64,000 nt of DNA, from the NCBI GenBank assembly GCA_036867785.1, contig CP145411.1:1736001-1800000 (forward strand), given 5' to 3'. The DNA comes from Plasmodiophora brassicae. Lineage: Eukaryota. Shown here one piece after another: positions 1 to 64,000 of the stretch (its first letter is position 1; every line of letters begins with the position of its first letter). The notes below the pieces were generated by a model, which was given only the letters and a program-made list of their open reading frames with translations, made no database searches and was not told where the DNA came from. The position numbers and the translations under genes are program-made.

Positions 1-1750
1 GTCAGGCGAATGAACCCCCGGTCGTCGAGCAGGATGTGGCCCGGTTTCAGGTCGCAGTGCATGATGCCGTACTCGTGCAGGTGCCCAACCGACAGCACGA
101 GCGATGCGGCATAGAACCTGACGACCGTCATCAGGATGCCTTTGGAGTCGTGTGTGAGCAGACGCCGATAGCCGAAATTGCCAATGACCTGCACGGGCGA
201 CCCGTCAGCATACGCAGAGTCGCGTACCGGTGAGACTCACATCAGTTAGAAGAGACCCGCCGCGGCACCACTCGAGGAACATGGAGATCATCCCCGAACG
301 TTCGTCCGTCTGGGTCAGGTACCGCACGATGAACGGGTGCGGAACCATGGCCTTATGCACGTCTGCCTCGACATTCGCATACGCGCGCATGGTGGACGGC
401 ATGATCTTCTGGACCCCCTCCGGTACGATGTGGCCGTCGTCGCCCTCAATATCCTTGACGACCTGAATCTTGCACGCCTTTGAAAATCGATGCCCGGCCG
501 GATACGGTTCGATTTCCTCGACGACGGTGTACGTCATCGTCGTCTCGTCGCCAGGTCGGAACCTGGCCGGCATCGAGCAGGAGTCGAGCGCGTGCCAGTC
601 GAACCCAGCGAACCAGGGAAAGTCCATGATCTCTTCGGCGGTACTGTTGTAATCGCGGGCGACCGGGGGCATACCCAGTCGAACTTTGGGATCGGGATTC
701 AGAAGAGCGTAGATGAGAGCAGTGGGATACGGTGGAACGTGCGCCGTCAGCGTCGTGCGCGTCGTCACACTGAAGTCCAGCGACGTGCCATCGTAGTAAT
801 CCAGCGTGTACAGCTCATACAGGACCATGCCCAGCGACCACCAGTCCACGCCAACGCCATGCATCTCCTTCTTCTCCAGCTCCGGTGCAGCAAATCCCCG
901 AGTCCCTAGGCGCCAGTCCTCCTGCACTTCCTCGACATCGCCATGGAATTGGTGGGCAAACCCCAGGTCAGCGATGACCGGGTACCCGTTGCTTCGAATC
1001 AGGATGTTGTCCGGTTTGATGTCGCGATGTGCAATATGGTGGGAGTGCAAATACTTCAAGCCAAGGATGATGCCCGCGATATAGAATTTCACAATCTCCT
1101 CGGCCGTCCCAGCTTCCACACGACGACGGAACTGCGGGTCGGAAATGGCCTGCAGGATAGCACGCGTGTAAGTTTCACACGGCGCGCGCGATGGACATTC
1201 TCGGCTGTTCCTTACTTTACCAAGGTCGCCATAGGTGGCAGCTTCCATAAGAATATACGCATTCGTGTCGTCATGGAAGGCCTTCAGCGCTTTCAATACA
1301 AATGGATTGTCCACATATAGCATCAGCTGCACTTCTTGAATGAATCCCTGTCCACAATGTCGCGTTATTGCATGTCTTTCACAATGAGGAACTCTGGCCT
1401 CGACACGAACCTTCAGCATGTATCTGTTTCGGAGTTTCTCCAATTTGATGCTCTTCAGCGCCAGGTTCTGCACTCCGTCCCTTCTCGTAGCAGGGCGCAC
1501 CAAGTCGACTTTAGTGTGCGCGTCCGCCAGGACCCGAACGAACACGAATTGATCCTCCACCGGGTCGGGCAGTTTCTGCACAGCGCCGCAGTCAGCGGCG
1601 CGCCGTCGCACAACCCAACGTCCCCCGCCCTACCCGAATGTTAGCCTTCAGCAGATGCGTCTTGACTTCCTGGATGGAATACTGCCCGGCTCCGGCGACA
1701 ATGCCGACAGCGGCAACGACGGTACACAGCACTGCCCATGGCGATGTCAT
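1..1750 (-). CDS. Secreted-type tandem AGC-like protein kinase (two kinase domains; 3' end runs off the window)
   Basis: Exon 1 (1750-1634) reads MTSPWAVLCTVVAAVGIVAGAGQY, a signal-peptide pattern. A GT-AG intron at 1633-1576 joins it in frame to ORF 205..1611, which has LALK, HRDIKPDN, DLG, GTRGFAAPE and DWWSLG. A second kinase domain follows (HPFIVRY..MFLEWCRGGSL, then RFYAASLVLSVGHLHEYGIMHCDLKPGHILLD at about 1-130). Confidence 0.85.
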
Positions 1751-2429
1751 CTCGTCGCACGCGCCGCGGCAATGACTGTGCAGCTCGGCCTCGAACCCGC
1801 GTGCGGAGATCGGGCGCCACAGTCAGCGCCAGAAATAGACACTGTCGTTGTCTGCCGCGGGCGACCGCTATTTTTTGTACGCCTCGTAAGTCGTATGGAT
1901 CTCGATGACGGCGCTAATTATAGTAACGACGTATAATGTATATACATTATTGACGTTGTGGGCCTCACCAACGTCATGCTGGAGGCCGGGAGCCAATAGG
2001 TCGGCATATGAAGCGTGTCACCGGAGGGCTTGGTCGTTGACGACGTCGGGAACCGGAGCGCGCGCGCATTGCGGATACGCCACGTCGTACGACGTACAGT
2101 AGTATCCCGCAGTCGCCGGGGCGCACTGCTCCCAGCGTCAGACTCGAAATTTGGCGAAGACAGTTCGGCAATTAAGCATTTCAGGACCTGTCGAACTCGA
2201 CGTTGTGGGGTTTGTTATTGTGCGCGACGACGCAAACTCGACAGTACGTAGCCGCCAGACTCGTTCCCAGGCCCTGGCCTGTCGGAACCGGAATTAGGAA
2301 ACGTTGGATCCTAACGGGGAGAAAGGTTCTCATGGAACCAACATCAATCCGGAAATCACTCAAACGTATGAGGTTGTGAACACATTGTATTTGGAAGAGG
2401 CCCAAGGTAGACGAACGGGCGGATAGCAA

Positions 2430-3677
2430 CTACTTTGGCCATTTAGTTGCAAGAAGCGCGAGACAACGGGCAGCGTTTAGGCTGTACAGCATTTGGTCAC
2501 CGGCCTCATCATCGGGAGCAAACTGGAAGAATCCATCCCCGTCATTGTAGACGAATTTCATACCGCGCATGTTGTTCGCTTTGCACATCCCGGAGATCGT
2601 GTTGCGCTCCTCCATGATATCGACGACGGCGGCAATGTGGTTCGCGTCGCACAGCTCGACGGATAACGGCTTGCGGAACGCACCCAGTACATGCGTCTTC
2701 ACGCGGAGGAGCATCTTCGTGTCGCACCCCTCTACTCGTTCCAAGGCCTTAACGGATTCGTCGATATAGTTGATGAAGTGCTGGCGAAGGATCTGCCCCT
2801 GGGTTCCGGGTTCGTTCTTGCGAGCTTCCAGGACCAATGCCTGCAGGTATTCCTTGGTAGGCTGCAGATCGCGGCCGTACGATTCCGGGTCGGGAAACAG
2901 GGTAGCGTCGATGGATATGCCAAAATCGTGGAGGGCCTTCTGGACTTCCAGCAGTTTCTTCGTATGGAACGGGTCATTCAGTGCGGCCTCCAGGTGGTCC
3001 TCAGGCAGGAAGGGCTTGACGTCGGAGTACAACTGAGAGCTGCCGGCACCCGCTGGCTCGAAAGATGCGAAGTTGTTGGTAAACACGACCGCAGGGTTCT
3101 CGTGCTTGCTCCGGATGTACTTCGTGAGGTTGTGCAGGAACTCGCCCTGGGCGACGTCGCTCTCCTTCCCGTTGTCGTCCCACTGCTTCGAGTTGTACCC
3201 ATGCACCAGGTGGTACCTTCCAACCTGAACGTGGTTCACGTCAGCAACTGTCGCAACGTATATCTTGGGAGTCGGCGCGATCTGGTAGATGTCGACGATA
3301 GTGGACGGCTGAAACCATCCATTGATATTGTCCACGAACGAGGGCACAGGAATTCCGTCACCAATGAAGTTCACCTCGTGAGGAACAGGCTTCTCGTTCA
3401 TGGACTCGACGCCCAAGACGAAAACCGGAGAGCATTTGACCGAAGCATCGCGCAGGAGCTCCATGCTGTTCAGAAAGTCTCGCAGGTCGCTATGAGCACG
3501 CTGAGTGTCCTTGACGCCGGTGATGACCGCAGTGACATGGTCGTAGATGCCGATGCAGCTCAAGTGGTCAATCCCCACCTTGTCATCCAACTTGACATCC
3601 GTGAAGACGACTGCCGCCCTCGGTTGCGCAGCGACAGCAACGACGGCGGCGGCGGCGAGCAGCAGGGTACGCAGCAT
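2430..3677 (-). CDS. Secreted protein, possible nucleoside-hydrolase-like fold (415 aa, intronless)
   Basis: Start MLRTLLLAAAAVVAVAAQP is a clear signal-peptide pattern. VVFTDVKLDDKVG, IYQIAPTP and ELCDANHIAAV loosely resemble IU-nucleoside hydrolase motifs. Confidence 0.6.
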   Translation of the reverse strand: MLRTLLLAAAAVVAVAAQPRAAVVFTDVKLDDKVGIDHLSCIGIYDHVTAVITGVKDTQRAHSDLRDFLNSMELLRDASVKCSPVFVLGVESMNEKPVPHEVNFIGDGIPVPSFVDNINGWFQPSTIVDIYQIAPTPKIYVATVADVNHVQVGRYHLVHGYNSKQWDDNGKESDVAQGEFLHNLTKYIRSKHENPAVVFTNNFASFEPAGAGSSQLYSDVKPFLPEDHLEAALNDPFHTKKLLEVQKALHDFGISIDATLFPDPESYGRDLQPTKEYLQALVLEARKNEPGTQGQILRQHFINYIDESVKALERVEGCDTKMLLRVKTHVLGAFRKPLSVELCDANHIAAVVDIMEERNTISGMCKANNMRGMKFVYNDGDGFFQFAPDDEAGDQMLYSLNAARCLALLATKWPK

Positions 3678-4261
3678 TGGTTCTTTGGGCACCGATAGAC
3701 TGTGCAACAACGCGTCGATTTGAGGAATGACCGCCCGCTGGCCAGCCCGGCGCAGGCCGCCCACGGACTGCGTGTGCGTCAGACTGACCGGCCAATGCGG
3801 TAGTCCGCACTGCATGTGCGCCACTGTGCCCGCCCTCCGCAGGCCGCAGTCCGTACTGCATGTGTGTCCCGCTCTCCGCAGTCGGCATCGGTGCTCTGAA
3901 GACGCGCCCACACGCAGGCCACGCACCGGAGTCTTTGCGACGTTATGGTGGCAATCCCTGTGTTCAGCCATTAAACAGGTCCGATCACTTGGCACCACTG
4001 CACTACCTATTTGTTAGATCCACCTTCGGTTCCTCATCAAATCGCTGGAGCAAATTATGTCACGAGCGCCCGTTACGACGATTGGGTGGGACAGTAACGG
4101 GATTCGTTCCAAGTCGGCCAGGGCGGGGCATTGGCGCTTCGCATCCGGCCGTCAGCGGATGTCGAGTCTGCAGAGGCGGCAGAGAGCTACCCGGCGACCA
4201 CGGAGTGCGTAAACCGGATCGTTCGCGTGTGCGGACGGCGCCAGCGCAGACTGCCGCACGT

Positions 4262-5362
4262 ATGCCGCCCAAGAAGCAGGACAAGGCCGCCGCCGCTCGA
4301 CGGCAGAAGGTCGCCGAAGACAAGACGTTCGGGCTGAAGAACAAGAACAAGAGCAAGAAGGTTCGGTCGCGATATCGTATCGTCGTGATCCGCCAGTGAC
4401 CATCGACCTGCTCAGGTCCAAGCCTATGTGCAATCAGTGACACGTAGCCAGGCGCAGGTCGCGGCCGAGAAGGCCAGCGCGGCCAAAAGGGCGGCCAAGG
4501 CGTCGCAGCAGGCACTGGAACGCGAAATGGCGCAAATGTTCAAGACGGTGCAGAAGCCGGCCAAGCAGGGCATGGATCCCAAATCCGTCCTCTGCGAATA
4601 CTTCAAACAGGGCCTCTGCCTGCGCGGCGACAAGTGCAAATTCTCGCACGACGCCAGCCAGGTCCGCAAAGTCGCCAAGCTCGACAGTACGTACTGCCGT
4701 TGTGCGTTCCCGTTCGTGTCTGACGCTCGCGATGTGCAACAGTATATCAGGACCCACGATGGATCGACGAGGAAGATAAGCGTCCGAACCGCACCGACAT
4801 TGTCTGTAAATACTTCCTGGATGCGGTCGAGGCCCGCAAGTACGGCCCATTGTGGGTGTGCCCGAATAACGGCAAGGACTGCCAGTATAACCACTGCCTG
4901 CCGCAGGGCTTCGTCCTGCAGCGCGACAAGAAGCTGATGGCGGAGCAGGAGGGCGACGACGTATCGCTCGAGGAGCAGATCGAGATCGATCGGGCCGCGC
5001 TGCTGAAGCGCAGCGACCTGACTCCTGCTACGAAGGAGTCGTTCGAGAAGTGGAAGATCGCGCAGAAGGAGAAGGCCGAAGCCGAGGTCAAGGCCAAAGT
5101 CAAGGCCGCTATGGATAAGAAGGCGATGGGTAAGATGGGGTTGGCCACCGGGCTCAGCGGTCGCGACCTGTTCACGTTCGACCCGTCGTTGTTCGTCGAC
5201 GACCTCGACGCCGCCAACGACGACGAACTCGAGATCGTTGCCGAGGAGGAGGAGGATGCTGACAGAGCAGACGCTGCCGATGACGAGAAACAGCAACTTA
5301 GCATGGTCGGCGACCCGAGCTTGTTCCTCGCGGACGACGATCTACCCGACGACGACAAATGA
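4262..5362 (+). CDS. ZC3H15: CCCH zinc finger protein ZC3H15/TMA46 (DRG family regulatory protein)
   Basis: [83 protein letters not shown]; two short GT-AG introns. Confidence 0.92.
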
Positions 5363-5782
5363 ACGTCATGTATTAACGCAACCGCCCATCGTACTGCTAC
5401 AGGGGACTTCCAGTACAGGCGTCGTTGGCACGTCCAACGAACCAGAACGCTCAGTGTGAGCTGCAACTGGAGCGAATATTCGTCACCGAGTATGAGACGC
5501 GTGGACGTGGATCCGGCAGATGGCGCCAGGGAACGGCTGGCGTGCCTAGCGCCAGGTCGCTGCAGGTTTCACATGATCGGTCGTAGGAATTCCGGGTGTC
5601 CCAACCTGCCTTTTCGATTCATGAGCGGCAGCTGCGTTGTACTGTCGTCCGGTTGTGCTGCGTTCTGGAATGCGACTCTGGCGCATGGCGTTCAGGGCGA
5701 TCCGAGCTTGGCGCTTGCCGACAACGACGGCGACGATGTCCCAGAACGATGGATGAACAGCATGTATTACACGGAACCGATG

Positions 5783-6632
5783 TCATCGCCCCACCATGCT
5801 GTAGAGAGCGATGCCGAGCGCTGTCGACACGTTCAGCGAATCAACGAAGTCGGCATCGGGTCGATGGCCACGATCCAGTTTCGCCAGCGTGTGACATTGA
5901 TCCCGGACCAACGTACGCAGCCCGGTCCCTTCATTCCCTGCACAGAACACATCAGTGCGAGCTGCAACAGAACGAACGTTCGTTACCGAGAACGAGCAGC
6001 GTGGACTTGGAGGGAGTCGGCTCCGGCAGATAACGCCAGGAAACGGCGGAAGGGTCGACGGCCAGACCGATGATATCGCAGGTGTCCCGTGATTGTCGAA
6101 GAAATTTCGGCATGGAGCGGCACTCGACAATGGGAAGGAGGTCCAGTGCACCGCAGGACGCCTTGGCGACTGTGGGCGACAATGGCGCTGAGTTCCGGGC
6201 ACAGAGAACGACGCCGGCGACGTCGAAGAAGAAACAGCTGCGAAGAATGGCGCCCAGGTTCTGCGGGTCCATGACCTGGTCGAGGGCGACCCAGACTTGG
6301 CGACCCGCCGACGGCGAGATCGAAGGCAGCGTCGGGAGCGTGACGGACTCAGCGTCGAGGACGATGCCATTCGACGGACGTTGTCTTGACATGAAGTCGA
6401 GCGTCTGACGGGACACGGCCGTGACCGGCAGATCGCGCTGCTCGGCCAGGCGCATCGCCTTGGACCGCTTCCGGTCATCGTCACGGTCGACGTCGTCCAG
6501 GACGAATAGGTGGTGAAAGGAGGAGCGTTTCGATCCGGATAGGGCAGCGAGAACAGCGTCGGCACCGTACACGTATTCCCCAAGCGCCACACGACGCACG
6601 GCAGCAGCAGCGGCAGCAGCGGCGCCCGCCAT
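5783..6632 (-). CDS. MRM1: SpoU/TrmH-family rRNA 2'-O-methyltransferase (MRM1-like)
   Basis: LDQVMDPQNLGAILRS, VAKASCGALD, LVLGNEG (across an intron), DSLNVSTALGIALY. Confidence 0.85.
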
Positions 6633-7021
6633 TTATGGCCGTCCGGTCGCGCTACCAAGCGGAGGCAGGTCTGCCTGCCAGTCCAAGTTGCTGCCGTCCC
6701 CAGAGGAATGGATAAAGCATGCGTACGCAGACAGGCCGAACAAACTGCGGCAGTGAGCTGCGGCGCGCTGGTCGTGAACTGCAGTGACCAGCGTTTGTGC
6801 CGAGGCCGGGAAAGTCCGTGACGGGGTCCCATAGGCGGTTGTGGGGCCGCGCGCGGCCGGGTATATATCCGATTTCGCCCCATGACCCGATTGGTCTCCC
6901 TTCGGGGATGTACCACCCAAAAAATTAGGAACATAACAGAGAAGATTAGCATGGCCCCTGCGCAAGGATGACACGCATCAAACTGAGGAGGTCAACACTT
7001 TTTTCGACGAACGCCGCCGCG

Positions 7022-7945
7022 ATGGATCGTCTGGGCGACCTCGACGTCGACATCTGGCGATGTGTGCACGTGTCGGCCGCGATGGTCGGCGATGCCACCG
7101 TCGCCGCGTTCCGGGCCTGGTTCGTGGATGCCGTTCCGGTGTGGGCGCATCGTCAGACGCGGGCGGTTTGGCTGCAGTTGAACAAGGCTCAGGTCGGGGT
7201 GTGCGCGTCGCCGACCCGCCCTGCTCGCCAACGCGTCGTCGTCAGATCGTGCGCGGGCTGCTGGCGTGCGCTTTGTCACACGACTTCCCGATTCCGATGG
7301 AGATGCATCACGCTCAGCAGGAGTACGTCATGCTGATCGCTGTGCTACAGTTGCCTGCGTCCATACCGCCCTACTGTACGACACATGTGGGCGCTGGAGG
7401 GTTCGTCGTCAACCGATCCGGGCAGGTTCTTGTCGTCGCCGACCGCCGACCTGACCGACCGGACAATTTCTGGAAACTCCCGGTATGGGAGCGCGGTCGC
7501 CGAACGCCATGGCGACGTTGACTGTGTGACATAGGGAGGCGTTGTGGAACACACTGAGTCCATCGCTACGGGAGTCGAGCGGGAAGTCCTGGAAGAGACG
7601 GGTGTGTCATGCAAGTTCGAGACGATCCTGATGATCCGGCACAATCTTGCGTTCCGGTTCGAACGCGGCGACCTGTACTTTATCTGCCTCTGCGTGCTGC
7701 CTCCGGATTACGACGACGCTGCGCCGTTGCAGGCGCCGTCCGACGAGATCGCGGCCTGCAGGTGGATTGACCTTGACGAGTTCCTGAACCTGAAGCATAT
7801 GCAACGCTATCTGGGCCCGTACGTCAACGTCCTGCGTGCAGCGGCCGCTGGATCCCGCATCGGCCTGTCGGTGGTAGGCGCGTCGCCTGACGCCCAGCTG
7901 TACACGCCCGTCGACAGCACCTCCTCAAGTCCAAGTGCACTGTGA
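7022..7945 (+). CDS. Nudix hydrolase (NUDT6/plant NUDT2-like)
   Basis: THVGAGGFVVN, FWKLP|GGVVEHTESIATGVEREVLEETGV (Nudix box), DLYFIC; two introns. Confidence 0.88.
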
Positions 7946-7982
7946 ACGCCCCATGCAGTTTAAACCATATTATTCGAATTGT

Positions 7983-10564
7983 TTACATGCGTATTGACGC
8001 CGACGATCCGACCCGCTTCTCGGCGACCGCCGCGTTACGGGCATCGGCAAACTGTTTCTGAATGGACAAGTAGTGTTCAACGAACCTGTCCACGGGCGGG
8101 TGCGCGTCTGCGCGAACAGCGTTCGCCATGTCGTGCGATGCACGGGACACTGGCGCGAATTCCAGCCATCCAAGTGTCGACACGCATTGCAGTCTGGTAC
8201 AAAGCCCATCATCGCGTCGAACAGGGTAAGAGAATATCACGAGTGCCGTACCTAGCTGATAACACCTTGAACGAACTGCCCTGCGACGGCAGCACCATGA
8301 GCAGCCCGTGCAGAGCCTTGACGAGGCATGCATTGCTGCGGGGCTCTAGCAGGTGCAGCCTCATGCGGATGAAGACAGGTGATTCGATCAGAACGACGAG
8401 TCGGTCAACGTCGACGAGGAACCCGACCGTGATCTGCAGGTCGGCGCTGCGGTATGCATGCGTTAATCATGTAGGCAACGTGGCTCGCGCTGAGAGGTCC
8501 TACAACAAGTTGACGATGGCGCTCGCCAGTTCGTAGAACTCGCACAGTAGGCAGAGGCTAAGCGCGGCGGCCGGGTTGTAGGACCAGGCACGAAATATCG
8601 TCTCGAAAAGGGCTACACCATCTGGCGTCTTCACACTGGTTTGTAGTTGTTGCCGGAGCGCAAAGAGATGGGACGACGTCAGGAGCAGCTCGTTGAGTAT
8701 CTGAACAATTGTACTGGTCGGTTCTGGCGTACAGCCATTCAGCGTGAGGCAAATGCAACCGCAGGTGAACGGCATACCCAGTTGTTTTCCTGGCAGAAGC
8801 CGGGCGATGGCAGTATAGACACGCTCAGCATCAAGAAGGGCGCACAGCTCCCGTATAACAAGGGTGCCCCTCGAAGTCAGCAACGAGTCGTCGTCGCAGA
8901 ACACTGTGATCAGATGCACGAACACGTTGTTGAAGTGGGCAGGATTCCGGGATACGGCCGCCAAGACGGCAAGGTCCACCTGGAGCAACGTGTTCGAAAA
9001 TGTATATCCATGCGTACGAATCGAGAAGCGTACCTGAACAACGTGGTCGGATGGATCCGAAAGCGTCTGGATCAGCGCCGGCAGCAGGTGGTCGATTGAC
9101 TTGAACAAGGCGTCCGCATGCTTCTGAAGCAGCATGTCAACCCAATTCAAGATGGGCAGCTTCGTTGAACCGCAATCCTTGTTAAGGTAAACGGTCAGCT
9201 GCCCAAGAAAGTCTTCCAATGGGTCGAACGACCCGGATCCGTTGGCGACCTGCCCATTGACTGTATGACACAGAACGTTCCCGACAGAACAACAGGCATG
9301 ATTACCTGTTTCATCATTGCTTGTGAAATCGATTCCGCTGACTTCCTGATCTGATCATTGTCCGTCTCGGCAATGCACTTGAGCAACCCGTTGATTAGGT
9401 AGGGGTACTGAGGAAACAGTCGGGATTTGCAGGCAGCGACGAAGGCGTCCACCCATTTCAAGGCCATCAGCTTAGCAACTGCAGGGGCATCCGACGAACT
9501 CTGGTCGACAAGGACGGGGAGCTGAACAGGGCAAGCGTGAACCCGACATTGTTCACAGCCAGCGCGAAACCACCGACCAGCTTTTCGATTGTGTCTGGCT
9601 GCGACGCCTTGAATTCGTTCAGAAACTCAGACAGCATCTCTTCCGCCGCAGCCACAGTGGCGGCATTGGGATCAGCAGTCATGCCGAACAGGCCCGGCAG
9701 AACACCAGGCAGGTAGCGCAGCAGGTCAATGCCGGGGATCGAATCCAGCACTTGAATCCAGCCGACATTCAGGCCACGGACGGCGCTATCCTTAACAAGA
9801 ATCCTTTCCTGCAGCATCGGCATGAACAGGCCGATATCGAAACTATGTGCAGACGCGTCATCGATGCGCGCAACGGGAATCACCATTGGAGGACGCACCT
9901 GTCTGACTCGGTTACAACGTCCTTCATCAGACGGTCGAGAAGCGACACCGCGTTGCGGACATCGGGATCGCTGTCAAGCACCAGCGTGCACAGACCGTCG
10001 TAGATCCGATTGAAATGCTTCAGGACGTGTCCGCGAGTGACCTTCGTCACGTTGTACAGCGTCTCGCAGGCGTAGTATCGGCAACGCGCCTCCTGATCCT
10101 GCATCAGCTGCAGAACGGGCGGCAGGATGTCGTCCAAGAACAAATGGCAGGTCTGCGATAAACCAATCGAGACCGCTGTTTGTGCAGACGTCAGACCACA
10201 GGGCAGCATTCGAACGACACGAACGGACCTGCCAAGCCAATCAAGCCGCCTTTGCGGAGGTTGGATTGTGTGGACGATATGAAATCGGTGTTCATAATCG
10301 CGATGATCGATTTCACCTTCGAATGCGCCGGATCGTCTCTGATGATCTGCTCGAGCTCCATCGCCGCCGATTTGCGTTTCTCATAGGACCTGTCGCTGAG
10401 TCCGCGGAGCACAGCGGATGGCACGATCCCCGGCGTGGTCGGCACCCTAACCCGATGTCAGCGCGGCATTGCTCACGATTGGGACGCGCCAGCGCCTACG
10501 GGCTCTGCACAGGGCTCTTCGATGCCGTCGTCGGCGTCGTCGTCGACATGACGAGCTCCGCCAT
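7983..10564 (-). CDS. VAC14: VAC14, HEAT-repeat scaffold of the PIKfyve/Fab1 complex (multi-exon)
   Basis: LSDRSYEKRKSAAMELE, RKGGLIGLA, RYYACETLYNVTKV, LLDRLMKDVV, RGTLVIRELCALL, FRAWSYNPAAALSLCLL. The start codon is approximate. Confidence 0.92.
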
Positions 10565-10778
10565 CGGTCCAAGCACAGCGATATTCCACCGATGGAGCGA
10601 AACTTTCGCGCGACTTTTTGGTGCCACGCGAATGCGTAGCGGTACGGTACGGTATCCATAATTAGACGCCCAGCGACAGGCCGGCACCGTGCTGTAGGAC
10701 AATCATCGGAAAATCGGCGTCGAGCGATCGACCGTTTTCGGCGAGCTGCAAACGGTCACGGGGGGGTCATTCGGCTAA

Positions 10779-12930
10779 ATGGGGCGGTGGGTGACGGTGG
10801 CGGTTGTCGTCGCCGTCGCTGCGGCGATGGCGTCGGCGCAGTCGGACACGCGGTCGCTGGAGCGCGCGCAGAGGGTCCTCCAGCGTTCGATGGCGAAACT
10901 CGATGCAGGCGACTTGAGCGGCGCCCTCGCCGGTTTCCGCCAGATGATGCGCGAGTACCCGGATGTTATCGAAGCGTATATGAACGCGGGGGCGGCGTAC
11001 GAGGCGATGGGCGATCGCGCTGCGGCACGAGCGACGATTTTGAAAGGCGCGCGGCGACTGCCTCATATCTCGGTATATCGTCGGCGGTACTCGCTTGGGC
11101 ACCTGCACTCGCTGCTGTGCCGAACACTGATTAACGATTGTTTGGCGCGTCGGGAGGCGAACCCCCAGAATGACGTTCGAGAGGACACCATTGTGAAACG
11201 TTCCGCGTTGGCCGCATGGGGCCTTAAACGTCCCGACGTTGACAAGACGATGGCTAAACTGGATGCTGATTGTTGCGAAGACTCAGCGACAATGAAGGAG
11301 GTCTGCACAGCGGCGACACGACTGGACGAACGCGATCATCGTGTGTTCGGGGACCTGGGGCGGATGCGTTATCTGCTGGGTGACATTGAAGGAGCGGCGG
11401 CTGCGTACGAGGACGCCATCCGAGTGCTCCAGGAGTTCGACGACGGCAGTGAATCGGATGCGGAACTTGGGCGGTATAAGAGAATCCTGAACCAGCTTTA
11501 CAACGTCATCTATAAGCGCAACGTCTTCAGCCCGTTTGATGCGCCCACTGCTGTTCAGGCTCTGCGGAATGCCATCATGCACGTCCCCAGCATTGAGAAC
11601 AAGCAGAACCTTGGTGCCCTTCTTCGATGCCATCGCCCGATCGACGAAGGCGATGCCCGCCATCTGTACATTGATGCCATGCATCAACGATGTGACGAAA
11701 TCAGCCAAATGGGCACGCGCCGGCGGCTTGTTTTTGAGTGGGAGGACATTGGCGCGGATGTCAACATTACCGCTCAAGGCGGTATATTTGCACGCATGGC
11801 TACTCTGCAGGTTCGCAAGCGCTGACCATTCGTGTATGCGAATAGGACAAACGTATCGTCTGGAAGTACCGGGGCGTACCGTTGTAAACGATGACGATGG
11901 CGATTACGTTCCCCTGTCGTTCGGTGACATTCTCCCCGTTGAGTTTGCTGAGCGCGAATTTTTCGTGGCACGCGTTCCGAAGGCTACAATGGAAGGTGCA
12001 ACCGGCGTCATCTACACAGATTCCAAGGTGTTCTACGCTGGCCATTCCTGGATGCCACTCGACTACACCGGTGGGACGACGTCCGATGTCGTATTGGACG
12101 TTCCACATGCGACAGCGACTATTGACCCATCGAACAAGGACAACTGGTACCACTGGATCGTCGAAGGCCTTGGGGCGATCGCCCTGACGCGCCGCTTCGC
12201 TGCCGATCTGCCCATCATGCTGCCCGATTCGCAATGGGCTCGCGAAGCCGTCGCTCTGTTCGGTATTCCCGGAGACAAAGTCATGTGGTATAACCACGAA
12301 GGCCCTCGCCAATACCGGTTCGAGGAACTCGTCAGGGTTGACTGGCGAGAAGCGAAGGGCGCGCCCATTTCCGACGGCCCATCCATGCAGAACATGCACC
12401 ATCCGGGGAGACTCGGTGTCCTGATGGCGCGCGAAGCTGTGCGAAAGGCTGTCGACGCATCGCCCGGTGACGGCCCCAAGCCCGAGATCATCTATGTCGC
12501 TCGTGGTAACCATGAATTTGCCCGCAGCGTTGAGCACGAAGACGACCTGGTGGAGTTGATTGCCGACCTCGTTGGCGACGACAAGTTCCACGTGTTTCGG
12601 GCGGCACCGTCGACGACGCTCATGGACCAGGCGCGCCTGTTCAGTCGAGCACAGGTCATCATCGGGCCACACGGTGCCGGCCTGTCCAACATGATGTTCG
12701 CTCCCATGGGGGTCACCATCGTCTACTTCCCGATCCGCCCCGCTGTTGACAACTGCTTTGCGAACCTCGCCGCTGCGATCGGTGCCAAGCTCCACCCGGT
12801 CGATTCGTTCAACGCGTACTACAACGGGCCGTACATAGCCGACGACGTGCACATCGACCTTGTCCTTGGCGCTCTCAACAAGGTACTCAAATCGCGGACG
12901 CCTGCACGGAAGAACCACGACGAACTATGA
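10779..12930 (+). CDS. Signal peptide + TPR repeats + glycosyltransferase family 61, C-terminal HDEL
   Basis: Hydrophobic N-terminus, TPR-like helices (EAYMNAGAAYEAMG; VFGDLGRMRYLLGD), NWYHWIVE, LFSRAQVIIGPHGAGLSNMMF, ending NHDEL. One intron at about 11782-11846. Confidence 0.85.
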
Positions 12931-12964
12931 CGCTGCATACAGTGAGCGGTTTACATGTCCCGGA

Positions 12965-14071
12965 TCAATGGCTAGGTACGGTGTAGAACTGGATGGATGC
13001 GTCGTCGGAGACGGTGACGAGCTGGTTGGTGCCCGCCGGGCCAAACGCGATACCGGTGACGAGATCGCTGTGCGCCTGGTCGAAGCAGTGCAGCGGCTCT
13101 TGCGTGCGGAGCTCCCAGATCTTGACGCTGCGATCGCACGAGCACGACGCGAACCGTTCGACGCCGCCAGCGGAAACGGGTCCGCGAGGGAATGCCACGC
13201 CCGTCACCCAGCTGTTGTGCCCGGCGAGCGACGCCACCTGCTGCCCACCTCGCACGTCATAAATCCCGATCGTCTGGTCCTCGCTTCCTGTCAGCAGCGT
13301 CTGCCCGTCCGCTCCTGCGAACTGAATGCACCTGGGAGCCCGCCGGCGCTTAGCACCACGATCTACCAGACGATACGAATCTGCGTTACCGAATGCCTTT
13401 CGAATGCCCTGTCATCTTCTGGACGAGCTGGCCGGTTCCAGGGTCCATTATGCCAACTGGAAGGTTGCGTTAGGGCACGGCAGACGCGATACAAATGCAC
13501 GAAGACGTACGTTCGCCTTTGTTACCGCCGGCGGCAAGGCGATCGCCGGACTCGTTGAACGCGACGCTGAGCGCGAACGCGGTCGACAGCTTCATGGACG
13601 ATTCGACGGGTTCGCCGGATCGTGCCGTGAACATGCTGATCGCGCCATCCGTGGCGCCGGTCGCAACAACTTTGTTCGACATGGCCACCGTCCAGTTCTT
13701 CGTCGGCCCCAGCGTGATCTTTCGCAGCTGCGCCTGCTGCTCCAAGTCGTAGACTGTTATGCTGCCATCCATCGAGCTACGACAGGCAAACTCAGCCCAC
13801 ATGGCAATCTCCAGTACATACCACACTACCTAGAAGCCCCCAGGACCCCATCTGGCGATACGGCCACAGAGCAGACCGCGAGCGAATGCCCCGCAAAAGT
13901 TCTGATCGGCGCGGCGGCACCCGCGGTCGACTCCCTGGAGATCTCCCCGGCATTCCACAGCAGGACGGTCTCGTCGAGCGACCCGGTCAGCAGGCCGAAC
14001 TTGCTCCAGGCGACACCCCAGATCGAGTCGCTGTGCGCGTTCGGCACGCGCGCGCCCGTCAGGAACGACAT
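12965..14071 (-). CDS. WDR61: WD40 protein WDR61/SKI8
   Basis: NAHSDSIWGVAWS, SSMDGSITVYDLE, GHNSWVTGVAF, SCSCDRSVKIWE, VTVSDDASIQFY; several short introns. Confidence 0.8.
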
Positions 14072-14214
14072 GATGGCAAACGTTCCCCTCTGTAACGCGG
14101 GGCGCCGTTGCTCCCTCGCGGACTGCGAGACTGCGTTCCCTGTTTACAACAACAGAGGATTGGTATTCGAAATGTCTCGTTTCATTGCACGCTCTGGGAC
14201 GCGCTCAGTTGACG

Positions 14215-15854
14215 CTGAACCCGACCGTGCTCCACGTGTTAGTAATTTATCCGGCAGTGACCTCGTTCCATGCCGTGAGAGCCCACTCGCGAACGAGTGG
14301 ACGCGTGGCCTTTGGGACTACGTTCGGGCATCGTTGCATTTCGGAATGCAACCAGCTTTCCCACAGGCATCGGACTCGATCCTTGAAAGGCTTGTTAACA
14401 CCAACGTCCAGGACTTGAACGCGACCGGTGCAGCGAGGCTCGACAATGTCAACCTCAACGCCGTGTTGGGCCAGAGCGTCAATTACCGGCTGGCACTTGT
14501 GAGCCGACATATCGTCCAGCAGAAGGAGTGAGGAGGCATGAGGGCTTACGTCGACATGATCATCCGTCCTTGGGCGGGTGGAAGACGAACGCGACCGGTG
14601 TGGATGGGTGGAAGACGGATGACCTCACTCCTTCTGCTGGACGATATGTCGGCTCACAAATGCCCGCCGGTAATTGACGCTCTGGCCCAACACGGCGTTG
14701 AGGTTGACATTGTCGAGCCTCGCTACACGGGTCGCGTTCGTCTTCCACCCACCCAAGGACGGGTGATCATGTCGACGTAAGCCCTCATGCCTCTTTCATC
14801 GTTCCAGCTCCTTTGCTGGACGATACAGCGATGGCCATCATTCTTCTGGGCGTCGAGCTGTCGGAGCTCCTTATCGATCCGCCCTCCCGGGATGCCTGCC
14901 ATGCAGAATGAGATCGAAGAAACCGACGGCAATTCATATGGGTACCTCTGAAGATGATGAGCATGCCGAGCTTGTCCCCAGCCATCGACACGGTTAGGCA
15001 CACGGTCGCACTGCTGCTCGAACCGGTGGTCCTGCATCGAACGGTGCGAACTCCCTCCCGAGCAAGAGTTGATGACTTTGGCTGGTCAAAGGGCAATGAA
15101 GTCTCGTCCATGTTCAGCAGCAGATGCGGATCGACGATTTCCAGGTCTCGGATAGAGTTGTTCACCGACGAAAGGTAGCCCTGCACAACATCCTCGTCGT
15201 AACGAGTGTTCTGTGCGACCCGAGTGTACCGTCTCTTGACCAGCTTGGCGTTCCGATGCAGAGAACGTCTGATTTTCTGCTCGGACGCCTGCTCATTCAT
15301 CATGGAGGCGGCATACTGAGGACACTGTCTGCAGTCCACATGAGTAAGTAAGAAGTGTTTAACTGACCTTAACGGTTAACTTACGATGTGACAAACCGGT
15401 GGACTGCTTTCACGTTAATGTTGAGATCACAGCTGTCAAGATATTTGACGTGTTCCTAAACTGCGTCTGTCACGTCTTGCGGCAATGTCGACGCTCTGCC
15501 ATGCGACCTTGTCCTCCGCCTAGACGTCCGCGTGCTGAACGGTTTGAACTGAATGATCGCTTCAGCATCGCTGCTCTCGCTAGACGTTTGATTCGTCGGC
15601 CCCATGAGGTTACGCCGCCAGTCACGAATTTGGCAGGGTTCGATTTGAAACTCGCGAGCAGCGGCTTTGACGTTGCCCCGAGCTGTGGCCGAACGAACAA
15701 TGGTCCGCTTCTGCTTGACGGTGTATAGGCAGCGGCGCCTGGCGACACCCTCGTACGTGGTCCTTTCCCATTGCGCTGCAATCAAAGATGCGCGCCTTCG
15801 CCGCGGACCGCGCCCGCCGTCCAGTTCAACAGTGCTGGGGTGGCCCTCCCTCAT
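14215..15854 (-). mobile_element. Decayed pogo-family (Tc1/mariner superfamily) DDE_1 transposase pseudogene
   Basis: Brinker-like HTH (YTVKQKRTIV..VKAAAREFQIEPCQIRDWRR), catalytic segments NMDETSLPFD, LLLLDDMSAH and QVLDVGVNKPFKD (35 residues between the second and third Asp). Introns at 15384-15329 and 14945-14896, in-frame stops at about 15456 and 14247, and an internal inversion. No matching TIR pair found. Confidence 0.85.
14418..14793. repeat. Interleaved inverted duplication (A-B-A'-B') inside the transposase
   Basis: About 14418-14533 is the near-perfect reverse complement of about 14623-14739; about 14533-14601 is the near-perfect reverse complement of about 14725-14793. Confidence 0.9.
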
Positions 15855-16477
15855 GGCGGTCACCCAACGCAGCGTACCAAGGATAAAGCGCCAAGAACGA
15901 GACGAAGGCAGTTTCGAACTCCTCTCGCCAAAAGGAATCCAACGAACGAAACTCTGAAGTACAAATCTCAATATCTGCCAAACACACGGCAATGCATTGC
16001 CAAACCACCTACCTGTTTGCTGTACGGTAGGTTGATGGACACTACGGGTGTTCTTGACGGAAACCTGTTCGAAATTGTCGATGAGACCGACCTCGTGGCC
16101 AATACATTTTCCTGACCGCGTTGCCCTATGCGATCCAGTGTGCCTGATCTGTCGACGTGTCACTGGGCACTGGCCCGTAGAGCGGGTCAACCCTGACATC
16201 CAAGCGATGATCGCCAAGCACAGAAACCGTTTCGAATGTGGACTTAGTCAGAGCACGTCCTGTCGTATATGGTTTGGTTTTGTCACCGGAGCGAACGTCG
16301 AGTGCACCCGCCACCCGATACTTTCCGACAGTTCCTGCAGGCGACCTGGGCGACGATTCGCACTGAGGCAATTATGGTGGCACACACGCGTACTGTTCGC
16401 GCCAGGACGACATTAATTAGGAGTTGGTCCTACTTAAGCACGTCAGGCGTCTCGGAACGCGATCTACTGTGTATAGC

Positions 16478-16969
16478 TTACAGTTTGGGACGGTCGACAA
16501 GAGCCTTCAGACGAAGCGCGGTGATGGCAGTCTGCTCGAGCGCCGCAACCCTAACCTCTTCATCCGGGCTGTTCCGAACCCGTTGTCGAATGGCGGCCAG
16601 CATCTCCTCCGCGGTTTTGCCAGAAGCGCAAATCAGGAATATGAACCCGAATTTCCGCTCGTACTCTTCGTTCATTTGGCGCATCGCCAGGCGGACGCCG
16701 TCCGTCGCCGACAGCATCCCCGATTGCTCGCGTGATTCACGATCTGACCCTCGGTCGCCAATCTTCGGGTGCGTCGCGAACGTCGCCCGCCACTGGCCCG
16801 CGTCCAACCGCATGAACACGTCCCTCGCGGCCGCCAGCAACGCCTCGTCGTCACGCGCACTCCCCACCGCCGAGCGAACCTCCTGCACCCACGCCTTGTT
16901 CGGACAGCACCCCATCAGGTCCTGGTCCGACGCCCGCGCCACCGCCTCGCACAGCACACGACGACCCAT
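16478..16969 (-). CDS. URAD: OHCU decarboxylase (urate degradation), intronless
   Basis: FATHPKIG, SREQSG, NEEYERKFGFIFLICASGKTAEEML, EQTAITALRL; ends in PKL. Confidence 0.9.
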   Translation of the reverse strand: MGRRVLCEAVARASDQDLMGCCPNKAWVQEVRSAVGSARDDEALLAAARDVFMRLDAGQWRATFATHPKIGDRGSDRESREQSGMLSATDGVRLAMRQMNEEYERKFGFIFLICASGKTAEEMLAAIRQRVRNSPDEEVRVAALEQTAITALRLKALVDRPKL

Positions 16970-17130
16970 CGTGACGACCCCCTCACTGAATTGTTCAAAA
17001 TGACGACTGCCTCCTCAAACGTGTCACGGCGTGGATCAGTGTGACAGTGACCACGTTCGCCGGTGCACTCGCTCAGACGTCTTTTTGTTTTGAACACGGG
17101 GTGCTACTTTACGCGACGGCCACTGACCCA

Positions 17131-17226
17131 GAGCTGCATACGTGCAGTGAGCTGCATACGTGCAGTGAGCTGCATATATACGTGCAGTGAGCTGCATACG
17201 TGCAGTGAGCTGCATACGTGCAGTGA
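17131..17226. repeat. Minisatellite, 5 x 18 bp GAGCTGCATACGTGCAGT
   Basis: Directly visible tandem array; the third unit carries an extra TATA. Confidence 0.95.
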
Positions 17227-17283
17227 ACAGTGATGGGATGGTCGTTGGAAGCGTTTTGGGTCATTTGGCAAATGGGGCGGTTG

Positions 17284-18152
17284 TTAAAAGGTGGCGTCGA
17301 CGGGTGGCAGGTGGCCAGAGTCGCCGACGGCGCGGACGGACACCTTGCCGTCGTCGAAGATGGTGATCCAGGTCAGCGAGCAGTTGTGGATGCCGAAACG
17401 CAGCCAGGCGTGGCCGTCGAGTTGCATGGCGCGCAGCGTCCAGAACCGGATGAGGTTGCCGTGGGCGACGACGACCTCGTACGTCTGCTGGGGCAGCTGC
17501 TCGCCGCCTGCTGACTGCGCCGGGTTGGGACGGTGGAATATCATGCGGTACCCTGCTTCTGCCCTTGCGCTTTCCAGGAACAGTTCGGACTCGGACGGTG
17601 AATACGTCAGTGGTGTCGGGATGGGTTCGCAAGGGCACCCTTCCCTCAGCATATCGCTAAATTCCATCGGCGGGCACTCTGGCAGACTGCGCGTCGCTCC
17701 TCAGTGTTGGAATCGGAGAGAACGGTTGCTTCTACTCACCAGTCCTTGATGATGTCTGCGGTTTCTTTGGCTCTGGTCATGGTGCTAACCCAGATACGAT
17801 CGAACTGGACGCCCAGGTTCGCAAGGCGCTTCCCAGTCAGCGCTGCTTGGCGCCGACCTACGTCTGTCAGGACCCGTTCGGCATCGTCGTCAACGTCCGG
17901 CGAATAAACATATTGTCCATGCCGGATAAGAAGAATATGGCGCTCGCGACGTTGGGTTATTGCCGTCTTGTTGCCTTGATCGTTAGGTGTCGACGGCGGG
18001 GACTTCAGTACCGGTTTCCTTCGATCCTGTCCCAATGTCAGCCGGATGCTGCCGTTCCGCCCTGCATATGCTACCCAGTTGAAATCCCAGCCTCCTGATG
18101 TCGCGCCCATCGCCGGTATTGCCCTGATCGCCACAAGACACACGCGCCGCAT
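17284..18152 (-). CDS. PGAM5: PGAM5-like histidine phosphatase
   Basis: WDFNW motif, LLIRHGQY, STMTRAKETADII, LREGCP, VVAHGNLIRFWTLRAMQL, RAVGDSGHLP; introns. Confidence 0.88.
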
Positions 18153-18494
18153 GTTTGTTTCACCGGCAGACAGACTGGCTGCACAGAGAGTGAGAAGCAG
18201 CCCAGACGGTGACTGGGTGCTGTTCTGTTTTCACGCTAAGTGATTCTCTATTGAACCCCGGACCAGCAATTCGCCCGGATCGTAGGGCGTTAATCGTCTT
18301 CTTATCCCGTCTAAGTACTTACTCGCAGGAGTTGTCTGTAGGAAATCAGGAGCGCCTTGTCAGCTGTGCTGGAGATACTTTGTCATATCGGAGAGTCTGG
18401 CGAGGCACGCGCCGCCGTTGTTGGGTGGACCCAAGCGGTATCGCATAGACGGTTTGAGGCGTATCTCGTTTGGGTTAACTGTTCCTGTAAGACG

Positions 18495-19904
18495 ATGGAT
18501 CCGTCGGACCCTGCCAATGCTTCACCACCTGAGGCAGGTCGCTCACGGTTTCGAAGCCAACGCCAGTTCTTCTCGTTCATGCGGCACACGTTGCCCCGTC
18601 TGGGCCTCTTCGACATCAAGCCCCTCCCGCAAGACAAGGAATGGCGTGAAAGCAGCTGCTCGTCCAACATCTTCGCTCGTCGTTCCAAAGACATCGACAA
18701 GGCGCTTGCCCGATGTAACGATTGGCGAAGGATCTCCAACGTGCTGATCAACCGATCACTTGTGCTGTGCGAGGATGACGCAGAATGCAACCAGAGCCTA
18801 ATTCGTACGTGATAGGAGCTTGTTCGTTGAACAGTACTGACGCTCATGGTGCAGAGTTTGGATTCCTGGGCGTGTCCGAAATGTAACTCAGACGACGGCC
18901 GCGCGCGTGTTGAAGCGGCTCTAATCTGCCACATAGAATTTCCATCGACGTAGGAAAATTCGCCGTTGTGTCCCCGTGGAAGGCGTTCTCTCGTTCGAAC
19001 AGCGCTTGGTCCGCTGCAGACTGGAGCGGGGCAATGCATAGCCGCTCGATAGCGAAGGAGCTGTAAGTGTCAATGTCAGTGAACTCTGGGTGGCTAATCT
19101 GATCGGTCGTTGTCTGGAGAATGCAATCCACCCCAGACACCACGGCCCTGATGAATGGCGATGCTGCTAGCCGGTTTGTCGCTTCGTACAGCGTTTCGGT
19201 CGCGTTATGACGTGTACGATCAGGTTGATTGCGAAGACGAGCGCTCAGAAGGACTATAAGCGTTTGTACCAGGAGCTTGTCCTGTCAGAGTTCTTCAAGA
19301 CGCATTCCTTGGCGCTGGACCGGATTGCCGGGTGCACTTTCTCATGGCAGGACATCTGCACGAAGTTGAACCGAGATCCTACGAAGGCGGCCACGGGCAA
19401 AGCCGTCGAAGAATCGATCTTCGTATTTGAGCCGACGATCGACGACGCTCTTGCCGACATTCCTGACGGCGACCTGTCCAACTACCGTCTGGTGTACCGT
19501 CCAGATTCCTGGGTAGACTTCCTCCGGTTCTGCATATCGAAACGGCTTGAGCAAGCCAAAACGTTGGAGACGCTTCTTGACGACTGGAACTGTATGTCTC
19601 AACGGGTGCGATCATGGCCCTATTCTGATATCACAATCTGTTTCCAGTGAAGCACCCGACGCATGCCGGTGGCGGCAGAGGTTCGTCCCAAGTCACTGCG
19701 TTCCTGCAGCTGACGGCGCTGATCCAATTGGAGATCAACTTGCTCGACAAGTCGCTCGTCTTGCTGGATGGAAACGCGGATGCGGGTAGCGACGAAGACT
19801 CCAGCGCAGGTGGCATCCGGCGCCGATCGTCGATGATAACAATGTCTTGTTCGGCTCCACGCCTGGTAACGACCTCCAGATCAGTGCTCGTTGTACCTAC
19901 GTGA
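18495..19904 (+). CDS. Hypothetical multi-exon protein
   Basis: Chain of plus-strand ORFs (MDPSDPANASPP.., KDYKRLYQELVLSEFFK.., LQLTALIQLEINLLDKSL) separated by GT-AG intron-like gaps. No family recognised; boundaries are uncertain. Confidence 0.4.
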
Positions 19905-22272
19905 GGTCATGTGGAATCCTTCTTGCCTAGACTGTTGCCTCCCATGTGGAGGAAACGGACGACTCGCTTCATAACGTGGACATGGAATCGTGTGATGTGC
20001 CCCCACACCCCCAGCAACAATCGTTAAGGACATGTAATATCGCGTACTGGATTCCCAAACTTCACCGTGTTCACTGCGAGTTCGCAGGGTCATCCGCGAT
20101 GTGACCTGTTCAGCTGTTCCGATTGGCGCTGTGAGAGTCTGGCAATACGCCGTCGATACATGACAGGCATAACTCATCAGGAAATATTACTTACGTGTGT
20201 ATGTAGCCTTTCGCATTGGAATATTCGGGCCTGGAGTGCTCGATTGATGGCCTTGAGGTTGTCGACCCTGTCCTGCAGGATGGTGACGGGCGAGGTCAGG
20301 CCACGCTGCTCACGAAGCAATTCCCGCGCCTCATCCAGTGCCTTGTCGCGGCTGGCTACCGTTAACTTCAGCGCCTCCAGCTCACCATGTGCCTTTGTGA
20401 GTTGGGATCTGACGCGGGCTGCCTGCTCTTCTGTCCCTACGATCTTGTTCATCATGTTTTCCTCACGTTGATTGAATTCTCGACGAAGCTCATCAACATT
20501 CCGCGTCCTGAATTCCGTGAATTGACGCTCTTGCTCGCGGATCTGATCTCGCAACGACTTGATGGTCAGGTTGCCATTCTCGACCTCCTGCCGAAGCTTG
20601 CCTGCAACTTGCTCAGCAACGAACGCAGCTTGGTCAGAACGGTTGGCATCCGCTCGTAGCTGCTTTGATTCGGCCTGCAATGCTGCCACCTTCTGCTGAA
20701 GCTCAGCGTGGGCGCGCTCCAGCAAGACGCACCGCTCCGTTACCGAAGACCGCTGCGAGCTGACCTTGTCCAACTTGTGCAGCAACTCTGTCTCCCATTT
20801 CCGGTGTTGCTGTTTGCACTGACGAAGTTCATCTCGTGCGCGATGGAGACGCTCATTGAAGCGTGCCCTCTCCTTTGCATCTGCACCAGTGCCACGATGC
20901 GCCGTCCGGATAGACCCATTCTTGGCAGATAACCGGCTTTCGAGTTGTTTTCGCTGGAAATGCTCGAACGCAAGCTCAACTTGCATCAACTGGGCAGCCA
21001 TGCGCAACCCGACGGCATCTTCAGGCAAGGTAAAACCGTTCTTCAGTTTCCACAGTTCAACATCCGAAGACGCTGAGGGCGCAGCTAGAGAGTGATCTCC
21101 GTCATCGTGGCTAGATCGCACCACATTGGCCGTTGCGATGGTCTCGAGTGGGCGAGTCGACGACATAGCAACGTCAAAACCTTCGGACGTGCACCCGATG
21201 AGCCCAGGATGAAACGGCAGCGACTTGAACAGAAACTGGAGTGAAGATCGAGACGAGGGCGAACGGGACACCTCCTGCCGCATGAAGCACACAGTCTCCC
21301 AGGGCCAAGCCGTATACAGGCTGCGGAATAGCGAAACGGCAGCATACATGACCTCGACAGGAAGCTGCTCCGCCACTGGAGGGGTAACGGCAGATGGAGG
21401 AGGCGGTAGATTCGACGCCGGCAGCGAATTCGACCGCGACTGCCTCGACGTAGTTATCGGGGACGCCTCGACAATGTTCCATCCAAGTAGATACCGCAGC
21501 AGGCCATATATCTGCGACGCGTCACCGAACGTCGCCGTGCCAACCCCATGTGATATGGCCATGGCGATAGCGATTGCGCCCAGCGACACATAGTGAACGC
21601 TGGACGACGACAGAAGATCTCGCATCAAGCCGGCGTACAGCGGTGCGCTCGTTAGATGCGACAGCGACAGCATCTGGGACATGCATTTAATCGATGGACG
21701 CTCCCGAATCCAACGAACGAACCTGATCCTGTGCCATCGAGAAGAGCAACTGCACGGCTTCATCGCTGGTGGGAGGTTGCTAAATTGACGCCATGAGATG
21801 CGAAAATGTGCACACTGCTGCACGTCATCGTTACGAGGAACGTCTGAAGCTGCTCGAGGAACTGCCCGGGTGCAATCGAGCAGTGGTGACGCAGCAGGTG
21901 CAACACGCACTCGGGAGCGCTCCGGTCGGTGCAGAACCGTCGCATCAGGGCGCGCAGGAACTCATGATCCCGCAGGCACAAATCCTTCGCATACGCCATG
22001 ACCGTCGCCGTGCGGCACCGGTCCAGCGCCTGCAGGCAGACCGCATTGAAGCAGCGCAGATGCCGATGGCCGAACGCGGTCAGCACCCGCTGCAGGTAGC
22101 CGAACAGCGCGTCGATCCGGCGGCCGTCCCCGTCGAACACGACGTCGGCGACCTGGTCGTGGACCCGCTCCGGCAGCGACGTATCGCCGGCGCTGATCGC
22201 CGACAGCACCGCCCCGACGACGCCGTCGTCGTACCGCCCGGCAACGACCGCGTCCCGCAGCGCATCCGACAT
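19881..22272 (-). CDS. TSC1: Hamartin/TSC1-like protein
   Basis: AAVSLFRSLYTAWPWETVCFMR and FKSLPFHPGLI resemble the hamartin core (ALFHRLYGMYPCNFVSFLR; VRIHPELV). LMQVELAFEHFQRKQLESRL resembles LHNQLLYERFKRQQHALRN and is followed by a long coiled coil. The 3' end is uncertain (20177 if the last intron is not spliced). Confidence 0.72.
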
Positions 22273-22537
22273 GCAGCCCGGCCACGCACCACAACGCAGT
22301 GCCGCCCGCCCACCCGAATTCAAAATGAGCCGCCGACCCGTGTGGGCCACTGCCCAACGGGCGATACACACTACGCAGCTGCAGCTCGCGAGTCGGGCGG
22401 GGCCGAACGCAACAGTCGCCGCCGTTTGCAGTCGCGACAGGCACAGCAGCTTCTCCGTGGCACCACAGACGAGACAGAGCGACCCCCATGACACGTGTGT
22501 CTGCATTTTCGACGGTTCGGTTGCCTGACGTCCGCGC

Positions 22538-24011
22538 TTACTGCACGGCGACGCCCGCCATGATGTCCAGCACCTTCTCGTACGCGCTGTCGTAGACATG
22601 CGGCGACAGCGGCGCGTCGTGGTCGTTGCTGTGCCCGGCGTCGTTGTTCACCGTAGCGAACCCGACGCGAGACCCGCCCACGTCGAAGATCGTGTAGTAC
22701 TGGCGGATGAACGTGTCACCTGGCGGCGTCTAGGTCGTTAGCAGGCGGTCATCGCACGACACGTTGGGGCGCTGTACCGAGGATCCACAGGGGTCCCATG
22801 GGCGCCGGGATGTCCATCCCTATCAGGCCGAGGACGCAGACGGGGAACCCGTACACCTTCACCTTCATCAGGTACTGCCTGCCGGACAGGCTGAACTTGC
22901 GGCCGCCAACTGTGACCTGGAAGTCGGGCAGCGAGTCCGCCTGCGAGCACGACAGGATGTACGTGCCGCCCGCTGGGCTGGCGAACGCCCCGATGTCGTT
23001 CGCGAACGCGTCCACCTCCGCTTTGGGCCCGGCGATCAGCGACGTCCCCGTGTCGACAATGGCCTGCCGGGTCACCATCGGTCAGGCAACCGGATACGTA
23101 ACACTGTCGACGGCGCCCCAGCGGACCGTTGTGCAGGCCGACGGGCGCCCTTCCGGCCCCAGCGAGTCCACGTCGAGGACCCAGTACGTCTCCTTGGCCA
23201 GCGTCGCCCACGTGATGTCGCCCTTGAAGTGCGCCCGGTCGTACCCGCCGAGGACGAGCTCACCGGTCTGGCCCGGCTTGCTCGGCAGGTAGAACGCGAA
23301 CTGGTTCCTGGCGATCAGCCTCTGCTCCCAGGCGCGCTGGAACACGGGGTCCAGATCGTCCACGCTGATGGACCGGAACGCCATCCCGAGTATACCGTCG
23401 AACTTGCCCTGCTTGAAGGCCTCGCCGGGTTCGTCGGTGGCCTCGGCGAACTGGACGTTGCCGATCTGGAGCCCGCCCCACGTGACCACGTCGGTGCTGA
23501 CGAACCCGCTGAGCGACCCGCTCCCGTAGTGGATCTCGAACCGGGTCCCGTTCGCCCTGTACGTGGCCGACCGCGTATGGTCGTACTTGGCGTGGTTGCA
23601 ATCGGGGCACTTGCTCGACGGGACCCACAGGTTCGAGCTGCCCGTGTCGAAGATGACTTTGAACGTCTGGCCGGGCGTGCCGATGTCCACGTTCCCGTAG
23701 TACTGCGCGTTCATGAAGTCCTGCAGAGGGACGTACGGCGGGTGCGACACGCCGTACTTGTCGTACCCGCTGTACGCCTGCGCCCCGGCCGCACCCTTCG
23801 ACACGTGGTGCAGGGCGATACGAATCGTCCCGTCGTCGTTCCGGATCGGCGCGGCCGCATCCAGCCTCGCGTGCGCGTCGTTCGCGTCAGCGAAGAACTG
23901 CCGGATGCCGGCCAGCAGGTTCTCCAGGCGGGCGTCGGCGCACGCAGACGCCACCAGCACGGCAACCACGACACCCGCCGCCAGACGCGTTCGTGACGAC
24001 GTCATCGTCAT
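22538..24011 (-). CDS. Pepsin-family (A1) aspartic protease, cathepsin D-like, with signal peptide
   Basis: DFMNAQYYG, IFDTGSSNLWVPS, KFDGILGMAF, AIVDTGTSLIAGP, LWILG|DTFIRQYYTIFD; two introns. Confidence 0.93.
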
Positions 24012-24364
24012 CGGTTCGGGGGGGCGATGTCGAAAATGGGTCCCCCAGCCCTCGCCACTGGCGACGTCCCGCTGGCCACCCGGTAACGTGTGTCGTGACG
24101 CCTGACGGGTGCCGGCAGGTGACCGACTGTCGCGGGTATCGTTGCACCTGGACGAGGCCGTCCCCGTCGCAATTCGCAGCCGTCTGCTGGGCGTACAGCA
24201 AAGCAACCGAAACGGGGCGGGTGTTCGTACAGGAGCTCGCCTTGACTGGCCGTCTCGACCGCCGATGCAGCAATACGTGTACAACGAAGGGTACCCGTGT
24301 TCGCGAAACACCGAGGTCGTATATAGTCCATGCAACGTTATACAACGCAGCGCGAGTTCGCGGG

Positions 24365-25141
24365 TCAGCGGTTGCGTCTGAACTGGGGCGTCTTCGGCTT
24401 CTTCTCGCCCATTCTGGGCGCCATGTACGACGTGTTGCGGGTGTAGACCACGTACCGGGCGTTGTCCTTCAGGTGCCTCATCGACGTGACCTTCAGGGTC
24501 GGCTCCTTGATCTTGACCAGGGCGGTGCCTTTGCCCTTCAGGTACCGTTTCAGGTCGTCGTCGGACGCGATGACCACCGACTCGAAGGCGTCGTCTTTGG
24601 CGAGCGGGTCGGGGTTCGGCACCTGGACCAGAATCGTGCGGATCCGGGGGATAATGACGAGAATGGGCCAGAACGACGACGACCGCAGCGACGTCACCGG
24701 CAATTCCATCTTGACGTATACGCTCTGCTGCGCCGACGTACACACCTGCAGCTGATCCATCTGGAACTTCTGCAGGACGCTCGACTCGGTCCAGATCTTC
24801 TTCCGGAACGCCGCCACCGTCTCGCTCGTCGCCAGCGACACCGTCTTCGCCTGGTCGGCCGGGTTCAGCGGCGTCCGATCCGCGTCAACCAGCAGGTAGA
24901 AGACCTTCGTCTCTAGGCACACACACTCCACCGTCAGCGCACGGGGCACGCCGCCCGACGACCACATACATCGCCCACCATTCGGTTTATCCGCGGAAGC
25001 GTGCCGCCCGGACGCGACACTCGATAGCAGTCTGACGGACACGGCTGCGGGACCATGCCGACACCGGACGACGGCCGCGTACTGGACACGCGCCCGCAAC
25101 GTGCTCGCCACGGCTCCGAGCAGCGACGCGGCGGTGCTCAT
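24365..25141 (-). CDS. Protein with a Crinkler-like ubiquitin-like N-terminal domain behind an Arg/Ser/Ala-rich leader
   Basis: VFYLLVDAD..TVSLATSETVAAFRKKIW..DQLQV..PILVIIP pattern; one probable intron near 24915-24970. The family assignment is by eye. Confidence 0.5.
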   Translation of the reverse strand: MSTAASLLGAVASTLRARVQYAAVVRCRHGPAAVSVRLLSSVASGRHASADKPNGGRCMWSSGGVPRALTVECVCLETKVFYLLVDADRTPLNPADQAKTVSLATSETVAAFRKKIWTESSVLQKFQMDQLQVCTSAQQSVYVKMELPVTSLRSSSFWPILVIIPRIRTILVQVPNPDPLAKDDAFESVVIASDDDLKRYLKGKGTALVKIKEPTLKVTSMRHLKDNARYVVYTRNTSYMAPRMGEKKPKTPQFRRNR

Positions 25142-25379
25142 CGACGCGCGACCGGCAACTGTTGTCGGCGCCCGCGATTTGAACTGCCGCCGCCGCCCGC
25201 TGCGACTGCGGCGGACCACCGCGCCTCGGACAGCCAGTCGGCAGCGCGTCGGACAGCGACTGGGGCGACGACCTCGGACAGGCCACGTGGGGGGCCGCCT
25301 GCCAACTGCAGCTGCGGCAGGACGGGGGGTGACATGACACGTTCGGTGTTTTCTTCTCCTGGGGGCCAACGGGGGGAAT

Positions 25380-25523
25380 CGGGTTGCAGTCCCCTGTCAG
25401 AATGCCTTCGGGACGGGTTGCAGTCCCCCGTCAGAATTGTTTCGGGACGAGTTGCAGTCCCCCGTCAGAATGCCTTCGGGACGGGTTGCAGTCCCCCGTC
25501 AGAATGCCTCCGGGACGGGTTGC
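25380..25523. repeat. Tandem repeat, about 4.2 x 34 bp (CGGGTTGCAGTCCCCCGTCAGAATGCCTTCGGGA)
   Basis: Units start at 25380, 25414, 25448 and 25482, with a partial unit at 25516. Confidence 0.95.
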
Positions 25524-25555
25524 GGTGGCCGGGCGCTGACGACGGACGGGCGGCG

Positions 25556-27223
25556 ATGGATCAGGTCGGGGCGGGCGCGCTGGTGTACGCCCGGGGCGAT
25601 ACGGAGGGCGACCGCCGGGCGAAGATGGTGGCGGCCATCGAGCGCCTGCCCGTGTACTGGCTGGCGCGGCGCTCCGTCAAGGAGATGTGCATGCGGCAGT
25701 CGGTGGCGGATACGCAGGCCGACGCCGGGGCGCTGCTGGAGGCGTCGCCGATGGCGTGCCAGCTCCGCAGCCTGATCTACGTGCTCGACCGGGCCGCGCA
25801 GGCCACGCTGGAGATGAAGACCGCGGGCGACGCCGACCTGTACGAACCGTTGGAGTTCGTCGAGGCCGTCCGATTGCAATGGGACACGCGGATGCGGTAC
25901 CAGCTGAGGGCGTTCGCCGCCCAGCAGAAACGCCCGCTGATCGCGCCGCGGTCCAAATCAAGCGCCGCGCGCGATGACGTCGCCGAACCGTTCCCGGCGC
26001 ACCTCGTCTTCTCCTGGGCCGACCTGCTCAGCGATCTGGAGAACCTGGTCAACCCGAACGCGACAGCGACCTTCTCCAACCTGAAGGGGTTCGGTCTCAT
26101 CAAGCTGTCGCTGAAGACGCCGTCCCTGGCGACGCTACGGGAGCGGTACCGACAGCTGAGCCCCGACGTTCGCCATGTCGGCCTCGACGACGAACTTGCC
26201 GGGCTGGAATGGTTCCGCAACCAGCGGTACGTCGAAGGGGAACGCCTGCTGAACGACGCGCAGACGACCGTCGCCGACCTGATGAGGTACGCGCAGACCG
26301 GCGTACCGGCATCGCTTCGTCCCCGGTTCTGGAAGCGGATCCTGGGCGTGTGGACGTCGGATCGCGATGTCGCGTACTACGAGCGGCTCATCACGCAGGT
26401 TCGCCGCTGGGAGCTGATCACCGACGACCTGTACCGGCTGGAGGTCCAGGAGACGACCGACAACGCCGCCTACTTTGTGTTCGAGGACATGCTCGACGAG
26501 ATCATGCTGGCTTTCAGCCGGGATTCGTGGCTGCCCAAGAACAGCACGCTGCCGTTGTGCCTGGCGCCGCTCACGACGAACGTCTTCTCGGAGGCGGCCG
26601 TCCCGGGCCGCGACGACGGCGCCGGGTACCCGTTCGCGGATGCGAACGGCAAGCTGTCCCCGTCGCTGGTGGAGAATTCCGGCATCGAGATCGACGACCA
26701 GGGCACGGCAACGATCCCGCCGTGCGGCGTGGTCCCGTTCCACCATCAGGTGATGCTGGCGGCGCCGCTCTGCTACCTGTTCCAGCGCTGCGAGCACACG
26801 TACTTCGTGTTCCGGCACATGTACGCCAGGTACTTCTGTCGCCTGCATACGATCAGCTCGCGGCCGGGCACGATCCTGCACCTGTGCAAGCTGTTCGAGG
26901 ACCTCGTGCAGTCGCGTAGCCCGCAGGTGTTCTACCATGCGGTCGAGGTGGGCATGCCGCCGCTGCGGGTCGTGTTCCCCTGGCTGTTCACAGCGTTCTC
27001 CGGGTACCTGGCCGTCGACCAGGTGCTGACGCTGTGGGACCGCATCCTCGCGTACGACTCGCTGGAGCTGCTCGCCATTCTCGCCAGCGCCATCTTCCTG
27101 TTCCGGTCAAAGTCGGTGCTGAACGCGACGTCGAGCGACGAGATCCGCGACATCTTCGAGGACGGCATCTACTTCCGGGTCATGCCCCTGCTCCAGCATT
27201 TCCTGTTCGACTCCAGCCGATAA
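25556..27223 (+). CDS. TBC1D19: TBC domain protein TBC1D19-like (intronless)
   Basis: YFVFEDMLDEIMLAFSRD, PPCGVVPFH, FRHMYARYFCRLHTISS, AFSGYLAVDQVLTLWDRILAYDSLELLAILA. Confidence 0.85.
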   Translation: MDQVGAGALVYARGDTEGDRRAKMVAAIERLPVYWLARRSVKEMCMRQSVADTQADAGALLEASPMACQLRSLIYVLDRAAQATLEMKTAGDADLYEPLEFVEAVRLQWDTRMRYQLRAFAAQQKRPLIAPRSKSSAARDDVAEPFPAHLVFSWADLLSDLENLVNPNATATFSNLKGFGLIKLSLKTPSLATLRERYRQLSPDVRHVGLDDELAGLEWFRNQRYVEGERLLNDAQTTVADLMRYAQTGVPASLRPRFWKRILGVWTSDRDVAYYERLITQVRRWELITDDLYRLEVQETTDNAAYFVFEDMLDEIMLAFSRDSWLPKNSTLPLCLAPLTTNVFSEAAVPGRDDGAGYPFADANGKLSPSLVENSGIEIDDQGTATIPPCGVVPFHHQVMLAAPLCYLFQRCEHTYFVFRHMYARYFCRLHTISSRPGTILHLCKLFEDLVQSRSPQVFYHAVEVGMPPLRVVFPWLFTAFSGYLAVDQVLTLWDRILAYDSLELLAILASAIFLFRSKSVLNATSSDEIRDIFEDGIYFRVMPLLQHFLFDSSR

Positions 27224-27252
27224 ATAGAGCTATTTGCTATGTATGGTCATGG

Positions 27253-27921
27253 TTACTGGTGCGCGCCGATGTCGCGGAGCAGGTCCTCCCCGAGCAGGTC
27301 CCGCCACTTGGCCGCCTTCGCGACGATCGGGTTCTTCATCGCGTGCGCCGGACTGGAACTCGGCAGCCGTACGACGCGAACACCCGGTCGGCACTGCTGT
27401 TTCGTGAACAGCTGGTGAGCCAGCGACCCGTTGCAGGCGACGGTGCGGATCGACGCATGCTTCTGCAGGAGCTCAGCGATGGGGTTGGCCAGCACGTCCT
27501 TAATGTCGGCGTCGGCGCTGCCTCGCCGGGCAAACTGCCCGCAGATGTCCCACAGGGCGATCCGGTGCCGTTTCAGGTGCGCCAGCCGGTCCTCGTACGC
27601 AGCGGAAACGTCGAGGCCGATCAGTTCGCCCAGGATCGGCCAGAAATGGTTGCTCGGGTTCCCGTAGTACTGCTGGCGCTGCAGTGCGATGACGCTGGGT
27701 GCCGACCCGACAATCAACAGGACCGGGTCGGCGTGCGGCTCCCCGGGGCTGGCAATCACAGGGGCGAACGACGCCGCCAGCGACGGCGCCGCGCGACGCC
27801 CAGCCTGATACCTTTGCAGCATCCTGCCCGCCCGTCTCTTGATTGGATTGGAAGCAGCGGCGTCGTCGGCGGCGGCGACGGCTTGCTCGCTGGCCGGCCG
27901 TTTCGTCCCGATGCGGTCCAT
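27253..27921 (-). CDS. UDG superfamily family-6-like hypoxanthine (deoxyinosine) DNA glycosylase
   Basis: LIVGSAPSVIALQRQQYYGNPSNHFW, IALWD, VACNG, LPSSSPAHA; intronless, with a basic N-terminal extension. Confidence 0.8.
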   Translation of the reverse strand: MDRIGTKRPASEQAVAAADDAAASNPIKRRAGRMLQRYQAGRRAAPSLAASFAPVIASPGEPHADPVLLIVGSAPSVIALQRQQYYGNPSNHFWPILGELIGLDVSAAYEDRLAHLKRHRIALWDICGQFARRGSADADIKDVLANPIAELLQKHASIRTVACNGSLAHQLFTKQQCRPGVRVVRLPSSSPAHAMKNPIVAKAAKWRDLLGEDLLRDIGAHQ

Positions 27922-28052
27922 CAGTCAGGGAAAAACTGCGTGGCTACCGACCGCGCACTGGCGCTGGACCCTCCGGGGCGACATGCGCCATTCAACGCGC
28001 GCCTTACATAGCCAGCAGAGTCGTTCATAATAATAGTAGTAGTAGACGGTTG

Positions 28053-29948
28053 TCACCATGCCGGCTCGGTAAGCCTGTCGAGCTGCTCGACCAGCGCCTT
28101 GACGATCCGGGCAGGGACGGACGGCCATTCGGCGACCTGGCGCTTGACGATGCCGCGTTTCAAGTAGAAGTGGGCCCGAACGGCGTCGGCGAACTCCGCG
28201 TACGGGTTCGCCAGCGCGTCCGTCATCGCCCAGCGTATTGTGCTCGGATACAGGTTCCTGTTGTACTCGTTGCTGGCCTGCTCGCCCTGGCGGGACCCTT
28301 GCGACTCCTCGAACCCGGGCTCGTTGAAGTACGGCTTAGGGATGAAGATCAGGGCCTGCACCGAGACGACGACCTGCAGAAACGACGACGCCGCGCTCCA
28401 CCTCTCTGCCGCGCGACCTTCCCAGGTGCCCAGCAACGACAGGCACACCTTGCCGCAGTTGTACAGGTTCGGGTTGAACCGGACCGTGCCGCCGCCCGTC
28501 GTCCGCAGCAGCATCCTGGGCGGCTTCATCGGGTACGCGTTCGGGAAGAACACATCGAACACGAACGCGCCGTTGCTGTACGGCGTGCCGCTGGCCGGGA
28601 AGATCAGCACGCGAGCGAACCGCATGTCCATCTGGCTGGAGCGCACCAGGACGCACGACTCCTGGTTGACCGGCAGCGACCGGCGCAGCGTCGCCAGCTC
28701 ATGCGCCAGGCGCCGAACGACGGGCGCGCTCGGCGCCTCCTTCGCCTCCTTGCTGTCCTTGAACAGATGCTGCGGGAAGTCGTCCACCAACTGGAAGCGC
28801 TGCGCCTCCATGAACGTCTCGTACTGGGCGGCAGCCTCATCGTCCAGCAGGTACGACGCCGTCGGCGCCGCTGTCGCTTGCGCAGGCGTCTCCGCCTTCA
28901 GCGTCGAACCGTCCCGCTGGGCGTCCACCGGGCAGACGTCCAGCGTCGCGTGCGCCGCCGCCAGGATGTTCTCCACGATCCCGTTCCCGTCGTCGGCCTG
29001 CGATGACGACGTCGACTGAATCAGCAGGTGCGCGTCCTCAGCCTTTTGCTTCGCGCGACAACGTTCGTCAGGGCGGGCGACAAGCAATGGGACCAAACGG
29101 GCACGGTACCTTGAGGCCGGCGAGGGCGCCGTAGATCGACAGGCCGGACGGCGGTTCCAGGTAGCCGATCAGGTTCATTTCGTCGCGGGACGACAGGATC
29201 GTGCAGAGGCGCAGGGCGGCGAGCAGCGCCGAGTAGTACATCTCGGCCTCCAGCATCGAGTCGACGTCGAGGATCGTCGTCACGGCGACGACGATGTTGG
29301 ATTCGGTCAGCAGGTTCGCGATGAAGGCGAACGACGCCGGCGGGCACAGCTCGACCTGGTCGCAGAGCGTGCCCAGCTCGCCGGCCAGCTCGTCCGAGAA
29401 GGCTTTCTTCGTGCGGATCGTTTCGTTCACGTCAAAGTCTTTCGAGTGGCGATCGCCGTACCCGGTGCCCTTCGCCCAGGCGCTCGACGCGTCGCCGCCG
29501 TCGTGCGGGCGCTTGCGTGGGTGTGACGACGACGACGACGACGACGGTTCTGGATTCGTTGTCGTCTTGGCAACGGGGATGGCCTCCAGGGACGGCTGCT
29601 GCTGTTGGCGATTGTCAGGGTGTCGAGGCATGCGTCCGGTCAGGATCACAACGCGGTACAGGACGAGCTTGATAGTTTTGATGATACGTGGAGCGCTGGG
29701 GTGCATCAGCGACAGGTCTGCAAGCGAATCCGACATGCCGACCTCGTACCCTGGCGTGGTCTCCCAGGCATCCGGCGCCGCATCGCCGCCGTCATCGGCG
29801 TCGTCCCATCCGGCGCTGCACGCCCGGCAACCCGTCAGCACGCAAGCAATCCCAGGCGCGCACACACCATGCCTCACTCGTCCAAATCGACGTCGTCGTC
29901 CTCGACAAAGTCGCCCAGGTCGCGCTCGACGACCTCCATGTCTGCCAT
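28053..29948 (-). CDS. BIRC6/BRUCE-type ubiquitin-conjugating (UBC) domain protein
   Basis: WAKGTGYG, GTPYSNGAFVFDVFFP, TTGGGTVRFNPNLYNCGKVCLSLLGTW, PYFNEPGFE; several introns. Confidence 0.88.
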
Positions 29949-30145
29949 CGCGACCCGCCACGGAGATCGCAAATGCAGTTTCCGGGAACGTGCGGGCGCC
30001 ACTGTCATTTTCCGTCGAAATCTGCGTGGGATCGATCATGGACAGCATCGCTCTGGTTGCAGCGACAGCAAGCGGCCTCGCCTATGGGGCGCCGGCCGAC
30101 CGCAACGTATAATCATACCATTAGCGTTTTACAATACGGTAGGTT

Positions 30146-31767
30146 TCATGTTAGGTCGAGCTCGACGGACGGTCGTCGGGACGTTTCGGGGATGGGTTCG
30201 ACGGCGGCCATTCGAGGCACCGACGGGAACTCGTATTCGGCGACGACAGGCGTGATCTCGTCCATGGCGTCCAGGCGTTCTAGTTCGTCTTCCAGCTCCT
30301 TCATGTCCTCGGCCTGGCCGGAAACGTCTGACGCACTTCGATCAGACGCAGCGGGATACACAAAGGCACACGACAGCGAACCTTGCGACAGCGCTTGGTC
30401 GATCTCGCTGGCGTCCGCCAGCGTATCCTGCAGGTCGGCCATGAAATCGCCGGCAGACTCGGCATCCAGGCCGCATTCCTTCTGGATCTGCGTGACCGCC
30501 TGGGACGCCTGTTTCATCGCCGAGAACACTTCGCGATTGGAGTGCGACGACGATATCCGAAGCAGGAGCCCTTGCAGGTTGTGCAGCTGCTGGCTTCGCG
30601 TCTCTTCCTCCTTCTCCAGCGCCTGCAGCAACGCCCGATTAGACGATCGCAACACGTGCCGTGAGACTCCATGCCGACCTTCACCGCAGCGAGGTGATAC
30701 TTCGCCAACGTTTTCCGTTGGATTCTGAGGGCGGCCTTGACCTCTTTCATCTTCTCCGCCCGTTTGCCCTCGACGTCGGCCAGGTGCTCCTGCAGGTACT
30801 GCATCGTGTACTTCAGGTTGGCGATGTTCCTATCCGAGTCGCCGACGGGTTCCACGGGCAGCCTCGAGCTCGACGTTATCTTCACGAACAGGGTCTGCGC
30901 CTGGCCCATGAACGTTGCCGCCTTCCCGTCGACCACCAACTGCCTCAGCACGATCTGCGTGTCCGCGTCTAGGCGGGCGGCAATCGACGAATCCAGGAGC
31001 GACTGGTTCTCGGTCGACAAGTCTATCCCAGACCGGGCTGCCAGAACGCGCTTGATGTGCGCAACGTCGATGATGCGGTCGACCTCGTTGAACGACGACG
31101 ACAGCAGCGTGTCAAGCAGGTCGGCGGCCCGCTCCCGAACCAGTTGCGTGAAGAAGAACGGGCCATTCGAGAGCGTGTCCGACGAGGACGAGAACAGGGC
31201 ACTGGTGATCCCGGAGGTGACGAGCGTCCATATGTTGGTCAGGAGGTTCGGCGGGTTTAGGAACGTGCCTACCGGGCAGGCCTGGCCGGTGGCGACCAGT
31301 TCCCGCATGACCTCGTCGATGCACTCCGGGTACATTCCATGGCGAGTGAAATGCCTCGTGATCTCGTCCAGGTTGACGTGCGTCGTGCGCTTCTGGGACG
31401 CATACGACCGGATGGCTTCCAGCCACCAGTTCACGTGCGCCGCATGTCCTTCCGGATCGATCGACGCCAACGGAGCATCCGCAAATCGTATCGCCTGAAG
31501 GGACCGCACATTGGGACGGCGAAGAGCGCATCAATCACGGCACGTCCGAACCATTAGACGGTCGTCGTCCCATCCGTCAGGGAACACGTACGCCCGCGAC
31601 TGATACTGCCCGGGAAACGCCGTCGTCGGCGACGGCATCGCGACGGCGCCCTCCCCCTTGTACGCCAGGTACGACGAGGCCGACGGCGACGCCGCCGACT
31701 GGAACGACAGCCTCATCGGCGACAGCGGCTGCTGGGCGTCCGCCCGGCGCGGCGTCGACAACGACAT
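30146..31767 (-). CDS. CHMP7: CHMP7/Chm7 (ESCRT-II/III hybrid)
   Basis: Winged-helix-like N-terminal part (NWWLEAIRSY..FTRHGMYPECIDEVMRELV) followed by a Snf7-like domain (LHNLQGLLLRISSSHSNREVFSAMKQAS, ELEDELERL). Confidence 0.75.
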
Positions 31768-31944
31768 CGACCCCCCCTCGGGCCCGCCACGCAATTAACT
31801 GCAACCATGCCCCGTGGCCGTGCGTGACCGCGCGCTCCCTCCCCCGACTGACATGGGGGCCTCACCCACCTCGGACGCTGCCGCCGCCCTGACTGGCAGG
31901 GAGGCTGCCATGCGGGCCCGCCGCGAATTAATGTTTCATTCGAT

Positions 31945-32949
31945 TTACTGGATGCGACAGGCAGGGGCGCCGGCGTCGGCGACGTCGTCGTCGTCGTCGG
32001 CTGCGGGGTCGTCGCCGCCCTCGGAGGAGCTGGCGTCGGCGACGGCACCGGGGTGCAGGCCGACGTCGGTCGGGGGCGGGTCACCGGGCGGTTGCCGCAG
32101 GTACGGGGACAGGATCGGGAGTTCGACGAGCTCGGCGAGGGAGATTCGCTCGTGCCTGTCCTTGGCTAGCATGCGGTTCAGGAGCAGGTCTCGGAAGTCG
32201 GTGGAGAAGGTGTCCGGGATGGGTTCCGGCGGGTCGTCGACGAGTTTCCGCATGACTTCCAGCGGCGACGACCCGTGCCATGGGGCCGACGCGGCAGCCA
32301 GCTTGTATACGGTGACAGCCAGCGCCCAGACCTGCGCCTTCGTGTCGTCCTGATCTCTCGGCGTGGTCGACGACCGCTGCTCGACGCGTTCCGGTGCCCA
32401 GACGATCACGCTTTCGTCGTCGACCGTCTGGGTGGGGTCGACGTTTTCGCACAGGAGCATATCCAGGATGTCGACGACGAGGTCGTCGTCGTTCTCGTCC
32501 AGCGCGCAGACGTCGGCATGAACTGGCGCCAGCTTCTCGAACAGGGGCCGCGACCCGCGATAAACATTGAGTAGGCCACTGCCGACCTGGGCGATGACTT
32601 TCAACGCGAACGCTTCTCCGACGGGCCCGCCGGTATCCATGTTCGACAGCGTTCGACGCTGGTACCGGGTTATAACTACGAGTTCGTTGCCCGTGATCGA
32701 CATGTCGAGGATGCCGCCTACGTGAGCATCACCCAGGACAGCGATCCGCTCGATCATGCCGGCGACACCCTGCAGACGCGGGGCCCGCCCAACGTCAATC
32801 GTCGTTCGAATGCAGAAGTCGCCGGCGTAGATCGTCCCCGACGATCGTCGCCGGCGAACGATCTGCCGCTCGCAGCATTTGCTCAGCGTGCGGATCGATG
32901 GGCCGGCGCCCTCCTCGACAGGCTCGTAGCGTTGATCGATGATCGACAT
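31945..32949 (-). CDS. NEK-like pseudokinase (intronless)
   Basis: The kinase C-lobe is recognisable (WAPERV..DTKAQVWALAVTVYKLA..PW..PIPDTFSTDFRDLL..MLAKDRHERIS), but no GxGxxG, VAIK, HRD or DFG motif is visible. Confidence 0.65.
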   Translation of the reverse strand: MSIIDQRYEPVEEGAGPSIRTLSKCCERQIVRRRRSSGTIYAGDFCIRTTIDVGRAPRLQGVAGMIERIAVLGDAHVGGILDMSITGNELVVITRYQRRTLSNMDTGGPVGEAFALKVIAQVGSGLLNVYRGSRPLFEKLAPVHADVCALDENDDDLVVDILDMLLCENVDPTQTVDDESVIVWAPERVEQRSSTTPRDQDDTKAQVWALAVTVYKLAAASAPWHGSSPLEVMRKLVDDPPEPIPDTFSTDFRDLLLNRMLAKDRHERISLAELVELPILSPYLRQPPGDPPPTDVGLHPGAVADASSSEGGDDPAADDDDDVADAGAPACRIQ

Positions 32950-33180
32950 CAGGTCATTCGCGCCGCCTCGCCCGGGCGCAGACCGCCCCCCGAACCGCGA
33001 TCCCCTCTGGACCCTTCTGTGACTGCGCACTGCCGCCCACAACGACAATCACCGCCTCGGCGTCATTCGCGGGTCCCAGGACTGCTCGACGCGAGTTGCC
33101 GGCCGAATTATCCTGAGAACGCCGTCCCAAACACCAGTGCAGATTTGTCCGCCCCGTCTCTCTGCCGGCGCGTCGTCAGT

Positions 33181-33444
33181 CGTCCCGTCGTTGACAGCCC
33201 ACTGGCGCTGCACACGAGCTGCAACGGTCGGGACTGGGGCTGGCGCACTGTCACGGGGGAGGGCCGAGGGGGGACGGGGCAGGTCAAAGGGGGAAAGCGA
33301 ACTCCTCAAAAGGCGTCCCGTCGTTGGCAGCCCACTGGCGCTGCACACGAGCTGCAACGGTCGGGACTGGGGCTGACCAGCGATGGCGCACTGCCACGGG
33401 GGGACGGGGGACGTCAAAGGGCGGAAAACGAACTCGTCAAAACG
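33181..33444. repeat. About 133 bp tandem duplication in a divergent promoter
   Basis: 33181-33313 and 33314-33444 share CGTCCCGTCGTTGRCAGCCCACTGGCGCTGCACACGAGCTGCAACGGTCGGGACTGGGGCTG plus a diverged G-rich tail. Confidence 0.92.
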
Positions 33445-33465
33445 TCATTTGGGAATCGGACGGGA

Positions 33466-35307
33466 ATGGTGCAGCAGAGGGGCGGCGGTGGTGGCGACGG
33501 GGCCGTCCTGTTGCTGGCGGCGGCGGTCGCGTCGCTGTCGGCGGTGGCCGTCAGCTGGGCGATCATGGGGCGGAGCGGGCGGCGTCGACCGCGATTGTAC
33601 CTCGGGTTGGACCTGTCGACGCAGGGCCTGGCCGCGATCGTCGTCGACGAACAGTTCAAGGTCGTATGCGAGAAAGCGGTGTCGTTCGACGACGATCTTC
33701 CGTCCTATGGCACGACGTCCGGGTGCGTTCGGCAGCCAGGCGGCGTCGTTGTTGCGCCTACGCTGATGTTCGTCGAGGCCGTCGATCGGCTCCTCGACGA
33801 TCTGGCCGCGTCTGTCCGTCTCGCGGATATCGTTGCTGTGAGCGGTTGCGGGCAGCAGCATGGATCCGTCTACTGGGCCCGCGGCGCCTCGACCCTCCTG
33901 GCCAATCTCGATCCGGGTCGCACGCTGCGCGACCAGCTCGTCGACGCGTTCGCCATTGCCGACGGCCCGATCTGGATGGATTCCAGCACGGCTGTACTCT
34001 GCCGACGCCTGGAGGATGCCCTAGGCGGCCCACAGGTGCCATCGGGTTGTCGTCATTCCTGTCGGCGCGCGCTCACAGGCATGCCTGCAGGCTTTGGCTG
34101 ATGTTAGCGGGTCGCGCGCCTACGAAAGGTTCACGGGCAACCAGATCGCGAAGATTATCCAGGATTCACCAGTCGCGTATGACCGCTGCGAGCGGATCTC
34201 GCTGATCTCGTCGATGCTGGCGTCGCTGCTTCTGGGCCGATACGCGCCCATCGACCAGAGTGACGCGTCGGGCATGAACTGCATGGATATTCGATCGAGG
34301 CGCTGGTCGCCCGCACTGCTCCAGAGCATTGCAGGCCAATCCGGGTGCCAACGCCTGGAGCAACTGCTCGGGAAGGAGCAGCCCGTGGCACCGCATGCCG
34401 TGCTGGGCACCGTGTCGTCGTATTTCGTCCAGCGGCACGGGTTCTCGCGATCGTGCCGTGTAATACCATTCACGGGCGATAACCCGTCTACCGTCGCCGG
34501 CCTGGGCCTTTCGGAAGCCGGTGACGTGATCGTGTCGCTCGGCACGTCCGACACTGTTCTCGCCGTCGTCCCAGCTCTCGATTGCAAGCCGTCTGGCACT
34601 GAGGGACACATTCTCACCAACCCGTGCAACCCTGCGTCGAACTTGGCCATGCTCTGCTTCAAGAATGGGTCACTGGCGCGTGAGGTCGGGGCCGCGCTGT
34701 CCTGAGGTGCTGATCTCGTACCCATTGCCGTGCATAGGACGTTCGTAATCGGTGCGCTGGCGGGTCGTGGGAGACGTTCTCGAAGTGTTTGCGTCAGACC
34801 GCACCGGGCAACAGTGGCTACACTGGGTTCTTCTACCTGCAGCCGGAAATCACGCCGACCGTTCGCGACACCGGGATCTATGGCTTCAACTCGGCCGGCC
34901 TTGTCGTTGATTTCGCCGACCTTCCCGCAGAAGTCGAGATCCGGGCCATCGTCGAAGGCCAGTGCATGTCGATGCTGTACCATTCACAATTGCTGGGCGT
35001 CAGACATCGCCGGGTGATCGCCACGGGCGGCGCCTCATCGAACGCCGAGATCCTGACCGTCCTGTCGAACGTGTTCAACGCCCCTGTCTATACGGCCACG
35101 GTTGGTACGAACACTGCTGCGTTCGGTGGAGCCGTCCGCGCGTACCACGGCCTGCAATGCGAGTCAGCCGGCACCTATGTGAAGTACCCGGACGTCGCCT
35201 CCATCGAACTGCGAGCATCGCCCGAACCATCGGCCGCCGCCAAGTACAGGGCCATGATGGCATTGTTCCCTGACCTGGAGAGCCAGGTCGTTCAGGCGCT
35301 CACCTAG
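33466..35307 (+). CDS. XYLB: Xylulose kinase (FGGY family)
   Basis: LYLGLDLSTQGL, AVSGCGQQHGSVYW, PIWMDSST, GSRAYERFTGNQI, FTGDNPS, SLGTSDT, CFKNGSLARE, ATGGASSN; two introns. Confidence 0.93.
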
Positions 35308-35369
35308 GGCGTCTGCGATGGCCGTTGTATTTATGTGGCACATTCACACGTGATTATGTTTATATCTGT

Positions 35370-36257
35370 TCACCGCCCAACGATCGCACACAGCAAGCGA
35401 AGGGCGAGGAGCGACAGCAGGCCGAGGATGGCCAGGTTGGCGAACTCGTAGCGGCCCAGGCTGGCGTCGCTCCATTTCGCCACCGCGTCCAGCTCGGCGA
35501 GCCGCTTCCGCCGGATCCTTTTCTGTATGCGGCGAAAGTCGCAGACCTCCCGGAGAATCTCCTGGAACAGCTGCCTAGTAGCCGCCTTCCGTTCGGCAGC
35601 CGTGTCGCCAGCCGTCACGGGCATTCGCGCGAATTCGCCACCGTACGCCTGAGGAGCGTCAGGGGCACGGCGGCGACGTGTTGACAAATCCCATTACGAT
35701 TGCCAGGGCGTCGCCAAATGTGGGAGGGACCTTGCGGTGGCGCGCGTCGACCTTGTCGATGTGGACGACGAACAACGGGAACATCAGGGTGCCTTTGGCG
35801 TCGATGACCTTCGTGACGACGGGCTCGAGGCAGACGGCCGTCGCGTTGGACCGATCACTGTAGACGAATACGAACGCGTCGGCATTGATTGTGTCATCAG
35901 CCATCTGGGCCCGTCCCTCAATGGATGAAACGCCGCTGAGTACCCCACCACCGCCACTGACATTGACGGGTTCAAGCGCGTCGATGCAGACGATCTTGCG
36001 TCGCATGCGGTAGCAGACGAGCTGATGGTTGATGGAAACCTCGGGATAGTCTTTAGACGGTGTGGCAATGAGGGCAACCGGTCATGCATGGTTTCTGACT
36101 GCGGCCGGACCTGATTGCAGAATCGACTCGAGGCCGACCGACGGGTGCTGGAAGAAGACCTGGCATCCGGCATTAGTACACTGGGCGGCAGGCGGGCCAA
36201 CCCGGCTCTGACAATGTTCAGGACCCGGCCGCTGCGCCCCGACGGCAACCATCCCAT
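35370..36257 (-). CDS. Degenerate Ras-like small GTPase domain with a C-terminal transmembrane anchor
   Basis: A four-exon model gives MGWLPSGRSGRVLNI|VFFQHPSVGLESILQS|DYPEVSINHQLVCYRMRRKIVCIDALEP..ADAFVFVYS..FPLFVVHIDKVDARHRKVPPTFGDALAI|AYGGEFARMPV..FANLAILGLLSLLALRLLCAIVGR. Confidence 0.6.
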
Positions 36258-36424
36258 CTTCTTGGCGACCGATGATTGTCACCCCCAGGTCTATCACGTT
36301 ACAGGCAAGGACGAACGTGCGGGCCGCGCGGCTATCACGCTCTACCAGGAGTAGCAACCGAACGATATCGAAAGGGAATTTACGAATGACGAGACCAGGC
36401 GGGGGACTTTGTGGCACACTCGAG

Positions 36425-38054
36425 TCACACAGCACCCGCAGCAGGTGGCACCGGTTCACCGGCAGAGCCGTCTTCTGATTCCGCGGTTTCGTCTATCGTT
36501 GGCAGCTCGGTATCGGCGAGGGGAGCAACGGCGTCCATCAGACCGTTGAGCTCTACCGAGCCACGCAGCTGAACGATCTTCTTCACCCTCGTCTGGTCCC
36601 GTTCCAGCCCGCGTCGCAGCTCGCGAATGCGCTGCTCTGACGCGCGAACGATCCGCACGTGCTCCTTTGTCCGAACATCGAACCATGCCTAGGGTGAACG
36701 CAGCGTCAGCTACGTCGGTACCAGGTCAACGCCCATGAACGAACCTCATAGTAGTTCTTGTGGGACTGGCAAGTCTGGTTACGAATAATTCCCGGCAGTT
36801 CGGCAGTGATCTCGCGAAACTCGCCCAACTCGCTGTCCAGCGTCTGAACCTCGTTGGCGATATCCCTGCGACGCCGGTCGATACGGCGGATGATGATATC
36901 GAGCGAATCAATGGGCTTCGTGTGAGGACGAAGCGCTCGGTTGATTTCATATTCCGAAACGGCATCTGCACAGGTGATGAGATGCCGTCCAGTGGCACAT
37001 CGCGAACGAACCATTTGCAAACTGATGTTCCGACAGCACCACTTCAGAATCGGAGACGGGCGGGTCGGCGGCATCGGTGAGGCGAATGTTGTCCAACAAC
37101 GGCTCGATTTCTTGGGTATCATCGTTGTTGTGGAGGGCGCCCCCGGTTCCTTTCACGTCCTCAGCGTGGCTGGCAGCACCTGGCGTCGCAAACAAATAAG
37201 TATCCGTTCAAGGATACCAATATTAACATCCTTACTGGTGACATGCTTGCTCGACGATAGGTCGGCAGCAGCTGGCGCTTGAGTCTCTGCAGATGGCAAT
37301 GGAGTCTCGAGAGCCGGATGCGGGAGACCACCATCGTCGTCGTCGTGGTCTAAACGACGGCGTTTGCGGATCGGCACAGAACCGCCTGAAGTGCCATGTG
37401 CAGTAGGTCTGATCTGAGAATCCAGGGGATGAATCCGGGCCGACTCCGTCTGAGAACTGGCATCTGCAGCATGTTATCAGGGGCGATTGCGGACGGCCCC
37501 AGCCGACAACGTTACCAGCACGGTGGGCGCGAGACTGTTCGCGCAGACCGAGGAGGAGGCGTGGCTCGACGCTGTTCATCGCGACGGGCAAGGTGACAGG
37601 ATTCCAGTCGTCAATGTACGTCCTCGCCAACGCCTCGCGCAGCGCAGGCAGTTTCTGCTCAATGTCGGCGATTGTTCGTTCAGCCCACGTGGTACGCCGG
37701 TCGAACATGACGCTTTGCGCCTCTGGTCGTCAGCAATCAGAGACAACAGCTGCCCGCGCCAATCATGGTCAACGTACCGAACCATGCCACTTGTTCAGCC
37801 AAGCCGGCCACACCGGGTCCGTCATCACGATCAACTCGGGCATTGCGCTCGCTAAGGTACTGGAACCACTTCTCCTGGATCTCCTCGAAGTCGTTATAGT
37901 GCCCCGCGATCCCCCGCTTCCGCCAGGCGATCTCCGCCTCCGCCTCCCGGATCTGCCTCCACAACGCCGACCTCGGCGACGGCGCCATCGACCCCGCCAG
38001 GCCCGCCAGCACCGGGACGACGACGACGATAACGACAACACTCGTCGTCATCAT
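36425..38054 (-). CDS. Secreted-type protein with an NLS-like motif and two related helical domains (effector candidate)
   Basis: Signal-peptide-like MMTTSVVVIVVVVPVLAGLAGS; exons join in frame across short GT-AG introns; PIRKRRRL motif; internal repeat. Confidence 0.6.
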
Positions 38055-38376
38055 CACCCAACACGACGAAATCCAAAATGACCGCATGGCTGGGCATTTT
38101 GACGTGGTGGTGCCAGTTGCCACTTGCCACGTCCCAGCGGCTATACGTCGACTTCTCGGCGGGTGCGCGTCGGTCTGCGCAGTGCGTAGCCCGTCCAGGG
38201 ACACCCCCGGTGCTGCCCCACTCTGCACGTTCCGACTGTCGACCGGTAATGCTGGCCGCTTGATCGGCGCCCTACGACGAATCGCCGAGGCTAGCGTGCA
38301 GTATGTCGGAGCAAACGTGGGTCGTAGTTGACCGGCGCGCGAGGTGTATCGATAAATAGTAACGGGCAGGACGCCC

Positions 38377-38796
<420 letters not shown>

Positions 38797-38925
38797 TTAT
38801 CGATCCGCGACGAACGCGATCCGTATCGGAATGACGTTCGACCATCGGGGAAGGCGCGTGTCAGCAATGGGCACGAGCACTGTGACTGCGCGTACGGAGC
38901 GCCGTCCGGTCTGGCGCCCTTCTGC

Positions 38926-38998
38926 GCCGACCAACAGGATCGCAGCTAGGGCGACCGCACGGCGACGTCCGCGCCTATCCGCAATCCTGTTGGTCGGC
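38926..38998. promoter_or_regulatory. Inverted repeat in the bidirectional H3/H4 promoter
   Basis: Arms at 38926-38950 and 38974-38998 match at 22 of 25 positions, including a perfect 15 bp GCCGACCAACAGGAT. Confidence 0.6.
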
Positions 38999-39143
38999 AG
39001 TCGACCCCCCGGGCCCAGGCCTCACATTGGGAGCGCCGCGCCGATGAGCGCGCCCAGCCGAGCCGCCCAGAGCGGAGGATCGTCGACGACCGCGAGCAGC
39101 GACGGGTCGTCTCCGCCATTCGACTACTCGGTGCGCTGGGTGA

Positions 39144-39494
<351 letters not shown>

Positions 39495-39729
39495 TAAGTC
39501 GCCCTCTATCTCACATACACCATAAACTATTTGTATCGACTACTTAACACGATCTGCACGTCGTGACGCCTTGCTTCAGACAACGCCAGTTATTACTCTC
39601 CGTGATTGTGCAGGCGCCGCCGATCGTCAACGGCCACAAACGGGGGGTGGATGCCGCCGCGCCCGCCCGTCACTGACTCTGGCGGGTCTCTGTCGGTCCT
39701 TGCGGCGCGCCTGTACCGTCGCCCAGGCG

Positions 39730-42627
39730 ATGAAGTCTGCCGAACTGGGGCCCTTGATCCAGCGCTGCGGCATCGAATCGCTGCGACCCGATGACCTCAA
39801 GCTGCTGGACTCCACGACGGCGTCGGCCGACGACGATGACGACGGTGACGACCGATCGTCCATGTCGTCGTCGACGACGCGAGACGTCGCGGTAAGCGCC
39901 GCTCGACGTCAGGTGCTGAGGGAGCGCGAACGCCACCAACGAGACATGGCCGCCGTACGACGTACGACCCAGGCGATTGTTCGCCCGCCCGCGTGCAACC
40001 GTGGAATGACCGAGGTCGCCTGTGCCTACCTTAGGGCAGATGCGCCTGGCGCAGGAGAAGACGGCCGGCGACCTGCGCCAGCTCGAGAAGCGCCTCCGGG
40101 AGATGGAGTCGGCGGGGCCCATCGCCCAGGAGCGCTTGCGCGTCGCCAAGGACGCCCTGCACGACCTGGTCGTGCCCGAATCGGAATACTTAGGTGCCGA
40201 TCCCGTTTCCGAGCGTCCCGCCTGCCTCATGTGGAATGCCCCAGAGATCGTGGCCATCCCCGAAGAGCAGCGCTCGCTACGAGAGTTCGCCGTCGTCCAG
40301 GTCTACGAACGCGTCGCAGCGCTACGAAAGCAGGTGGCGGCTGAAACGAGCGCCCGCGATGCTGCCCGAAAGGACCTCGCCCGCCTGAGGGAGAAACACG
40401 CCGAGGTACGCGCCAGCGCTGCGACAGGACCGACACACACACGCCGCTCTGACCGACCCCAAGATGACCGAAGAGGCGTCACGCGCCGAGAGGACGTTTC
40501 GGGACAGGATGGAAGAGGCGCTGACGGAGATCGAATCGCTTCAGGCCCGCAACCGCAAGCTCAGCGAGGTCGGCACCGCGTTCCCGGGGGGCGGCCCGCC
40601 TCGTCGCTAACAGCGCCCATTTGCAGGACGCGTCACACGCCAACGCTAGACTGGAGGAAGTGTCCAACAAGGAAGCCAGGTTCGACACCGTCCAACGTCT
40701 GTCGCGAAGCGCTGCCCTGATCGTGGCGTCCCTTCTGATGTGCGATGGGTTTTCAGAGAAGCTGGCGATGGCCGAAGAGCGGGACGCCAAGCTGTCGGAG
40801 GAGTTCAAGCTCCTGTCGGCCAACTACGCCAGCGCCTGCCAGGAGCGGGACGCGGCCACCAAGAAGGCATCGGAACGGGAACAGGTGCGCCGGTTCGGCC
40901 GTCGTTGCCATCGCAGCTGATCAGGCACAGAGCCTTGAGCTGGTGCGCCTGGACAAGATCTACCTGGAGCGGGAGGTCGGCGCGCTGCGCGACCTGAACG
41001 CATCGCACGATGCGATCCAGGCCGAGCTGAACGACAAGGTCAAGCGCCTCAGGGAGCAACGCGAGCAGCTGCACGACAAGATCGAAACGATGCGGTACAC
41101 CGGTCGTCAGTCGTCCATCTTTCGTGCCGCTCGCCCTGATCAACGTTGTTCCTGAAGGTCGCAATGGAAGACGCAGTACGAGGATCGCGTGAATTCCGAG
41201 CTGGCCCGATTGCAAGAACGGAGCGAACGCGAGCTGGACCAGATCCGGGTCCAGCAGCGGGACGGATACGAGCGCGAACTCGCTGGCCTTCGCGAGCAAC
41301 GTGACATGGCGGCCGCCGATCGTGACCGCCTCCAGGTTACCCCGACTGTTCGCCCGTGGGGCGTCGGATGGCGATTCAGCGGTTGCCGCAGGCCAAGTAC
41401 GAAGACGCGCGGACGGCGTACGACAAGTTACGAAGCGAGTACCAGACGAGCCAGACGACCCTGGAGAGCCAGGTGCAGGTACACGAACCCGACGAATTGC
41501 AATCGAAACGTGCTCGCGCTCAGCGTCCGTCATCCCAGGACCTACGCAGCCAGCTGAAGATGAAGACGTTCGAGTTCGATCGCCTAACGGTGACGTTCGA
41601 GGAGTCGCAGGGCGCACACCGAAAGTTGCAGCAAACGTTCACCAAGTTGCAGGAGGAGAACGACATCTTCAGGACGCAGTACTACACGCTGAGGTGGGGA
41701 CGCGCGCGCGCCATCGTACACGCCGACCCGCACATCGATTGACATGCGGCCAGAAACGAGTCGGCGCGGGTCGAGTCGGAGCTGAGCGGTCTGAACACGG
41801 TCCTGAGGGACAAGCTGTCCACCTACGAGCAGCTGGAAGCGGAGCTAGACATGGCCATCACGAGTTCGGGTGCCGACGCCCACTTTGATCCTGGAAACGT
41901 CAGTGCCGCGCGTGTGTGTGTGTGTGTCGTGGGCAGTACGTAATCCCAACGTGGCTAGACGGTGGATGTGGTGGCCGACGTCAGCGCTGCGGTCCCGTCG
42001 ACGTCGAAGCGGCGCATCAAGCAGAGCCTGATGCTGGCCCAGAAGCTGTTGCAGAAGCAGCGCGAGCTGGACACGTTGAAGGGCGAACTGGTCGCGCAGA
42101 GCGAGCGCCTCCACGCGGTCAGCAACGAGTTGCACGAGTGCAGGTCGGCGGGCGTTGCGGCGCGTACGCGTCCCAGGCACGTCGTGACCGGACGATCGCA
42201 GGTCGCAGCTGCAGAAGGTCGAGCAGCCGTATAACTTCTTGGTCGAGTCCATCAAAGAGCGGGAGACGTTGCTGAAGCAGGCACACGCGGTCATCGGGGA
42301 GCTGAAGGGGCAACTTCAGGACGTGAGCCAGGTGCGTCAGCAACGCGGGCGGCACCACTCCCACACGCACACTGACTCGTCCGTTGTTGCCCGTTCCAGC
42401 AATACGATAAGCTGGTGGCGTCGAAGAATGAGGTCGAGGCCAGCCTCCGGACATTGCTGAAGGCGACGTCAGCGATGCGCAAACCTGTCGACGGCAACGC
42501 GGAAGACGTCGCGACCTGCAAATCGGCCCCAGCGCCGAACGACGTTCCCGAGTGGTGTCAGAAGCTACGACAGCAGAACAAAAGTCGCCGACTGCTCGAC
42601 GACCGCGTCCAGCAGATCACATCATAA
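39730..42627 (+). CDS. PIBF1: PIBF1/CEP90 centriolar coiled-coil protein (many introns)
   Basis: KLSTYEQLEAELDMAI, VPSTSKRRIKQSLMLAQKLLQ and QPYNFLVESIKERE match PIBF1 C-terminal motifs. The start is uncertain. Confidence 0.8.
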
Positions 42628-42649
42628 ACGAAGCGAGGCGTTAGTGTAC

Positions 42650-45600
42650 TCATGCCGAACTGGACTTGGAGCGTCGGAACATGGCAAAAGCATCATCAGC
42701 GTCGAGCGAGAAATACGCAGACGCATCCACCATCTTGCGGTCGATGAAGGTTCGCACGCGGTCAAGCACGGCGCAGTGCTTCGCGGGTGGCTGAATGTTG
42801 CAGGGCTCTTCAGACCGTCGCTTGCGCTCGGCGTTATGCGACTCCAAACGCTTTCTGAACCTCGCGATGTCGAAGAGAGACTTCAGGTACCGAACCTGAA
42901 GAGACAGGTCCCCGCTCTGGCCGGTAATGATTAGTCTAGCGTTTGCATTCAAAAGCGCCATGACAGACACGCTACCTTATAGATGATAGTCGAAGGAGAC
43001 TTGCAAGCGCTGCACTGAACAGCGTATCGCTCTCGATTGCGACACGAAACGTCTTCGCAAACGCTCCAGCCCTCATTATAAACAGCAACCTGGCGGGCAA
43101 ACAGAAGCCAAGCTTGCTTGATAATCATGGCGATTGACTGATCGTCCTCCAGAGTGCGGCCGCAGGTGCTTGAAGGGCATCTTAGACCACACTGCCCAGA
43201 GGCGAGATCAACGACGCCCTTGAACTCCCACCGGGTACGACAGGACGGGCACGCGATTTCCAGTTTGACCGTCTCCTTGAAAGCCTCGTCATCATCGAAA
43301 TGACGGAAACACACCGATGATTCAAACAGTTCCTACGAACGCTATCAATACGCAACACCAAGGTCAGCTCTACTGTATACCTGATTGGAGCCTACTGGTT
43401 GCACGACAGCCGAGGCAAACTTTGACTTGTCCAACCCGAGGCAGTCAGCGAGGTGCGCAGCGTCAGTTCCTTCAAGGTAGGCACACAGCCGAACGATTGG
43501 TGGTAGCACCTAAACATGATGCATTCGGGTATAAGGAGACGGCGGTGGCGCACTTCAGCGCGCATACCTGTTGGGCGAAATACCACTCAACGTCTATGGA
43601 TAGTTGTTGGGACACATCGAGAACCAATGAAGGATGATAGGCGCGCTGTGCCACAGACTGAAAACGGCTTCAGAAGGTTTGGAGGCGCCATTAGTGAACC
43701 GACCAACCTTGTCGCTAGAGGACTTGCAGATGACGTAGGGAATATGATCACCAACGCGGACAGGAAGCCCTTGCTGGGACATTTGCAGCGCCACACAGAC
43801 ATGAGGTTGGGATTTCGCGTCCGGATAATCCGATGGAGGCTTCGAGAGACCCTACGAAGACGCTGCTTAGAAAAGGATTTCCATGTTTCGTGGCAGAACG
43901 GCCAAACTTTGGTGATGACAAAATCATTAAGTGGGATCGTGTTGGTTCTAGCAGCCTCAGCAAGACGCGACAGGTAAGAGTGGATGGCGTCAACGCATTC
44001 GTCGCGAGAACTGCCGCTCAGGATGTTGTCGATGACGAACTCACTTGTACGCTTCGATAACGGGCACCAATCACGGCGAACCATTTCCAATCCACGCACC
44101 TGAACAGGACACTAATTACCAACAGGAACGCGATTAGGTATGTAAACATGTCCTTACTTCTCGTTTGCAAATGATTTCACCATCTCTTTCAGTCGCAACG
44201 AGAGCGGCGTATTTCTTCTTTTGCAGCAGCAGAAGCGCCTTGAACACGTAGTCAATCTCGATCTCCAAAGTCTTGTATAGCTTGTTAACAGACCCCTTGA
44301 TGTCGTTTCCAAGATGCATGACTCTGGATCGGGTGATTAGAGACAGCAAAGAACACACGATATCCTGCGTACTGCTTCCAGTCAGTTGACTGTGTCGATA
44401 CGCACACCGAATCCGTGTCTCCGTCTAAGGGAATCATATCGCCGTTATCAACACTATCGACGGAAACCCACTGCCAATGTTCCTACATATGACTTTGTGC
44501 CCCATAGACTCGATAAGTTCCACAGTACTGGAGAGAATGTGCCGTCCTTGGGAAGTAACCAGGGCTGCCAACGGTTTGCAGTAGAAGCGCGAATAGACGA
44601 ACCCGAGGCACCCGTACATGGAATTTGCGACGAGCTTCAAGGCCTGCGAGACGGGCGAATTAGTAAACAGAGACGCATGCTCGGGTCCACGTTATTGCCT
44701 GTTGACGTATATCATACTCTTGCCGCTTGACTGGGTTCTTTTCGTTTTTGAGCATCGTTTTCACGGATCGACGCCTGTCCACCAAACGGCGAATCACACG
44801 GGGAAGTATACCCTCCGGCGCTGAGGGGACAGGGAGACTAGCCATTCCATTCTCGTCCAGCTGTAGAGGAGTCAGCGTTCGACAAAATCACAAGAACTCC
44901 ATACTGACCTGCCAATGCTGAATGGTCGTAAAGCAAATGTTGAACTCCTGAATGATTGACGGATACAGGCTGTTGAAGTCAAGCATCAAAACATATTTGT
45001 CGTAGAACCCCTTTACAGGTTCCAGGACCAGGCCCCCGGAATACGCAGGCTTCCTTCTTTTAGAATTCGTCTACAACAGACACGTTGGAAGCCATACATT
45101 GCAAACGAGAGAAACAGCATCATACAGCTTCACTAGGTGGACACTCAGACTGATCTCGCTCCTGGCGTTCCTTGCGTGTGAATTTCTCAGGTACAATATA
45201 CCTGAAGGACGCCTGTTATGGCGCAATGATTGTGCAGAGCATACCTACACCTACTTGTTTCGATGAAACTCGTGAAGAAGAAGAAACTCAATGCGTTGAG
45301 CACGGGCCGACTGAAGAGACCGGGCCCAAGTATGTCCACCAAGACACGTAAGTTGCTTGCTCAGTGGCAAAACCTGACGTTTTTCGTTAGTAATGAGTTG
45401 AAGGAAGAGTCATTTGCGCAAACCTGTAGATGGAACATTAATCGTAGAGCCAGGTAGGCGTCATTGCCACAATGGCGAACGACTTCAATGATATCAGAAG
45501 TTGATAACATCATTTTCTCGACACAGATATCGTCGCGACTGAAACGTACGGAACCGTATCAGAGGGGGCCTTGACAATACAGCATACCCGATGATTAGCC

Positions 45601-48600
45601 TACCGGATACCAAGGACAACTTCCGATAGGTGTCCCAGGTCGTAGCTAGTTTCTTTTGACAAGACTTCCTTCGCGAACTGGCTAGTATCGCAGAAGAGTC
45701 GTCCCCCAGACACGGCAACAATTGAAGACATCCCATCGTTAGCTGCCTTCGTCCTTGGTTGACGACTCCGCCTTAGCCGACCCAGCTGCATCCCATTGTC
45801 AGGATCTTCGTGACGAGTAGCACGGAGTAGTACACACCTTAGACCATTGACCAATGTGATGGAATCCAATCCGGGAAAGGACAATATCCAGAGTTGCACT
45901 GCCAGACATTTGCGTCAACGTTTCGGAAGCAACGTAAGATATAAGCATACCCAAACAAGCCATGCCCAACTATAACGTCCGGATCGAGTGCATGCAGTCT
46001 TGCCAACATGAGCGACAGAAGCGCTCGCTCAGACGGGGAACATGTAATAGGTAGTTTCTGCATGAGACCCAACAAACCCAACGAATTAAACACGACCGGG
46101 TGCATTGTCACAATGGTACTGACGTTATGAGCGATAGTCGCAATGAGGTCAGGAGGCCATGACCCTCCAGACAGTGGTCGCACGATAGAGAAGGCCTCCG
46201 TTGGATCGGTTTGGTCAGTTGGTGAATCAACTGCGACGTCGTTGTGGAACAGGCCAGTAACAGCAACGATCTCATTGACGTGCGTATCGCTATTGAAGAC
46301 GCATGTGATATTAAGGGAAAGAACAGACACTGAGGGTGGAGGACGGTCTAAAGAACCCGTTTCAACGTTCCCCAGCCAAGACACGGATTGAATGACGAAT
46401 ACCTTCAATCTTTGTAACGTTTTTCGGAGAGCTGGTGGTAAACTCTGCCTTGCACCACGTGAGAGAAGCGGAGCTCTCAGTAACGTTCGTGATCCGCAGC
46501 CATTGAGGACCCATCAGATCGCGCTGCGCGTGAGAAAATTCAATACGCATGTTCAAGCATCAGACGGAAACCGTGTTCACCTTAAGCAAGAACAACTCCA
46601 ATGTCGAGGTTTTCGTTCCGAACACGTGCGAGAACGTCGTACCGCGTAAATCTCTAACCCATGTTCAGTACACAACGGTGGGCACCACACCGAGAGGCGG
46701 ACCGCGGTAGATCAGGGAGAGCGGCGGAATAGACGACCTTCATAACGTCCGCCTCAAGTGGTACCTTGCCGTCTAAGCACAAAGGAGTGTTTAAGCGCAA
46801 TAGATTGTCGAGATTCCAACGACTCTTACCCGGGTTGTCGAAATTGTACTTCCGTCGTACTGCAACATGAATACAAATTAGCGAAATGAACACATACAGA
46901 AGTTCCGACTGTCAGACCGAAATTTGTCGCCCAACGGGAGATGCCATGTTTACGAGCAATTTCCCCGAACTCTTCCCAAACCATTTTCGGTTCGACCTCT
47001 TGGTCAGTAACGCTGTTCTCATCATTAGCGTCTGGGCACACGTCTGATCAGATATCAGGCATCCAGTGTCGCCCCGCGGAGGCACTGACCAGCAAGAACA
47101 TGGGAACGTGGCCCGACGTAAACGTTGCGATCGATATTCTCAACAGTTATACAGCAGCTAACGAAACGATTTGGTTCGCTCTTGAGTGCCGTCTTGCCAA
47201 AGAGATAAACGCGGCCTGCGCGCAAGTAAGAACAAACGATTCGACGAGGTAGGTACGGATGTACAACCAGGGAGTTGCGGATCCTCGTACGCATCCAGCC
47301 AATAGAGTTCCAACGATCCAGAGTCATCAAGAAGGTTCGATACCTGAGACAAACCAGCTGTAAGTACAAGCGTGCAACGCTGCGCAACGAAGAGCTCAAC
47401 GAACATTGACAGAAGCAGGCGGACCCGTATTCGTCGCCTGATTTGCCGGCGCCTGTGCACCGCTTTGCATCCATGTCGAAGTCACCGTAGGCAGTGCAGA
47501 TGTAACAACAGCTGCGCGTTTACGATCAGTCATGCAAACGTTCAGCTGCTATGCAAACCTACGAGGAGGCGGAGCGATCGGAACTGCGGGTTCCGCTTTC
47601 CTGGTGACCACACCGTCTTCCTCGTGTGATGGCGGCAAACTGACAGACGCGTCATTGTTTGCATCCAGGGTTGCATCGCCATTGCCACTGGAATCCGCGT
47701 TCGCCGTCGACAGGACCTGTGTAGGAACCGTTTCCGGCAGCGCTACAGCAGGTGGCAACACGTCATGAGAATTTGGATGCCGTGATGCAGGCCTTTCTTC
47801 TTGGGAAATCGGCTTAGAAGCCTTAGTGGCCTGCGCGCGTCCTGAAGGTCGCCATCCAATGAGGGCTTAAATAATTCAGTAACGTTTGCAGCTTCATACC
47901 AACGCGCTCCATCGCTGCAGCCTGATGAACCTTCTCGATCTGATGCGCTTGCCCAAACAGTGCCAATTCTTGAGTGTCGATCGTGTCAGGCTGACAAGGT
48001 TGCCCATCATCATTGTCGTCCGGGTTCTCAAGCAGGTCATCTAGCAGGCTCTGATGTGCCATTTCCGTCTGAGCCAGGAGCCTACTCCACCGTTAGGTTC
48101 AGATACCCGTAAACGGTATGCCTGAGGGATGTTACGCAGCGGTAGATACGGGCTTGAGTTGATCAGGCTTTGGTGGCGCTTGTGGCAGGAACGCAGACGC
48201 CAATGGTTTCGCAGGGGCATCGGTCTGCATGCAAATTAATAACACGACAGCAGGGACGGCAGAATCCTTAAGAGGTACCTTGCGAGACCGTTTATGGGCT
48301 CGAGCGTTTACATTGGTCACTTCCTTATCGTCGGGATCCTCCTGCTCCCAGTCATCTTCTCCATTGTCAACGTATCTAAGTATGTGCGATCAACGACTAT
48401 CCATCATGTGAACAAACAGAACAATACGCACCCATGCCCGTCATCGACAATGAACGAATCACAGTTTCCGCGGCGCCGGCTCGATACGACACGATCATAC
48501 TCATCCTCGGATACCGATTCGTAGACGAGATCGTCGTTCAGCTGTGAGGCGCATGTCAGCAACGCACATGGCACCCGGGACCGCCACCCACCCACCTGCA

Positions 48601-48685
48601 GCTGGTCGAGCTGGCGCTTGCCTGTCTTCTTCGCGTTGGCGATGGCCACCAGCGCGGATGCCCGACGGTTGCCGTCCTTCGTCAT
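42650..48685 (-). CDS. POLA1: DNA polymerase alpha catalytic subunit (many introns)
   Basis: [85 protein letters not shown], and two C-terminal Cys clusters. Confidence 0.96.
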
Positions 48686-49265
48686 GAAACCCGTGCAGCA
48701 GCCAATGGACGGCGTCCCCCCAAAAATCGGACGCCCCCTCCCGCGCAAACCACGCTTTCGCGCGCGGTTCCGCTGGGTATACGAGAAGTTGCGCATGGAG
48801 TGAGTCGCATGCATGATGAAGCTGTCGCGAACAAACCACGTTCCTGTCGGTCTGCATGGCGTGCGGCAGTGTCGGCATAAGAGGCCACTCGGTTTCATAC
48901 AATAAAAATCCGATCGTTAATTGCAAGCGTTTGTTTATAAATTGTGGCATCGCTCTAGAGTGTCATGTTAAATCTGGCAGACGCGAAGAGAAGCACGACA
49001 CAGAACCACCGGGCCTCGTTATTGGTAACCGTGAGCTTCATCGGACGTGGCTGCACTCTGTTCTAGTAAACAACCGAATCTTGACTATTTATTGTCTTAT
49101 GCGAGCGTCTCGCGCACATGGATGCACGCAATCACATTCTGCGAACCGCATGATGCGGATTGTAGACGAATCTCTGGTTTTGAGGACGCATGTTCTGCAG
49201 CCACAGACAGGAAACGAAGTCTCACGAGTTCCAACATGTTTGCAAACCCCATGTCCGATGAAAGC

Positions 49266-51696
49266 TCAACGGGCACGAGACTTGTGGAATTCCGAGTACG
49301 ACTGCCGGAGTGTTTCACTGAGGCCCGGATGAACTCGCGATATGGCCGCATGGAGGTCGCCCATTTGCTAACATGGCGCAGTGAGTAAAACAGTAACAGA
49401 CAGTGGCGAATGTGAACGCACGACTGATTTGCTGTCGAGGTCTCGTCGAAGGGCGTTGATCGCAGCTTCACGGCAAACACTCTCGATCTCGGCACCCGTG
49501 TACCCCTTGAGTAATTCACACGATACGGCCTCGAGGTCAACGTCAGGAGCGAGCGGCATGCCTCGAGTATGCACTTCGACAATAGCGCGTCGCCCGAGTG
49601 CATCAGGTTCGGGAACCTGGAGATATCCAGGTAATCAGATGCCAGCAGCACCCAAATTGGGATCGACGGTTACGAAGACGATTTGGTCGAACCGACCGGG
49701 ACGAAGCAGGGCGTCGTCAAGCATCTTGGGGCGGTTTGTTGTGGCTACGACTAGGATCTGTGATGCGCTTCCGACCCCATCCATCTCATTCAGCAGAGTA
49801 GACAGCACCTACAGTTGAAACCTGAGTAACGTGCCATGGCAACAAAGAGCACGAACAAACTGACCCGACGTTGGACATTGTTGCCATCAGAAGCTGAAGC
49901 GCGATTAGTGACAATGGCGTCAATTTCGTCCAGAATGATCATGCACGGGGCATTATCACGAGCACGACGAAACACATCCCGGATGCATCGTTCCGCTTCA
50001 CCGACAAACGCGGAATACACGCGAGCCGGGTCCAGCAGCAGAATGGACCACTGGTCTGATGTACTTCCAACCAGCGCTCTGGCTAGGGTCGTCTTGGCGC
50101 ATCCAGGTGGCCCTAGAAAACGTTAGAACGGGCCTGGTACACAATCTACTCGACCTACCGTAAAGAAGGATGCCACGAGGACGATCGATGCCCATATGGG
50201 AATATACCTCAGGATACAGCATGGGGCCCTCGATGATTGTCCTCAGTGTCGTCTTTACACGATCAAGGCCGCCAATATCATCCCACTACATTGCCATGAT
50301 CAACGCTGCTGTCGGCGCGAGCATGAAATCATTACAAGACCTTCGCAGGCTTAACTGGCACGGCAAACTCCTTCCGAGATGACGACGCTGGGATCCGATG
50401 CAGTGCGCCGTTAAGGTCGTCATTACACACTTGCGTCCGTCCGTCACTTAGCGCCACAAGCGATGCCTCCTGGGCGACCTACAAACCGCATATAAGTACC
50501 AGAGACGCATGTGACAGCGCGCACAAGTCGGCAACCTGTCGCAGATCGGATCCAGTGTAGCCCACCGCCTTCGATGCACACATCTCGATCGCATCGGCGC
50601 CAACCTTCGGCAAATACAATGACAGGACGGCAGATCGTTGGGCAACGTCTCCAGCAGTAACGCCGATCTCGTAGTCAAATCGCCCCGGCCGCCTCAGTGC
50701 CAGATCGAGCGAGTCGACGTTGGCCGCCACGCCAATTACAATAGAGCCAGAGGCCGTAGCGCCTTGATCCATACAAACCAGAAGCTGCCCTAACAGTCTA
50801 CGGCGGTCCCGGTCCCGACCACCGATCGCATCGATGGCATCGATGACGATCACGCCGTCAAGGCCCACATGATCGAATACAGACACCAGCGCGCGTTCGG
50901 CAGCGCCAGGCGTTGCCATGGCAGACAGAGCTCTGCCATCAAGCCGAGCAACTTGTGTCTGGCCCAATTGGCACAGCGCAGAATCAACCAGCAATGTCTT
51001 GCCGGAACCACTCGGCCCATGCACGATGACGCCACGCGGACGCCAACGAGGGTCCAGAGACAACAACGACACCAAACGGGGGAAGGCGTCACCAAGCGCC
51101 TCAACTCTTTCAAACACGGCGCCGGTCTGGATCGGATGCATAACAGGCGGCTCTCGGCAAAGCACAATATTCGTCGATGAAGTGAGAATTACAGGCGACG
51201 CGGACGGTTTGCACGACTGGATGCGGCAGGGGACCGGAGGACGACCACGCCACAACACCAGCGACAACGTGGAGCCAGGTTCAACAACAACATCCTGGCG
51301 GTGAAGCGCAGATCGAAGAATGGAGGCGGAAAGCAACTCGAACTCATGGTCCGGAATGACGACATCCACGTGGAACGCGGCCGACAAGCGAGGCAGGGCG
51401 CGCAACACGCCAGGCATGCGCTGGGCATTCCGTCCAGGCAGGCAGTGATGCCCGGGGCTCGGAACCGACGACAGTACGATCACTTCGTCAACAGGCGACG
51501 TGGTCGACGACAACGGGATCGGATGCGCCGGGCCCAGCATGCGCCGCCCGGCCTCCGTCGTGAACTCGACGGCGGCGCCCAGCGCCATCTTGCCATTCGC
51601 GAACATCGAAGCGGGGACGAGGATGGCCCCGACGCTGACGACATCGTCGTGGTCGCCGGCGACGACGGCCACGCACGGCAGCGCTCCCGACGCCAT
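49266..51696 (-). CDS. AFG2/SPATA5L1-like type II AAA+ ATPase
   Basis: D1: GPSGSGKT and [10 protein letters not shown]2: [25 protein letters not shown] and [20 protein letters not shown]. Confidence 0.85.
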
Positions 51697-51734
51697 CCCG
51701 ATCCGACCAATTGCAGTCTGCGGAAAAGAAGGCC

Positions 51735-51806
51735 CTGAAACGCGAATCCGCGCCTGTTGCGGACTGTACACTGAAACGCGAATCCGCGCCTCGCACGGAC
51801 TGCACA
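51735..51806. repeat. 2 x 36 bp tandem repeat in a divergent promoter
   Basis: CTGAAACGCGAATCCGCGCCT...CGGACTGYACA at 51735 and 51771. Confidence 0.88.
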
Positions 51807-51875
51807 GTTTTCGTCCACAGTCCAGACGGCTGGCGAAGGCCGTGGGGCAGATTGTGCGTAGGGCGGAAGTGGTCG

Positions 51876-54800
51876 ATGATGGCGTCCGGTGCTGGCCCGG
51901 GCGAGGTCGTTGCGGGGGCGGCGACTGGCGCGTCGTCGTGCACGGTGCCGCAGCCTCCCGACGGCGCCGTCATCGGGTGTGGCCAGGAACACGACGCGCT
52001 GACCGTCTGCCACCCGTGGATGAACCTGGGCGTTGCCACGGTCGCCCAAGTACGTCGAATCGAAAAATCCCGCCCGCGTACGAATGGCTGATATGTGCTA
52101 GTTGAACGATTATATTCAGTCAGTGTTGCACGCCGAACCGCCTGTCTGCGAAGCCGTTATGGAAGACGTCGACAACGTCGCCCCGGTGCCGGTGTTGATG
52201 CCCGATCCCCGACGGCCTGTTGCGGAGGCGGCCCCGATTGAAACCGACTCTGCCCCGCAACCTGACAACGTGGACCACAATGCTGCCCCAGACGTGCAAG
52301 TCGTCCAAGCACAACGCGTCTATCCAGCTACGTATTTGGCACCCCCACCCGACCAGGTCCATTTCTTTCGTCTTCGTCTGGTTGACCGAGTTTATCGATT
52401 GTGTTTCACGTCATTCTCGATATTGCGCTTGTCAGAAACCTTCCGGCTTGACTAACATGTGGCACCCGGGGGATTGTCAGAACGTGGACGTTGCCCGGCT
52501 CCAGTTCTACCAGCAGACGGCGTCGATCCTGGCACCGAGCACGTTGCAGGCAGCGTCCATGTCCGTGGCCAGCATGGTGGTCAGCGACCCGAACCTGCTC
52601 GATTCCGTAACGCGCGTCATGTGCCTGGCCACCCTGTTCTGAGCTAAACGTGCTGCCGTTGCTGCCTGCTGGCCTCAGGTGCGATCCAGTGCCGTTGCCT
52701 GTCGGGCGCCACAGCCACCCGATGGCCGATGGCTGGGCTGCGGCCAGGCTGAGCACTATCCAGTCTGCTGTCTAGCGTGGGCCCAACAAGTACGGGCAAA
52801 TGCGGGTGTCGTACTTGCCAGATCAGTGCTGACGCGTACCCAGGGATTGACGCATGCGGACCAGATACAGCCGTACCTCAAGCAAGTCAACGCTGGCTTA
52901 GCGTCGACAGCAGCGCTGTCGGGAAACCGACTATGCTCCATGCGGCAACCGCCCGTGGCCGGGCAAACAGGAGCGCTGCGCAAAGGCTGTGGCCAGGCGG
53001 CACACCCCGACCAAGTCTGTGCCAGCTGGCTGGCGCAGGGCGTGTTCACGCTGCTGGAAGCGCGCCAGAAACTTCTGGAATGGAAGAAGCAGACCCCTGC
53101 GCAGACTGTCAAAAGCGAGCCCAGGTCGTCTAACTTCTCACGAAGACGCCCATTGCGATGTGCTCTGACCGTACAATGTCAGGGTTCGTAAACGCCCTGA
53201 CCGGGATCGATGTATCGTGCCGCAGCCTCCGGACGGCGCTGTTCGCGGATGCTCTTCGTCAGGCCATCATCGTGGCGAGGTGTGCGACGCCTGGAAGGGC
53301 CGAGGAATCACAACGTTCCCGGAGATTCGCGAGTTCCTGATGAACTGGCACAAGGACCATCCGGATTCGAACCGGAAGCCATGCACCTTCGTGCAGCCGC
53401 CGGACGGCGTGCTTCGCGGGTGTGGTGCTCCTCATCACAAGGGCCGGGTGTGCGGGTCGTGGGCCGAGCACGGTATCCTGTCGAGGCAGGACGCTCTGAA
53501 CAAGCTTCGCGAGGACAAAGGCGACACGAAGGTCAAACTGTTCAAGTCCAGGTCGGATGCTGAAAAGCTGTGCAACCTGCCGCAGCCGCCGGACGGGCGG
53601 GTCATCGGATGCGGCGAACCGTTCCATCGGATGAACGTGTGCGATAGCTGGGTGGCGTTCGGCGTGCCAAACCGTGAAGGTGTTAAGGTACCTGGTCTCG
53701 TCCGTGCTCTGTCGCGTTCTGCTGCATGTAACGGCGCCCTGGTTAGACGTATGTGGACAAGTATCGCAGTGATCATGGCATCACTGGGACTCTGGCGAGA
53801 GTATGCCGTGCGCTTCAACCACCTGATGGGCGCATTAAGGGTTGCGGTCTCGGATGGCATCGTGGTGCTTGCCCTACCTGGAAGGTCGACGCTGTCAACT
53901 TGCAGCGTGACGCCGTTTCATTCTAATCACACGCTTCTGTAGGCGCTTGGCCTTAATGATCGTAAGTCCATGCAGGAGTACATACGGTCGTTCATCAGCA
54001 AGTCGGATGGGCCGTCGGACGGCGACAGGCTGATTGGCCCACAAACCCGGTCTAGCCACCTGGGCATATCCCGTGTCAGCAAGTTTCCCGAGTTTAGTCA
54101 GGATCGAGATAGCAGCGTGCGCCTGTTCCTGGAAGGCGACTTTGACCGATCCGTGCACGAGCTGACGAAACGGTCAGGTGTTTGGACCACTTTTTATCGG
54201 CGTTGTTTGCTGACGTCCGTCGCAGGATCCGGAAGGATCCCGACAATGCCAAGCTGTACAACAACCGAGGCGTGGTGTATGCCGAGCGCGGCTGGCCTGA
54301 TCTGGCTCTTCGTGACTGGGCCAAGGCCGTCCTGTTGGACCCGTCGTTGGCGGACGCGTACGCCAATCGCGCCCTGGGACGCGTCGGCGTATGCAAACCC
54401 GTGCTGGCCTCGGATGATTGCAAATCGGCCATGGCTTTGCTGCGTGACGACCCGGACGAGGACGTCCTCATGACCCTGGCCATGGCGTTGTACGAGACTG
54501 GCGACTTTGACGGCTGCCTAGCGGAGTGTACCAAGGTGCATGGGGGTGCTCAGGGTTGCCCCTAGGAACGTTGCCCCCCTGACCGTCCAACACAGGTTCT
54601 GGACATATCGTCGGATTCCGTCCAAGCCAGGACGTTGACGGGATTGGCGTACGGTGCCAAGAAGCAATACGTGGACGCAGCGGAAATGTTCGAAGCCGCC
54701 CTGGAGCTGTCTCCTGACAATGCGCGCCTGTCCCAGCTGCTCGGCCTAGCGCGAAAGAAACTGGACCCGAACGCGGCGCCCTCGGGGGACGCGGACCAGC

Positions 54801-54988
54801 CCGGGAGAGCGCCGTCCGCCAGCGGCAGCGTCGTCGGGAGCGACCAGGAAACGCTGAGCGACTTCGACCAGTCCGACCTGGACGACGACGCCATGCCCCT
54901 GGACGACGACGACGAGTTCGACCGGCAGTCGAACGCCGCGGAGGACGACGACACGCTCAGCGACGAGGTCACCGATGACGACGGCTAA
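51876..54988 (+). CDS. Protein with seven Cys/His QPPDG repeats, TPR repeats and an acidic C-terminal tail
   Basis: Repeats begin at about 51939, 52700, 52934, 53211, 53382, 53571 and 53804. In-frame splicing links repeats 6 and 7 to TPRs (LYNNRGVVYAERG, AYANRALGR) and a D/E-rich tail. The 5' junctions were not all checked. Confidence 0.75.
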
Positions 54989-55405
54989 CAGCGCTCTACC
55001 TAGCATGGACACAGTACAGGAGCGTCCCATGTATTTATCGATGCCGTCAGCCCTTTTACCGATGCGCATCCGCGTCACATCCATCAGGCGTACGTTCGGC
55101 GCAGGCCCAGTTGAGGATAGTATCTGGGCAGGAGCCGCTGGAAGGCCCCCCTGGCCGCTGTGATGAGCAGCAGGCAGCACCCGGCACGGGTCGTCGTTCG
55201 TCACAGGGTATCGGACGCGCGTCGAGATCGGCGATTGGGCAATAATTCTCGATTCGCTCTCGAGGCCCACAGACGCCACACGCGACTCCAGAAGTACGGT
55301 CGAAACGTCGTCCGAGAGGCCCGCGCCTGGCTGCCACACTGTTCCAGACGTCGTTCGCGTGCCTGCCTCGGGAGAAGTCCCCCGTTGGTCCAGCGCGGGT
55401 GGGCG

Positions 55406-57354
55406 ATGCCCGGCAAGCAACGGTACCGGTTCCTGTTCCTCTGCGATGCGTTCAACTCCATGTGCCAGCGCGCCATGCTGCGCCTGGAGGCCCAGGGCCA
55501 CCAGGTCGTCGTGCACATCGCGCGGTCGCCCGCCGGCATGATCCAGGCGGCCGCGGTGCACGACCCGGACATCATCCTGTGCCCGTTCCTCACCAGGCGC
55601 ATCCCGTCCGACCTGTACCGGGACACGGCCCGCCCCTGCTGGTACGTCGACGGCGACCATCGCAGAGTGTGTCGGCTGACGGAAACGCTCCCCTCCGTTG
55701 TCGCGCAGGATCGTGCACCCGGGCATCGAAGGCGACCGCGGGATGTCCTCCCTGGACTGGGCTCTGCAGGGGCGGAGCCCCGTCTGGGGCGTCACCATCC
55801 TCCAGGCGGACGACGTGATGGACGCTGGACCGTATGCCATTCGCCACGTTCCGTTTGTCGTTCGACGTGACCCGGGTTGTTGTTCCTGGCGTAGGGTCTG
55901 GGCCACGACGACGTTCCCGGTTCGGCCCGGCGCCACCAAGTCGGGCACGTACCGTCGCGAGTGCGTCGACGCCGCCATGGCGTGCCTGGACGCCGCCCTG
56001 GCGTCGTTCGCGGGCGGCGGGCGCCCGCGGCCGGCAGCGCAGGACGGCCCGGGCCGGGCCCGACCGCGCATGACGCAGGCGGATCGCCGCATCGACTGGG
56101 ACGCCATGTCCGCCGACGAGATCGCCCGGCGCGTCGCGGCCGCCGACTCCCAGCCCGGCCTGGAAGCCGTCCTGCCGGGCGCGTCGGCGCCCGTGTCCCT
56201 GTTCAACGCGTGCGTCGCCCGCGACTGGCGCCCGTCGTCGTCGGGCCCCGCGTCCGGGTCGCTGATCGCGCTGCGCGACGACGCCGTCCTGATCGCCTGC
56301 GAGCGCGGCCGGTCCGCCGTCTGGATCGGGACGATGCGGGTCGGGCGCAACGGCATCAAGGTGCCGGCGCGCGACGCCCTGGCGGCGGTGACGCGCGACG
56401 ACGACGACGCGGTGACGCGGCCGTGTCGCCCGGTGCGGGCGTCGCCCGGCCTGTTCGTCGAGTTCGGCAGGGCGCCGGACGGGTTCCAGGAGGTGTACGC
56501 GTGGAGGCACCCGCGCGCCGACGACGTCGTGTTCCTGTGGTTCGACTTCTACAACGGCGCCATGTCGACCCGGCAGTGTCGTCGCCTGTGCCGCGCGCTC
56601 GACAATCTCCTCGACGGGACGTCGTCGCCGCCGCCGCGCGTCCTGGTCCTCATGGGCGGCCCCGGGTTCTTCTCCAACGGCATCAACCTGAACACGATCG
56701 AGGCGTCCGCCGACCCGGTCGCCGAGTCGGCGGACAACATCGTCGCCATCGACGACGTCGTCGAGCGCGTCCTGCACGCGACCGGGACCGTGACGGTGTC
56801 GGCCCTGATGGGCAACGCGGGCGCCGGCGGCGCCATGATGGCCATCGCCGCCGACCATGTCTGGGCGCACGCCAACTCGGTCCTGCTGCCGTCGTACGCC
56901 AACATGGCGCTGTTCGGCAGCGAGTACTGGACGTATTCGCTGCGGCGCCGGGTCGGCCCCGACCTGGCGCGCTCGCTGGCCCTGGCGGGGAGGCCCGTGT
57001 CCGCCCACGAGGCGCACCGCATCGGCCTCGTCGACCGCATCGTCAGCGACGACGCGCACGGGTTCGTCGACGCCGTTGCCGATCACGCCGGCGACCTGGC
57101 CGTCGACGTGGAGGCGTTCCTGCGGCGCAAGGCGGCAGCGGCGCCGGCGGAACAGCGACGCATGCGGTCAGTGAGCGCTGTCTAGGCGTGTGTGATGCTC
57201 CATCGGTGCCCGGCTGACCGGCCGCGCCACCCTACGCAGGCTGTGCCGGCGCCTGGAGCTGATGCACATGTACGACTGCTTCCGCAGCGACGAGTACGCC
57301 GCGCGCCGACGCGACTTCGTGTACAAGTCGGCGGCCATGCCCTGCCGCAAATGA
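55406..57354 (+). CDS. hypX: HypX/HoxX-like enzyme (formyltransferase domain + crotonase domain)
   Basis: FLCDAFNSMCQRA, PDIILCPFL, IVHPGIEGDRGMSSLDWA, WGVTILQADDVMDAGPVWA, FDFYNGAMST, FFSNGINLNTIE, GNAGAGG, SYANMALFGSEYWTYSL, RRDFVYK; three GT-AG introns. Confidence 0.92.
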
Positions 57355-57782
57355 CCGTGTAGTAAACAGGATCGTTCGTTGGCGACGCTCGGCGTTCAGT
57401 CCAGGCCGCACCGTTCGGTGCCCACAGTCGCTCACGATACCGTGATCCCGGGCCTCAGCTGTAGGATGGTAGCCGCGCCAGGGGCAGGCCAGTCCGGCCG
57501 CACATCGAAGTCTGGCCTGGCCTGGTCAGTTCTGCGCGACACGGCGCGCTTCGCACATTTCGAAGTGCGCGCCCGTCGTACCTGACTGACGAGCCAGGCC
57601 ATGCTCTCGATCGGCACGCCTTGCGTGACGCGGCAGCAGGCTGCGACGAACGGTCGCCATGTAGAAACGCATGCGCAACGTTCGAGAGCGTTCTGGATCG
57701 GTGCCGGCAAGCGCGCCGGCAATGCGGACGGGAGAATGGCAGGTGCCCCGGAGCATATACCGTAAGGCAAGCGCAGGGTGAC

Positions 57783-57965
57783 ATGTGCCCGTTCCGGTTC
57801 CTGGTTCTCGCGTTTGCTGTTCTCGTTGCACTGTGGCGCTACGTTTTCAGATGCAGGCCAGCCGACGAATCAGGCAGCAGCGCCCGGGAGCCGGCTGTCG
57901 ATCCAGCACCGGCAGCCCCCGTCGGAGACGTCGCCTCCGCCGACGACCATGACAAGTTGCTGTAA
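57783..57965 (+). CDS. Possible small single-pass membrane protein (may extend upstream)
   Basis: MCPFRFLVLAFAVLVALWRYVFR followed by an Ala/Pro/Asp-rich tail; no family recognised. Confidence 0.3.
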   Translation: MCPFRFLVLAFAVLVALWRYVFRCRPADESGSSAREPAVDPAPAAPVGDVASADDHDKLL

Positions 57966-58275
57966 AAGGGGGGCGCTTGTCCAGGACGCGTTGAGTAAAC
58001 CAGAGTACTGATAGTTCGATACCGACGAATGAAACGTGGTCGGGTCGGGCTTCGCTGGCTAAAATTGGAAACACGCGATTAGTCGTCGCATCGATCTGCT
58101 TGACGTGGCCCGATCGCCGGATCGACCGCGACCGGAGCGATGGGCTTCAGTTCTAAGGGCGCCGTCCAGTTACTAGACCACCTCTAACGACGATATCTTA
58201 TACTGCCCCTTCCGAGCCGGAGAGCAGCCTCAGCCCATGGGCAGGCGGTTGCCGATATCGTGCACGCCGTCGGAA

Positions 58276-59512
58276 ATGACATCGCTTGTGGCGTTCCCCG
58301 CGTTCTTCGCCCTCGGCCTGTCCAACAATATCGGGTACGTCGTCGTCAGCGCGCTGGCGGACCCCATGATGAAGGAATTCGGAAAGCTCGACCTGATCGG
58401 GCTCGTCACGCTCGCCATGGGCATCGGGACCGTCCTCGTCTCAGGTACGTCGAGGCGCGCGCGCCCCCATGCCCCCCGGCGACATCCCTGACCGCATGTC
58501 GCGTAGCGTCGAACTTGTTCATGACGAGCCTGAGCATGAGCAGCCGCGTGGTGACCGCGCTGGCGTGCAGCGTGCTCGGCGCGCTGCTGCTGACGCTGAC
58601 GATCCAGGCCGTGCTGTCCGCATCGATCGTCGCCATCATTCTCATATCGTGCGCGTCGTCGTTCGGCGAGATCGCCATCCTGTCGTCGATGTCGCGGTTC
58701 CCCGACGGCAGCCTGGGCATGTGGACGGCGGGCACCGGCGCCGCCGGCATCCTCGGCACCGCCTTCGCGCTCCTCACGAAGAGCGCTGGCGCTGATCTCA
58801 GGTCGGTGATCGTCGGGCCGTCGTGCCCGACCCGTGCCTAACCGTGGCTGTCAGGACGCGCGTGTCGATCGGCCTGTTCCCAGCGGCGGCGCTCTTCGCG
58901 CTGTGCTACCCGCTGGCGAAGCGAAGCGCGGACCAGGACCCGGACGCGGCCCTGGCACACAAGATGCCGGCGCGCCTGACGACGACGCGCGTTGCGGGCG
59001 CCCTGCGTTCGGCCTGGGTCCACATCGGCAACGTCGCCTGGATGTATTTCGTGGTGGCCGCCATGCACGGCCTGCTGGCGTCCCGCTGCCAGGCCCTGGC
59101 GACATCCAGCGCGGGCAAGCAGCCGTCCTGGGCCGTCCAGCATTCGCTGGAGATCCTCATCCTCTGCATGCAGTCGGGCATCTTCGTCGCGCGGTCGTCG
59201 TTGTCGTTCGTGACGATTCGCCGGTTCTCGCTGATCCTGGTGCCGCTGACGGCCACCTTCGCCCTGTTCGTCGCGCACGTTCGCGCCCCGTTCATGCCGC
59301 TCGAGGCGCAGTTCGCCCTGATGGGCCTGACGGGCCTCCTGTCCGGGGCGACGTACGCCAACGCGCTGTACGATATGACAAAGAGGTACGACAACCCGAT
59401 TCCGATTCGGGATCAGCCGCTCTGCGTCACCCTGGCCGGGACGGGCGGCGCCCTGGCCGCCGTCCTGTCGTCCGTTCTCCAGGTCGTGGCTGGGTCCCAG
59501 GGCTGGCTCTGA
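58276..59512 (+). CDS. CLN3: CLN3/battenin family membrane protein
   Basis: FFALGLSNNIGYVVVSA, SSFGEIAILS, WTAGTGAAGILG, QSGIFVARSS, GLLSGATYAN; two introns. Confidence 0.85.
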
Positions 59513-59591
59513 CCGTCGAATACACGTCTCCTGCGCGCTCGCCCCACCGACTGCGACAGCGAGCGGGTGTATTCCTTCGGGGCAGAGGCGA

Positions 59592-61538
59592 TTACGAGTT
59601 TCGACGGGCGGGGGACTGCAGGCCTGGCGAGGCCTGCAGGGACGCGGACCCCGACCCGATCAGCCACTTCATCAGGGACATGTACCCTCGTCGCAGCGCC
59701 GTCGGTTCGAACACGTACCTGGGCGGTCGCTCAGTTTCGACAGATGACGTGCGACGTGTACTGCTTACGTGTAGCAAAGCAGGGCGGACGACAGGGAGAA
59801 TCCGAGGACGTCCAGCCCGGGAACCGTCAGGCGAAGCCCTCGTTGGCGCGCGCTCCAGCACGCGTTCTGCCAAGGCACATACTATGAGCAATTGCTGTTA
59901 GCGCTGGGCGGGCGTCTGACCTTTGCAGCCGACTGCAAGGCATGCGACAGCGTGTACAGGGCCAGCTCGATCCGACGCGACGGCTTCTCGATGAACAGGG
60001 CGCAACCGGCAAACAGGCCCGTCACCAGGCCGGTCAGCTTGGGCGTTTGCATCCGAATGGCACTACTCGGGCACGCCCCATCAGACGGCGACGGGACAAT
60101 CGGGAACGGTGTAGCGGATCACCGCAACAGGCAGGCGCCCGTCCAGCCTAGCGCCATGTACGCGCCGACGAACATTGACGATCGGACGATACTGAGCAGC
60201 GTCTGGAGCGCCTGTTGGAGCGGGGCGGCCAGCAGTTGTCGCGTGCGGAAGAAGATCAGCGGCAGGCAGTACACGGGGACGTACAGCGGTATCGACCTGC
60301 AGGACCCTTCGACAAACTCCACTCTGCGGCAAACCGCCGTCAGCGTGCATCGCCCGTTGATGCCCCCACGTCCGGCTACGTACATGTTCGCCCAGGTGCA
60401 CGACTTGTACCTCGGGTGCAACAAGTCGCACGACGTGTGCTGCGAGTCGACGAACTCGTCGTATCCGAGGGCGAACCGGTCGGCGTTAACGGCGCGACGG
60501 ACGTCGTCGGGCAGCGGGATGCGGCCCTCCAGCACACCCCTGTAGGCGTCCCAGACGGGACGGTTCCGGGCGCTGCACGTGTCCAGGAACCGGGCAAACA
60601 CCGGATCCAGCGATGCCCGGTTGAACATCCACGCCCAGGTGATCTGCCCGGACGACAGCGACATGAGCAGGACGTCCGCGTGTGGGATCTCGGGAATGAT
60701 CCCGCGGCGAACGAGAAGATGGCAGGCCACCTCCAGGCTTCGAATCCCAAAGAACACGGATAGCGGGACACGCGATGACGCCGGCGCCAGCAGCAACGAC
60801 AGGCCAGCGGCGGCGCCGGCGAGCACAATCCTACCAGAGCGCGTCAGGGTCATGCATGCTGTCGCCCAGAGGTAACGCTCGGACGTACGCTAGTCGCGAC
60901 CTGCACACGTCCCCATCCGCCTCGTCAGCGGCACACAGGGCGTCTCGTTCGCTCAGTAACATGCCGACCTCGAACACGCTCAGGAACGTCCCGACGAAGG
61001 ACCCAAACTCGAAAGCCTCCTTCAGGCACAGCGCGTCACTGTTTAGAATACGCGCCCCGTCAGAGCACGTCTGCAACGGACCCGCTGCAGTGTATGGATA
61101 GTACAATGGGCGCTTGATCTGCCGGCCGTCCCTACGGCCGCGCCGCAACACGAGTTTCGATACAGTGAACATGCTTTGCACTGTGCCAGTACCGGGGATG
61201 GATTAGCGCGGGGGGCGAGCGACGCGACACAATCAAGCGACGCACATAGAGTTCCAACAGCGAATCCTTTCCCAAAGCGACGAAACGCCCGTCGTAGAAT
61301 GACGAGCAGGACGTCGGACCCCTTGAGCGGGGGTCGGTCCTCGGCGTGGTCTCCGGGGCCGTCCGGGAACCTACACCGAGACGTGCGTGGTCAGCGGCGC
61401 GCGCCCCCGTGTTGCGACCGGCACCGACGGCGACACGACATCGGTCGGGTAGTGATCCAGCCGCCTGGTGTCCTGGCGCAGGGCGGCCAGGTTGAGGTCG
61501 GCGCCCAGCGACTCCCACCGCGTCAGGTTGACCTCCAT
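59592..61538 (-). CDS. TMEM135: TMEM135-like membrane protein
   Basis: FGSFVGTFLSVF, PHADVLLMSLSSGQITWAW, CDLLHPRYKSC, PLYVPVYCLP, SIVRSSMFVGAY; multi-exon, ends approximate. Confidence 0.75.
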
Positions 61539-61767
61539 GACACCCGCCCAACTCCGCAATGACACGCCCCCCTTGTAGCACCACTGGCCACCCGCATGAC
61601 CCTGTGCTGTCCCTCCCAAAAAAAAGACGACACGCCGGGCCCCTCAACGTGTCCAAAAAAACAAACGTTCACGTCATGCGGCGGTATCGATTTTGTCAGG
61701 TCCGTGCTGCACCTCCACCACGGCCGGGTCTGTCTGAAAGAGTGCGGTCGGCGGTCTGTTCCGGAGG

Positions 61768-63153
61768 ATGGCGACGCAGCGTCGGCGGTCGGCCGGCGGC
61801 AACGTCGGGCGTCGCCGCCAGTGGGCGACGCTGTACGACGGAGCGTCGGTGCGGGGATCGGTGCTGATGGTATGTCGTTGTCGCGCAGGCTCGGCGTCAC
61901 GGGCGCGGATGCGGACGACGCCGACGACCAGTTCGACTTGGTGCCGTCGCATACGCATGTCGACACCGTCGACAAGGATGTGGCCCGGTCGCTCTGCAAC
62001 TATGACGTCTGCCAGGGGTGGCCCCTGGAACGCCTGTCCGGTCCGCCACGACGCGATTGCAATCCTGTCTCATGTTCCAACGCAGGGAACGGGAGCGCGC
62101 CAAACTGTCGCGGATCATAAACCGTATCATGTCGCGTCATGCCGGCCACCTGCATTACATCCAGGGGTACCACGACATCTGCTCCGTTGTCCTAATCGCC
62201 TGCGACTACGACGAGCGCCTCGCCCTGGCTATCTGCGATCGCCTGTCCCGGGTCCACCTACGGTCCCCCATCGCTCCCTCGCACCGTTCCTGCTATTGAT
62301 GAGAGGTGTGTAGGGAGTTTCTGCGCCCATCGCTGGATGTGGTGGTGGAGGTGCTGAACCTGTTGTTCCCGCTGCTGGAGTGCCTGGACCCGGCGGTGGC
62401 CCGGTTCCTGCACCGTGCGAACATCCAGTCCTTCTTCGCGCTGAGCTGGGTCCTGACCTGGTTCAGCCACACGATTTACAAGTTCGACGTGGTCGTCCGC
62501 ATCTTTGACTTCCTGATTGTATCCCACCCGACCATGCCGCTCTACATTGCTGCCGCCGTGGGTCGTCATTCCGTCGCACGTGATTCGCTTGCTGACTGCC
62601 GTTCGTAGTTTGTCCATCAGCATCGCGGTAACCTGCTGCGATTGGAATGTGACATGCCGGCCATCCACCATTACTTCCAGCAGCAGAACGAGGTATCGAA
62701 CTGCTGTGTGTCAACGTTTCCGACTGGCAGCTTGACAGGTCTGCCTAATAGGTCGACCTGGACAGCGTGCTGCCGCTAGCTCGTATCCTATACCGACGGT
62801 TTCCCGTATGAGTGGCGCTGTTGCCACCGATTGTCGACGCTGTCTGACGGTGTTCGTCTTCAGCCTCGCGACCTGTTCAGACAATATCGACCTCGAATTC
62901 CGCTCGAGTCAGTGTCCTTGCTACGACCTCTGGGGAACGCTCTGACTCATCGTTGCTCAGCTCGTTGCTCCCAAGGTCGGACATCGGGAAGCTGTACAGT
63001 GAGGGGTGGCCACCGTCGACGAAGCCAATGTCCGGGTTCCATACGTTCCCAAGGTCCACAACGACGCCGGAGCCGCCCCTGATTAGTTCTCGTGTTTCTC
63101 ATCGCCCTTCTTTGGTAGTGTCTACAGCGTCAATGCGGTCCCGATGCTGCTGA
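61768..63153 (+). CDS. TBC1D20: Rab-GAP TBC1D20/GYP8-like
   Basis: VDKDVARSL, LHYIQGYHDICSV, FFALSWVLTWFSH, RIFDFLIVSHPTMPLYIAAA, LECDMPAIH; many introns, 3' end approximate. Confidence 0.85.
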
Positions 63154-63278
63154 TTGCCGTCTGGGCCATCATTCTGTGGCAGTTGTTACACTACCTGACA
63201 GGGTCGTAATGTTGCGGATACCTTCGCCAGACGCCCGCAGACAGCGGCGCGGACTGCTATGATGTTTACGTACTTGCT

Positions 63279-64000
63279 TCACAACAAGACAACGATGAAG
63301 AACGATAGGGCCACGGGGACGGCAGTAGCAGAGACCAGGGCGGGTGCACCTGACGATGGCACCAACTTCGAGGCACTGAGAATCGATGCAATGTTCACGT
63401 GCGGGTAACGCTGCTTGACGTGGACAACGCCTGCAGCAGCCCCGGCCGACAGCAAGGTGCCGGTAACGATCTTCTTCGCGCCGTGCTTCCACGCGCCGGA
63501 TAACCTCTGCGTCACCGTTGGGGGTATCAGCGCTCGTTCCGCGTTCCCCAGTGCCCATCTCGTCGCCATCCAAAAGGCGGCGAGCGCCAGCACGCCACCA
63601 GCAGCCGTGTCCAGCGCGCTCGGAGATGCCGATTGCAACGTCTTCCAGGTCGTTTTCGGCCTCTGTGTCCACATGGCCCTGTTCTCGGTGACAAGTCCGA
63701 CGATGACCGAGAACGGATGTTGCTCCCTGTCAGGGCTTCCCGCCTGACGTCTCCTTTCCAGCGCCTGCACCGAGTAAGACCGTGGCCGGTTCGAGGCAAC
63801 GGTGCCGTTTACCCTGTCCACGATGAGTTGAGGCAAAGAAGCGTCGCTGCTGTTGTTGCTACTGATGTCGCCGTCGTCGCCGTTGCTCTTGTCTCTGGCG
63901 AAGGATCGAACAATGCCAGCAACGTCGGTCTGCACCACACCTCGCGGTTTAGTTTCAAATGGCCCGATGCGAAATGGAACACGGACCAGGTTGAGCATCC
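63279..64000 (-). CDS. 3' part of an unknown membrane protein (runs off the window)
   Basis: Open frame of at least 239 aa with hydrophobic segments (GVLALAAFWMA; VPVALSFFIVVLL); no family recognised. Confidence 0.4.
   Translation of the reverse strand, partial: MLNLVRVPFRIGPFETKPRGVVQTDVAGIVRSFARDKSNGDDGDISSNNSSDASLPQLIVDRVNGTVASNRPRSYSVQALERRRQAGSPDREQHPFSVIVGLVTENRAMWTQRPKTTWKTLQSASPSALDTAAGGVLALAAFWMATRWALGNAERALIPPTVTQRLSGAWKHGAKKIVTGTLLSAGAAAGVVHVKQRYPHVNIASILSASKLVPSSGAPALVSATAVPVALSFFIVVLL

What the first reader, a model, noticed from the sequence alone, without database searches (positions are those of the whole stretch)
55406..57354. Spliced eukaryotic HypX/HoxX: candidate heme-independent carbon monoxide synthase with no hydrogenase nearby
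Seen: a full two-domain HypX with formyl-transfer motifs (HPGIEGDRG, MDAG) and the crotonase-domain SYANMALFGSEYWTY segment. Three GT-AG introns and eukaryotic neighbours argue against contamination. Known: bacterial HypX converts N10-formyl-THF via formyl-CoA to CO for the NiFe-hydrogenase active site, and NiFe-hydrogenases are prokaryotic enzymes; HoxX-like genes of unclear function are also annotated in some fungi. No hyp or hydrogenase genes occur in this window. Inference: a bacterially derived enzyme repurposed to make CO or formyl-CoA, possibly as a gas signal acting on a host or as a one-carbon overflow route.
Basis: partly seen in the sequence, partly recalled or inferred. Interest (0 to 1): 0.88.

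Follow-up and report, generated by a model that had tools for sequence, protein, structure and literature searches.

The report
Hydrogenase-free HypX gene in clubroot parasite
The clubroot parasite carries an intact, intron-bearing copy of HypX, the bacterial enzyme that makes carbon monoxide from a folate-bound one-carbon unit, and it belongs to a little-noticed family also found in animals and early plants, which suggests a second, heme-independent route to CO in eukaryotes.

Summary
Window 55406-57354 (+) holds a four-exon, three-intron (GT..AG) gene. Its 581-aa product is letter-for-letter the NCBI protein of Plasmodiophora brassicae.

- **Enzyme identity.** It aligns over its full length with solved Aquifex HypX (E 4.6e-93). 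All five proposed catalytic residues and the three CoA 3'-phosphate tether residues are kept.
- **Setting.** Neighbours are eukaryotic genes. No hyp, hydrogenase, FolD or MHYT gene was found in the window.
- **Origin.** It is not a private bacterial acquisition. It sits in a eukaryotic clade (SH-aLRT 99-100) with animals, bryophytes, Chara and Euglena.
- **Support for CO synthesis without hydrogenase.** HypX is fused to FolD, the 10-formyl-THF-making enzyme, in two domain orders. Seventeen of 45 bacterial HypX genomes lack both the NiFe large subunit and HypD. Eleven of 80 bacterial hypX loci sit beside an MHYT CO-sensor gene, and none of those 11 has hyp genes nearby.
- **Open points.** RNA-like contigs confirm only intron 3 and retain introns 1 and 2. 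The whole genome could not be searched, and no activity was measured. The host-signal idea is untested.

The parts
55406..55641 (+). Exon 1. ATG at 55406; codons 1-78 plus two bases of Trp79; start of the formyltransferase domain.
   Evidence: The codon-position GC signature (GC3 0.97) begins at about 55376-55406.
55642..55708 (+). Intron 1: 67 nt, GTACGT..CAG, with a CTGAC branch-like site. Retaining it shifts the frame and leads to a stop at 55868-55870.
   Evidence: Removal restores the W-IVHPGIEGDRG stretch aligned to Aquifex HypX. It is retained in 4 of 4 laid contigs.
55709..55831 (+). Exon 2. Carries His82 (55716-55718), Asp88 (55734-55736) and Asp117 (55821-55823), the HypX formyl-transfer triad.
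55832..55894 (+). Intron 2: 63 nt, GTATGC..TAG, in frame and without a stop. Retention would insert 21 residues inside the conserved DAGPVWA stretch.
   Evidence: It is retained in 4 of 4 laid contigs and in the DNA-derived gene call P0123.
55895..57166 (+). Exon 3. Holds the rest of the formyltransferase domain, Formyl_trans_C, the linker and the crotonase-fold domain. Key residues: Arg140, Ser205/Gln206, Asn340, Tyr454 (56895-56897) and Glu463 (56922-56924).
57167..57239 (+). Intron 3: 73 nt, GTCAGT..CAG.
   Evidence: It is skipped in 4 of 4 laid contigs from 4 studies, with GT..AG ends.
57240..57354 (+). Exon 4. Holds the conserved C-terminal helix (ELxxM..F..Y..R..FVYK) and the TGA stop at 57352-57354.
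57355..57385 (+). Short 3' untranslated stretch up to the point where three of the four contigs end.
   Evidence: Contigs of X5, X12 and X9 end at 57384-57385; the X3 contig runs on.
55163..55405 (+). Upstream in-frame stretch of 81 codons, used as an N-terminal extension in the alternative 662-aa gene model P0121. Most likely 5' UTR.
   Evidence: GC by codon position is 0.68/0.61/0.68, against 0.65/0.47/0.97 in exon 1.

Best explanation
This is a nuclear gene of Plasmodiophora brassicae. It encodes a probably cytosolic (no presequence) HypX-type N10-formyl-tetrahydrofolate decarbonylase.

**Proposed mechanism, by analogy with the bacterial enzyme.**
1. The N-terminal formyltransferase domain (His82, Asp88, Asp117) moves the formyl group of 10-formyl-THF onto a tightly held CoA.
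2. The CoA swings through an internal cavity into the C-terminal crotonase-fold domain.
3. There Tyr454 and Glu463 decarbonylate formyl-CoA, releasing CO and regenerating CoA and THF.

The enzyme works without any NiFe-hydrogenase or Hyp partners. It belongs to a eukaryotic HypX clade whose product most likely serves as an endogenous CO source (signal or regulator) and/or as an outlet of the one-carbon pool.

**Shown.** Gene structure, family membership, residue conservation, eukaryotic clade, and absence of hyp genes from the window.

**Inferred.** Substrate, CO release, cytosolic location and physiological role.
For: 1. **Match to a solved HypX.** Full-length match to Aquifex aeolicus HypX (6j0p), E 4.6e-93, query 4-554 on chain 18-541.
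2. **Catalytic residues.** The five residues that the structure paper proposes as catalytic (His74, Asp80, Asp109, Tyr416, Glu426; passages of PMC6802093) align to identical residues. They are invariant in all 20 sequences of alignment A1 and in all 17 sequences.
3. **CoA contacts.** The 3'-phosphate tether residues Ser194, Gln195 and Asn306, plus Gln15 and Arg131 (section 11 of PMC6802093), are kept as Ser205, Gln206, Asn340, Gln21 and Arg140.
4. **No relaxed constraint.** P0001 keeps 85 of the 87 columns that are invariant in the other 19 sequences. The other sequences deviate at 0-4 such columns.
5. **Fusions to the substrate-making enzyme.** HypX is fused to methylene-THF dehydrogenase/cyclohydrolase (PF00763 + PF02882), which makes 10-formyl-THF, in two different orders. 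P0149 is HypX-FolD; the Racocetra and Dentiscutata proteins are FolD-HypX. All three keep the five residues.
6. **HypX without hydrogenase in bacteria.** Seventeen of 45 bacterial genomes with HypX have no PF00374 match. All 17 also lack HypD, while 8 of 8 control genomes have it.
7. **Link to a CO sensor.** Eleven of 80 bacterial hypX loci have an MHYT-domain gene within about 2.5 kb. MHYT was shown to sense CO in CoxC (abstract and passages of PMC11347149). None of those 11 loci has HypD or a NiFe large subunit in its flank, whereas 32 of the 80 do.
8. **Start codon.** There is no N-terminal extension; the start at 55406 is supported by the GC3 signature.
Against: - No enzyme activity was measured for any eukaryotic HypX.
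- The dominant assembled transcript-like form in 4 of 4 laid runs retains introns 1 and 2. That form would truncate the protein after 154 residues, or restart it downstream of His82 and Asp88. The runs are only guessed to be RNA, and contigs drop rare forms.
- Arg9 of the Aquifex CoA diphosphate contacts is Ala15 here, and Arg542 lies outside the aligned part.
- Trp399 and Pro470, invariant in the other 19 sequences, are Ala and Arg here.
- The whole genome could not be searched for hydrogenase or hyp genes, or for 10-formyl-THF supply.
- FolD is not next to hypX in any of the 80 bacterial loci.
- The FolD fusions could in part be merged gene models.
Confidence: 0.62

Rival explanations
1. Same chemistry, different purpose. 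The enzyme is a one-carbon overflow or THF-recycling valve, the counterpart of 10-formyl-THF dehydrogenase. CO is merely the waste product and is not a signal.
For: - The N-domain's nearest non-HypX structures are the hydrolase domains of 10-formyl-THF dehydrogenase (4qpc, 1s3i, 7rlt; E 1e-9 to 1e-6).
- Fusion to FolD in two orders links HypX to flux through the folate pool.
- The family occurs widely in free-living eukaryotes.
Against: - In bacteria without hydrogenase the gene repeatedly sits beside a CO-sensor gene with variable output domains. That pattern fits a producer-sensor pair, not a waste route.
- Releasing toxic CO is an odd way to recycle THF when hydrolysis to formate is available.
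- Nothing here tells the two purposes apart in eukaryotes.
Confidence: 0.3
2. One reading: the parasite makes CO as a diffusible effector that acts on the host root.
For: - The protein has no signal peptide, but CO needs none.
- The organism is an obligate intracellular root parasite (organism name).
- Root-associated Glomeromycota also carry HypX.
- In two trees the sequence groups with streptophyte HypX (SH-aLRT 95).
Against: - The same clade is present in amphioxus, Trichoplax, a tardigrade, a fly, mosses, Chara and Euglena, so the gene did not arise for parasitism.
- No stage-specific expression data were obtained.
- The dominant contig form is not fully spliced.
- Two searches for P. brassicae with carbon monoxide and for HypX with eukaryotes found no relevant paper.
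Confidence: 0.1
3. The enzyme stops at formyl-CoA, or runs the transfer in reverse. It would then supply or salvage formyl-CoA rather than release CO.
For: The formyl-transfer triad and the CoA tether are intact. The structure paper states that direct experimental results for the two steps were not yet available to its authors (abstract of PMC6802093).
Against: - Tyr454 and Glu463, whose counterparts give a HypX-minus phenotype when mutated in Ralstonia (passage of PMC6802093), are invariant in every eukaryotic sequence examined.
- CoA is bound constitutively, like a prosthetic group, in the solved enzyme (section 10). That argues against release of free formyl-CoA.
- A 2025 review reports that CO formation via enzyme-bound formyl-CoA was shown in vitro (passages of PMC12134894).
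Confidence: 0.08
4. The gene is largely silent or non-productive in the sampled stages. Transcripts keep introns 1 and 2 and cannot encode the full enzyme.
For: Four of four laid contigs from four studies are collinear with genomic DNA from 55300 to 57165, while all four skip intron 3.
Against: - The ORF is intact after splicing.
- 85 of 87 family-invariant columns are kept.
- GC3 is 0.955, the highest of the long ORFs in the window.
- Three independent database gene models remove introns 1 and 2.
- Contigs drop rare variants and may merge overlapping transcripts of the upstream gene (tool text).
Confidence: 0.15
5. Bacterial contamination of the assembly, or a very recent bacterial transfer.
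For: - The gene is the most GC-rich 1.9-kb stretch of the window: 0.721 against a mean of 0.607 (SD 0.049). Only 2 of 621 sliding windows reach it, and both overlap the gene.
- Bacterial homologues reach 40-46% identity.
Against: - It has three GT..AG introns, one confirmed by contigs.
- It is flanked on both sides by eukaryotic genes on a 1.86-Mb contig.
- It nests inside a eukaryotic clade with SH-like/SH-aLRT support of 99-100 in three trees and shares that clade's indels.
- A single-protein scan of 185,579 prokaryote species' genomes found no close relative.
Confidence: 0.02

Closest known systems
Bacterial HypX/HoxX (Aquifex aeolicus 6J0P; Cupriavidus necator, Rhizobium leguminosarum): N10-formyl-THF decarbonylase that supplies the CO ligand of O2-tolerant NiFe-hydrogenases
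   Same: - Same three Pfam domains in the same order.
- Collinear alignment at E 4.6e-93.
- Identical His/Asp/Asp and Tyr/Glu residues, and the same CoA 3'-phosphate tether.
   Different: - Eukaryotic nuclear gene with introns.
- No hyp or hydrogenase gene in the window.
- Belongs to a separate clade with its own indels: one residue missing between Tyr454 and Glu463, and a shorter loop before the last helix.
- No HypC/HypD partner is known in eukaryotes, so the CO cannot go to a NiFe cofactor (established knowledge that NiFe-hydrogenases are prokaryotic; recalled, not tested on this genome).
Orphan bacterial HypX in genomes without hydrogenase (Pseudomonas chlororaphis/koreensis group, Peribacillus huizhouensis, Agarilytica, Aliikangiella, Lysobacter, Marinomonas, an Acidimicrobiia MAG)
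   Same: - HypX with the catalytic residues but no NiFe large subunit and no HypD in the genome (17 of 45 genomes).
- The Pseudomonas/Actinomycetota orphan clade is the first branch on the bacterial side, next to the eukaryotes. The joining branch has only weak support (85).
   Different: - Bacterial and without introns.
- Several sit beside an MHYT sensor gene. No MHYT gene was found in this window.
10-formyltetrahydrofolate dehydrogenase (ALDH1L1), N-terminal hydrolase domain
   Same: The N-domain is homologous (E 7.7e-10 to 2.7e-6). It uses 10-formyl-THF and passes the formyl group to a phosphopantetheine thiol (passage of PMC6802093). It also frees THF from the one-carbon pool.
   Different: ALDH1L1 ends in an aldehyde dehydrogenase that gives CO2 and NADPH. 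HypX ends in a crotonase-fold decarbonylase that gives CO.
Heme oxygenase, the accepted enzymatic source of CO in eukaryotes
   Same: It would give the same product, CO, inside a eukaryotic cell.
   Different: Unrelated fold, substrate (heme) and cofactors. It is a functional analogy only, recalled and not tested here.

Membership tests
HypX/HoxX (formyl-THF decarbonylase) | Formyltransferase N and C domains fused to a C-terminal crotonase-fold domain in one chain of about 550-600 residues | tested here: met
   Pfam on P0001 gives Formyl_trans_N 44-141, Formyl_trans_C 178-269 and ECH_1 363-530. Total length is 581 aa.
HypX/HoxX (formyl-THF decarbonylase) | Full-length collinear similarity to a solved HypX | tested here: met
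   6j0p_A: E 4.6e-93, 315.9 bits, query 4-554 on chain 18-541.
HypX/HoxX (formyl-THF decarbonylase) | Modified formyl-transfer triad His74/Asp80/Asp109 (Aquifex numbering) | tested here: met
   His82, Asp88 and Asp117 align to them and are invariant in 20 of 20 sequences. Residue roles come from PMC6802093.
HypX/HoxX (formyl-THF decarbonylase) | Decarbonylase residues Tyr416/Glu426 | tested here: met
   Tyr454 and Glu463 align to them. They are invariant in 20 of 20 and 17 of 17 sequences.
HypX/HoxX (formyl-THF decarbonylase) | Residues that tether CoA (Ser194, Gln195, Asn306; also Gln15, Arg131, Arg9, Arg542) | tested here: met
   Ser205, Gln206, Asn340, Gln21 and Arg140 are kept. Arg9 is Ala15 here, and Arg542 lies outside the aligned part. 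The quadruple R9A/Q15A/R131A/R542A mutant still binds CoA.
HypX/HoxX (formyl-THF decarbonylase) | Gene lies with hyp/hydrogenase genes, and the genome encodes a NiFe-hydrogenase | tested here: not met
   No hyp or hydrogenase family among 45 window ORFs, and 0 six-frame hits to HypD or large-subunit seeds. The whole genome is not held. This is a feature of the classical role, not of the enzyme: 17 of 45 bacterial HypX genomes also fail it.
HypX/HoxX (formyl-THF decarbonylase) | Releases CO from 10-formyl-THF via enzyme-bound formyl-CoA | not testable with these tools
   Needs purified protein.
HypX/HoxX (formyl-THF decarbonylase) | Continuous internal cavity joining the two domains | not tested
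   Structure prediction was not accepting jobs.
Eukaryotic HypX-like clade ('HoxX-like' of NCBI annotation) | Falls within the clade of named eukaryotic sequences and shares its indels | tested here: met
   The clade holds 39 rows (support 100), 16 rows (100) and 29 rows (99). The indels are visible.

The most novel reading that the evidence does not exclude
Many eukaryotes own a heme-independent CO synthase. The list includes placozoans, cnidarians, amphioxus, tardigrades, some insects, bryophytes, charophytes, euglenids, several fungi and this plant parasite. The enzyme turns folate-bound one-carbon units into CO that is used as a signal. This would mirror a bacterial module in which HypX is paired with the copper-dependent MHYT CO sensor instead of with a hydrogenase. 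In Plasmodiophora the enzyme sits in the cytosol of a cell living inside a root cell, so its CO would also reach the host.
Probability: 0.25. Interest if true: 0.9.

Novelty: new variant of a known kind. Interest (0 to 1): 0.7.

Why it matters
CO in eukaryotes is attributed to heme oxygenase. An intact HypX in organisms that cannot have a NiFe-hydrogenase points to a second source of CO, tied to folate one-carbon metabolism rather than to heme breakdown.

The idea becomes directly testable with one recombinant protein and a CO trap. The candidate genes are already present in tractable animals, mosses and fungi.

The work also reframes bacterial HypX. A sizeable share of its nearest bacterial relatives live in genomes without hydrogenase. 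A recurrent HypX-MHYT gene pair suggests that bacteria make CO for their own signalling.

The MHYT/CO paper has no occurrence of HypX or HoxX. Subscription papers such as the 2016 PNAS and 2020 JACS HypX studies were not readable and may mention such homologues.

Tried and rejected
- **Whole-genome search** for hydrogenase: no genome is held for this window.
- **Single-protein scan of genome contigs:** 39 pattern matches, none a relative. It was repeated with alignment A1.
- **NCBIfam:** only generic enoyl-CoA hydratase models, all far below their cut-offs, for exon 3. No model at E 1e-20 even for bacterial HypX, so there is no curated HypX model to test against.
- **Exons 1, 2 and 4 alone:** no Pfam hit because they are too short.
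- **RNA evidence:** no RNA holder was listed as such, and all kinds were guesses. Only four runs could be laid.
- **Upstream ATG at 55163** (the 662-aa model P0121, which would add an Arg-rich presequence-like extension): rejected as coding because it lacks the GC3 signature.
- **Recent transfer judged from GC:** the gene is the GC-richest stretch, but other window ORFs reach GC3 0.86-0.88. This was judged not decisive.
- **FolD next to bacterial hypX:** 0 of 80 loci.
- **Pseudomonas orphan loci:** neighbours (ECF sigma/FecR/TonB receptor, LysR, STAND NTPase) gave no consistent functional hint.
A Trichoplax homologue was used instead.
- **Two 'HypX' papers in eukaryote contexts** were irrelevant: a fungal 'hypX' typo for a hypothetical gene, and a reference-list entry.
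- **The Plasmodiophora-streptophyte grouping** (SH-aLRT 95, unresolved) was not tested further. The branch is long (1.1-1.3) and its composition deviates.
Full report
**What is there.** The stretch 55406-57354 on the + strand reads as a four-exon gene: 55406-55641, 55709-55831, 55895-57166 and 57240-57354. It has three short introns of 67, 63 and 73 nt. Each begins with GT and ends with AG, and each has a CTGAC- or GTGAC-like branch site. The spliced CDS is 1746 nt and the product is 581 aa.

That product is identical, residue for residue, to database protein P0001. P0001 is named by NCBI 'Formyl transferase C-terminal domain-containing protein [Plasmodiophora brassicae]' and lies on a 1.86-Mb contig. 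The window therefore comes from the clubroot parasite. Two other database models of the same gene also remove introns 1 and 2: a 148-aa partial model and a 662-aa model. The 662-aa model starts at an upstream in-frame ATG at 55163. That stretch lacks the extreme third-position GC bias of the gene (0.68 against 0.97 in exon 1), so I take 55406 as the start and the protein as lacking any N-terminal targeting extension.

**Transcript evidence.** Twenty public runs hold the stretch. None is on record as RNA, and the kinds are guesses. I laid contigs of four runs from four studies.
- All four skip exactly the 73 nt of intron 3, with GT..AG ends.
- Three of the four end at 57384-57385, 30 nt after the stop codon, as transcripts would.
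- All four run unbroken through introns 1 and 2.

Intron 1 is not a multiple of three, so its retention ends the frame at 55868-55870. Intron 2 is in frame, and its retention would insert 21 residues into the conserved DAGPVWA stretch. Intron 3 is therefore confirmed, while introns 1 and 2 rest on homology and on database gene models. The dominant assembled form in these samples would not encode the full enzyme. Contigs drop rare forms and can merge overlapping transcripts of the upstream gene, so this is an open point and not a refutation.

**Setting.** Forty-five other long ORFs of the window were scanned against Pfam (I chose 45 of the 94 ORFs that passed a GC3 filter, out of 196 of at least 130 aa). 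The hits are plainly eukaryotic: core histone, eukaryotic aspartyl protease, RabGAP-TBC, ubiquitin-conjugating enzyme, protein kinases, the DNA polymerase alpha N-terminus, CLN3 split across two frames, and a TPR protein just upstream. No hyp or hydrogenase family appeared. Six-frame ORFs of the window gave no hit to HypD, NiFe large subunit, FolD or MHYT seeds. Antisense and other-frame ORFs over the gene have no Pfam match, and there is no Rfam match.

The gene is the most GC-rich 1.9 kb of the window (0.721 against a mean of 0.607; GC3 0.955). Other ORFs reach GC3 0.86-0.88, so I do not read this as a sign of recent transfer.

**What the protein is.** Pfam finds Formyl_trans_N (44-141), Formyl_trans_C (178-269) and ECH_1 (363-530). 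Against solved structures the best match is Aquifex aeolicus HypX (6j0p and its variants), at E 4.6e-93 over residues 4-554. Next come crotonases and the hydrolase domain of 10-formyl-THF dehydrogenase.

The structure paper (PMC6802093; I read the abstract, sections 10, 11 and 14, and passages found by term) names two sets of residues. His74, Asp80 and Asp109 form the formyl-transfer triad. Tyr416 and Glu426 are the likely bases for decarbonylation of formyl-CoA, and Ralstonia mutants at the equivalent Tyr and Glu are HypX-minus. Counting along the printed alignment (the chain carries a 20-residue tag), these align to His82, Asp88, Asp117, Tyr454 and Glu463. All five are invariant in my 20-sequence alignment A1 of P0001 with 19 eukaryotic, bacterial and unnamed homologues, and in a 17-sequence set that adds Euglena and fungal proteins.

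The residues that tether the 3'-phosphate of the constitutively bound CoA (Ser194, Gln195, Asn306), together with Gln15 and Arg131, are kept. Arg9 is Ala here, and Arg542 lies outside the aligned part. The paper's quadruple mutant including both still binds CoA.

The parasite's protein keeps 85 of the 87 columns that are invariant in the other 19 sequences. That is the same range as every other member, 0-4 deviations. It is a constrained, apparently working HypX. A 2025 review (PMC12134894, passages) states that HypX was shown in vitro to form formyl-CoA from 10-formyl-THF and to release CO.

**Where it comes from.** The best database hits after the gene itself are eukaryotic: Ceratodon, Hypsibius, Chara, Bradysia, Calypogeia, Branchiostoma and Trichoplax, at 39-48% identity. 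Several are already named 'hydrogenase maturation factor HoxX-like'. Bacteria follow at 40-46%. One near relative's cluster contains a Euglena mutabilis transcript. The Atlas shows a 'HoxX-like' cluster with Cnidaria commonest, and a 206-member cluster that is 97% eukaryotic with Ascomycota commonest (the query was the Trichoplax homologue).

Three trees were built.

| Tree | Method | Rows | Eukaryotic clade |
|---|---|---|---|
| | FastTree | 165 (120 hits plus 45 bacterial loci) | 39 rows: all 15 named eukaryotes plus 24 unnamed; support 100 |
| | IQ-TREE quick, LG+C20 | 52 chosen | 16 rows; SH-aLRT 100 |
| | IQ-TREE quick | 40 chosen | 29 rows (animals, streptophytes, Euglena, Plasmodiophora, the unnamed HypX-FolD protein); SH-aLRT 99 |

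In one search the Glomeromycota and Tilletia proteins fall on the bacterial side, on long branches. The clade shares indels that are visible. Plasmodiophora groups with the Chara and moss sequences at SH-aLRT 95 in both IQ-TREE runs. Its branch is long and its composition deviates, and FastTree leaves its position open.

The topology inside the clade does not follow the species tree: the tardigrade groups with Euglena, and the fly is apart from the other animals. Transfers among eukaryotes or hidden paralogy are therefore likely. What can be said is that the gene is not contamination and not a private bacterial import.

Many animal and plant members carry basic, Ser/Thr-rich N-terminal extensions of 21-117 residues that look like organelle presequences. 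Plasmodiophora, Bradysia and some others have none.

**Does HypX work without hydrogenase elsewhere?** An alignment-based scan of one genome per prokaryote species gave at least 583 loci, of which 80 were kept.
- I searched 45 of those genomes. These were loci on longer contigs, chosen by me; 35 loci were not searched.
- Seventeen of the 45 have no NiFe large subunit (PF00374).
- All 17 also lack HypD, while 8 of 8 hydrogenase-positive controls have it.
- The 17 comprise eleven Pseudomonas, Peribacillus huizhouensis, Agarilytica, Marinomonas, Lysobacter, Aliikangiella and an Acidimicrobiia MAG.
- Among the 45 bacterial proteins, His, Asp, Asp and Glu are kept in 45 of 45, and Tyr in 43 of 45.

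In the flanks of all 80 loci, 32 have HypD and/or the large subunit (the classical setting). Eleven have an MHYT-domain gene within about 2.5 kb. The two sets do not overlap. All 11 MHYT genes are Pfam-confirmed.

The MHYT partners differ in output: stand-alone MHYT, MHYT-PAS-GGDEF-EAL and MHYT-PAS-histidine kinase. They come from at least six lineages: Cellvibrionaceae, an unplaced gammaproteobacterium, Aliikangiella, Peribacillus, Streptomycetaceae and Methylococcales. In four of the seven searched genomes concerned, the MHYT protein beside hypX is the only one in the genome. In a complete Kitasatospora chromosome the pair lies megabases from the hydrogenase genes.

MHYT was shown in 2024 to sense CO, with copper, in CoxC (PMC11347149, abstract and passages). 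That paper does not mention HypX. A CO maker next to a CO sensor, apart from hydrogenase genes, is what a self-made CO signal would look like.

**Link to the folate pool.** A search among longer proteins found five hits. Three are HypX fused to a FolD-type methylene-THF dehydrogenase/cyclohydrolase, the enzyme that makes 10-formyl-THF. One unnamed record that falls in the eukaryotic clade has the order HypX-FolD. Racocetra fulgida and Dentiscutata erythropus (Glomeromycota) have FolD-HypX. Two orders imply two fusion events. All three keep the catalytic residues. These are database gene models that I could not check on DNA. FolD is not adjacent to hypX in any of the 80 bacterial loci.

**Reading.** The enzyme-level conclusion is well supported by sequence: a hydrogenase-independent formyl-THF decarbonylase that yields CO and THF. 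I give it about 0.6, the main discount being the absence of any assay and the splicing question.

The purpose is open. A CO signal and a one-carbon outlet are both compatible with the data, and I rate them about equally. A host-directed role in clubroot is possible but has no specific support, and it is weakened by the family's presence in free-living eukaryotes.

**Known or new.** The sequences are in public databases under automatic names. The enzyme family and its chemistry are known from bacteria. A eukaryotic, hydrogenase-free clade and its function appear not to have been studied. Key subscription papers and all supplements were out of reach. I therefore class it as a new variant of a known kind, of fairly high interest because a single recombinant assay could establish a second route to CO in eukaryotes.

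Noticed in passing
L001 9164-9964, L005 8998-9858, L007 8758-9531, L036 7905-8672, L070 8322-9035, L012 11733-14156, L062 11793-12809, L066 11809-12846, L067 11781-12797, L008 12693-14633, L028 7945-9975: An MHYT-domain gene lies within about 2.5 kb of hypX in 11 of 80 bacterial loci, from at least six lineages and with three different output architectures. MHYT is the copper-dependent CO sensor domain of CoxC. None of these 11 loci has HypD or a NiFe large subunit in its flank, while 32 of the 80 do. This looks like a CO producer-sensor module.
   Followed up: partly
P0149 (HypX 158-688, FolD 722-1013); P0150 and P0151 (FolD first, HypX second): HypX is fused to methylene-THF dehydrogenase/cyclohydrolase in two different domain orders. 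One case is an unnamed ENA record; the other two are Glomeromycota (Racocetra, Dentiscutata). P0150 also carries an aminotransferase class-V part, which may be a merged gene model.
   Followed up: partly
G001, G006, G007, G011, G013, G016-G019, G021, G023, G026, G030, G031, G039, G043, G044 (loci L001, L012, L014, L022, L024, L029-L031, L034, L039, L042, L046, L057, L058, L070, L077, L078): Seventeen of 45 bacterial genomes with an intact HypX have neither a NiFe-hydrogenase large subunit nor HypD. Eleven of them are fluorescent-group Pseudomonas whose HypX forms its own clade with two Actinomycetota.
   Followed up: yes
window 55642-55708 and 55832-55894: Introns 1 and 2 are retained in all four laid transcript-like contigs, although intron 3 is removed in all four. 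This could be intron detention, or overlap with read-through from the upstream TPR gene.
   Followed up: partly
window 55163-55405; protein P0121: A second public gene model adds 81 Arg-rich residues from an upstream ATG, and one of its source names carries the tag '(mitochondrion)'. Codon-position GC says this stretch is not coding.
   Followed up: yes
P0004, P0011, P0032, P0033, P0036, P0040, P0044, P0045, P0007, P0002, P0017: Animal and streptophyte HypX homologues carry basic, Ser/Thr-rich N-terminal extensions of 21-117 residues that look like organelle presequences. The Plasmodiophora, Bradysia and several unnamed members have none.
   Followed up: no
P0046, P0060, P0112; L003 and L027 (ORFs of 742 and 720 aa): Some bacterial HypX proteins carry a fused hemerythrin domain (PF01814). 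They cluster with Methylomonas HypX, which is also longer than usual. This may be an O2-sensing add-on.
   Followed up: no
window 55406-57354: The gene has GC3 of 0.955 and is the most GC-rich 1.9-kb stretch of the 64-kb window (0.721 against a mean of 0.607).
   Followed up: yes
trees: Plasmodiophora HypX groups with Chara and moss sequences (SH-aLRT 95 in both). Tardigrade HypX groups with Euglena mutabilis. The clade does not follow the species tree, which hints at transfers between eukaryotes.
   Followed up: partly
window 58188-58838 and 58796-59509: The downstream neighbour is a CLN3 (battenin) homologue split over two reading frames, presumably by an intron. Further off there is a core histone gene at 38380-38796 (-).
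   Followed up: no
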